Shown here: in pieces, positions 1-64,000 of the stretch | Position numbering within the stretch: position 1 is the first letter of the stretch | How the letters are laid out: each line of letters begins with the position of its first letter | Origin: the human T2T-CHM13v2.0 reference genome, Homo sapiens | DNA: 64,000 nucleotides | Assembly (NCBI RefSeq): GCF_009914755.1 | Contig: NC_060930.1 | Direction: 5' to 3' (one strand) | Position numbers and translations under genes: made by a program | Notes under the pieces: generated by a model | Seen by the model: the letters and a program-made list of their open reading frames with translations, nothing else | What the model was told of the DNA's origin: nothing | The model's database searches: none

Positions 1-512
1 GGGACAGGACAGGTCTGGAATCTGCCCTCCTGCGCACATTAGGTGGGGTGGGTGGGGGCACTGAGGGGATCCTAGGGGCCAGGAGCTGTGCTGGCTCTGG
101 GGATGCAGCAGTAAGTGCAACACAACCCCCACCCTGAGGACTTCAAGGTCTTTGAGGGCGTGAATAGTGTCACAAAACAGAAAATAGCCAGAAGGAACCC
201 CAGGAGCACTGACAAGTGTCCACTCCAGGCTCTGGGGTGGGGCGGGTGTGCAGGTGGACACAACTTCCTGGAGGAGGAACACCCACAGGGAGGCTCCGTG
301 GACCAATAGCTCCCACCCAGGAGAAGACAAGAGGGAGTCTCAGGTGGAGGCACCCATATGAATCGAGCCCTGGAGGCTGAGACAGCACGGAGGTTCAGAG
401 AGCCTCAGGTGGCAGGACGGGGATGAATGTGGGAATGGGCAGAGGGAAGGGGCAGGGGCCAGCTCCTAGGGGCCTCCAAAGGCATGTGATGTGTGTTTTT
501 ATTTACATGCAC

Positions 513-822
513 AGCCAGGCGTGGTGGCTCACACCTGAAATCCCAGCACTTTGCAAGGCCGAGGCGGGTGCATCACCTGAGCTCAGGAGTTGGAGGCCAG
601 ACTGGGCAACATGGCAAAAACCCATCTCTACCAAAAATGCAAAAAAAAAAAAAAATCGCCAGGGTGGTGGTGTGTGCCTGTGGTCCCAGCTACTTGGGAG
701 ACTGAGGTGGGAGGATAGCTAGAGCCTGGAAGTAGAGGTGGAGGTTGCAGTAAGCCGAGATTGTGCCACTGCACTCCAGCCTGGGTGAGAATGAGACTCC
801 ATCTTAAAAAAAAAAAAAAAAA
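513..822 (+). mobile_element. Alu (AluJ-like)
   Basis: Dimeric Alu consensus, A-rich linker, A tail. Confidence 0.9.
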
Positions 823-989
823 GCACGCATACACAGATTGCGGGTGGCTGGCTGGGGAAACAGCATCCCAAATGAAAGAGCTTGGAACTTCACCCTGTAG
901 GTCAGTGGATCTCAGCTGCGGTGGGAGCATCTTTCAGTATCTCTTCCCACCTCCCATGTGCGAACCAGGCTAAGGAGGTGGGTGGAATG

Positions 990-1400
990 CCCTACACAGA
1001 TTTTAAGCAGGGGAGCGATGTGATCAGATCACTATTTTGGTGGAGTACGCTGGTTACTGTGTAGAGGACAGAAGGAAGAAAGGAGGCTGTGGCAAAGCCC
1101 CATAAGGGGGGAGATGATGAAGTTGGTGGTGGTGGCCTGAGATGAGGGGAACGATGTCAGAAAACATGGGTGGTAGGCGAGCAGTGTTTGCTCGTGGACT
1201 GGATATGGAATGAGGGATGGGGATGTTAAGTATGACCCCTAAGGTGCCCTGAGCCCCCATGATGGGAATATTTGAGATGAAGCCGGCTCGCCAGGAGGAC
1301 GGGAGTGCTGTGGGAGGTTTAGCTAATGTGTTCAGTTTTGGAAGGCTGAGCTACAGGAAGGGCCAGCAGACAGCTGGACATAGGAGCCTGACACTAGGGC
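990..1400. mobile_element. L2 LINE relic (approximate)
   Basis: Resembles L2 motifs (TTTTAAGCAGGGGAGCGATGTGATCAGAT, TTCAGTTTTGGA). Confidence 0.55.
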
Positions 1401-2259
1401 AATGCCAGGGCCCGAGGCACAGGTCTTTACTGGCTGGAGCCTGTTCCCTTTTCAGGCAGTTCTGATTCTAGCAAGGCCTTCCTGCCCCAAACCAGCCTCC
1501 CCCTGGGACTGCCAGAGCTGTGCTCCTTTTTCAGCTGATGGCCTTCCGATGTGTGCAGACAGTGCTTCTGCCTCCCAGTGTGGCACTTTCTCTTGTTGAT
1601 TACAAAGAAGCAGGGATCAACAACTGAGAAAACAAGTCAATTGAATGCTTTCTGCTCTTAGCCCGAGAGAAACAGCTCCTTCTGGGCCTGTCAAGCACCT
1701 TTAGAAGCCAAGCTCGGAGAGATCTGACCCCTTCCCTTCACCTCCCTAAATCTCCTCAAAGGAGGCCAGAGAACGGTGGCATCTGCTTCTCTCTGACTGG
1801 GGTGGGGCGGGGGAGCGGGGACAAAGACAGCTTCTCTCTTTGCAGATGCAGAAAACAAAGCAATGTACTGTATTAGAGCCCTTTCAAATAAATTCATCCA
1901 CACTCCATCTTCACAATAGCCATGTTCAATCTCATTCAGCATGCGAATGTATAACACACCTACTGTGTGCCCGGCAGTGCCCTGGCCAGTGAGGGGAGGC
2001 AACAGACAGGGCTGTCACCTCACCAGCCCTTGGAAAGTCTAGTTGGAACACAAGACCTGCCCACTCAGAACCGACATGCAGGGCAAAGGAGTGGGGGTAG
2101 CATGGGATTTGGATTCAGTGATGGAACTCAAGGCCAGCTCTTCAACTTTGCTGGCTGAGTGGCTGCTAGCATGAGGACAGTGCCAGGATGGTAGGATGGT
2201 TGTAAAATGTGAACCTCTGGGCACACAGTGCTCAGCAGATGGTGACAGAAGACAGTGCT

Positions 2260-2400
2260 GACCTCTGGGTCAGGCATTGTTCCATTAACTTATTTAATTC
2301 TCAGTTTGCATGGCACAGAGTAGTTCAGAGACTTAGCCAAGGTCACGTAGCTAGTAAGTGGTAGAGTCAGGATACGAACCCAAGCAGTTATTTGGGTTAT
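2260..2400. mobile_element. MIR
   Basis: Core CCAAGGTCACGTAGCTAGTAAGTGGTAGAGTCAGGAT. Confidence 0.7.
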
Positions 2401-2495
2401 AAGTATCTGCCATTAAGTGGGTTTGGCATGAACCATGATGTCTGTGGAAGTTCAGACAAGAAAGCACGGGGACAAGAGTGGCTGGGAAGACCTCA

Positions 2496-2836
<341 letters not shown>

Positions 2837-2843
2837 AGGGAGA

Positions 2844-2962
2844 ACACACACATGCACACGCATACACACACACGCACGCGCACACACACATACATGCACA
2901 CACACACACACACGCATGCGCACACACGCAAATACATGCTCACGCACACACACACACATGCA
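2844..2962. repeat. Degenerate (CA)n/(CACG)n microsatellite, (UG)n in the pre-mRNA
   Basis: About 120 bp of near-alternating purine/pyrimidine. Confidence 0.95.
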
Positions 2963-3508
2963 GACATTGTCCCTTGAGGGCAAATGCTACTGTTACACCT
3001 CCAGAGAGACCAGGTGCCTTGTCCGAGGCTCTCCAGCTCTGGGGCTAGAACAAGGAAGGTATCCTGACCTCATTCTCTTGAAGTTTTCATTCTGAAACAG
3101 GTAAGATACTCAGCAGGCCCTGAAACTGTTCTGATTGAAAGCACAAGGCCACCTTGAACTCAGGACCTCAGGTCTCAAGCCCAGAACCTTCGTATACTGG
3201 CTCCCATCGTGCTCCTATCTCTCTTGCTTGTGGGAACTGCTCTTTATGGGGACACTATAACTCGGTGATTTGGAATCAGCCAAGTCTGGGTTGTTTGTGT
3301 CTTGATTTTGCCACTTACTGAATGGTGGAACTTTGGGCAAGTTCTCGCACTTCTCCAAGACTTGGTCTCCTTAACGGTAGAATGGGACAATAACCCCTTT
3401 CTCACAGGAAAACACACCAAGCCCCCAGCCCAGTGCATGGCTCACTACAGTCCTCAGTGACTGGGCCACTTAGTAGTGCAAACCCTGGATTTCGGGTGCC
3501 CACCTCAC

Positions 3509-3584
3509 CTCATAGATGTTGAATTGGCTCTGCCCACGGGCCAGCTCCCGGTAACTGGTGGTGAACTCCCCAATGAAGTCATGG
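3509..3584 (-). CDS. CPNE5: CPNE5 exon 12 (76 nt): [25 protein letters not shown]
   Basis: Acceptor TTGCAG, donor GTGAGG; HDFIGEF motif. Confidence 0.96.
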
Positions 3585-3821
3585 CTGCAAGGGAAGACGG
3601 CTGCTGAGACCAAGGCCAGGCTGTGCCCTGCCTCTGCCCAGCCCCAGCCTTGCACACATCCGTTTCTTTGGCTCCCAATTCTACCTGGGACTCCACTCCA
3701 GGGGCACACGCCAGCAGACAGGCTGGGTCCGTGGGAAGAGAGCCCAGTGTTGCCCACAGAGGAAGAAACCCAATTGTCACCCAGTAAAGAGCAGGGCCCT
3801 GGAAGAACAGCACCCACTTCT

Positions 3822-4430
<609 letters not shown>

Positions 4431-5923
4431 ATTTTTAAAACACAATGAGAGCGATGTCCAGCTGGGTGGCTGCAAGTGTTTTCTGCAGTGCCCACACCTT
4501 CTGGAGTGCTTACATCAAGCACGGCCAAGACTTGTACACGGCAGAACTCCCACTGACCCCAGGGTTGGCTCCTTTAACTTCCCCAGTCACTGCCAGAGGG
4601 CCTTGGTCAATGTGCTGGCCTGGGGCATCCAGCCGGAGACTGATGCCCAAGAGGTGTCCCTGGGGCCCCACCCCCCCACCCCCCACCGTGAGCCTACACT
4701 GTATTGTGTCTACATATTTACAGCTCTCAGCATTCTGACTATGAGCAACTTCATGGTGGGACCCAGTGGCACCTGGTAGCTGTCCCCAACTGGCACAGAA
4801 GAGGAGACTATTCCAGGCAAAGGAGTACAGGAACGCCAGGGTAAGACGAGGCAAATTCCAGGTGGAAACAATGAAGCTGACTGTGAGGTAGCTGAGAGGC
4901 AAGGAGGGGAGGGCATAGCGGCTCTGGAGCTTCTTGCAGGATGGTTGGTCTCAGGGGAAGGAGAGTTCCTTGGAAGGGGGCTTGGGTCTCACCTGGAGCT
5001 GCATTTGCATAGCACTTTACATAAGATAAAACAAACCCCCTGTCCATATCACAGACTTGGGAGGTACCAGCGGACACTGGGGGACCTTGAAGTCCTCCTA
5101 AGTCACTCCTTGGTAGTGCCACAGAATGGAAATGTCACAAAAGTCAGGGTGACATATTTGGATTTGGCTCAGCCGACAAGTAGAAGCCAGGGTGGGTTCT
5201 GGACTGAAGCTTCGAGAGGCCTGCTCTTGTCCTCCTCTATGGAGTCCCAGAAGTACTGGCCTCCCAAAGACCCCGAGTGGGAAGCACCCTCCCAGCAGCC
5301 AGGGACAGCCCTACACAGGCACTGTCTCACGGCCCATGAGTCCACTCACGCCTCCTAGCTCTCCCTTCCCACAGCCCATTCCCTCAGTCCTGGCTCTCTG
5401 CAAACAGCTCCTCTGATGAGCCGAGGGCTGTACGGGTACAATTGGCCTCCCTGCTAGGTTGTGGGGAGTCTCTGAGGGCTGGGCTCCTCTGCATCTCCGT
5501 CACCCCACAATGCTTAGCCCGAGTCTTCACGCGGAAAATGTGTCCATGAATGCTTGAAGTTCACGGTGTCTGTGCCCTAGAACATGCACTCTTCAGAAAG
5601 CCCTAAATTCTGCCACGCGTGGGGAGATTGTGGGTACTGGCGGGCCCCTGGGCAGCTATTTGGGAAAAAGGAGGCCTCTTATGCCCCTCACACCATATCC
5701 TGCAGGACAGAGGTGCTTTGGTGCCTCCGTGGAGCTGGATGGGGAGGAGCTACTGCAGCAGAGGACCCCTCCCCCACCCTCCACACACACGCAAACCCAG
5801 GCTCCCTCACCCCCAGAGCCACTGCGGGGGGGAGCCTGGTCACAGCTCCGCATGGGAGGGCAGGGCCCAGTGGCTGTCCCCATCCCCACTCACCTTCTCG
5901 CCCCTGCCCTCCTGCCTGCTTAC

Positions 5924-5965
5924 CTGCCGTCCCGATCCCAGTCATACACCTCCACCTTGATGGTC
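5924..5965 (-). CDS. CPNE5: CPNE5 exon 11 (42 nt, phase 2-2): TIKVEVYDWDRDG(S)
   Basis: Acceptor TTTGCAG, donor CAG|GTAAGC; YDWD calcium-ligand loop of C2B. Confidence 0.96.
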
Positions 5966-6596
5966 CTGCAAAACAAAGGCCTTTGCTGGGATGGGCCCAA
6001 CCCCACACCCACGTGGCTGAGGATGGGGCCCTCTTCATGTTCCCGGACCAGATAGGGAGGCCAGGACTCCCTCTGGGCCCCAGGGCCCTGGGTGGGGAGG
6101 CAGCGGCTTGAGAGACAAGGATCTCTCTTGAGGCCTTTTAGGAAAGGCCTTAGGAAAAGGGCAGCCAGGGCTGTGTAGGGACTGCCCAGAATTTCAAGGA
6201 GAATGTGGGAAAAACAGCTGCAGACTTCAGTTCACCCCACCTTCTTCTTGGCCACTGCAGAAGGGGCATAAGCTCAGCATGGAGCCGCACTGTGGATTTA
6301 CCAGGGGTGGAGGAGCGGGGAGGTGGGAGTGTGGTGCTCTCTGGATCTCAGGCCCCGGCAGGGTGGAGGGGAGGGAAGAAGACTGCTTGTTGAGGGTCTG
6401 AGGGCTTTGGGTGTGGGAGCCAGCCCTGCACGTCAGGGAGGAGCCCAGGGCCCTGGCTCGGGGATGGCCCGCTGAGCTTTTCCATCCCCACGACTGGCTC
6501 CTGAGTGAGGGTGTAATTATCTTCATATTTTAGCCTGGCTGCTTTAATTAGTTTGTTTTGACTCCTATGCATGCGGATGGGCTTTGAGAGCCCATT

Positions 6597-6624
6597 TTAT
6601 TTTTAGCCACGTTCCCATGGCAAC
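6597..6624. promoter_or_regulatory. Adjacent MEF2-type site (TTATTTTTAG) and RFX X-box (GTTCCCATGGCAAC) in intron 10
   Basis: Matches YTAWWWWTAR at 6597-6606 and GTTNCCATGGNAAC at 6611-6624; function not shown. Confidence 0.5.
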
Positions 6625-7437
6625 AGGCTAGCGGACCAGAGCTGGGAGGAGGGAGGTGGAGGGTTGCGGTTAACCCTTGGTGCCAGCTGCTCGATCCTCC
6701 AGGGATGCCCAGGGACAGGGGAGCTGCCAGGGTCCCACAGCAGGGTCAGGTTTGGGGAGGTGGGAAGGGCCTGGGGAGCTGGGGTCTTCAGCCTTCAGTT
6801 CTTAGTGGGGTGCAGAGAGGCAGCTCCCCGGGCCTATCTTTGTTAACATCCCATCATCTCGCCCATCTCCTCGGGCCTGCCAGGAGTCAGCCTTGGGCTT
6901 CTGTGGCCCCTCCAGGAGGAGGCGCTGTCTCCTTTCAGATGAGCATCCTCAGGACCAAGGGTAGGCGACAGATCCACCGCAGCAGGGCAGAAACTGTTCT
7001 GAATGAAGGAATGCCCAGTAGGTTGTGCACACACTGGATTTCTGTAAACCAGCACTCCTGTACAATGAGGCAGGCATGGAAGCCCACCATTTAAAGGAAT
7101 CCTTTAGATTCTTGTGAAAAACAAAAAACCATGTCTCTCTGAGGTGAATTATTGTGGAAAGGAAAAAAATATCACCTAAGCCCCTGAAGGTGGGTTGATG
7201 AGCTGGAAAGAGTGGAAAGACCAGGACGGCCCTACGCTTGGACCTGGGCCCCTCACTATGGGACCTGAGATGTCACTTAATCTCCCCGAGCCATAAGCCA
7301 CCATTGAAAGGAGAAGTAATAACGGCCTTGCAGAACAGCTGCAAGAACAAGCTAGTAAGGCCCGCCTGCTGCATGGGAGGGTCTCTACAAAAATGCCTCC
7401 TTCTCTCCACTTCATCATTTGGCCGCGCTCTGATAGG

Positions 7438-7787
<350 letters not shown>

Positions 7788-8299
7788 TGAGCCTAGGTAC
7801 TTGGGCTTTGCAACTTCTGATTCAAGCCTGACTGCCTGGCCAAATCAGTGGCAGCTTTTCAGACACAGACTCCCAGGCCCAGCTCTGGGCAAGACTCAGG
7901 AATCTGTTTTCAAGGCTTCCCTAGTGACTGTGCTGTATGTGTTCCGGAGTGATGACCTCCACCCCACTGTCAGATGGGAAAATTGAGCCCTAAGAGCCTC
8001 CAGTGACTTGCCTAGAGTCACCCAGCTGAGGGTCTGAGCCAGAACAAGACCAAAGCCCTGACTCCCAGTCCAGGACTTCGGTCATGGCCCCACAAGGCTG
8101 AAGTCTCTCTACCCCTGCCCAGTGGCCTCCCAGTCCTTCCCCAGACCGCTAAGCTCTGCAGGGGACCTTCAGAGACCCCAGCAAAGAATAGCTCTCCTCT
8201 GACCACCAACACCAGCCCCTCGGGTGACTAGATGGGTGATGACCACATGCTCAGAGGCTGGAGGAGGACCCCAGTCGTGGTGACAGCCCTGCATATCCA

Positions 8300-8620
8300 C
8301 AAAATCACTGGGGAAAATTTTAATCCCAGGCCAGAGGGCCTAATTTAATTGGTCTGGATAGGACTCAGGCCTGGGTAGTTTTGAAAAGTTCTGTGATGGA
8401 TTCTAACATGCAACCAGAGCCACTGACCTTCTCTAGAAGACAGCACTAGTTTTCAAACTTGGTTGCAATTTGGAATCCCCCCAAGAAGCTTTAGAAATAC
8501 TGACACCAATGTCTTACCCGAGAGATTCATGATCAGTTGGTCTGGAGTGCAAGCTGGGCATGGGAATTGTTAAAAGCTCCCCAGGGGGATTTGAACTTGC
8601 AACCCAGGTTGAGACCACTG
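8300..8620. mobile_element. Two adjacent MER5-family hAT elements
   Basis: Ends TTTTCAAACTT ... GTTGAGACCACTG; internal TTGGTCTGG ... AAAAGCTCCCCAGG motifs twice. Confidence 0.7.
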
Positions 8621-8696
8621 AATGAGATTCCTGTGCAAACTCGGCCTGGCCTCCATTAAGGCTCCAGGGATGGCTGCAGCCTGGGGGTCAGATTAG

Positions 8697-9140
<444 letters not shown>

Positions 9141-9684
9141 ATATTCACAGTTCTGTGGCTGTCCACCCTGGTTGGGCTGCCTGAAGTCACTGCAGATGTC
9201 ACTTGTCACCTGCTGGCCTTGGCTCCTAACCCCTTAGCACAGGGCCAACAAAAGCTGCGGTCCAGCTGACTGTGACTTCTGGGGCCGGCACCCAAGAGAA
9301 CAGGCTTATTGGGTGTGGGAAAATGAAATGGGCTTCTGCAGACCACCAAATGAACACCTTATCTGGCATACAAAGGCTCAGGACAGAGGCCTAACCTAGG
9401 AGGCAGCAAAGTGGGCAGAAAAGACCTTCGGCTGTGGGGTGAGCAGCCCTGGCTGGCAGTCTCAGCTCTTCCAAGTACTAGGTCTGTTGCCCCGAGCAAC
9501 TGGCTTAACCCTCAGACACTCCCCTCCTTTCCAAATTGAGAAAAATCACAGCCACTTTGGAGCTGCTGTGCAAGTAAACTATCTCCACGTACAGTCAGCG
9601 CTGGACACATGTTGCTCTGTTCCTGTCTAAAACACTCCATCCCTTTATCCAAGCTCCTGTCTCTCAAACAATTCCCATGCTTCT

Positions 9685-9805
9685 TGAAAATATCAGCTCC
9701 ATGAGGCCCGGGATTTTTGTTTGTTTGTTTCCTGCTGTATCTTCAGCTTCTAGAACAGTGCCTAGCCTATATCAGGTGCTGTATACATATTTGTTGGCTG
9801 ACTGA
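9685..9805 (+). mobile_element. L2 3' end
   Basis: AGCTCCATGAGG ... CTAGAACAGTGCCT ... ATATTTGTTG. Confidence 0.75.
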
Positions 9806-11894
9806 GAGCTCCTAGCAACGTGATGAAATGGGCTGTGCAGGTAATAATACCGTCATTCTACAAAATCACAAAAGGAGGCCAAGAGTATGTGGCTCTCCGT
9901 GAGTCACACAGCTGGTCAGTGGTGATGCCAGGAGTCAGTGACCTGGGCCTCTGGACACCTAGAGCCACAATGACAGAGCCAGATATGTGTGAGCCTGGGC
10001 AAGCCAGCAGGGATGAGAGACACCAGCCAAAACGCCAGGCTGCCCCCACGGCATACCAACTAGCTCTATCTATAGTTTCCTCCCAGCTGAGCTGCAAGGT
10101 CTGCCTCCTAATGAGCCTCTGCCTGGCAGGGGGAAGGTTTCCCTGCGGCTTACAAGTCCCGAGGGCTGACAGGCCCTGAGGGGTTTTGCCTTAAATGGAC
10201 TTGAGTCAGTCCAACACTCAACTCTTCAGGAAGAGGAGCATCAGGGCCTCATCTGGGGCAGGCAGTGAGACTGGCAGCAATCTCGGCCCCCAGGTTGCAC
10301 TGCGCAACACCGGGCAGTGCCGCGGTGACCATGCCTCCCGTCTGAGCCTCAGCTTCTGCATGTGAATACCGAGAACGGTACGACGCCCTTCATCGAGGCC
10401 ATCTGTGGAGATGCCTGATAGGGCGCCTGGCCCTCCTGGGAGCTCATCTGTGGCCGGATGCAAAAGAGAAGGAACTCACACATCAAGGGTGCCAGGCAGA
10501 AGTGGGAAGCTGCGGTGACTCCTTTCCTCTCTCCAGGTGAGGACTCCACACTCTTAACACCCTCTTAAAATCTACTCATTCAGCATCAAGGTGTGAGCAG
10601 CCTGACCCAGACAACTGTGGTTTAACAGGGACAAATCCTCAAGTCACAGAACATTAAGAGAGTAGGGCAAATTCCAGGAAGGCAGGGGAAGTGCTTCCTG
10701 TCATCACCCCACTTTACCCCACCGGAAGGCTGGCTTGGCTCTGATCCTGATGCCACTTCCTGTGACTTCAGCTCTGCTCAGCTAGGTCACTCAGGTTTGG
10801 CCTTGTGTGGACTGGACACATAGCAAAGGCAGGGAGACTCCAGGCCAGAGGGCCAGGCCAGAGGCAATTTCAACAGGAGGGAAATGCAGCTTCTCCTTAC
10901 TCTGGCAAGTTATATAATATCTTCTCTTCTATTTCCCTTGTAAAATAGGCACAGCACTAGACCCGGCTCCTAGGGTTATTGTAAAATTTAAATTCACAAA
11001 ATAAGATAACGCATTTAAACCAATTAGAATACAACTTGGTCCATGTCCTAAGTCCTCAGTAACTGTAATCGTATTACCTGGCTTCTACACCCATCATTCC
11101 GAGAACACTGCCCTTTCTCATCAGGCCCGGGTTCTCATCCTCCTGTACCTCTTCTCACAATAGGAGGGAATGATCCCTGACCGTGCCACCCTCCTCTTAG
11201 TTCCCTCCTATCCCTCTGACCATCTCCTCTTCTTTCTTGCTCCTGGCCTCTGGCATCACCCACAGGGCCTCTCAGGGCACCAGATCTCTGGCCACCCCCC
11301 TCCTGGAGACCCTAGACTGCTGTCCCCTCCTGCTTTAGCGGTGCCTGGTCCACAGCTGCCTCCTCTCAATGTGGCTGAAACCAAGTTTACCTCTCTTTCC
11401 CCAACCTCTCAACAGCAGCAGCTCGTTTTCAAACAACAAACATAATCTTTATAACTTAAGAAGGATAATTTTTTTAAAAATGGGTTTCAGATAGGCTGTG
11501 AAAAGAACTGCGGAACACAAATCTGTGAGTAAGAATCTGGCTGCCGATCACACTGCCCATTTCTGTCGGTGGTGCCACCTTTTCCTGCCCTCAAACGCTG
11601 AACCATTATCCCTTCCCCTCTTTCACTCCCTTACCCAGGCAGGTACCAAGGCCTTTTGGGTCTTCCTCTTCCTTCTTGCTGTTCCCCTCTCCTCTCCCCT
11701 CTGAATTATTTGGTATTAAAGCCAGAAGGACGTTAATGCTTTGAGGACTAAAACCAATCCAAGCAGCTTCCCTACCTCTAATCAGAAAGCAGAACTGCCC
11801 CTAACCCCTGAGCAAGGTGCTCATTAGTAAGCCTCCCCCAGATGCACCCTGGTCACAGCCCTGTCATGCCATGTCTTGGCTATCTGGCAACAGT

Positions 11895-12155
11895 GCATAG
11901 GGATTAACAACACAGAATCTAGAGCCAGGCTGCCGGGGTCCACATCCTGGTTCTACCACCGGCTGGCAGCAAGACACTGGGCAAGTGACTTAATCTCTCA
12001 GGGCCTCTCTGTCTCCTTACCTGTAAAATGTGGCTAGCATCAGCACCTCTTTGCAATGAGCTAATTGTTGGGGGGATTAAATTAGTTCCTATACATAAAG
12101 CACTTAGAGCAGGGCCTGGCCCATGGTTAAGTGCTATAGGAGTCTTTGCTATTAT
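11895..12155. mobile_element. MIR
   Basis: GGGCAAGTGACTTAATCTCTC ... CTGTAAAATG ... AAAGCACTTAGA. Confidence 0.8.
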
Positions 12156-12937
12156 CATGACCTGTCTGTCTCCCCACTGGCCTGGGAGCAACCTAAGAGG
12201 GAGGCTTGGGTCAATAGGCCCCCACAGCACCCAACACAGTGCCTGGGGCCTGACTGGCTTGGAAGACACGGCTGCTGAATTAAATCAACTACGTTCTGTG
12301 AGGCTCCAAGAGGTGTCTTGGAAGGAGGGGACAGTGGCCCCATTTTCCTGCACAGGGCCCTCCCCTGCCTACCCTGGAGGGCCTTCTGATACTGGCACCT
12401 CCTGAGTGTCTGTTGGGTGCGTGGGTTACACTGGGGCTGGGGGGCGGGGGGATAGGCCTGATCGTTCTTGGAGCCAGAGTGACATCCCTGGCCTCCTTGA
12501 TTAACACTACTGTCAGTCACATTATGGAAGATCTGCTTCTGGACATGGGGGAGGGCCATCCTGCAGCGAGATGAGGCTAGGCTCTGCCTCAGAGTGGGAG
12601 GTGGGAGCCTGCCCCTCCCACCAAATAAATACCCACCTCCTCCAACGGCCCAGTGGTGAAGCCAGGCCTCCGAGCCCTGCTGCCCCTTTCACTGTCCCTG
12701 ACAAAGCTGGCTCCTGCAACCCTGGGAGCTCCTCTCTAGAGATACAGGGTTGTGAGGGGTCAGTTGGGCCAGGGATCCCCAATTCCTTCTGCCCTGTGAG
12801 ACTTTAACTGCCATACTCTCCCATCCCCCTACCTTGAATTTCCTCTCACTTTGTTTCCATCTCCCTTTATTCCCGTGCCCCTGTCCCCAGGATCCTCCAC
12901 CCCTGACTTTCCAGCCTTTCCTGGGCCTTCTTTAGAA

Positions 12938-12991
12938 CTCACTGCTCCAACCAGCCCGTCCTCTCACTGCTCCAACCAGCCTGTCCTCTCA
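12938..12991. repeat. 25-bp tandem duplication (1 mismatch)
   Basis: CTCACTGCTCCAACCAGCC(C/T)GTCCT x2. Confidence 0.95.
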
Positions 12992-13439
12992 TCCCCTCAC
13001 CCACTCTAGAAGCCCCAGGAGCCAGCTAGATGTGTAACAGAGGCTTGTTTGACTGCAGCGCTAAGACCGTCTTTGTTCCCAGTCTTATTTTGTGCACTTA
13101 TTTATCTGTCTAAAATACATGTGCACATCTGTGCTGCCTGTGGTCAGACCACAGTCTCCCTAAAGATGGGAAGGCGACCCTGTTCGTTTAAATCCGCATA
13201 GCTAGAGGCGCCACGCTGGGACACAGGAGGCACTCAGTGACCACCTGTGGAACAGACTGTGGCTCTTCTGTCCCAGCCAAGAGGCAGGAAAAAGAACAAG
13301 CTCATGTCTCAAACTGGCAGCCTGGGGGTTTCTTCGGAGTGTAACAGGGGTGCCTGGAGGCCATTCATCTGCTGATCATCCCCTCAACATGCCTTTTCAG
13401 GCTCCCAGCTGCCCCAAGGTGTCTGGTTTTGTTTGTTTG

Positions 13440-13785
13440 TTTTCTTTTTTGTCTTTAAGGTTTTCTTTTTTTTTTCTTGAGACAGCATCCCAAGCTGGAG
13501 TGCAGTGGTGCAATCATAGCTCATTGCAGCCTTGAACTCCTGGGCTCACGTGATCCTTTTGCCTCAGCCACCTGAGTAGCTGGGTCCACAGATGTGCGCC
13601 ACTATACCCAGATAAGTTTTTTTAATGTTTTAATTTTTTTAAATTTAGTTTTAAATTTTTAAATTTTTTTTTGTAAAGATGGGGGTCTCACTATGTTACG
13701 CGGGCTGGTCTTGAACTCCTGGATTCAAGCCCATCTCAGCCTCCCAAAGTGTTGGGATTACAGGCGTGAGCCACCACGCCTGACC
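13440..13785 (-). mobile_element. AluJ with expanded AT-rich linker
   Basis: Antisense Alu consensus. Confidence 0.9.
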
Positions 13786-14476
13786 CCAGGTGTCTGTTTC
13801 GACACCCCAGTGCTCCTGTCGGAGTGGCCCAGAGGCCCAGCTTTCTTAGCTGTCCAGAGAGCCCTGCCCATGAGCCCCCTACCAGCTCACCCACCTGAGC
13901 TGCAGCAATCACCAGGAGACAGGGATGGGTTCTCCTGACTCAACAGAAACCAACACAGTCTCACAGCTCCCATTTTGGGTGGTGGCCCCACTCGCTCTCT
14001 CGGCGCTTGCTACAATGTATAATTACATGTTTCCTTGTGTGATTATTGGATTAATGTCTGCCTCCCCTACTGGCATGTAAACACCACTAGGTTGGGTGAA
14101 GGGTGAAGACTGCACCCTGCTGATTTCCCAGCATCTAGCACAGTGCCTGGTACATGACAGGGGTTCCCTAAACATTTGTGGATGAGATGCTGAATTTGGT
14201 ATTTTAGGCACAACAGAGCCTCGTTGTGTAGGTTGTGTCGTGTGAGCGTCAATGCAGTCCTGTAGAGTAGGCAGACATTTTAATACCCATTTTACAGATA
14301 AGGAAACTCAGGCTCAGACAGGTCAAGGATTGCCCAGGTTGACAGTGCTTTTTGGTCACAGAGTCAGAATTAGCAACCAGGTATCTGGTATCTACACTCA
14401 ACAATCTACACTCAAATGATGATGAAGATGATAGCCAACATGTAATAAGAGTAGGCATATGTTAAAACAAAAAATC

Positions 14477-14707
14477 TAGCCTGGGCAACATGGTGAAACC
14501 CCATGTCCACCAAAAACACAAAAAATTAGCCGGGCGTGGTGGTGCATGGTTGTGGTACCAGCTACTCGGGAGGCTGAGGTGGGAGGATTGCTTGAGCCCA
14601 GGAGGTGGAAGCTGCAGTAAGCTGAAATCGGTGAGATGAGAAAATGTCCCTTCACTCCAGCCTGGGTGAAAGAGTGAAATCCCATCTCAATTAAAAAAAA
14701 AAAAAAA
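14477..14707 (+). mobile_element. 5'-truncated AluJ-like element carrying a 22-nt non-Alu insert
   Basis: Starts at AGCCTGGGCAACATGG; consensus CGCCACTG replaced by GTGAGATGAGAAAATGTCCCTT. Confidence 0.92.
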
Positions 14708-15574
14708 TCTGCCAGGCATGGTGGTTCACACCTGTAATCCCAGCACTTTGGGAGGCAGAGATGGGTGCATTGCTTGAGCCCAGGAGTTTGATACCAGCTT
14801 GGACAACACAGCGAAACCAGTCTCTACAAAAATAAAAAATTAGCTGGGCGTGGTGGTAGGTGCCTGTAGTCCCAACTATATTCAGGAGGTAGAGGTGGAA
14901 GGATCGCTTGAGCCTGGGAGGTCCAGGCTGCAGTGAGCTGTGATGGCGCCACTGTCACTGCATTCCAGCCTGGGTGACTGAGCGAGACCCTGTCTAAAAA
15001 AAGAGAAAGAAATCCCAGAAGCTCTTTGCACTCTACCCCGTTTGTTTATGGCAACTAGGCTGGCAGGATGTATCCCTAGGATCTTGACTCCCCAGTCTGT
15101 TGGCCAGGAATTGGGACCAGCTGCCTCTGCCTGCATCAACACCCTGCTTCCCTGCTGCCATCTGCTCCTCCACTGGGAACAATGAAAAGACAAGCTGCTG
15201 AACTCCAGGCCTGGGCACCCGGGACACCCATCTGGGTTTCCCTGGAATCCTGGGCACTTCCCATCCCCCTAACCTTGGGAGTTTCCCACCAGTGGGGATG
15301 CCAGACAGAGGGGAAAGAGGTGGGGCGGGTGGGGAGAAGAGGATCTGTGAGGCTGTGAAGAGGCAGAGACATTGCCGGGTGCAGCAGGGAAAGAGTGGAG
15401 GGGCTCACCAAGCCCCAGCCTGTGCAGGGCACCCCCTACTGCACAACTCCAGAAGGCCTCATTTCTACTGATGGGACTGACCACGTCAATATGAATGGGG
15501 CCACCCTCACTTGTGCTTGGGGAGGGCCCAGAAGCAGAAGGAAAAAAGAAGGGACATTTTCTCATCTCACCGAT
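14627..15574. repeat. Perfect 27-bp inverted repeat (arms 14627-14653 and 15548-15574, spacer 894 bp); one arm is the exon 10 5' splice site
   Basis: 14627-14653 ATCGGTGAGATGAGAAAATGTCCCTTC is the exact reverse complement of 15548-15574 GAAGGGACATTTTCTCATCTCACCGAT. Confidence 0.97.
14710..15010 (+). mobile_element. AluJ
   Basis: Full-length dimer directly after the previous Alu tail. Confidence 0.9.
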
Positions 15575-15675
15575 CGTAGTCGCCGTTGCAGAGGGCTCTC
15601 ACGGGAATGGAGAAAGTTTGCCAGACTGGATTTAGGGTGTTCTTCATGACCTCGGTCTTGTGGCAAATGGTGAAC
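15571..15675 (-). CDS. CPNE5: CPNE5 exon 10 (105 nt, phase 2-2): [34 protein letters not shown](R)
   Basis: Acceptor TTCACCAG, donor TCG|GTGAGA; C2B core [13 protein letters not shown]. Confidence 0.97.
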
Positions 15676-16134
15676 CTGGTGAAGAAGAAGAGAGGGAAAG
15701 GCTGTCAGGCCCAAACCCAAGGGAGGCGAATGCAGGTCAACAGAGGAGTCAGCTGGTTCACATCTCTGGTTCCTGGACGACGGAAATGATGGCTTCAAAA
15801 GGTGATGAGCTGCCCATCACTGACAGCAGCCAAGCTGATACTAGGCGGCCATTTGCTGGAGATCCTGCAGAAAGGGTTCCTGTACCAGGTGAGGACCTGG
15901 AGGTGGGGACAAGTCCCAGGGTGTCAGGAGCCCTGGGTTCTAGCCTCTGCTCTGGGGCCACCTCACCGTGTGACCTTGAGCAAGCTCTCCCCTCTCTGGG
16001 CCTCCAGCTCCTCACCTGTAAACGCAGGCAGTTACCCTCTATCAAAGATTCTCCATCTGCAATTCACAGAAGGATGAGCAGATGAACCTCAGGGGTCTGT
16101 GAACCCCGGAAACACTAGGAGAAATTAGATGTAT

Positions 16135-16520
16135 GGGTCATTTGTGCCTGCTGCTCCCCTGGCCTGGAATATTCTCTCCTCCGCTTCCATCTTTGTGACT
16201 CACTCCTCACTACCTTCAAACGCCATCTCCACGAAACCTCCCCTGACTACCGTATCTAAAATTGACAACTGCCTGGTCTCCTGCCTCTCACATCCCCTAG
16301 ACTCCTCCCAGACTTTTTTTTTTCTATTTCATTTGTCACCATTTGACATTTTGATATAGTCTATTTTTTCCTTATTTATTCTGCTCATGGTCTGTCACTA
16401 AAATGTAAGTTTCATAAAAGCAAGGATTTTTGTCTCTTTTGATCACTGGCACATCCCTAGTGCCTAGAACAGTGCCTGGCACTTCGTAGGTATTCAATAA
16501 TTCTTTTTAAATGAATCAAT
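16135..16520 (+). mobile_element. L2 3' region
   Basis: CCTGGAATATTCT ... CCTAGAACAGTGCCTGGCAC ... TCAATAA. Confidence 0.75.
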
Positions 16521-18375
16521 GTATTTCTTGGGGGGCGAGTTTCCATAGCTTTCACTGGTATGTCAATCCAATGAAATTAAAGCCCCTAACTTAGACGATC
16601 TTTAAGACCCTTTCTGCTTTTCCCATCTGAATCCATGAACCTGTTTTGCAAGCTAAAAGTTCAGAATTGACTTATCCCAGATGGGCCCGAATCTGGTGTC
16701 CCTGCCCATGCCCCACGCCATGCTTGGCTGGACCCATCCTGGAGGCCAGCCCTGCCACATGGATGGGCAGTCACTACCAGGGCTGAGCTGGGGGCAGGGG
16801 CGTCTCTCTGAGATCTCCCACAACCCGCCCCAGCTACATCTCTGGTTAGAAAGGTCACCCAAATAAGTGCCTGGGCTCCACCCATACCCACACAGCCGGT
16901 GTCATTTCTTCTTTGGCAATTTTCAAGTCAAAATGTCATTCTGTCACCATGGCTTAGCGTTTTTCTTCTCTGCTCCTTCTCGCCCACCCACTGGAGTGTG
17001 GAGATGCATGTGGGAGACCTCCCCACACACCTCAGAGCTGGTGGTGAGGATGGGAATGGGGATGGGAGCAGGAGGGGCCACAGCTGCCCCTGACTGGGGT
17101 AGGCAGGTGGGGCAGGAAGAGGAGCCTGGGGCAGTGGTGGGAGGGGAGCTGGAGGGACAACAAGGAGTAGGGAATGGGTGGTCCCAGAGGGATGGGGGAT
17201 GATACTGTGCAGAAGCCCTGCTAGGCTCCAAATACCACCCCCCAACCGTCACACAGACCCTTGTGGACCCTCTGCAGCCTCCCATCTCTGGAACCACTGA
17301 CTTCTCCCTTTCCCTCCTCTCGCTTGAGAGCCAAGCTTCACCAGGTGTTCTAAGTGATCAGGTACAGCTCCAGGGGCACAGCAGGTGCCTCCTTGCCTTG
17401 TCCCTCCTCCTGTGGCTGGTGTGACAGTTCCCTCTCCTGGCTCCCTCACTGACCTTCCTCCTAACTGGGGGTGTCTCTGCAGGCCTTCCACTCCTTTCCC
17501 GGCAAACCCTCAGTGACCACCCTGTTCTCACCAGCGCAGCCATCGCCCTTTCACAGGGGCGGGATACTGGCCCACCGCTAGGCGGGCCTCCGGATCAGTT
17601 TCTTCAGTGCTCCACGGGATCCCCTAGAAGGGATCAGTGTCTCCTTGCCCCCGGAATGCTCCAGCTCACACTTGGAATGAAACTTGCCCCCAAATAAACT
17701 CCCATGACCTCCCGGGTCTGATCAGACCAGTTCCCCTGCTGCTCTGCAAGCCCTCTGGGTTTCCTTGGCTCCACTGCCAGGAGAGGGCTCTGACTTTGGT
17801 CCCATCCAAGTCCGGCCGAGTGAGGTCCCCTCATTGTCCTTTTGCCCCCTTCCTCCCCTCCCCAGTTCCTTCCCCTGCATTTCCACGGCACAGCTCCAGG
17901 GTGGGAGCTGGTAGTACCTCCCACCTGTTCACCATGTCGGTCACGAGGCTCTCCCTTTCCCCGCACCCTCCCCACCCATCCTACACAGCGCTCTGCTAGA
18001 GCAATCTTTCCCAAGCACCCTTTGCAGTGCACCCCTCTCCTGCTCCCAAATCCCTCTCCTCCTCCCAGCCGGCCCCAGCCAGACAAGCCCAGCTTGACCC
18101 TGACTCTGCCTCCCTGGAGGGGGCCTGTGTGGACGCCCGGAACAATATGCAGGCCTTTTCCTCCCCAATATGAAGTCAAGTCAAAGTCAACAGAATTATT
18201 TAAAGAAATCCTTCTGGGAGTCCTTTGGTGAGACAAAGAATCCTTTTGTCATGCAAATAATCATACCTAATTTCCCTTGTTTTGTACGTTCAGGAAAACT
18301 GATTTTTAAATCAGTTTTCCCTTGAACTGAAACACACCTCCTCCTCGCTGCTCCCCTGCCTACCCCCCCCGCACC

Positions 18376-18399
18376 ACACACACACACACACACACACAC
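18376..18399. repeat. (CA)12 microsatellite
   Basis: Direct reading. Confidence 0.95.
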
Positions 18400-19451
18400 A
18401 ATTTCAAGGGGAATTGGATTGGGGGGACGGTCTTTCTGCCCTCTGGGCACACTTGCTTTGCCCAAACGTTTCTCCCTTCTCTAGCCCTTTATTCTTCCCT
18501 GCTTCCCCCACCCCCATGGCAGGGACCCATTTTCTTCCTCTCCTTTAAAACCCGCTTCCAATTTTCCCTTCTCCAGCAGCGCTTCTCTAATTAACCTCCC
18601 TGGCCCCATCGCTTCCTCATTCTGCAGAATCCCAGCCTGTAAGTGGCCACAGCCTGCCAGAATCATGGTGCTTAAAGAGACTGTGGAGACCACATAATCC
18701 AACTGGTTCATTTTACAGATGAGAAAACAGGCCCAGAGAGGGGTCTTCACTTGCCCAGGGTCACACAACAGGCTGCTGGGGAAGACCTAGGTCCCCAGAC
18801 CTTCCACCCAGAATCTGTCTCCCTGCATATATTACTGACCTACATTTGCCAACATGTTGTGTATGCTTCCATCTTATTGTGGGTGGCTTCTAGATTAGGG
18901 AGAAGAGAGGAGGAAATAGGGGCTTCAAAGTCTGGAGTTCCAAATGAAGCCTATGGCAGAGTGTGGGGCCGGGCAGCAGAAAGGGTCCAGACTGGCCCTG
19001 TTGTGTGGGCAGTAGCGGGGGGCCAGACTGGGGGCTGCTCAGAGGGCTGTGAGGACAGGGGGCTGGGCTTGGAGCTAGGAGCTGATTTGTGTAGAATGAA
19101 GGAGCTATCAGAGGTTTCCCATGAGGGACTGGCCCCCTATTCCTGCCCTAGCCCTGTTTTTGCCTAGTCCCCCCACCCTCCAAATACCTAGCTCCCACCA
19201 CTCAGTACTATTGCTGAGACCCACAGAATGGCACCACCAGCTTAGAGGCTGCTGCCACCTCCCACCGACCACACCTAGGTGCTCAGGGCACTACCCTGGG
19301 GCCCCGGACTTCCACCCAGAGCCCTTGCCCTCTCTAGAGCAGAAGGAGATGGGCCCAAGCCACCCTGCCTGGCAAGTCACCACCACCCGTCCGTCCTTGA
19401 CCCCAGAAGGGACGAGAAGGTGCAGTGCACAAGTGTCCCCAGAAAACTCAC

Positions 19452-19555
19452 GTTCCATCCTCGTTGCTTCTGTAGAATACCAAGAAGGGGTCAGATTTCC
19501 CAAAGAAATCTTTCTTGTCCAGCTTGTTGGCACAGAACTGCATGGTGGCGACATC
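19452..19555 (-). CDS. CPNE5: CPNE5 exon 9 (104 nt): [34 protein letters not shown](T), start of C2B
   Basis: Acceptor CACCAG, donor GTGAGT; copine signature [14 protein letters not shown]. Confidence 0.97.
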
Positions 19556-19759
19556 CTGGTGGGAGGGAGGGAGAACGGGGTGTGAGGCAGGAGAAAGTGG
19601 AAGCACAGCTCCCAGACCCCGGCAAGCATGAGGAGTCCAGGCACCAGCCCTGGTTGGAATGCACCGACTAAGTGCCAGGCCCTTATTCCATCCTCAGACG
19701 GCCCCCCAGCAGGCCTAGCAGACCACTTGGGTGGGGAAGCACATGGAGTCCACAGCTGC

Positions 19760-19940
19760 CCCAGTGTGAATCCTAGCTCTGCCACTTCCTCTGTGTGAAC
19801 TTGGGCAAGGTAGGTGACCTCTTGGAGCCTCAGTTTCCCCTCTGGAACATGGGGTTGATGATAGCACACATCTCGTGGGGTTTTCATGAGGACTAAATGA
19901 GATCAAGTGTGTGACATACTTGGCAGAGTGAGGCACGTGG
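19760..19940. mobile_element. MIR
   Basis: GAATCCTAGCTCTGCCACTT ... GCCTCAGTTTCCCC. Confidence 0.8.
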
Positions 19941-20485
19941 CAACCCCTTGATGGATGTGAACACACGTGGTTTCATTACACTTTCACTGAGTGGCTCGGA
20001 AAGGTGACATAGCAAACCCAAGGCCAGTCTGAGCTTGATCTGCAAGCCCCAAAGCCCTCTCTCTGGCCACATTGCCTCACCACCTCACACCTATGTGTGG
20101 TTCCTGGAGGAAGTTCGAGTTTTGGCATCACTTTCACACCCACCAACTCATGAGAGGCTCACCCAATGCTCTCAGGTAGATACAGTGGGGTCTGTGGCCC
20201 ATTTCACAGCTAAGAAGCCAAAGGCTTAGAGCAGGGAGTGGCTTCCCCAAGTTCACCAAGCAGAGCCCACCTGCTGAGTCCCCAGCCCTGCTCCCTGCCC
20301 CAGCTGACCCAACACGCAGAGGTGTCCCGGCCCTGGTGAGGATCTCTGGACCCCTCAGCCCCTCAGCTCTCTGGGGCCAACGGGGCACTGGGCAGAGATG
20401 TCCCTGTTGTCCCCTTCACCCCTCCCGTGTGGCCTCTGCAATTTGAAAACTCTGCATCCTGACAAATCACCTTCGAGCCAGCTGA

Positions 20486-20860
<375 letters not shown>

Positions 20861-22279
20861 CCCCCTTCCTCTTAATGAGGGGGAGTGTCTTGAGAAGGGT
20901 GACCCACAGCCCAGTGAGGGCCAAAACGGTGGCAGAGAAGAAGACGTAGCTCCCATGAAGTTGAAGGACTCAGTGACAAGGTTCAGCGGTGGCTACGGTG
21001 GTTAGGAATACGGCTGCTGGAGCCAGGCTGCCTACTTCAGTCCCAATCCCATCCCTCCTTAGCTGCGTGACTTAAGGCAAGTTATTCACCCTCTGTGTGC
21101 TCAGTTTCCCTACTTATAAAATGGAGGTAATGGCAGTGCCCATCTCATAGGCTCGTGAGATAAAGTGAGTTAACAGGAGTACAGCGCTGTGTGCGTGTGA
21201 GCTGTTATTATTTGAACACCTGTTTCCCCGCCCAGCCACAGTGTGTGTGACCTCTGTCCCTGCCCCACTCCCACCTCCAGCACCTCACTTGCCTTCCCTC
21301 GGGGACATCTGATGACAACAAACACAGCCTCCATTCATTCACTCACTCACTCATTCATTCAACATTTATTAGATGCCGTCTGTGTAGGACAGTCACTGAG
21401 CTCAGCACTTTACACCCCTTATCATATTTAGTCCTCAAAATAATCCTTTGTTACTTTTTACAAATGAGGAAGCTGGAGGTTGGAGAAGTTAGGTGACCTG
21501 ACCGAGATCACCAGCTGGTAACTGGTAAAGCAGAAAATTCACACATAAATAAACTAATTTCAAAGTCATGCCTCTTCCAGTACCACTCTGCCCCCCTGAG
21601 AGAGAACAAATTACATTTCACCACTTCCCTGTTTTCTTTAGAATCGGCTGATTTCTTCAGACTCTGGGCTTGCCTGGGCAGGGAGGGGCTGCATTCCGGT
21701 TACCCTGGGATGGGGAAGAGGCTGTAAGCACGGGTGGTGCTGGAGACAGAATGACCTGCCCAAGGAGGTGCCCAGGTAATGACGACTTTTATTATGCCTC
21801 TCATCATCGCCCACCAGACAGGGAGAAGGAAGCTGGACTGGGGGCTTCCAAGGCCCTAGAAGCTCCAAGAATCCTGGAGCCTCCAGAGAAATCTAGGACC
21901 TCAGGCCCTGAATAAAAGAACAGCTGACTTACTGAGCACTTACTAGATGCTAGGACCTGTGTTAAGCCTTCATACTTTATACAACCATACAAAATAACTC
22001 TTGTTTCCCTATTTTACAGATGAAGAAACTGAGGTTTTTAGAGGTTAAATCATATGCCTAAAGTCCTAGAGTGCATAACTCAGACAGTCAGATTTCAGAG
22101 TTTTCACTCTTATCCCTCCAGAAAAGTCCCTAGGCTTCTAAAGCAGCAGGGCAGGCACACCCTCCTCAGGAGAAAGTTCTAATCCCGTCCCATGCTGGAT
22201 GGAAGGAACACTTTAAATGCCCCCCTAGGGAGCCCCATCCATGTCCTGGGACAGGGATGTGGCCCAGGACTTGATGGGC

Positions 22280-22441
22280 TACTCGCTGGCTGTATAAATT
22301 GTGGGGCCCAGAGCAAAGGGAAAACGTGGGGCCCCCTGTTCAAAAACAATCAGGAGATTCAAGATAGTGACAGCAGAGCATTAAACCAAGCACAGGTCCC
22401 CGTGTGACTACACAGGCCACACGCCTCTGCAGCTGGCCCTG
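22280..22441. mobile_element. hAT-Tip100 element (MER45A-like)
   Basis: GTGGGGCCCAG ... GACAGCAGAGCATTAAACCAAGC ... GCTGGCCCTG. Confidence 0.65.
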
Positions 22442-23120
22442 TCTCCTTCCCACAGAGGTGACCCGCAGTGGCATCAGAAAACCACCAAGAGAGGCCCAGA
22501 TTCCCAGGGGAGCAGCGGGGATGGCCCCAGCAAGGAACTCAGAGCTCAGAGCTCTAGTCCTGGCTCTGCATAGCCTTGAGCAGGTCACTCAAGCTCTCAG
22601 AGCCTCAGTTTCCTCGTCTGTGGAGCGTGGAATGGGATGACCACCACAATCCTTTTAAGCTGAGCAGTAGGTGCCACATGGGGAACACTGAAATAGCCAT
22701 CTCTTGTGGGGAGCAGTGGCACTCAGGGGACAGTGAGAAAGCCAGGATCCCCCCAGCCTTCCCAGCCCTGGCCAGGGTTTGGTTGTCATCATCATGATCT
22801 CGCACGAATCTGGAAGTCGCCTGAGTGACATTCTTACCTGAAGAAACACAGGCAAGCCACCCAGGACCTGTTCAGCCTGCACTGGTTGACTATAAAATGC
22901 ATACACTTGAAACAACCAAACAGAGGCCACAAAATCCAGAGGCAACAGCTCTTAGTTTTGCTTCCTAGGAACCCCTCAGGCCCTGTGAGATCAGGAATGG
23001 GGGAGAAATATTAGAAAAAATGAAAGAACTTGACAGGCCATAAGTTCCAGGGACATTCAGTGCTCCACTGGGAGGGCTGCTGTCTCAGCCTAGCACCCGA
23101 TGGCGAAAAATGGCACAAAG

Positions 23121-23414
<294 letters not shown>

Positions 23415-23468
<54 letters not shown>
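23415..23468. repeat. Perfect (AC)27 microsatellite
   Basis: Direct reading. Confidence 0.97.
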
Positions 23469-23472
<4 letters not shown>

Positions 23473-23584
23473 CGGCACAAAGGAGCCAAGGGCCACCTGG
23501 TTGGAATCCTAGCTCTGCCACCTCCCGGCTGAGCAGCTCCTAGTGGGTAACTTAACCTCTCTGAGGCTGGGTAATGTAGAAGAA

Positions 23585-23600
23585 TAGCGCCCCCTTGTGA
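23585..23600 (-). promoter_or_regulatory. CTCF-like motif TCACAAGGGGGCGCTA
   Basis: Close to CTCF core CCACCAGGGGGCGC (2 differences); occupancy unknown. Confidence 0.4.
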
Positions 23601-23698
23601 GCCTGTGGAGAAGGCGAAAGGAGATGGCCTGTGTCACATCCTGGTCCACAGTGCCTCACACAGAGCAGGAGGTAACACTTGCAGAGTGCCACCTCATA

Positions 23699-24411
<713 letters not shown>

Positions 24412-25258
24412 TATTATTCCCATTTTAAAGATGAGGAAACCAAAGCACAGAGAGGTTAACACCCTTGCTTAAAGTCACACAGCTAGCAAGAGGCGCTAAG
24501 ATGGGAACAAGACAGTCTGGCTCCAAAGATTAATAACTGAGATTCCAAATGATGACCTCAAGTCATCAAGATAAGTTTAATTACATTCCAACCTCAGTTT
24601 GAGAAGTCAGAGAAGTGTGAAATCCATTTTAGAAAGGCCTCTGTGCAAACCAGTTAAAATTAAAAACAAAAAAAGGATTGGCTCTGAAACTCAGCTAACT
24701 GGAAAAATCCGCCAGTGTGCAACACTTTCTCCCTCTAACCCTGATGGCAGATAAGTGAGGCATTGCTGGGGGGTTGGCAGCTGATTTTGTTCCTTAGCCT
24801 TATCTGCCCTCCCTAATACAATCTAGACCCAGAAACATTTGCCAAAAGTCCACTGTGATCATCTGCATTGTTGCACCATTGTAGACTCCGTGGGGGATAA
24901 AACAGGCCTTCAGAGAAATTTCTAGACTGAAACGAAGGCAAGCTTCCTCCCTAATGGGTACCCATGCCACAGGGAAGTCCTTGAGACAAAGAGTGTGTAA
25001 CTAACCGCCTGGGGGCTGTGCCTTGGAAGGTCACTCTGCCTTTCGTCAACAGTCATAGGAACAAGTGGGAGCTTGTGAATGGTTCAACCCCTTGATATAT
25101 GTGTGAACCCAAGAAGAGGCTGGAGAAAGTGGCAATAAGATGGACAGGGCCAGCAGGATAACAGAGCAGCAAATTCTGGCTGAGGGTCAGAGGTTCAGCT
25201 ATTTGACAGCCTCAGCCTGAGAGTCGTGCTCTCTGAGCACATGAAATGCCGTCCCCTT

Positions 25259-25567
<309 letters not shown>

Positions 25568-25914
25568 AAATGCCATTCCCACCAGAAACATCACTGGAAT
25601 CAATCACAGAGAAGATAAAGCAGCTCCTGCAATATATAATTTCCTACAATTTCTGTCTTTCACCCTATCTTTTTAAAAAACATATTAAGTTCTTCTAAAA
25701 CATCAGGATTGCCTCCATTTGCATCTCTCCGCATGTTAATGGGGCTGCTGGGGAGATTATAGCAGACAGCCTTGCTCTCCAGAGTGGCCTGGTCTGCTCT
25801 GGCATCTTAGACCTCCCTCCCCTGAAGAGGGCTGTGAAGGTTGGAGGTCAGGGGGAGAACAGAAGAAGGCTGTTGGGTCTCAATGGCAGCTTCCAGATTC
25901 AGAACAAGTATGAG

Positions 25915-26045
25915 GTGTGTGCAAAATTTAAAGGGGGCTCAAAATTTCGGTCATCAAAAAATTTTTTTTAATGTGACATTTAAAAAATCAAAATCAATGC
26001 AAAAGCTATAATAAACAGAATATCAAAATTTTAAATGAAGACATT
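25915..26045. mobile_element. Probable hAT-Tip100 fragment (Arthur1-like)
   Basis: GCAAAATTTAAAGGGGG ... AAAATCAAAATCAATGCAAAA ... TATCAAAATTTTAAAT. Confidence 0.45.
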
Positions 26046-26186
26046 TTATAAGTGAAGCAGAGGCACAGAAAAGTAACTTGCCCAGGGTCACATAGGGAGT
26101 AAGCAATGGCTTTTGGTCTGGATCCAAAGCTCAAGTTCTTAATCACCGTGCCTTACAACTTACATGCCCTAAGAAGCACTTTTAAA

Positions 26187-26634
<448 letters not shown>

Positions 26635-27149
26635 TTTAAAAAGAAGGACCACGGTACATTTATTTTCTTCTCCTTAAAATGTGCTGGATTTTCCAAATCT
26701 CCTAGAATTAACATATTGTCTTTTTTAGTCAGAAAAAAATAAGACATCAATGAAAAAGAAAAGGAATCAGCACTCCAGTAGGAGGAAACACACCAGGAGC
26801 TGGGGGTGATTCTGTGAGTAGGGCCCTCTAGGAGGAGGAGCCTGGAGCTGGGCTCACGGGATAGGATGGCAGAAGCAGGAAACCTGGGGCGTCAGCGAAC
26901 ACCCCACAGGCTGGAGGTTATTCATACACAGATGGTGGGCACAGAAGCTGGTCTGAGAGACTGGGCCTGTCTTTATGCATTGACTGTAATAACCATGTTG
27001 AGGCCAAGCTAGCTTTTCTTTGTTGTCTTAATGACTGACTTCCCAAACAATCCAATCAGTTGTGCATCTGTTGATTTGGTCATTCAGAGGCTGAAAACCC
27101 CAGACTGACCGTTTTCCCTCCCACTCACCGAGCCTGTGTTTCTGGGATA

Positions 27150-27545
27150 CTAACCAAAATCCATCAACTGATGTTCAAAAGAAAAACAGGACGATTTGGA
27201 TATGAGGATGTTCACTACAGTATTATTTATATTGTTTCCTAAAAAGAACAGCTTTGATAAATTATAGCCCATCCATACAATAGAGAAATAACATGCGGCT
27301 ATTAAGTGCATGTTTTCTAAAAATGTATAATGATACAGGAAAAGGCAGGCTATAAAACTGGATACTATATTATATCAATTATAAGAAAAATTACGTACAT
27401 GGACACTCAGCAAGAAAGCCTTGGAGGAAGCACATCAAAATGTCAACAGTGATTATCTCTGGGTGACTTTTCCATGCTGTTTATATTTTTCTGTATTTTC
27501 CAATTTGTCCATAATGAATATGTTATTTTTTTTTAGCATCAGGAA
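27150..27545 (+). mobile_element. Old L1 (ME-type) 3' relic
   Basis: AT-rich; GGATGTTCACTACAGTATT ... AACAGTGATTATCTCTGGGTG. Confidence 0.55.
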
Positions 27546-28629
27546 GAAATGCTTTTGCTTTGTTTTGGCTTTTTAAAAGCCAGATAGATTATTTCTAAGA
27601 CCAAAAAAATTCAAACTAACCTTAAGAAGGGTGATGTTTGAATGCTGGTTACACGGGATGCTCATATCGGTCTCAGCCACAACACACGACTCTCCTATGT
27701 ATCAACCTGCATACTTCCGAGTCTCAGAGAACCTTCACCACCTCCCCCACTTACTTTGACTCTTCCTTCTCATCTCTCTTTCTCCATGGCTCTTCCTTCT
27801 TCCCTCATCTTTCAGGTAGAGAAACTGGCCTCTCCCTGAAGCTTATCTTTGGAAAAACAAAAGTTTTGATTGTGTTGGGATCCAGGCTGCTAAGTTCCCC
27901 AGCTATGAGGTCCCACACAATCTGGCCCCAACTCCCACCATCACCACCCACAGTCTCATCTTTCCGATTCCTCATCCATCACTCCTGCCCCAGGGCCTTT
28001 GCACTGGCTGTTCTGTCTGCTTGGACCAATATTCCCCAGGTAACTGGAAGGGTTCATTCTCCCACCTGTCTATATATATTGGCATATTACATAGTATCTA
28101 CACATTTTCCTTCGGGATAGTCAAGAGTGTGATAAAATAGTTGTTGTAAGAAGAGGCGCTGGATCTGCCAGGGCTGAGGACCACTGCTCTCATGTGATTG
28201 CCGGTTGGCATTTCCATCTCTCATACTAAATTAAAAATTCTGGGACAGCAGGGACTCAGTCAAAGCATATTTCCTGAACTGAAATGAAAGAATACATGAG
28301 CACGCTGGTGACACCTAAGGGGTGGGGAGGCCCCCGGGGCAGTTATGGTGTGAAGTTATAACTCCCTTTGCAGGAGAGAGATGAGGCACACCCTTCTTCC
28401 TCCATCACTGCCTCCTCCATGACCACCGCCACCATCCTGGCTGGGACGGCCAGTCAGGTGGAAGGACCTGACTAGGAGGTGGTAAAGACGTACTATCCTG
28501 AGCCGGGAAGTCCTGACTCCAGAGCAAGGCAGGTCTGGGTGGCTGACAGGTCTCTAGGGGGAACCAAGGGGCTGGGAAGTGGAGGGCAAAGAGCTATCCA
28601 ACCCTCTGTATTGACAACAACCCCTACCT

Positions 28630-28941
28630 TTTCTTTTTTTTTTTTTTTTGACAGGGTCTCACTCTGTTCCCCAGGCTTCAGTGCACTGGTGCAATCATGG
28701 TTCACTGCAGCTTTGACCTCCCAAGCTCAAGTGACCCTCCTACCCCAGCCTCCTGATTAGCTGGGACCACAGGCGTGCACCACCACACCCTGCTAATTTA
28801 AAAAAATTTTTTTGTAGAGATGGTCGGGGGGGGGTCTCACTATGATGTCCAGGCTGGTCTCGAACTCCTGAGCTCAAGCTATTCTCCTGCCTTGCTCAGC
28901 CTCGCAAAGTGCTGGGATTATAGGCGTGAACCCCAACCTCC
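28630..28941 (-). mobile_element. AluJ
   Basis: Antisense Alu consensus. Confidence 0.9.
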
Positions 28942-29222
28942 ACTGCTCAAAGCCACCCTGCCTGCTGAGGGCAGTAGCCCCACAAGGGACAGAAGGTCGG
29001 TGACTGTTCCCTGTACCGTGAGGGCTCGAGGCTCCAGGGGTGAGGGAAAGACTGAGGATTAGGAGTTCCAAGGCCTGAGCTAGAATCCCAGCAATCTTAG
29101 GCAGACCACTAACTTCTCTGCATCCGTAAAACAGGGTTACTCACACCCACCCAGCCCCCCAGCCTTGCAGTCAGAATCAAATAAGACTAAATAAGAGGGT
29201 CTCGGTAAACCAATGTTGGCCA

Positions 29223-29286
29223 GTATTACAGGCAGTAACAATCGTTTTACTGCTGTATTACAGGCAGTAACAATCGTTTTACTGCT
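29223..29286. repeat. Perfect 32-bp tandem duplication
   Basis: GTATTACAGGCAGTAACAATCGTTTTACTGCT x2. Confidence 0.97.
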
Positions 29287-30624
29287 GAGCAGAATTGAAC
29301 CTTGGGTGATTCAGAAGGCCCTTCGGGAGACCAACCTCATGACTGTCAACATCAAGTACCATTCGATAGTATTTGGATCAAATTCTGATTGTGGGAACTT
29401 CTTTGACATTTAAATTCCAGATGAACAAGGCTTTTCTATAACCTGTCAAACTATGCTGGTGACACACTGGAGTCCACTGTCATCCTTTGCTGGTTCCCAC
29501 CCGCCCACGTCATCCCCATGGATGAAGAGAGGGTTTGTCTACTTCGGCAAAATGTATTCATTTGAGCAGGAAGCCCTGCTCTGGTGAAAAATCATCTCTC
29601 AGACCCCACCCTCTTCCTTTGATCCTCCCACTGAATGCTGAGCTGGAAAGACGAAGCAAAGCTGTTCAGATGTAATTATTTTAATTCAGCCAGATGCTGG
29701 GAATTAGTCTCTTTTCCTTGCAAGGATTCTAGGGAGAGACAGAACTCAGCTAAAGATGCCCCAGAAGAAAAGGAGCTGACAATCTCAGGAGGAAGGGAGG
29801 GCGCTCCCTGCCCCCGACATAGACCCCTGGTGCTGGAACAGCTTAAATCAAGAAAACTGCTGCTATCCCTGGGTGAAGGAGTAGGGAGGACTGGGGAAGA
29901 AGGAGGAAGAGGAAGGGTTTAACACCTGATAGGTATTCAACCTAAGACTGCTTACCAACCCCTGGAATGCTAGACCAGTAACGGCCACCAGCATTGTCTA
30001 GAGCGTTAGAATTTCCAAAGCGCTTTCATGTATGTGACTTTATTTGGTTATAAACTAGGAAGAAAGTCACCAGCTGGGCTAGAAGCTTGGGGAAACACTG
30101 AATTTAGGTTCAAGGAATTCAGATGCACCCTTTCCTAGGCATCTGTTAGACACACTCACATTCATGAACTCCTTTAATCCTCACAGCAACCCTATCAGCG
30201 CCAAGCTGCAGGTGGAAAACGGAGGCTCTGGGAGCTGCAACAGCTCTGTTCCACAGGGCAACCGAATTCTCTCCCTTGTCTGAACTCCAGTGGCATCCAG
30301 ATCCTCAGCAGACACGTGTGTTTTGTCCATGACCTGGTGCTGAACACTCGGTCTGTGCTTCCTAATCATTCAGTCACATATTCGTGATGGGTCCTCGGGA
30401 ATGCCTACTGCACCCCGAGTCCTGCCCTGGGGGTGCACACTGGGTGGGGTTCATTCCCGCTGTCAAGTGCCTTCAGATCCACTGAGATTAACAGATAAGC
30501 AACCCGGGTGAGCAGTCACATATGAATTTTTTTGGTCATCTCTAGACTGCCCTGTACTATCGATTCTGTGTTCGTGTGTCTTATTCTTCCACTGGAAGTC
30601 CTTGGAAACAGAGTTTGTAACACC

Positions 30625-30915
30625 ACAGTCCAGTGGTTAAAGACCTTGGCTCTAGAACCAAACTGCCAAGTTTCAAATCTCTTCTACTCAGTGGCTGTGT
30701 GACCTTGGACCGATCAATTAACCTCTCTGTGCTTCAGTTTCCTTATCTATAAAAGTGAGGAAAATTAATGAGGACCATAATTCATCAGATGTTATAACAC
30801 ATCATACTACATACTACATTATATATTATAATATGTTAGGTAAGCAAGTCAATACATGTAAACCACTTACCACAGTGTATGGCCCAAAATAATGACTCAA
30901 TTAATGTTCTCTAAC
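30625..30915. mobile_element. MIR
   Basis: CAGTGGTTAAAGA ... GTGACCTTGG ... CTTCAGTTTCCTTATCTATAAAA. Confidence 0.8.
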
Positions 30916-30933
30916 ACTGTTATACCTCTATAC

Positions 30934-31600
<667 letters not shown>

Positions 31601-32631
31601 CCTCCCAGGAAGGTAGGAAAATCTTGTTTCTCCTGGTCATCCCTCCCAGCTCCATGGGAAGCTGTGTTCCCAGGGTAGCCCAGGCTTTGTTTACACTTGC
31701 ACCCTGCCTCTCCCTGCATCTGTCCCAGCCTCCTCTTCTCTCCAAGCCCCACCACTTTCCCACTTTTATAGCCACTCTTAGGTTAGATGGTGGTGCTTTT
31801 GGGGCTGAGCCCGGATCTTAGAATCAAGCTGACCTGGAGTAGAGTCATGGCTCTGCTGTTTGTCATCCTTGAGCAGGTGACTTTGCCTCTCTGAGCCTCA
31901 ATTTCCTCATCCATAGAATGGGAGTAACATTTTAGTACCTGCCTCTTAGGATGATTGTCAAGAGCAGCGATAACTTATGTAAAGTGCCTATTACTTGACA
32001 AATACTGACCATCACCATTATGATACTTTATCATTATTATTAATTATGAGGTCCCCTGAGCCCCTTCTTTGTGTGCTCAGCTGTCCCCATCTCCTGCTCC
32101 CCCACAGTCCTACAGTAAAAGCAAGACCAAGGGCTGCCTGGGACTGCAGACTTCTTCCCAACACATGCGTACGCACAGACACACTCCATCCGCCCCATGC
32201 AGGGTGTCACCCTACTCCAGAGCTGAAAGTGAAAAATGACAGCTAAATGTCAAGCACCCAGGCTTCCTTCAAGACTGAAAAGGTCTTTGCTGCCACAGTG
32301 TTGGTGCCAAGGCAGTCTCGGCTCAAGGACACGTGAGTGGTGGCTGTGATGGGGAGGGGAGGGAGCCCTGGCATGGGAGCTAGGGGACGGGGCTCAGCTG
32401 GGCTCTGCTGCTGACTGTGGGTGAGCTCCTTCTCCTCTCCGGGCCTCAGTCTGCTCAGCTATAAAAAGGGAAAACACCCACTAGCTCTGATGTTGCAAAA
32501 TTCTATGACAGCCAGGTCAGCATCAGGAGCCCTGTCTACCCTCGGTTCCCTCCAGGGGCTCAGGGAGGCCAGCCTGCACTCCATCACCCCCACCCCAACC
32601 ACGTCCTGTGCTGGAGTCCTCTGCCACTCAC

Positions 32632-32695
32632 CCTACAGTTGCTGAGCTCCTCAGCGGACAGGATGATGGTGCCACATTTCTTTCCTGGGACACCA
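32632..32695 (-). CDS. CPNE5: CPNE5 exon 8 (64 nt): GVPGKKCGTIILSAEELSNCR
   Basis: Acceptor TCTCCCAG, donor GTGAGT; phase 2 in, 0 out. Confidence 0.95.
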
Positions 32696-32994
32696 CTGGG
32701 AGAGGAGAAGATGAAAGAATGGAAAGCCAGACAAAGACAGAGCCATAAACCTGACACTCCCTCAATCAGCCCCCTGCCCATCCTCCCCCGCCCCCTACCA
32801 TCCAGCAGATCACCCCAAAGCCCCTGAGAAGACAGAGTCTCCTGAGATCCTTGTGGCAGTGTGGCCTAGTGCACTGCTTCCTGGGACCGGGTCCCCGAGC
32901 CTGGAGCTGCCCCACCCCCTGCTCCCCGAGAGCCCACCAGGAAGGGTAGTGCCTGCAGTGAAAGTCCTAGAATTGGAAAAGCATCCAGACTCAC

Positions 32995-33045
32995 CCGGAG
33001 GCTTCCAGACCAGTGGTTCTCAAACTTTCCATCCAAAGACCACTT
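32995..33045 (-). CDS. CPNE5: Candidate alternative cassette exon '7b' (51 nt, phase 2-2): (G)SGLWMESLRTTGLEAS(G)
   Basis: Acceptor GTCTTTTGCCCACAG, donor CGG|GTGAGT, stop-free in the CPNE5 frame; no transcript evidence available here. Confidence 0.55.
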
Positions 33046-34089
33046 CTGTGGGCAAAAGACCTCATGGGCTAGCCACCCCACCTCACACCCAGCTGACCCC
33101 CAGCGTCCCGGGACAGTCCAGCTCTGAGCCACTCTGATGTGTCACGGGAGGGAGGAAGGCAGGAGGGCTGGTGGGCCCTCGCTGGCAGCTTGCCCAGGCT
33201 CCTTCCCATGGCTACCTCCCCTTAAATGCCTTGGCTGGGGTCTCCCTGGGAGTGAGAGATCCCAGCCGACTGTGCAGCTCCCCAGTGAAGTGGGCAACCA
33301 GATCAAGGTCCGTGAAGTCGGTCCACCCCAGCACATCCCTCCAGGAGGGCAAGTTCTTCGGCTGGGGCTCCACTCAGGGGAACTGAACCACCTCTTCCCC
33401 TGGTTAGATAGGACCCCCTCCTTCAGGCACCATCCCAGCCCACTCTAATGTTTGGGACTAAGCCAGAGGTGGGGGAGTCCCAGTGTAGTCAGGGGCCACT
33501 GGGAGGGAGAGGAAAATGTCGGCTTGTCCAGCAGCTCTGTGACTTTGGGCTCATTCCTGTACCTCTCTGAGCCTCAGTTTTCTCCCCTATATAATGAGCG
33601 TGACTGTATATACCACACAGTGCTTGGCACAGAGAAGGCCCGCAGTGAGCAGCATCCCCCTCCCTGCACCCTTTACTTCACAATTGTGCAACGCTGGTAA
33701 AATCCAGCCTCACACCTCAGGCCAGCCACAGGGCCACCAGCATGCTGTCTGTGGAACACACTTTGAGAACCACTGATGGAGCTCTTCCCAGCACCAGCTA
33801 TTGGAGGGAGAGGCTCTCAAACAGAGGAGGCAGGGGAGGAAGGGAAGCCGGCCCTGGAGGGCTGGCAGGACAGCCCAGATCTCTCCAAATCAGGTGAGCA
33901 GAGCGGGGGCCACATCTGGGGCATCCCCTGCCACGGACAGGGGACAGTGCCTGCCAGGTTGTCCCCCTAGACTTGGGCAGCTGAGCTGAGTGCCTCAAAG
34001 CCCCTCCCCACCCGCTGGTCTGGTCCTCCATGGTAGTAAAGACATGATTTGTTTGCCCAGGGAGATAGAATCCTCCACGCCAGCCTCCT

Positions 34090-34285
34090 CCGCCCCATGT
34101 TTCTCCATCTGTTCCTCTCTTTGCCTCTGAGTCCTTCTTCTATTTCCGATCCTTCTTTCCCTCCTCTCCAGCCCCAACCTGCTCCCACCTTCTTGGCCTT
34201 CCTTTCTCTCTCTCCCTCCCTCCCTGTCTTTGTATCTCTGTCTGACTCCTGCTGCCTCCCCAGTTGCTGCTTCTCTACTCTCCAG
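34090..34285. repeat. CT-rich low-complexity tract
   Basis: Direct reading. Confidence 0.8.
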
Positions 34286-34754
34286 GTGAATTAGCATCCA
34301 TGCTCTCCCTGGGCTGTGAGCATCCCCGGGCCCGCCGGAGGCCCCTTCCCCACCTGCAGCTGGTCCAGTGGCATATCCAGCTGCTGCAACCTCAATTCCT
34401 GAGAGCTCTCAGGGAAGGCCAGGGGAGCTCTGCTTACCCCAACAAAATGCCCTTCTGCAGAGGCCCCTCCAGGCAGAGGTTCCCTGCCCTGCACACCCCC
34501 ACCTCCAGCCCCAGTGGGCGAGTGGGCGTGAGAAAGAAGCCAGGGTGGGAACTCCCCAACCGGGAAAGAAGGGGAGGGAAGGAGGGGGAGGCTCTGCGTT
34601 GGCCACATTTGCATGAGGCCAGCCGAAGCCAGATGGTCAGGGTGGTGGAGTGAGGCTGGCCCACCGCAGCTGGCGAGCAAACGAGCAAACGTGAAAAGTG
34701 GGGATTCAGCTGGATCTACTCTGTGGTGAGGAGGAGGCGGACATCCAGCAGCCA

Positions 34755-34873
34755 AAACAAGGGAGGGGAACAGGGGGGAAAGGATAAAGACAGGGGAGGA
34801 AAGAGGGGGAGAGAAGGGTGGGGATTGGGGGCCTAGAGAAGCCAGGCCAGGGAGAGAGGAAGGGAACAGAGAG
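34755..34873. repeat. GA-rich low-complexity tract
   Basis: Direct reading. Confidence 0.8.
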
Positions 34874-35188
34874 TGCCCAGCCCCGCTATTCATAGACAAC
34901 ATCCCCCACCTGTAAGCCCCACCCTCTCCCTGAAGTCCCAGGAGCCACTGGGGCTTGAGATGCCCAAGCTCTAGCTTGGATGGGGGAGGGGCCCACTGCC
35001 GAGTGGGGGCCTCTGTTCAGGGCCCAAAGAGCCTGGGTGCCTAAGGAGGAACCCAGGACTCTCTGTCCCCGGATCAGGGCCAAATTCGCAGTGATGGGAG
35101 CAGGGACGAGGCCCAGACTCTGAGGCCCCCTTTGCAGAGCTGGCTGAATGTCTAAGGACTCCAGGGCCAGAGATGTCTGGCAACGTAC

Positions 35189-35248
35189 CCGTTGGACACA
35201 GCTGGCATGGGTTTGCCCGTCCTGGAATTCAGGCTGAATGCGCCTATC
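35189..35248 (-). CDS. CPNE5: CPNE5 exon 7 (60 nt, phase 2-2): IGAFSLNSRTGKPMPAVSN(G), linker insert
   Basis: Acceptor CCACAG with pyrimidine tract, donor GTACGT; open in the frame joining exons 6 and 8; peptide recognised from CPNE5. Confidence 0.9.
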
Positions 35249-35428
35249 CTGTGGAGAGAGAGGGGGAGAGAGAGCATGCCATGAGCTGAGTACCCCCACC
35301 CAGACAGGCCAGCGCACTTGGCATCCAGATGCTTGGAGACAAGCGGCTGCTCTGGAAGTCATTAAAACAGGATCAAAGCCACAGGCCAGAGCAAGTGGAG
35401 TCCTTCTTCTGGGCAAATTCCTCTCCTT

Positions 35429-35602
35429 CAGTGGTTCTCAAGGTGGGATGCCCAGACCAGCAGCACCAGCATGTCCTGGGAATGTTATTAATAGGAATGT
35501 AAATTCCCAGGCCGAGCCCATACCCACAGGATCAGGAACTCTGCGGGGTGGAGCCCAGCAATCTTTGGTGACACTGGTACCTGCTGCAGCTTGGGAACCC
35601 CT
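35429..35602. mobile_element. MER5A
   Basis: CAGTGGTTCTCAAGGTG ... GGGTGGAGCCCAGCAATCT ... TTGGGAACCCCTG. Confidence 0.8.
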
Positions 35603-35672
35603 GTTCTCCCTTTCCAGACTCCGCATCCAGACTGCAAGATGGGGAGACTGCTGGAAGAATCACATGAGATCA

Positions 35673-36372
<700 letters not shown>

Positions 36373-36482
36373 GATTTCACAAGCAAAACACTGACCCTCA
36401 TGCCTGGCCCAAAATAGATGCCCAGTAAACAGGAGCTGTTCACAGGGTTTAGTCAGGAAGACAACTAAACTAAGATATGTGA

Positions 36483-36847
<365 letters not shown>

Positions 36848-37505
36848 AACCTCTATATTTTAGAACTTGCTTGTCCTTTAAGGCTCAGTTTCAAAAGCCA
36901 TCTCCATAGGAAGTCTCCCTCAATACTCCCCCACCCCCAGAGGGTGTTTCCTGTCACCAACGGTGGACCAGGTGAGATCAGGAAGGAAACAGACCCAAAT
37001 GACTAGTGGCTTTGGACCCAGGCAGCTGGGAGTTGGGAAGCACAGACACCCTCCCTCATAGGGCATCTCCATCCTGGCAACCCAGGTAAAGCCACGGGTG
37101 GGGGTGCTGCTGGAAAGAGCAGATGCTAATGGGTATGCTACACTCAGCACATGGTTAACACTGAAGTGGGCACAGGGGCAGATGTTCCTAGAGAAAGAAT
37201 ATAAAATTACGAATGAAAACTGTTAGAAATAAGTCCTAAGAGGGAGGGGCCTAGCAAATATGAATGTGAATTTTGTATGCTTTTTTGCAAGAGGCCCTCA
37301 AATTCTATAAGCTATAGAGACCCCCAAAACAGGGGTTTTCCCCCATTCTCAATAAATGATAGCTATTTTCACTGTTTTCTAGGAACCCAGAGATGAGACC
37401 TTTTGGGGGCCAAGGAAACATTTCCGGGGGCCCTGAAGTTATCATGAGTTACTGGGGGTCACGGGCAAGGATCTGGAAGAGAGACCACACACACACACAT
37501 TGCAG

Positions 37506-37803
37506 TTATTATTATTATTATTATTTTGAGACAGAGTCTCACTCTGTTGCCCAGGTTGGAGTACAGTAGCCCAATCTCGGCTCACTGCAACCTCCTGGGT
37601 TCAAGTGATTCTCGTGCCTCAGCCTCCAGAGTAGCTGGGACTACAGGTGTGCACCACCACACCCAGCTAATTTTTTTGTATTTTTAGTAGAGACAGGGTT
37701 GCACCATGTTGGCCAAGCTGGTCTCGAACTCCTGAGCTCAGGCGATCCATCGCCTTGGCCTCCCAAAGTGCTGAGATTACAGGCGTGAGCCACCGTGCCC
37801 GGT
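37506..37803 (-). mobile_element. Alu with (TTA)n tail
   Basis: Flanking repeat TGCAGTTATT. Confidence 0.92.
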
Positions 37804-37953
37804 TCACACTGCAGTTATTGATCATGGTGAGGGGACAGCGTCCAGTGGGAACTTGGCAGAAGATCTGATGATCTCCCTTTCCCGGCCGCTTTGCCCTGTG
37901 GCCTGGATGCCTGTCCCAGTCTGCCCTCTCTTTCCTGGGCCCTGCCCACGAGT

Positions 37954-38110
37954 GTCAACCTAAAATAATCAAAAGCCTCGGGATCCAGTTAAATTAGTTT
38001 ATTTAAATGCAAAGTGTGAGGGTGGCCGTCCAGAGAAATATGGACACCAAAGAATGGTGACCAGTGTTCCCCAGTGTGGGGAAAGGTAAGAATCGTTTAT
38101 ACAGGCAAGG
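37954..38110 (-). mobile_element. ERV1-type LTR fragment
   Basis: TGTCAACCTAAAATAATCAAAAG ... AGTTTATT resembles the reverse 3' end of MER4-group LTRs. Confidence 0.5.
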
Positions 38111-38763
38111 GCCCTGCCCCTGGTACTTCCTGAGAAATAGGGACAAGAGAGGTCACCCTCACCACACGGCCAGCCCTGGCTGGTCCCTGAAGACATCATC
38201 AGGCTCCACTGTGAGAAGCCTTGGATTCCTCATCCCAGAGCCCGCTTCAGAGTAACAGCTTTTCCCTAAAAGCAAATTAAGGTCAGGGACCATCAGGGAC
38301 AGGATGGGACGGGAGGAGCCTCACTGTACCCAGCTCTGGCCTACAAGCTGTGAACAATCTTAGGAATATGCTATGTGAGTAGAGCCCTGGGTTCAAATCC
38401 CAGCTCCCAGCTCTCCCTCTTCCTAGCTGTGTGTCCTTGGGCAAGTCACTTCCCCTCTCTGGGCTTCAGTTTCTTCTTCCACACTATGATAGGGGTCAGG
38501 GTGGGAATAGACTATATGGTGTCTAGTCTATTTCCTCCTGGGCCTTCCCAGGAGATGGGACTCTAATAACCCATCCTGGGTTCCCCTGAAATACCTGGAT
38601 TAGAAGCCCTGTGAGAGCAGTGAGGCATGGGGTCTCTTTATTCCTAATAACCCTGCAGATGCCAGTCATAGCCAGCTGACTGCTTTGTCCCCATCCTGAG
38701 CCAGCCCCCAGCAGAATGGGCGGGAAGTTGGCCTACCACTGGGAAAGCAACCCAGACACTCAC

Positions 38764-38840
38764 GTGAGGGGCTTTTCCAGGCGGCTCCCAGGGGACCCCA
38801 CAATCTCTCCAAGGGTGCAGAAGGCCTGGCCCAGGAAATC
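38764..38840 (-). CDS. CPNE5: CPNE5 exon 6 (77 nt): DFLGQAFCTLGEIVGSPGSRLEKPL(T)
   Basis: Acceptor ATGCAG, donor GTGAGT; DFLG motif of C2A. Confidence 0.95.
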
Positions 38841-39053
38841 CTGCATATCCAGGGAACAGAAGAGACCAGTGTCACCCACTCTGCTCACAGCTATCCCACC
38901 TCCCCCATCGCCCAATTCCTGGAAGCGTGAGGGCCCTTAAATGACAGGACGCAGCGTCGGACACACATTCCATCACAGCAAAGCCCCAGGCTCACCCAGA
39001 GGATGGCATTTCAGAAACTATGGAATTGCTGAGCAGTTACTGGCAGAACTCAC

Positions 39054-39093
39054 GTGTTTGGATAAATCAGGACTCTTAGAGTCAACGTCGTAT
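39054..39093 (-). CDS. CPNE5: CPNE5 exon 5 (40 nt): YDVDSKSPDLSKH
   Basis: Acceptor CTGCAG, donor GTGAGT; DxD calcium-ligand loop of C2A. Confidence 0.95.
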
Positions 39094-39204
39094 CTGCAGG
39101 GAACACAGAGAAATGATGAAGGCAGCTGCGGACGTTCTGCCCAATCCTGCCTGGGTTCTCAAGTTGAGTCAGGGCCCCTGTCCCCCAAAAAACAGGTCCC
39201 AACA

Positions 39205-39395
39205 CAGTGAATATTTCTAGGAGTAATGGTTGGAAGACATGACAGGGAGCCTTCTGGGTGCTGGACATGTTCTGTCCTTGAGCTGGGTGACATCAGAGGG
39301 GTGGAAACGGATGTAAAAATGCATCGTGGAGTAGGCACAAAGATTTATGCGCTTCACTGTATATATGTTATACCTCATTAAAAATGGAAAAAACT
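39205..39395 (+). mobile_element. L1ME-type 3' end
   Basis: GGAGCCTTCTGGGTGCTGG ... TATATGTTATACCTCATTAAAAA. Confidence 0.7.
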
Positions 39396-40565
39396 AAATC
39401 AATGAGCTCTGTTCACAGGTGGCTAAGCCATCTTACCTTTCACTCCCTTCACTTACAGAGTTCTCCATCTTTGCTCTTTGCAGCCTAGCCTTGGCTGCCC
39501 GTGGTGCTAATACCTTGCTTCTGACCTTCCCTTATAGCTTCACCCTACCCAGGCCTGCCCAGCTTGCCCACAGGCCTGGTCACTCAAGAAGGAGGGAGGC
39601 ATTGACACCTTCACCTCAGCTGGCTGCAGGCAGCGTGATGCTACAGCTGGCCTCCTCCCCTCACCTGGGGCCTGCTCACCGGGGGCCTGATCACCTGGAG
39701 CCTCACCTGCAACCTTCCCCCAGCATCTCCCACCCACCCACTGGCATCTCTGCAGCCAAACAGCCATGCCAGGCCCAGATGACTCCTGCTGAGGGATGGT
39801 CACTCTCTTATCAACCTTCTCCAAAATGTCACCAGGTGACTTCTCTACAATAGGCTGTGTTGACTCTCCTCAGCTTCAATACCTCCCATCTCTCCCTCCA
39901 AAGTCATTTCCTTCCACTGCATTCTTTCCTTTTCTCCCTAAGATCCCAAACCCCCTTCTTTCCCACCCTGACCACTCTTCTGTGGGGCAAAGACTTTTCA
40001 AACCATCCCATACCCCATAAAAACAACATCACAAACTCCCCAGCCTGTTTACCAAGCCTGAAATTCCACCCTGATCTTTAATGTCAGGAGAAAGGCACTC
40101 TCATGTTCCGACGGATGCTGGATGCCTGAGCCCCATCAGCCAGGCCACCTCTGCAGGCGGGGAGGCTGCAGGGACCCTCTCCCAGAACACGCTTAGATGG
40201 AGGAAGCAGCCAGTGGGTACCTCCTGGTTGCCAGGGGAGAAAAGGGCTCCCAGAGGCACAGCCAAGAGTTGCCTTCAGGATCTTTCCTCAGCAGACATTC
40301 CCCAGCACCAAGCAGCTTGCCTGATGCCATCCCCAACTTAACTGAGACGAACTGGGGTGAATGCCATTGTTCTCTCTCTTCTTCCCCCTTTCCATCTCTC
40401 CTGGTAAGGGTGCAGGCGACTTCAGCTAATTGTCACTTCTATCCCAGGCCAACCCTGGGCTCCCACTAATTTCTCAGCTCCTTCCTCAACCACAGGTCTG
40501 TGGTCCTACCTGCCAGCAATCTTCCTCCCCACCTGGCTGCATCTTCAGCACCATCTTCCACTTAC

Positions 40566-40669
40566 AGATCAAAACGGAGGTTCTGCTTCTCCTCGAAAAA
40601 GTAATCCACAATGAACTTGCGCACGAAGTCAGGATTGAGCGTGTTGTCGATGACTTCGGTGCGCCCAAA
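40566..40669 (-). CDS. CPNE5: CPNE5 exon 4 (104 nt): [34 protein letters not shown](L)
   Basis: Acceptor TTGCAG, donor GTAAGT; copine C2A core GRTEVI..NLNP. Confidence 0.96.
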
Positions 40670-41175
40670 CTGCAAGAGAAGATGGAGGGTGAACCTCAGG
40701 GCCGGGCTGGTGGGGCCGGCTGGTGGGGCAGGGGAGAGCACTGGGCTCAGAGCCCCTTAGTCCTGGTTCTGGCAGTTATGAAAGCCCTGTCTCTCCAGGC
40801 TCCTGACATCCATCCCCTCCCAATCAAAGCACGAGTTCTTCCATCTGACAGTGGAAGCCATGTACAGTATGGCTCCAACCCGTACTGCTTCTTCCCATCT
40901 CCATGCAAGCTGATGGTCTTAATACCTGAGCAGGCCCTTCCCTTCACCTGGCCTCCCTGTCTCTGCCAGTGGCATATCCTCATTCCTTCAAGGCCTGATG
41001 TAAATGCCACCTCCTCCAGGAAGCCTTCCTGATTCCTCCAATCAGAGAATTTTATTTCTCTGAGCCTCCACCGAACTTGCGCCCACTCCATGACCACCAT
41101 TCTGAGAATTGATTCCACAATTAGGTGTGTACTTATTTGATTCCCAATTGCAAACACAAGGGCATAGGCAGGGAC

Positions 41176-41715
41176 TGTAGGAGACCACCTCCTAAAAGAT
41201 CCCCACCTTTTGGTATTCATGCCCTTGCATAATCAGCTCCTCTCGAACGTGGGCTGGACCTAGTGACACACTTGTACTGAACAGAGTATCTCACAAGTCA
41301 TAGAATGTCACTTCCAAGGTTATGTTGTAAACAACTATGACTTCCGTCTGGGCACCCTCTCTTGCTCTGTCTTGCTTGCTCACTTGATAAAACCAGCTGC
41401 CATGTTGTGAGCTGCCTTATGAAGGGGCGGCAAGGAAAGGATGAGGCCCCAGGCTAATACCAGTGAGGAACAGTGGCTGTCAATCTGCCCATCCGTAAGA
41501 ATTGGAATCCTGCCAACAACCACTGGGTGAGCTTGCAAGCAAATCTTGCCCAGTTGAACCTTGAGATGATTGAGGCCCCAGCCAACACCTTCACTGTGAC
41601 CTTGTGAGAGACCCTGAGCCGGAGGACCCAGCAAAGCTGCACTCAGATTCCTGCCTGCTGTTTAAACCACTAAATTCTGGGATAATTTATTACTCAGCAA
41701 TAGCTAACTAATTCA
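41176..41715 (+). mobile_element. MaLR LTR (MLT1F-like)
   Basis: GGTATTCATGCCCTTG ... CAGCTGCCATGTTGTGAGCTGCC ... CAGCAATAGCTAACTAA. Confidence 0.8.
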
Positions 41716-41834
41716 GAGACTGAATTGTCTTGGTTGCCCTTGCAGCTGATATTCTAGAATTTTATACATAATAGGCAGTCAATAATTGAATCCCATTCAA
41801 TTTTGCAAATGACTTTAGGCCAAATCACTCCCCA

Positions 41835-41996
41835 TCTTTGGGCATCAGAATCACTTGGTAAAATACAGATTGTGGAGGGCCTCACTCCAGAGGCTCTGAC
41901 TCAGTAGGTCTAGTGGAGCCTGGGAATCTGCATTTTAAAAGTCCTCAGGTGATGCTGATGCTGTGGGTCTGGGGACTCCACTTTGAGAACCACTGG
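41835..41996. mobile_element. MER5A
   Basis: GCATCAGAATCAC ... CAGGTGATGCTGATGC ... CACTTTGAGAACCACTG. Confidence 0.85.
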
Positions 41997-42199
41997 GCTA
42001 GGTGGTGTTCCACTGGGATCCAAGTCCCCTGGAGGCTCCATAGGCCATAGAGGAGGGCAGAATGGGCACGATTCTAGGCCAACCATCCCATCAAAGCGGC
42101 TCTCTTTTATATCTGCTCAATACAGTAGACATTTTGAGCAAAATTTTTGTTTCAAAAAAGGGGTGAGGGGCTAAGAGGTGAAGTTTAAACCCACTGCAT

Positions 42200-42900
<701 letters not shown>

Positions 42901-42904
42901 AAAA

Positions 42905-43077
42905 CATTAGCTAGGCATAGTACCATGCACTTGGGGTCCCAGCTACTCAGGAGGCTAAGGTTGGGGGATGGTTGAGCCCAGGAGGGTGATACTGCAGTGA
43001 GCTATGATCACACCACTGCACTCCAGCTTGGGCAATAGAGAGAGACTCTGTCTCTAAAAACAAAAACAAACAAAAAA
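42905..43077 (+). mobile_element. Alu right monomer (FRAM/AluJ)
   Basis: Single arm with A-rich tail. Confidence 0.85.
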
Positions 43078-43347
43078 TCCACCACACTGTATGCTCCATG
43101 AAGGCAGGGGTGCTGTTCGTTACAATATTTACCAGAGTCTCAAAGTAGTAAGACAGGCAGGTGCAAAGCAAAATATTTTAAATGGGCATTAATCCTTCTT
43201 AATAATCTTGAGTGTCAGAGTGTCAGTCTTCCTTGATGGGGCTCTGCAGTCCAGGAAAACACCAGCACATGGGCCCCTCACACATGTGGTAGATGAGGCC
43301 CTGGGTTACCTGGGGCTTACCCTGAGTGTCCCTTCTACCCTGAATTA

Positions 43348-43654
<307 letters not shown>

Positions 43655-44399
43655 CTGGAGAGGGAAGCTCCCACTCCAGGTAACATGGGGTCATCTGAGG
43701 AACACTAGATTTGGCATCTTTTGTCCCTCACTCCCTTGGTGAGTCAATCTCATGTTCCAGTCAATCTCATCGGCTAAATCTCTTCCTTTGCTGTGGCCTT
43801 GGTCTGGCCTCATCACTTTCTCACCTTGTCACCTCGACTACCACGGCAACCTCCTAAGGGGCCCCCAGTATGTGCCAATTCCTAATGCTTGGAGCCTCCG
43901 CTCCCTGGCCATCCTGTTCTCCAACTCCCCACCCCTCCTGTGTGCGCCCATCATCCTCCTGCATCTCTAAGGCTGCACTTACTCTGCGGCCTGATAATGA
44001 TCTACTGAGTCTATTTCTACCCCTCTAGATTGTGAGCTTCTCAAGCAGGAGGAGAATCCAAGTTCTCCTCATCTTTGTAGCCCAGGACCTAACACAGCAT
44101 TTAATACACAGCCGCGGGTTTAGATCATAATAGCTACTGTTTATTGAACACATGCAATGCACCAGGAGCGGTTTTAAACATTTTGTGCCGTATGGATATT
44201 GACCGATTTTGCATCTATGTGTAAATTCATTTCAACATTCCTGATCACCTATATGTGTGTGTTGTTTGAATTATTTGAACTGGTTGCAACATCTTACTGG
44301 TTTCCTCATTAATTAACAGGCTTTGATAATAAATATTTGTCACGCTAATTTTAAACTTGTATGGCAGTCATGATTTTACCTTTTTAAAAAATATATGCT

Positions 44400-44810
44400 T
44401 TAACAGGTGTTTTTTAAAAATACCCATGCTCAGCCCCAACACAGACCAATTAAATACAAATCTCAGTGGGTGGGGCCTGAACAACTGTGCTTTTTTAAAG
44501 TTCCCTAGGTGATCGTAATGTGCAGGTGGAGTTGAGAACCACTAATGAATGAGAATACAGCAGGAGGAAGGAAGTAAACTAACATTTACTGAGCCCCTAC
44601 TGAATGCTCAATAGCTTAAGTGCATCATTAAGTTATTTCATTCAATTCTCACAAAAATCCTGTGAGGTATTACCCATTGTACAAATGAGGAAACTAAAAA
44701 TCAGAGAGGTTAAGTAACTTGCCCAAGATCACACAGCAAGGCAGAGCTGGGACCTAAACCCAGGTATATCTAACTCCAAAGCCCATTATATTTTTACTGC
44801 ATCTAACTGT
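44400..44810. mobile_element. MER5-type element (about 44405-44543) then MIR (about 44575-44810)
   Basis: GTTGAGAACCACT end; GAGGTTAAGTAACTTGCCCAAGATCACACAGC core. Confidence 0.8.
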
Positions 44811-46869
44811 GAGGAGTCATCAAGCATTATGAAAATCAAATAAAGATGAGGTTTACTTCACAAGCATTTGTACAAGTCCCAGTATGTGTCAAGCAATGGA
44901 AAGGACATCAGATTGAATAAGACTGGGTTCCTTTCCCACTCCCTAAATTCAATAACAATCTTACAATGCATAACCCCTGTTCCAAAAGAGTTCCTGCATT
45001 CTCCTCTCCTGCTCTTATTCTTGATGAATACCTCCTGCCTTCAGACAAAAGGAACATGTCTCTTAATGGCTTTCTTGCAAAATATTCCAGGTAAACACCC
45101 AGGTTTGAGAAAATTCTCCTTTAAGGAAGGGACTTACTTCCTTTCTCTCACTACACTTGCCCTCCTCCTTCAACAACCTCACAGCATCCCTCTAGCAGGA
45201 TTTTAGATAAGGCCCAGCCCAGAAGGAGCAGACATCCTATATGCAGTTTCCCTCCCCACCCCACCCCACCCCCAGCATAGGCTCCAAGGAAAACACCCAT
45301 TAAGGAAGATGACAAGGCTGCTTTTAAAATGGCACTTGCAGCTTCAATAGAGGGGAATACCCTAGAGATTGATTCTGCCTAAGAAGACAATGGAGTTCCC
45401 CTGGAAACAGGACACGGAGGGGAACTCCAAGCCCACCCCCAATAACTCCTAGAGCAGGAAAGGGGGCACATGAGCTAGGCTGGACAGTGACAGATTACTA
45501 AGACTCAGAGGTAGTTAAGACGTGCAGATCACAAACAACCGCAAAATCCACAATCTGGGGACTTACTGAAGATGTTTTATAGCCTTCATTACTTGGACGA
45601 ATAACAAAGGGGAAAAATGCTAAAACTTGGATTTTAAAATCTGAGAAGCCACCAGGTCCTGTCAGGCCCAATTTATACCCCATTAATGATGGCAGGAACA
45701 CAACTGAAGAGACGTTGAAAAAAAAATCAATTTGGCTGCTGTATTTCATTCTACATAGACTTATAGAGTTTTCAAGCCAGAAGGGACTTGGAGAGATGAG
45801 ATATTAGCACCCGAGCACTGGGAACCACAGGATGGCATGCAATCTAACTGCTGTGCAGCAAATCCTGCTTAGGGAAGGAGCAGGGGGGTTAACCCCTCAC
45901 CACCCGTAATACAGAGCGCAGCCAGCCCTGTTCATTCTGCCAGCTCCCTGGGCATGCCTGTCCCTGCTTCCAAGCCTTTCTGAGCTCCTCTGTCCACACT
46001 TTGGGCTCTGAGGATACTGGGAGTGGGGGATCCTCACGTTGCTCACAGACCACCAAACACTGGTAAGCACAGGAATTCTGATAAACAAAGGCTGAAGGAT
46101 GCCCAAGCAATCTGCATGCAGGATGTGATGCAGAGAGCCCTAGAGAATTGTTAGGGAAGGTGCGCAAGTGTGCACTGGGGAGGCTGAGGGATGAAAACTG
46201 GGCAGGAGGCTGAGTGACAGGGGAGGTGACAGGGGACCTCCCTGGGCCCCAGGGCTGGGACGGTCTCCTACTGGGCAGAAGGAAAGAAAAAGTACAAATG
46301 AGAAGGAAGCCTGGAAATGAGGGAATTTGCCTTCTGAAAGACTCTCTCCCTGGCAACAAAACTCAGTGGAAAGAGCTTCTGACATGCCCCAAAAGATGGT
46401 CCCAAGGGCTCCTAAAACCTCTATGACTAAGCTGCATGAATATCAATTAAGCAGTGTTAATTACATACCATCAGTTCCAGTGAGACCCTCAAAGTGGGGG
46501 CAGACTTGAAACTTCTTTGGGGACTAAATTAGGCGACTCTCTGGGACTCTGCTACACGTGACAGCTGGGATGTATGGGGCAGGTAGACAGCAGTGTCGCC
46601 AAACTGCCCTCAGAGGGAAGCCCAGAGCAGGGCTGAGGTTGAGAACCCAGGTTGGGCAAGCAAGGTCTTCCTGCCCCACATCCAACTATTGGGCCAGGAG
46701 GGGACAGCCTCTGTCAAGACACGGGTGCCCAGCCTGTAGGGGGCTCTTGGGGCTGGCGGTTGGGCCTGGGCTGATACGGAGGCTGGAGAGTCTCGGGCTG
46801 CTGCCTGCTGCCCGCCCCAGCTCCAGTCTTCATCCTACAGGAGATTGCTTCCCTTTGAATAGCATCACT

Positions 46870-47260
46870 ATCATTCCCTCACCCTGTGGCTTCCAGTGGG
46901 GTTTGGCCAGTGGGAGACACTGGTAGATGGGAGACAGGAAGAGACAGAGGTTGGGGTATTTCTTCCCACTCCTGCCCAGCCTCAGCTCCATGGTTCTGGG
47001 AGAGGCTGCTTCCCTCCAGGACCACAGACCCCACCAGGCATGCCCTCCACCTCCCACTCAGAGAGCAGCAGTGCCTTCTCCCATCGCCACGGCAAGCCTG
47101 GGTGGTCACAGCTCCCTGCTGTTGCAAGCCCCCAGGTGATGCTCTATCCCTTGTGGATTTCCCCAAGCTCATCCATACCTTTGAGAGAAATCTCTTCATT
47201 AAAATCTCTCCAGTTAAACCCTCTGAGTTTCTCTTTCCTGCTGGGACCCTCACTGATAAA
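46870..47260 (+). mobile_element. ERVL LTR (LTR33-like)
   Basis: GGGGTTTGGCCAGTGGGAGACACTGG ... CTTCATTAAA ... TTCCTGCTGGGACCCT. Confidence 0.65.
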
Positions 47261-47809
47261 ATTTATCTCTCACAAACATGTTTACACACATACAATTTCC
47301 AACTCAATTGAACGTAAACCAAGACAGCCCCTGCCTCCACCCTATTCTGCTCAGACTCCAGTGTATAACATTCATGTCACCAAGAAAGTGCATGACTCCC
47401 GATCATGCAGCAAAGATACCAATGTCCTGTGCCAGCCCTTTGGGACGTGGGATCTCAGCACTGCTGTCCCACTTAAGGGCTTCATTGGGGGCTCTCAGGG
47501 GCCATGGCCCCCCAACACCAGCCTCCTCCACATTGTAGAAAGTGGCCATCCTGGCCCCATCCACATAGGTGCCAGAGTGAGGACTGGGGGATGGAAAATT
47601 CCTAAATAAGAGTCAGGGTTTGAGGCTCCTAACCTGGGCTTTATGTGGGTTTGTGACATCCTGAAATTGAATGCAAATGTCTGTCTACACATGCCTGCAT
47701 TTTCTGGGGAGAACAGCCAAGGTTTATATCAGTTTCTCAGAGGGAAGCACGTCTTCAAAAAGCTTTAAGAATCACTGGCCCTAGCTTTGAAGACAGGTCT
47801 CAAGGTTTC

Positions 47810-48070
47810 CCACATAAAGCAGTAAAGTGAAGTCGTTAATAGTGCAGAGTCTACGGCCAGGCCTCTGGGTTCAAATTTTGGCTCTGCTACTCCCTGGTTA
47901 TGTGACCTTGGGCAAATGCCTTTACCTCTCTGTGCCTCAGTTTCCTCCTCTGTAAAATGGGAATGGCAATTTATCTACATGTTATGGGATTGTTGGAGGC
48001 CTAAATGATTTGATTTACATAATATACTTAGAAGAGAGCCTGGGACATAAAACGTGCTCTGTACGTAAGT
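47810..48070. mobile_element. MIR
   Basis: TGTGACCTTGGGCAAAT ... GCCTCAGTTTCCTCCTCTGTAAAATGGG. Confidence 0.85.
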
Positions 48071-48588
48071 GATCCCACACTCTGGTTCTTTCTACATCCC
48101 TAACTCTGGTTCAGCCATCCAGGAACTGTGTTCATCTCCCAAGCCTTTAAACTCAGCTTTATCTCTAAGATGCTCCCAGTCCTACCACTAACATTTCCTC
48201 TTCAGCTCCCACTCCTTTCTGCTCATCTTCCACACCTGAGAGGGTTTTCGTCCTCCATCTAAAGGGGTCTCCCGAAAGCCCTAGCTCTCAGTGGTTGCTC
48301 TCTAGATATCTTCTGTATGCGGGGTGAGACTGGAGGCAAATGCAGGGCTGGCCCTTTGCTCGAACAAACCGACTTCTCCATCAGGATCCAGGCCCTACTC
48401 TCCCTACGGGCTACCCACAACACCAGGGTCCTTAGTACCCCAGGCCTCAGTTGAAAAAAGGCCGCAGAAAACCTAAGGTTTTCTTAGAGACCTGGGGCCT
48501 AGAGAAGAAACTCACTGTGGCCACCAGCAGGGAAGGAAACAAAAGGCAGGAGGAGCCCTTGGGCATGGAAGCCACGTAGTGAAAGTAA

Positions 48589-49089
<501 letters not shown>

Positions 49090-49796
49090 TGAGTCAACTC
49101 CCCACAAATGCCCATGGCTGCAGAACATTGGGGCCCAGGGCCAGGGAGGGCCCAGGACCCTCCCAGGCCTGCCTTGTGTTGCTTACGATCTGCCTGAGAC
49201 ACCCCCTGAGAGGGTGTACCTCCCTGTTGCTTAAACAGAGTAAATCATTCCTTCCTCCAGATGGAGGACAGAAGGGACATGCAGGGAGTGTCTGTTGCAG
49301 AGCTGGTCTCCAATACTGATAGTAACCCTCACAGAGCCCTACTGCGTGCCACGCACTAAGTGTTATCCATAAGGTCATTCATTTAAGCTTCATAACAACC
49401 TTCCGAAGCAGAACTATTATCCCCACTTTACAGATAAGTAAATTAAGATAAGGCTCAGAGAGATTGAGAGACTTGCCCAAGGTCACACAGCTAGCAGGCG
49501 ATAGGAACGGGATTCAAACCCAGGCTGGCTGGCTCCAAATCAATAAGGAGTTGATATAGTCACTATTCAGTAAGAGGCTTATGCTGTGAATGGAGGCTGG
49601 GACTAGGTCTGACAGTTTTCAGCCCTGTAGTTTCTCTACTCCCTAGCGCAGTCTCTGAACTTCTGGGATTACTGTGCCTGCTCCCTTGTTAACACTCCCT
49701 GTGGGTCTGGGTGGACCCACAGATCAGGTCATAATGTGAGTGTCCCTGACCTAACACCCTGCCCAACCTCTATCCCTCCCCTTGCAGCCCCTACGC

Positions 49797-49881
49797 AGAG
49801 AGAGAGAGAGGAGAGAGAGAGAGGAAGGGAGAGACAGAGAGAGAGAGAGATTGAGAGAGAGAGAGGAGGAGGAGAGAAAGA
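49797..49881. repeat. (GA)n-rich simple repeat
   Basis: Direct reading. Confidence 0.95.
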
Positions 49882-49888
49882 GTCCTCA

Positions 49889-50254
<366 letters not shown>

Positions 50255-52392
50255 TTAGAGCTGGAAGAAACCAAATCCTCTCAATTAACACATGAGAAAA
50301 CAAAGGCAGAGAAGGTGGGAGGGGGGCTGTTCTGACCACGGTCACACAGCTCATTAGGAAATGGATGCTGACGGGTACCCCAGCCAGTGGGGCTCCCAGC
50401 GCTGAGTGGAGCCCTGGTTCACCCAGAAGCCTGTGGACATCCCTGCTCAGGTTTCTCCCTTCCACCCGATCCTCCTCCTCCTCCTTCTGCTTGGTATCCT
50501 GACTTCTCAACTTTGAAACACTTCCATACATCCACGATCTCATTTAACCCCCTCCAATGACCCCGTGACAATGAAATTATTATCATCTCCACTTTACCGA
50601 TGAAAGAACGGAGCTCTTGGAGGCCAGAGAAGCCCTCCCAGAGGCAACCCATGGTGGGCGAGGAAGGGCCGGGACTCTCAGGAGTGAGAAAGGCAGAGCA
50701 TCCCTGGTGCTCACCACAGCCCCTACCTCAGGCATGCGTGGGTGGCTCTCTGCAAGCCTGAACAATCTTCATGGCCCTGGATTTAGGCAGCTCTTGCCTT
50801 TTTACAAATTACAGCTGGATTGAGCTTCGGAGCCATCCCCCAGCTGCAAAGCCCCCAGGGGCTGTGCCGGTGGGATAGGAGGCTGGAGCTGACAGACTGC
50901 TGTCTACCTCACAAGCTGCTCACCCTTCCCCAGCCGTAGATCCCTCAATACTTTTCATATATTATTGATGGCTCCTTAATTGGGGATTCTAAAAGCCTCG
51001 CTGCAGAGCCCAGCCCTGGCCCCTCATGAATCATGTTCACTAGGATTAAAATTAGAGGCCAGAAAGCTACCTGACTCAAATAGAAACGGAAAAAGGGAAT
51101 GTGCTTTCCAAGGCTGGCCCTGGGAATAGGAGCCAGGTGGGGGCGCCCAGTGGCTGGGAAGAGTGGCCTGAGATCTGGGGACAGGAAAGGAGGGCCTGGG
51201 GAGGCGGAGGAGCACGGAGGATCTGGCCATGCCAGGCCTGCACCATCTTGGGTCTGGAAAGTTCTCTCTGGTTCTGTCACTGAAGGAGTCCAGAATTCTG
51301 TGGCCACCCCTCCTCGTTGCAGTGAGGAAAACCAGGCCCAGAGAGAGATGGGGCTTGCCTAAAATTACAGGGAGTGAGCCATGACCTTGGCACCTTTCGT
51401 TTCGTAGGCCTGGTGACCTCCCAAATGGCTGCCTGTTTTGTTAAGGCTTCCAGGTAAGGCAGGGCAGAGGTGGAGACAGGGGCCCTGAGTTAGGGAAGCC
51501 CAGGCTCTAAAGGCCTCCCTGTTCTCAAGCCTGGTCAGAGAAGCCTCCCTATCTCGCCCAGAGACCAGGGTCAGGGTATGAAACTTTACCAAGCTTAGAA
51601 TGAAAGACTTCCTGCCAAAAAGCTTAGTTCCTAATTAGCCATTGTTTCAGATAATCTGTTCAATCATCCCAGCTCCTCGGGGAACGGGGAACGACCCTTT
51701 ACCAATGAGCCTGGCTGCCAAGCTGCCAACAAAACACTCTCCACCACCTTGTCCCCACCCCCAGCCTTCTAGCCCCGGGTCTGACTGTAGAGGGTGGGGG
51801 GCCTGAGCAGTCCCCACCCTAAAGGAAGCCAAGCATCATGGAGGGGGCCCTGGGACTTGTCCCCCAGCTCACTCCAAAACATCGATAGCTCCTGCCAAAT
51901 GGCATCACGATGTCTGAAATGATACTGTCAATGGTTCCTTCCTCCAGATAAAGCATTGGTTTCTTACTTAGGGCTTCTTATAAGAAGAGCCATTATTGAG
52001 CTTTTTCTGCAGGCCAGGCACTTTACACGAATTAGCTTATTTACTCCTCACAGTAGGCTTGTGAGCCTAAGTGCTTGGCCAAGATCCCCCACCTGGGCAG
52101 GTGGTGGGCCCATTTTTAAACTTGACTTTGGAGTGCACACTTTCAACAGCTCAGCCACAACTGTAGAGTGCACCTGGACACTAACACTGAAAAGCAAATA
52201 GATCTATCAGCCACCAGGGGACCTGGCCTAGAACTCAGGGTTTATTAGAAAAGCCAACTCCTTTCTTCAAATGAAATCTCAGGCTCATGTCTAATGTATT
52301 ACACAGAAATAATGAACACCTCTGCTTGAAGGAGGAAAGGGAGGCAGGGGCTACACACATATTCACGGTGGATCCTGGAGCTGCCACCCTCA

Positions 52393-52737
<345 letters not shown>

Positions 52738-53847
52738 TCAGTGGCCTGGGCAGAGGAGAAGACCAGGGACTCCGACTCGGAAAACCACATTCACATCCCA
52801 GCTCTGCCACTTCCTAGCTGTGTTGCTGGGCAAAGCCAGGATCCCTCTGAGCTCTGCTTCCTCATCTGGGTGTGGTGAGGGCCAAGGGAGATAATGGGGT
52901 GCTGCTGATGTGGAGACTGTACAGGGTAGAAGGCATATCAGTCACCCTCTTATTTAAGGAGGGGAAGGAAAGGGATAGAGCCTCTTTACAGCTTGCCTGA
53001 TGGTACTGTTTAATAATAAAAAGAATATTTACAGGTCCTGAGCACAGGCAGGCACTGCTAAGTGATTCTGCCATGTGGTCCCTACCACAGTCCACTAAGC
53101 AGGCATTGGGAACCCATTTTATTGATGAAAAAAACTAAGGCTCAGAGAGAGGTTAAGGAAAGTGGCAAAGTCAGGATTCAAAGGGACATCCCAGACAGCA
53201 CCTCACTGTGTCAAAGCAGGTTTTAAAGCCCTGACCCTAAGACTGTGAGTAGGTGGCCATAGACCCATCTAGTCCCTAAAGTAAAGCTTTGGTCCTGGAC
53301 TGCCTAACCCTGATCACGGGGAGTCAGAGCCCTGAAAATTCAGCTGCATGACAAGAGCAAAGGCCACTAAAGGCTTTCCAAGTGACCTAAGGCTCAGGAG
53401 GGACCTCTCTTTGCAGAGGCAGACTTCTCTGCAAAAAGGAGAGAGTCCAGAAAGCCTACCCCAAGCTTGCCTTGGAGTCCACCTCTTAGAGAGGCCTGCC
53501 TTCCGCTTTGTGCCTTAGCAATGCTGATGGTCCACTCATTCCTTTGTATCTTTAGATAATGGTCTATGTGGAATGACCAAGGCCAGGTCACCAGGGATCC
53601 TAAATTGGGCTCAAGGCCAGGCAGGCAGAGGGTTATTTCTTTTCAGATTTAAACTCTTGGCATTGAACGAACTGGATCCCCTGTGTTCATGCCCACCACA
53701 GTCTTATTCCAAAACCTCCACAAGACTGCAAATTATCTTCCTGCTTCTGCCCTTTCCCCTGCAGTCCACTCTGCACACAGTGGCCAGGGCTGTCTTTCTG
53801 AAACATAAACCAGGTTGCATCACTCCCCTGCTTAAAACCCTTAAATA

Positions 53848-54146
<299 letters not shown>

Positions 54147-54689
54147 ACCCTCAAGTAGCTTAGCATCACACTTAGATCAGTATCAGAACTCTTTATATGG
54201 CCTCTGAAGCCCTACAGGATCTGAACCTGATGACCTCTGTGACCGTATTGTCCACTTTCTTAATTGTTCACACCACTCAAACTACACCAGCCTTCTTTTT
54301 GTCCTTGAAATACAGTAAGCTTGTTCCCACCTCAGGGCCTTTGCACTTGCTGTTCCCTCCACCTGCAACACCCTGCCCCCCAGAATGATGCATGGCACCA
54401 CTCAAGACTCAGCTCCAGTGCCACCAAGTTTGGCTTGGTTCACAGGATCTCCAAGGGCGGCCTCTCCCACTGTGATGGAGTGCCCAGGTCAATGGTAGAT
54501 TGCGGTTAATATTTCCAGGCATTTTCATAAGCATTACCTTAGTTAGTCTACCCACAAAGGTCTCTTAGCCCCTTTTTATCGATTAGTAAGCTGAGACTTG
54601 AGAAGATAAATAACTCACCTAGGTCATACAGTTAGTAAATATCAGAGCTGGTATGAAAACCCAGAGTTTTGGACATCAAGTTCAGGCCT

Positions 54690-55360
54690 CATCTGACAAA
54701 TGCATTTGACTGTTATTCATGATGTCTTTAGGGACCAGATGGGAAAATATAGCACATAGGTGGCTGAACGGCCTACCCCAAAGGTCAATTAAAAAACTGA
54801 AGTCAATCTGGGAAAAGATCTCTAGTGGAGGAACGCAGTACTCCATCCCATTCAATTCCTTGTCACCTGTGTCGGTGAGGACTACAGCTGACCCAGGACC
54901 AAGAGGCATAACCAAGATGCTGAATGCAAGATCGTAATTCAACATGGTCTCCATAAACTGTAACAACGGACTGAATCCAACAAACGACACATGATGGCAA
55001 TAAATGTGAAATCACAGATTTAGGTTCAAAAACTCATTGCCAACTCTGAGGTAGGGAAATTGGCAAAGCTATTTGGACAGCAACTCATGGAGAAAGACAC
55101 AGAAGTCCCCAAACTCAGTACGAATTAAGTCAAAAACACCTGCCAAAAGATCAGTGGCATATTAGATAGTGTCGCTAGATGTGTAATCCTCAGAAGCAGA
55201 CACAGAATGCAGAGGCCAGCAGGGAGGAGCGTGATGATCTAAGGCAAGCCCCTGTGTGGAGGAAGCCAGCCCATGATGCTCTGGGCTGCAGAAGGGGATG
55301 GCGGGGACACATGCTGTCCAGGAGGGTGCTCAGGTTGGTAAAGGGACAGAAAACAGTGAT
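54690..55360 (+). mobile_element. L3/CR1 LINE reverse-transcriptase relic
   Basis: Residual peptide WLNGLPQR...WEKISSGGTQYS resembles CR1 RT WLNGRTQRV...WREVSSGVPQGS; later AAATGTGAA ... TTTAGGTTCAAAAA resembles KCKVLHLGSKN. Confidence 0.65.
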
Positions 55361-55483
55361 ATGAAAAGCTTCAGTTTCCTCCTCTGTCAAATGGGGCCAA
55401 TAATAATAATAATACCTCCTTCATAGGATTGTTGTGAGGATTCATTGAGTTAATGCAGGTAAAGTACTTAGAACAGTGTCTAT

Positions 55484-55824
<341 letters not shown>

Positions 55825-55943
55825 TTATCATTACTGTGATTGGTGTCATCTCCCTGGGTTGAAAGTGAGCTCCTCTGGTTGTAGGCAGTGTCTGGTCCCC
55901 CTTTGCACCCCCAGCATTCATCCCCCAGCACATAGTAGGTGCC

Positions 55944-56262
55944 TGCTGTAGTCTGAATGTTTGTGTCCCTCTGAAATTCACGTTGAAATTCTTATTTCAT
56001 TGTGATGCTATTCAGAGGTGAGGCTTTGGGGAGGTGATTAGGTCAGGAGGGCAGAGCCCTCATGAATGGGCTTAGAGTGTGTTCATCCCTCCCACCATGT
56101 GAGGACACAGCAAGATGGAACTGGCCCTCACCAGACATTGAATTTGCTGGTGCCTTGATATTGGACTTCCTGGCCTCCAGAACTGTGTAAATAAATTTCT
56201 GTTGGTTATAAGCTACCCAGTTTATGGTATTTTTGTTATAGCAACCTGAACAGACTAAGACA
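55944..56262 (+). mobile_element. MaLR solo LTR (MLT1A-like)
   Basis: TG...CA ends with 5-bp TSD GTGCC; CCTCCAGAACTGTG..AATAAATTTCTGTT. Confidence 0.88.
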
Positions 56263-57296
56263 GTGCCCAACACATGCTCACAGAGGTTATGTGAAGACAC
56301 ATGTCAAGTTGCCCCGAGGAAGATCATTCAGAATATTTAGAGATGAACCATCAATTTCAGCTGCTGGTGAAAAGTTTAACAGGCTAATTCTCCTCAAAAA
56401 AGAGACTGAGTGCTTTGGCAGGGACATGTGGGTGTGGTGGCTGGGGCCAATGACTGCAGTGGTATGGGGCGATCTGCTGGACACCCTAAGATTCTGTGAT
56501 TCCCATTTCTTTTCCAAGAGGCCCTCAGCCAAGACAGCTGCCTGGTGAGGGAGGGGCAGGGATCTCCATACCCACTTTTCAAATGGGAAACCTAGAGGGG
56601 TTCCCTATCATGTCCCTCTTCCCAGTGGAAGCATTTCTGGGACTCTTCCCACCTGGCCATCCTGCCTTAGTTAGTCTACCCACGAAGGTCTCTTAGCCCC
56701 ATTTTATAGATTAGTAAGCTGAGACTTGAGAAGATAAATAACTCACCTAGGTCACACAGTCAGTAAATATCAGAGCTGGTCTGAAAACCCAGGGTTTTGG
56801 ACATCAAGTTCAGGCCTCATCTGACAAATGCATTTGACTGGACATGCAGAAGGCCCTGGCAGGACTTGATGCAAACAGTGCTTGATTTTCTGGGCTAAAA
56901 TTACATCTTGAGTCAATTTTCATGAAATGTGGTGACAGATTTAGGTGCTGGGAAGATGGAGCTTTCTCAGAAGGCATAAAAATGACCCAAATGGTTAAAA
57001 CCAGCTGAAAGCCGGCAGCCAGGGGCCACGAGAGCAGATTTCATCCCTCCCAGGATTGGCTCATCTGCAGCCTCATGCAAACCCCACGTACAGAGAAAGT
57101 GCTGTGCCTGCACTTGACTTCCCCTGACCACAGGATTATTATTTCTCGGACAAGATTCTGGTAACAGAGAGGTGATTTGTTCCTGAAGGGCAATGAACTA
57201 GATGGAGGAGTGGTGGGAACTGGTTCCTGTTTACTTGCAAGGGCAGTCTTCTATCCCAGAGGCGGTTCCATAGAGACAATCTGGATTTTTCTTTAA

Positions 57297-57591
<295 letters not shown>

Positions 57592-57641
57592 TCCCCAGTA
57601 TGTTTAGATGCATCTTCCTTTCTCCAGAAAAAGCTGTGTGA

Positions 57642-58066
<425 letters not shown>

Positions 58067-58204
58067 CTACGGACCCTTCTGCTCTGACATTCTCACTCTA
58101 CAACTCCAGCTGTCCTCAGCCTGACATCCATGAACTCCCTGTATTGACTCTTCCTGTATCTTGCCAGCCTCACATCCTGAACACCAGCCATGCTCCTCTG
58201 TCTG

Positions 58205-58575
58205 TGCTGGACAGCCCCCGTTGGCCCCTCTGCTTCTACACCCAGCCTTTCCCCACACTGCTCTGTGCCCAGGAAGAAAGACTGACCCAAGTTGACTGCC
58301 CCAATGGTCTGTTGGCCCTAGGTCTCCTACTGAGGTTCCACCAATGGGAGGCACCAGCAGGAGATAGGAGGACGGGAAGAGACTGAGGTTGCCTGAGTTG
58401 ACTCTGTCCCTCCAGTGGGGCTCCTGGTCCTGTTTGGAAGTCCCTTGGGGTTCTAGAAACCAGGACTCCCCTTCCTCCCAAGGCCTGGAGTAGTAATGGC
58501 TCCCTCCTATTGCTACCCTTGAGACTCACCATCTTTCATTGATTTCCTTGAACCCCATCCACCCCTTTATTACAT
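58205..58575 (+). mobile_element. ERVL LTR (LTR33-like)
   Basis: CTGCTCTGTGCCC ... CCAATGGGAGGCACCAGCAGGAGAT. Confidence 0.6.
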
Positions 58576-59630
58576 CCCTCAACAGTGCAGGATGCTACTG
58601 GGCCCCTGGGTTATGTCTTCGCACGTCACTGAAACCTGAAACCCAGCTCAACTCAGCTCCTCCACAGACTGAGGCCAGTCCTGCCCCCGTCTGTAGGATG
58701 AGGAGGTTGAGCCAGATGATCCTGAAAGTTCCTTCCAACCCATATCTCCTCTGTTCCACATCATGCACCCCAGGCAAATGGCTTGTGCTTGGGCTCAAAT
58801 TCCATTTAAAAAAATCCAAATGACCTGTCAAAATGCCTTAGTTGAATGTGGCCTTCTGGCTGCGACTTTCCCTCCCCTGAACTCCCATTTTCTTCCATCC
58901 ATACTTCCCTTCTCGTCGTTTCCCGTTAGGATTGTTCATCCACATGCATCTCCCCTCCCAGGCTGCAACTCTAGTTCCAATTCACACATTTGGTGATGCT
59001 CTGTTCTTTTGACCCATCTCCCTATTTTCCCCAGCGCCTGGCACTTCATAAATGCTTCCTGTTGCAAATATTAACTGAGATGGGAAGAGTGACCAGGAAG
59101 GCCCCAAACACTTTGGATGATGCTGTATAATGAATATTTACTAAGCACTGACCATGCACCAAGGCACTTTACTTCCGTCATCTCGTTTCACCCTCACCGC
59201 AGGCCTATAAGGTAGGATTTACCCTCAGACGCCAGATGTGGAAACTGAGGTGCAGAGAGGTTAAGTAACTTGCTCTAGGCCCCACCTCCAGAAAGGGCTG
59301 GAGCCAGGAGCAAGCACAGGTGTATTCCACACCAAGGCCACCTGTCTTCCCTCTACTCCACCCTGCGGCGGGTGTAGTAACAAGATGTGACTTGGACAAT
59401 CAGAAACCCTCAACCAAATGAAGACAACTCTCAATTACAGAATGTAATTAATGGCTCACCAAAGAGTGCCCTTCTGAAGAGCCCTTCCACACTTTCCTTC
59501 ATGAATCACGAGGACATGAACACATTCCTGGTTTTTATGAAGCACAGCCAAAAGGCCTCAAAAGTCATTAGTTCACTTAAGCAGGCTAAATGTTTCCCTA
59601 GCAATCTGGTTTATGCTTTAATTGGCATAG

Positions 59631-60041
<411 letters not shown>

Positions 60042-60781
60042 TGAACTTCCCACATGTTTCATGAATAAAATTCACCCCCTTCAACCTCTTGGTCCCACCA
60101 AGTCTGGGGACTGGGGGCAGAGGGAGACAGTTCCGGCCAGTCCACCAACGAAGAAGGGAAATTCATTAATAAAGCCTGGGTTACTGAAGTGTCACTCAGA
60201 CTTGATTTCAGACTTTATTAAGTCTTTATTAAGTCTGGGAAGGCCTCCTCACCCTCAGGCTCTTGTCATTGGTCATTTTGTGCACTGTCCCCCTCCCTTC
60301 CCCTTTCCTTGGACCCTGGGGACAAGCCTGCATCCTTCTGTTCTTCATAGCTGCCTCCTACCCCTCTCTTAGTGGAGACCCCAGGCGGAGTCTCTGTCAG
60401 GAGTCCACCAGCCTCCCTCCCAGGAGTCAGTGGAGATGGGCATGGGATGAGGCTGCCAAGGCCAACAGGGCCACAGCTTCAGGCAAATCCCCTCTCCCCC
60501 CATTCTGGTGCCTCTTCTGATCACCTGGAGCAAGCGCAATCTCCAGCCAGCTCAGGCAGCCATAAAGGCCCCTGCAAGCCAGCTTCAGCTCCGCCGCTCA
60601 GCAAGCACATCCCACCTCGCACCATGGAAGAAAACAACATTCCTCCCTCGACCCCTGACCTCCTGGACTTCAACCTTGTCCTTGCTCAGCCAGACCCTCT
60701 TCTCCAAGAGAGAGGAGGGATCGCTCCTTTTGTTGTTCAAACAGGAGCTAGTGGCTCCCAGGACCGGACCCCTCATCCTGA

Positions 60782-62040
<1,259 letters not shown>

Positions 62041-62712
62041 GAGTGAGGGTGTCTAGGAGACCCCATTCACTTCACAAATGTCCCTGCCATTCTTGGAGTG
62101 GGCCCATCAAGTCAGCCCTCTCTCCCTACTCCCTGTTACAAGGGACAAAAGGCACATGGAGTGGGGGTGGGGAGGGGACTGGAAATGAGATGAGGCTGGA
62201 AAAGGGCGTCATCCTGGGTTGGGGTGGATTTTGGAAGCCAGGGTGGGTTTTGGAGCCGGGACTTGATTCAATGCAGAAGGGAGTCAACAAAGTTTTCTGA
62301 GCAGGGAAATCACCTCACTGAAGCCACGCTCACCTTAGTCAGAAGCCACGGGAAGGAAGCTTGCTGTGGATGAGGCCTGGTGCTAGAAGCTGCACTCACG
62401 CCTCCAGCCAGCAGACAAGGTCTTAACGGGCACGGACTCCTTCTGCGTCTCCCTGGGACTGGGGCTCCCTGAGAACAGGGCTATGTCTCCTCTCAGACTG
62501 GGGCTGCCTGAGGGCAGGAACCATCCCCTCCATCTTCAGTCTGTTCATGCAACAACAGGGATGGGACTTCATGCTTTGCACACCTTACTAGCCTTCAGCG
62601 GGGCTTGGATGCTGCAGTTAGAAACATGTCAGGGAAATTGCTCCCGAATTAGAGACAGACAGGCAGACAGGAACAGGCTGGTGTTTCTGGTGTGGGAAGG
62701 AGCTGCACCTAC

Positions 62713-62759
62713 CTCCCGCCACTGCTTGTTCTCCATCCCTTGGGTATACATGACGCACA
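62713..62759 (-). CDS. CPNE5: CPNE5 exon 3 (47 nt): (L)CVMYTQGMENKQWRE
   Basis: Acceptor CCGCAG, donor GTAGGT; phase 1 in, phase 0 out, continues exon 2 frame. Confidence 0.95.
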
Positions 62760-62935
62760 CTGCGGGGGGAGGAGAAACAGTGGATTAATACCTCAGGCCA
62801 AGAGGAAGGAGGGGTCCCAGATGAAAAGGATCCTGGCTGGGCAGGCGCCTCAGCAGACCCAGCCTGGGTAGCACTGTTGGATCTGGGTAGGGGTAGAGGG
62901 TGTCTCCTGGGGTGGCTGAGATCTTGGTGAGTGAG

Positions 62936-62985
62936 TCTGGCCCCCCAAGCCTGGACAGGAATCTGGCCCCCCAAGCCTGGACAGG
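62936..62985. repeat. 26-bp-period tandem duplication in intron 2
   Basis: TCTGGCCCCCCAAGCCTGGACAGG repeated with AA spacer. Confidence 0.95.
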
Positions 62986-63656
62986 GTTGTAGATGCACCG
63001 ATTCGGAGGGGTTGCGTTGGAGAAGGGAGACTAGGTGTGCCTGGAAGGGGCAACCTTTAGGAGAAGGGTCGGCACCATTGCCTTCTAGGCTACAGCAAGG
63101 GTCTGAAGTGTGAGGCAGGTAGACGGGTGGGTGTGATGGACGACAAGCAGAGGTGTGGTGGGGGAGAGCATCAGAAATCCGCATTGCTCCTTTACAGCCC
63201 GGAGCAGTTTCATGAGGCCTCTGATTATCATCAGCCCCACTTTACAGATGGGAAAACAGGCTCAGAGGAGGCCAAAGACCCATCCAGGTCACACGCTTGG
63301 GTGGCACTGCTCAAGGCTAGAACCTGGACTCCAAAACCAGTGCTCATCCCACCAGGTCACAGCCAGCTGGAGCTCTTAGGCCTACTGGTTTCTCTGGGAC
63401 CCTGTAGCCCCAGACCTCCAACCCCTCCCAGCCTGCTCTGTTGTGTTGAGGCTTCACAAGCGTGCAGGCTGGGAAGGGTCAAATCTCCGCAATTATCTTT
63501 CTCAGACACTATGGGAGAAACATTAAACAGGCTTGACACACTTTGAACGGCGCCTGGCACATGGTTAGTGCTCAGTAAGGGCTCAAGCATTGCCGCTGTA
63601 ATTAGTCATAGCGTTGCCGCTATTGTTACCGTTCTTATTGTCAGAGCAGGACTTAC

Positions 63657-63697
63657 GTGGGTCGGACTTGGAAAACATGTCTTTGTCCAGGAGGTTC
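63657..63697 (-). CDS. CPNE5: CPNE5 exon 2 (41 nt): (R)NLLDKDMFSKSDP, start of C2A
   Basis: Acceptor TTTCAG, donor GTAAGT on minus strand; C2 motif DxxSKSDP; phase 2 in, phase 1 out. Confidence 0.95.
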
Positions 63698-64000
63698 CTG
63701 AAAGAGGGGGAGAGAGGAGGGGTTAGCACGGCCAGCTGAGAGGAGGCGACCTCAGGGGATTCAGGCTGTTACCGAGACCCAGAGGCTGCCTCTGGCCTGG
63801 CCTCAGGCAAAACAGTTCCACAATCGTTTATTAGGCTTCATTAAAAGCCAGGCACTGGGCAGGCCCTGGAGGTTCCTCAGCCCACCTGCCTAAGGTGTGC
63901 AGAACTCCCTACCTCCCACCCCTATCATCACCACAAGCACTCCGGGTAGGTGCCCTGGTCTTGGTGCCCTGTGTCGCACAGCCACTCACCATCGGGGGAT

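What the first reader, a model, noticed from the sequence alone, without database searches (positions are those of the whole stretch)
14627..15574. Built-in antisense to the exon 10 splice donor: perfect 27-bp inverted copy templated into a downstream Alu
Seen: 14627-14653 (ATCGGTGAGATGAGAAAATGTCCCTTC) is the exact reverse complement of 15548-15574, which covers the last 4 nt of CPNE5 exon 10 and intron positions +1 to +23. It sits in an AluJ-like right arm where the consensus GAGATCG-CGCCACTG-CACTCC has its middle 8 nt replaced by 22 non-Alu nt; the shared ATCG is a microhomology between the Alu and the exon end, the signature of a template-switch or templated repair event. Established: the U1 snRNA footprint (about -3 to +6) is wholly inside the paired segment, and RNA duplexes over 5' splice sites can repress splicing. 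Inference: in the minus-strand pre-mRNA the two arms, 894 nt apart, can form a 27-bp duplex that masks the donor (TCG|GTGAGA, non-consensus at -3/-2 and +6). Exon 10 is 105 nt and phase 2-2, so skipping keeps the frame and deletes the [13 protein letters not shown] core of C2B. This could be an elongation-rate- or ADAR-sensitive, lineage-specific splicing switch. 27/27 identity inside an old diverged Alu means the event is young or the pairing is maintained. I know of no description of it but cannot search the literature.
Basis: partly seen in the sequence, partly recalled or inferred. Interest (0 to 1): 0.88.

Follow-up and report, generated by a model that had tools for sequence, protein, structure and literature searches.

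The report
Inverted splice-donor copy inside an Alu
A short stretch copied backwards from the end of CPNE5 exon 10 sits inside a nearby intronic Alu; it is most likely a harmless DNA-copying scar, although on paper the RNA could fold over that splice site.

Summary
Window 14627-14653 is the perfect reverse complement of 15548-15574, which is the last 4 nt of CPNE5 exon 10 plus intron +1 to +23. The 27-mer occurs only at these two places in the genome. Flanks match at chance level, 15 of 60. Other Alu copies show that 22 non-Alu nt replaced 8 Alu nt, with a shared ATCG at one junction and C at the other. This is the signature of a templated inverted insertion, by template switch or MMBIR-like repair. 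The 0.9 kb template distance is beyond the 100-200 bp that published scans search.

The RNA duplex is strong (-48.4 kcal/mol). It is in the predicted optimum until the downstream inverted Alus are transcribed, then loses to Alu-Alu pairing in a nested model.

Nothing supports a splicing switch. All 15 of 15 annotated transcripts spanning exon 10 include it, and searches found no report. Perfect identity only bounds the age at about 0.03-0.07 substitutions per site. Orthologues, other haplotypes and RNA-seq could not be consulted.

Verdict: a real, undescribed but ordinary mutational scar with untested regulatory potential.

The parts
14627..14653 (.). Left arm: a 27-nt perfect inverted copy of the exon 10 donor region, lying inside an Alu. 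In the minus-strand pre-mRNA it reads as the antisense of the donor.
   Evidence: (I4). One of only two genomic occurrences of the 27-mer.
14631..14652 (.). The 22 nt that are not Alu sequence, replacing 8 nt of the Alu. The junctions share ATCG (14627-14630) and C (14653) with both the Alu and the template.
   Evidence: Alignment with 8 other Alu copies. Spacer survey: 32 nt here against 18 nt in 109 of 133 anchor pairs. Gap in the repeat mask at 14631-14646.
15548..15574 (-). Right arm and template: the last 4 nt of CPNE5 exon 10 plus intron 10 positions +1 to +23, including the 5' splice site.
15571..15675 (-). CPNE5 exon 10 of NM_020939.2: 105 nt, phase 2-2, encoding the central part of a C2 domain.
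14476..14710 (+). Host Alu (Alu-A). It lacks its 5' part, is in plus orientation and so antisense in the pre-mRNA, and is relatively old.
   Evidence: Flanks have a median identity of 76.6% to 109 other copies, rank 19 of 110 most diverged. The boundaries are approximate.
14711..15017 (+). Second Alu (Alu-B), lying inside the 894-nt loop between the two arms.
   Evidence: (mask 14647-15017).
13419..13788 (-). Inverted Alus downstream in the pre-mRNA. They are the predicted partners of Alu-B and compete topologically with the donor duplex.
   Evidence: I1-I3, I5; mask.

Best explanation
A single mutational event in the primate germline replaced 8 nt of an already old intronic Alu with 22 nt copied from the opposite strand, 0.9 kb away. 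The event was a template switch at a stalled fork, or microhomology-primed fold-back synthesis during break repair. It used a 4-nt (ATCG) and a 1-nt (C) microhomology. The template happened to be the exon 10/intron 10 boundary of CPNE5.

The result is a 27-bp perfect inverted repeat. In the pre-mRNA the Alu arm is a built-in complement of the 5' splice site. It emerges about 0.9 kb after the donor, when U1 binding and exon definition have probably already occurred. About 0.9 kb later still, an Alu-Alu duplex that crosses it becomes available.

I judge the element to be a neutral or nearly neutral scar. At most it slows removal of the 9.6-kb intron 10 rather than switching exon 10 on and off.

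Shown: the copy, its uniqueness, its sharp ends, the replaced Alu segment, the junction identities, the predicted energies, and constitutive annotation of the exon.

Inferred: the direction and mechanism of copying, the kinetic order in vivo, and neutrality.
For: - The copy is exact, has sharp ends and is unique in the genome.
- The direction of copying is clear. The segment is foreign to Alus: 109 of 133 anchor pairs have the canonical 18-nt spacer, and 6 of 8 aligned copies have the 10-nt segment. The other arm is a coding exon end plus a functional donor.
- The junction identities match the published signature of inverted templated insertions with microhomology, including 'insertion with replacement' (PMC8421209, passages seen), and the four-point template-switch model (PMC5453318, passages).
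- Such events are common germline variants. There are 872-1,121 unmasked TSM loci per individual (bioRxiv 10.1101/2021.11.26.470150, section 5) and about 100 MMB-TI of 25 bp or more per person.
- A 27-nt template taken at random within +-2 kb covers a given 9-nt donor footprint with probability about 0.005. A few such coincidences genome-wide therefore need no selection.
- All 15 of 15 transcripts spanning exon 10 include it.
- The donor is mid-rank in U1 pairing.
- The duplex is displaced in the nested model once the inverted Alus are present.
- Conserved complementary regions are reported to be depleted at active splice sites (PMC8052449, Fig. 4 legend seen).
Against: - The 894-nt template distance is larger than anything the published short-range scans look for (100-200 bp). 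Membership in those classes therefore rests on the signature, not on distance.
- The ancestral state is inferred from other Alu copies, not from orthologues or other haplotypes, which I could not reach.
- The duplex is very stable (-48.4 kcal/mol). It gives a net gain of about 22 kcal/mol over 15 shuffled-arm controls. It is the predicted optimum for 8 of 13 co-transcriptional truncation points, a stretch of about 0.9 kb of transcription.
- A pseudoknotted coexistence with the Alu-Alu duplex is not modelled.
- The 9.6-kb intron leaves minutes for the duplex to invade the donor, so an effect on splicing kinetics cannot be excluded.
- RefSeq annotation is a blunt test for low-level or tissue-specific skipping.
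- My base-rate survey was small: 200 kb, with 0 comparable events.
Confidence: 0.72

Rival explanations
1. The inverted copy is a working, lineage-specific splicing regulator. The 27-bp duplex masks the exon 10 donor, so that exon 10 is skipped (in frame, removing the centre of C2B) or intron 10 is retained, in a way that depends on elongation rate or on ADAR or helicases.
For: - The duplex covers -4..+23 and is far more stable than U1 pairing.
- It is in the MFE and centroid of the 1.1-kb fold and in 8 of 13 truncation folds.
- The exon is 105 nt and phase 2-2.
- The long 9.6-kb intron gives time for invasion.
- Long-range pairings are known to affect splicing, and introns with them respond to Pol II slowdown (PMC8052449 abstract).
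Against: - All 15 of 15 spanning transcripts include exon 10 and no skipping isoform is annotated.
- Searches found no literature on CPNE5 exon 10 skipping, RNA editing or intron retention.
- The donor is not weak relative to its neighbours.
- The arm is transcribed after the donor and after intron 9 is complete.
- The duplex competes with a crossing Alu-Alu duplex.
- Perfect identity does not require selection.
Confidence: 0.1
2. The insert is an assembly artefact, or a private or rare variant of the one haplotype assembled here, and not a fixed feature of the human CPNE5 gene.
For: Only one assembly could be read. Published work shows that many templated insertions are polymorphic, and that short-read pipelines miss them (abstract).
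Against: The structure is a clean replacement with microhomology at both junctions, inside otherwise ordinary sequence. That is what a biological event looks like, not a consensus-polishing error. I have no evidence on the variant's frequency in either direction. A rare variant would still have the origin described in the best explanation.
Confidence: 0.08
3. Copying went the other way: the first 23 nt of the intron were overwritten from the Alu. Alternatively, both arms derive from a third source.
For: An inverted repeat by itself does not give direction.
Against: - The segment is absent from the other Alu copies examined.
- There is no third copy in the genome with up to 3 mismatches.
- The donor-side arm includes coding bases and a working GT donor used by all 15 transcripts.
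Confidence: 0.02

Closest known systems
Short-range template-switch mutations (four-point model; Genome Res 2017, PMC5453318; bioRxiv 10.1101/2021.11.26.470150; PNAS 2022, PMC8794818 on creation of RNA hairpins)
   Same: A reverse-complement copy of nearby sequence replaces a short stretch in one step and creates a perfect inverted repeat that can pair in RNA. The copied fragment contains all four bases and is not low-complexity.
   Different: Here the template is 894 nt away. The published scans search 100-200 bp of context, and the hairpin study allows at most 8 bp between source and target. The 22-27 nt copied is well above the reported mean of 11.56 bp. One arm lies in a masked repeat, which those scans filter out.
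MMBIR-type templated insertions (MMB-TI; Nucleic Acids Res 2021, PMC8421209)
   Same: An insertion in inverted orientation to a nearby template, flanked by microhomologies, of the type that replaces resident sequence. [quoted passage not shown]
   Different: MMBSearch looks for templates within 100 bp. The mechanism (break-induced replication or fork template switch against polymerase-theta fold-back) cannot be told from the sequence.
Long-range complementary regions in human pre-mRNAs (PCCRs, Nat Commun 2021, PMC8052449; PHRIC, PeerJ 2023, PMC10691357)
   Same: Two regions of one pre-mRNA, hundreds of nt apart, with a predicted duplex far below -15 kcal/mol. One region overlaps a splice site.
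   Different: Those catalogues require conservation and/or RIC-seq support and exclude repeats. Here one arm is in a primate-specific Alu, with no conservation and no experimental support. CCRs are reported to be depleted at active splice sites, whereas this donor is constitutively used.
Local stem-loops over 5' splice sites, such as the MAPT exon 10 hairpin (only titles and abstracts seen in the listing; details recalled)
   Same: Base pairing that includes the U1 binding site of an exon's donor.
   Different: Those are short local hairpins with loops of a few nt, conserved and validated by mutation. Here the stem is a 27-bp perfect one closing an 894-nt loop, and it is untested.
Inverted Alu pairs (IRAlus) in introns (recalled)
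   Same: A primate-specific source of intronic double-stranded RNA. One such pair, 14711-14974 with 13489-13784, lies in the same intron.
   Different: The complementarity of interest is not between Alu sequences. It lies between a non-Alu insert and a unique exon-intron junction.

Membership tests
Template-switch mutation (four-point model) | The changed stretch is explained by a reverse-complement copy of nearby sequence. | tested here: met
   27 of 27 nt complementary, with sharp ends and flanks matching at 15 of 60.
Template-switch mutation (four-point model) | The copied fragment is at least 8-10 nt, contains all four bases and is not low-complexity. | tested here: met
   22 nt of new sequence, 27 with the microhomologies. 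It passed my composition filter. Criteria were read.
Template-switch mutation (four-point model) | The template lies within the short range used to define the class (100-200 bp of context). | tested here: not met
   894 nt lie between the arms. Search ranges are given.
Template-switch mutation (four-point model) | The ancestral allele without the copy is documented in an outgroup or another haplotype. | not testable with these tools
   No primate or other human assemblies are on hand. Other Alu copies served as a proxy.
MMBIR templated insertion (MMB-TI) | The insertion is inverted relative to a nearby template and has microhomology at both junctions. | tested here: met
   ATCG at one junction and C at the other, judged against other Alu copies. 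The definition was read. The 1-nt junction is minimal.
MMBIR templated insertion (MMB-TI) | The template is very near (100 bp in the published tool). | tested here: not met
   894 nt, against 100 bp.
Functional long-range RNA structure in pre-mRNA (PCCR-like) | A stable predicted duplex between two regions of the same transcript. | tested here: met
   -48.4 kcal/mol. The duplex is in the MFE and centroid of the 1.1-kb fold.
Functional long-range RNA structure in pre-mRNA (PCCR-like) | The duplex holds up in wider sequence context. | tested here: inconclusive
   The duplex is present for 8 of 13 truncation points and lost for 5 of 13, once the inverted Alus are included. The model cannot represent the crossing arrangement.
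Functional long-range RNA structure in pre-mRNA (PCCR-like) | Evolutionary conservation or compensatory substitutions. | not testable with these tools
   No orthologues are available. One arm is inside an Alu, so conservation beyond primates is impossible.
Functional long-range RNA structure in pre-mRNA (PCCR-like) | An effect on splicing of the affected exon or intron. | tested here: not met
   This is an annotation-level test only. All 15 of 15 spanning transcripts include exon 10. RNA-seq was not available.

The most novel reading that the evidence does not exclude
A single template-switch mutation, fixed in apes or humans, installed a cis-antisense to a constitutive 5' splice site. In tissues with slow elongation or low helicase or ADAR activity, it measurably delays intron 10 removal or causes in-frame loss of the centre of the C2B domain of CPNE5. 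That would be a one-step birth of a lineage-specific, structure-based splicing brake.
Probability: 0.07. Interest if true: 0.6.

Novelty: new member of a known kind. Interest (0 to 1): 0.3.

Why it matters
This is a clean, datable example of a templated inverted insertion whose template lies about 0.9 kb away. That is outside the 100-200 bp range that current template-switch and MMBIR scanners search. They also mask repeats, so events of this kind are probably under-counted.

It also shows how one mutation can place a perfect 27-bp antisense against an active splice donor. If such cases prove to be tolerated without effect, they give natural evidence that co-transcriptional U1 binding and exon definition protect donors from later-transcribed complements. 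If they have effects, they are a source of lineage-specific splicing variation.

For CPNE5 itself nothing yet indicates any consequence.

Tried and rejected
**Chance or repeat-family origin: rejected.** The 27-mer is unique to the two arms genome-wide. The flanks match at chance level. The other two perfect inverted pairs of 20 nt or more in the window are Alu-Alu pairs.

**Known RNA family: none.** Rfam gathering search of 13000-16500 gave 0 matches.

**Base-rate survey: too small to be useful.** I planned 200 random 10-kb genic pieces of chr6, but only the first 20 (200 kb) could be fetched.
- Eight rows had an unmasked arm. Four were Alu fragments missing from the mask list (L010, L018). 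Four belonged to longer diverged inverted repeats (L012, L016; the L016 flanks match at 41 of 60).
- There were therefore 0 sharply bounded unique copies in 200 kb. That bounds the rate only at under about 15 per Mb.

**Equilibrium folding as a verdict on function: rejected as decisive in either direction.** The 1.1-kb fold favours the duplex and the 2.3-kb fold excludes it, but the conflict is a pseudoknot that the model cannot score.

**A mutational hot spot at this Alu position: weak.** One further Alu (31248-31274, minus strand) has a local near-palindrome at the same site. That makes 2 of roughly 115 Alu copies, which I did not test statistically.

**Literature.** Supplementary tables of PMC8052449, PMC5453318 and PMC8421209 are closed. 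They could in principle list this locus, though their stated filters (repeats excluded, 100-200 bp range) make that unlikely. PMC5774710 (listed) was not opened.

Full report
**Observation**

The raw sequence and the repeat finder (pair I4) agree. Window 14627-14653 is the exact reverse complement of 15548-15574: 27 of 27 nt, with 894 nt between the arms.

By the RefSeq table, 15571-15675 is exon 10 of the select transcript NM_020939.2, on the minus strand. It is 105 nt and phase 2-2. The right arm is therefore the last 4 exon bases plus intron +1 to +23, and the -3..+6 footprint lies inside it.

Exon 10 translates to [34 protein letters not shown]. This matches Pfam C2 at profile positions 36-60 of 104 (E 2.4e-4, 21.7 bits against a 22-bit cut-off for this fragment). 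Exon 9 matches positions 8-30 (E 0.027). That this is the second C2 domain of the copine follows from its position at about residue 211 of 594 and from recalled copine architecture.

**Is it more than chance?**

- A perfect 27-nt inverted match within 3 kb is expected about 1e-8 times in 64 kb.
- Allowing 3 mismatches, the 27-mer occurs at exactly these two places in the 3.1-Gb assembly, and the reversed-pattern control gives none.
- Identity ends abruptly. The 30 nt on either side match at 15 of 60 positions, which is the random level.
- In the whole window only three perfect inverted pairs of 20 nt or more lie within 3 kb of each other, and the other two are Alu-Alu pairs.

**What the left arm sits in**

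The left arm interrupts a plus-oriented Alu that lacks its 5' part (about 14476-14710).

- BLAST hits of other Alu copies stop at the insert and resume after it.
- In the alignment with 8 other window copies, 6 have a 10-nt segment where the target has 24 nt. Setting aside the first G and last C, which both share, 8 Alu nt were replaced by 22 foreign nt, a net gain of 14.
- Over 264 kb (the window plus 20 random genic pieces), 109 of 133 anchor pairs have an 18-nt spacer at this site and the target has 32. Some of the 133 are not Alus.
- The RefSeq repeat mask is broken at 14631-14646.
- At one junction the letters ATCG belong both to the Alu and to the exon end. At the other junction a single C is shared.

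The host Alu is old relative to its peers. Its 111 nt of flanks have a median identity of 76.6% (best 83.8%) to 109 other copies, which ranks it 19th most diverged of 110. I did not assign a subfamily.

**Origin**

The features seen are:
- a sharply bounded inverted copy;
- replacement of resident bases;
- microhomology at both junctions;
- a template on the same chromosome close by.

Together these are the published signature of template-switch mutations (PMC5453318, passages) and of MMBIR-type templated insertions, including the 'insertion with replacement' class (PMC8421209, passages).

The direction of copying is from donor to Alu. The segment is foreign to Alus, there is no third copy in the genome, and the other arm is a coding exon end with a working donor.

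Two concrete routes fit:
- A nascent strand ending in ATCG re-anneals on the strand of like polarity 0.9 kb ahead, after helicase-polymerase uncoupling.
- After a break in the Alu, the long resected 3' tail of the right-hand end folds back on itself, copies the donor region, and rejoins the left-hand end through the ATCG.

The sequence cannot tell these apart (inference).

What is unusual is the distance. The published scans look within 100-200 bp or 100 bp, report a mean copied length of 11.56 bp, and filter masked repeats. An event like this one is invisible to them.

**Age**

Zero differences in 27 pairs bounds the per-lineage neutral divergence since the event. At P = 0.05 the bound is about 0.033-0.068 substitutions per site, and at P = 0.5 about 0.008-0.016. 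The range depends on how the constrained donor bases and the CpG are counted.

The copy is therefore clearly younger than its host Alu. From recalled primate divergences, the bound still allows an origin tens of millions of years ago. Perfect identity needs neither extreme youth nor maintained pairing. No orthologue or second human haplotype could be consulted.

**RNA level**

In the minus-strand pre-mRNA the donor is transcribed first and the antisense arm about 0.9 kb later.

- The two arms alone give -48.4 kcal/mol. The 5' end of U1 on this donor gives -8.3 by the same crude measure.
- In a 1,141-nt fold the duplex is in both the minimum-energy and the centroid structure.
- Shuffling the arm 15 times raises the optimum from -427.7 to a mean of -406.0 kcal/mol. 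The donor is then predicted to pair weakly (6 of 9 nt) with 15062-15068.
- The 894-nt loop contains a second Alu (14711-15017), whose inverted partners lie downstream at 13419-13788.
- In a 2,341-nt fold that Alu-Alu duplex is chosen. The donor duplex has 0 of 27 pairs and pair probability 0, and forcing it costs +57 kcal/mol.
- Stepping the 3' end, the duplex is optimal for ends from 14620 to 13750 (8 of 13 points). It is lost from 13700 onward (5 of 13 points).

The two helices cross, which the nested model forbids but a real RNA with long linkers need not. Folding therefore cannot settle the matter. It shows that the duplex is thermodynamically plausible for roughly 0.9 kb of transcription and contested afterwards.

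**Function**

The evidence available speaks against a switch, but weakly.

- Of 27 CPNE5 rows in the annotation, 15 span the exon. All 15 include it and splice it to 5924-5965, across a 9,605-nt intron.
- The donor departs from the textbook consensus at -3, -2 and +6 (recalled consensus). It still ranks 5th strongest of the 11 CPNE5 donors in the window by U1 pairing.
- Conserved complementary regions are reported to be depleted at active splice sites and enriched at inactive ones (PMC8052449, Fig. 4 legend). An active donor inside a duplex is thus the unusual state, consistent either with the duplex not forming in vivo or with a cost.
- Intron 9 is complete and exon 10 can be defined before the antisense arm exists. 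Any effect would therefore more likely be delayed intron 10 removal than exon skipping (inference).

Searches:
- 'CPNE5' with 'exon skipping' found 2 papers. One was opened and is unrelated. The other was seen only in the listing.
- 'CPNE5' with 'RNA editing' found 0.
- 'CPNE5' with 'intron retention' found 0.
- The four-term search listed one paper with a single CPNE5 mention, on tau pathology, which was not opened.
- CPNE5 has 0 mentions in the main texts of the two long-range-structure catalogues, both of which exclude repeats.

**Prior for coincidence**

A 27-nt template drawn at random within +-2 kb covers a given 9-nt donor footprint with probability about 0.005. Templated inverted insertions are common germline variants: 872-1,121 unmasked loci per individual and about 100 of 25 bp or more per person. 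A handful of such events covering splice sites somewhere in the genome therefore needs no selection.

It found no comparable event. The unmasked hits in L012 and L016 are parts of longer diverged inverted repeats.

**Verdict**

The regulatory reading is possible but unsupported.

I file this as a new, apparently undescribed instance of a known kind of mutation. It has an unusually distant template and an eye-catching target. Interest is modest until comparative and RNA data are examined.

Noticed in passing
window 31248-31274 (minus strand; Alu at about 31195-31440): Another Alu has, at the same position of its right arm, a foreign 27-nt spacer. It contains an 11-nt near-palindrome (31255-31265 with 31268-31278, 91% complementary, 2 nt apart), which looks like a short-range template-switch event. 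The same Alu also lacks part of its right arm.
   Followed up: partly
window 14711-14974 with 13489-13784: An inverted Alu pair within CPNE5 intron 10 is predicted to form a long interrupted duplex with helices of 8-17 bp. It is a likely double-stranded RNA and editing substrate, and it crosses the donor duplex.
   Followed up: partly
window 14621-14645 (minus strand): Read in the pre-mRNA sense, the inserted copy supplies a pyrimidine-rich run followed by an AG inside the antisense Alu, which resembles a 3' splice site. No exon is annotated there.
   Followed up: no
window 6302-6384: Two RefSeq mRNAs (NM_001376888.1, NM_001376890.1) start at 6384. Intron 10 therefore contains an alternative first exon for short CPNE5 isoforms that lack both C2 domains.
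   Followed up: no
window 14939-14962: The neighbouring Alu-B has a 24-nt spacer at the same site, caused by a short tandem duplication.
   Followed up: no
window 15050-15083 with 15548-15584: When the Alu arm is shuffled or out-competed, the donor region is predicted to pair weakly with a unique intronic stretch about 500 nt downstream. I did not test whether this exceeds chance.
   Followed up: no
L012 7244-7367 with 8818-8935 (EDN1 region); L016 2230-2279 with 3400-3449 (RNF182 region): Two inverted repeats whose arms are not in the repeat mask. Both extend beyond their perfect cores with mismatches and indels, so they are older inverted duplications or unmasked elements, unlike the sharply bounded CPNE5 copy.
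   Followed up: partly
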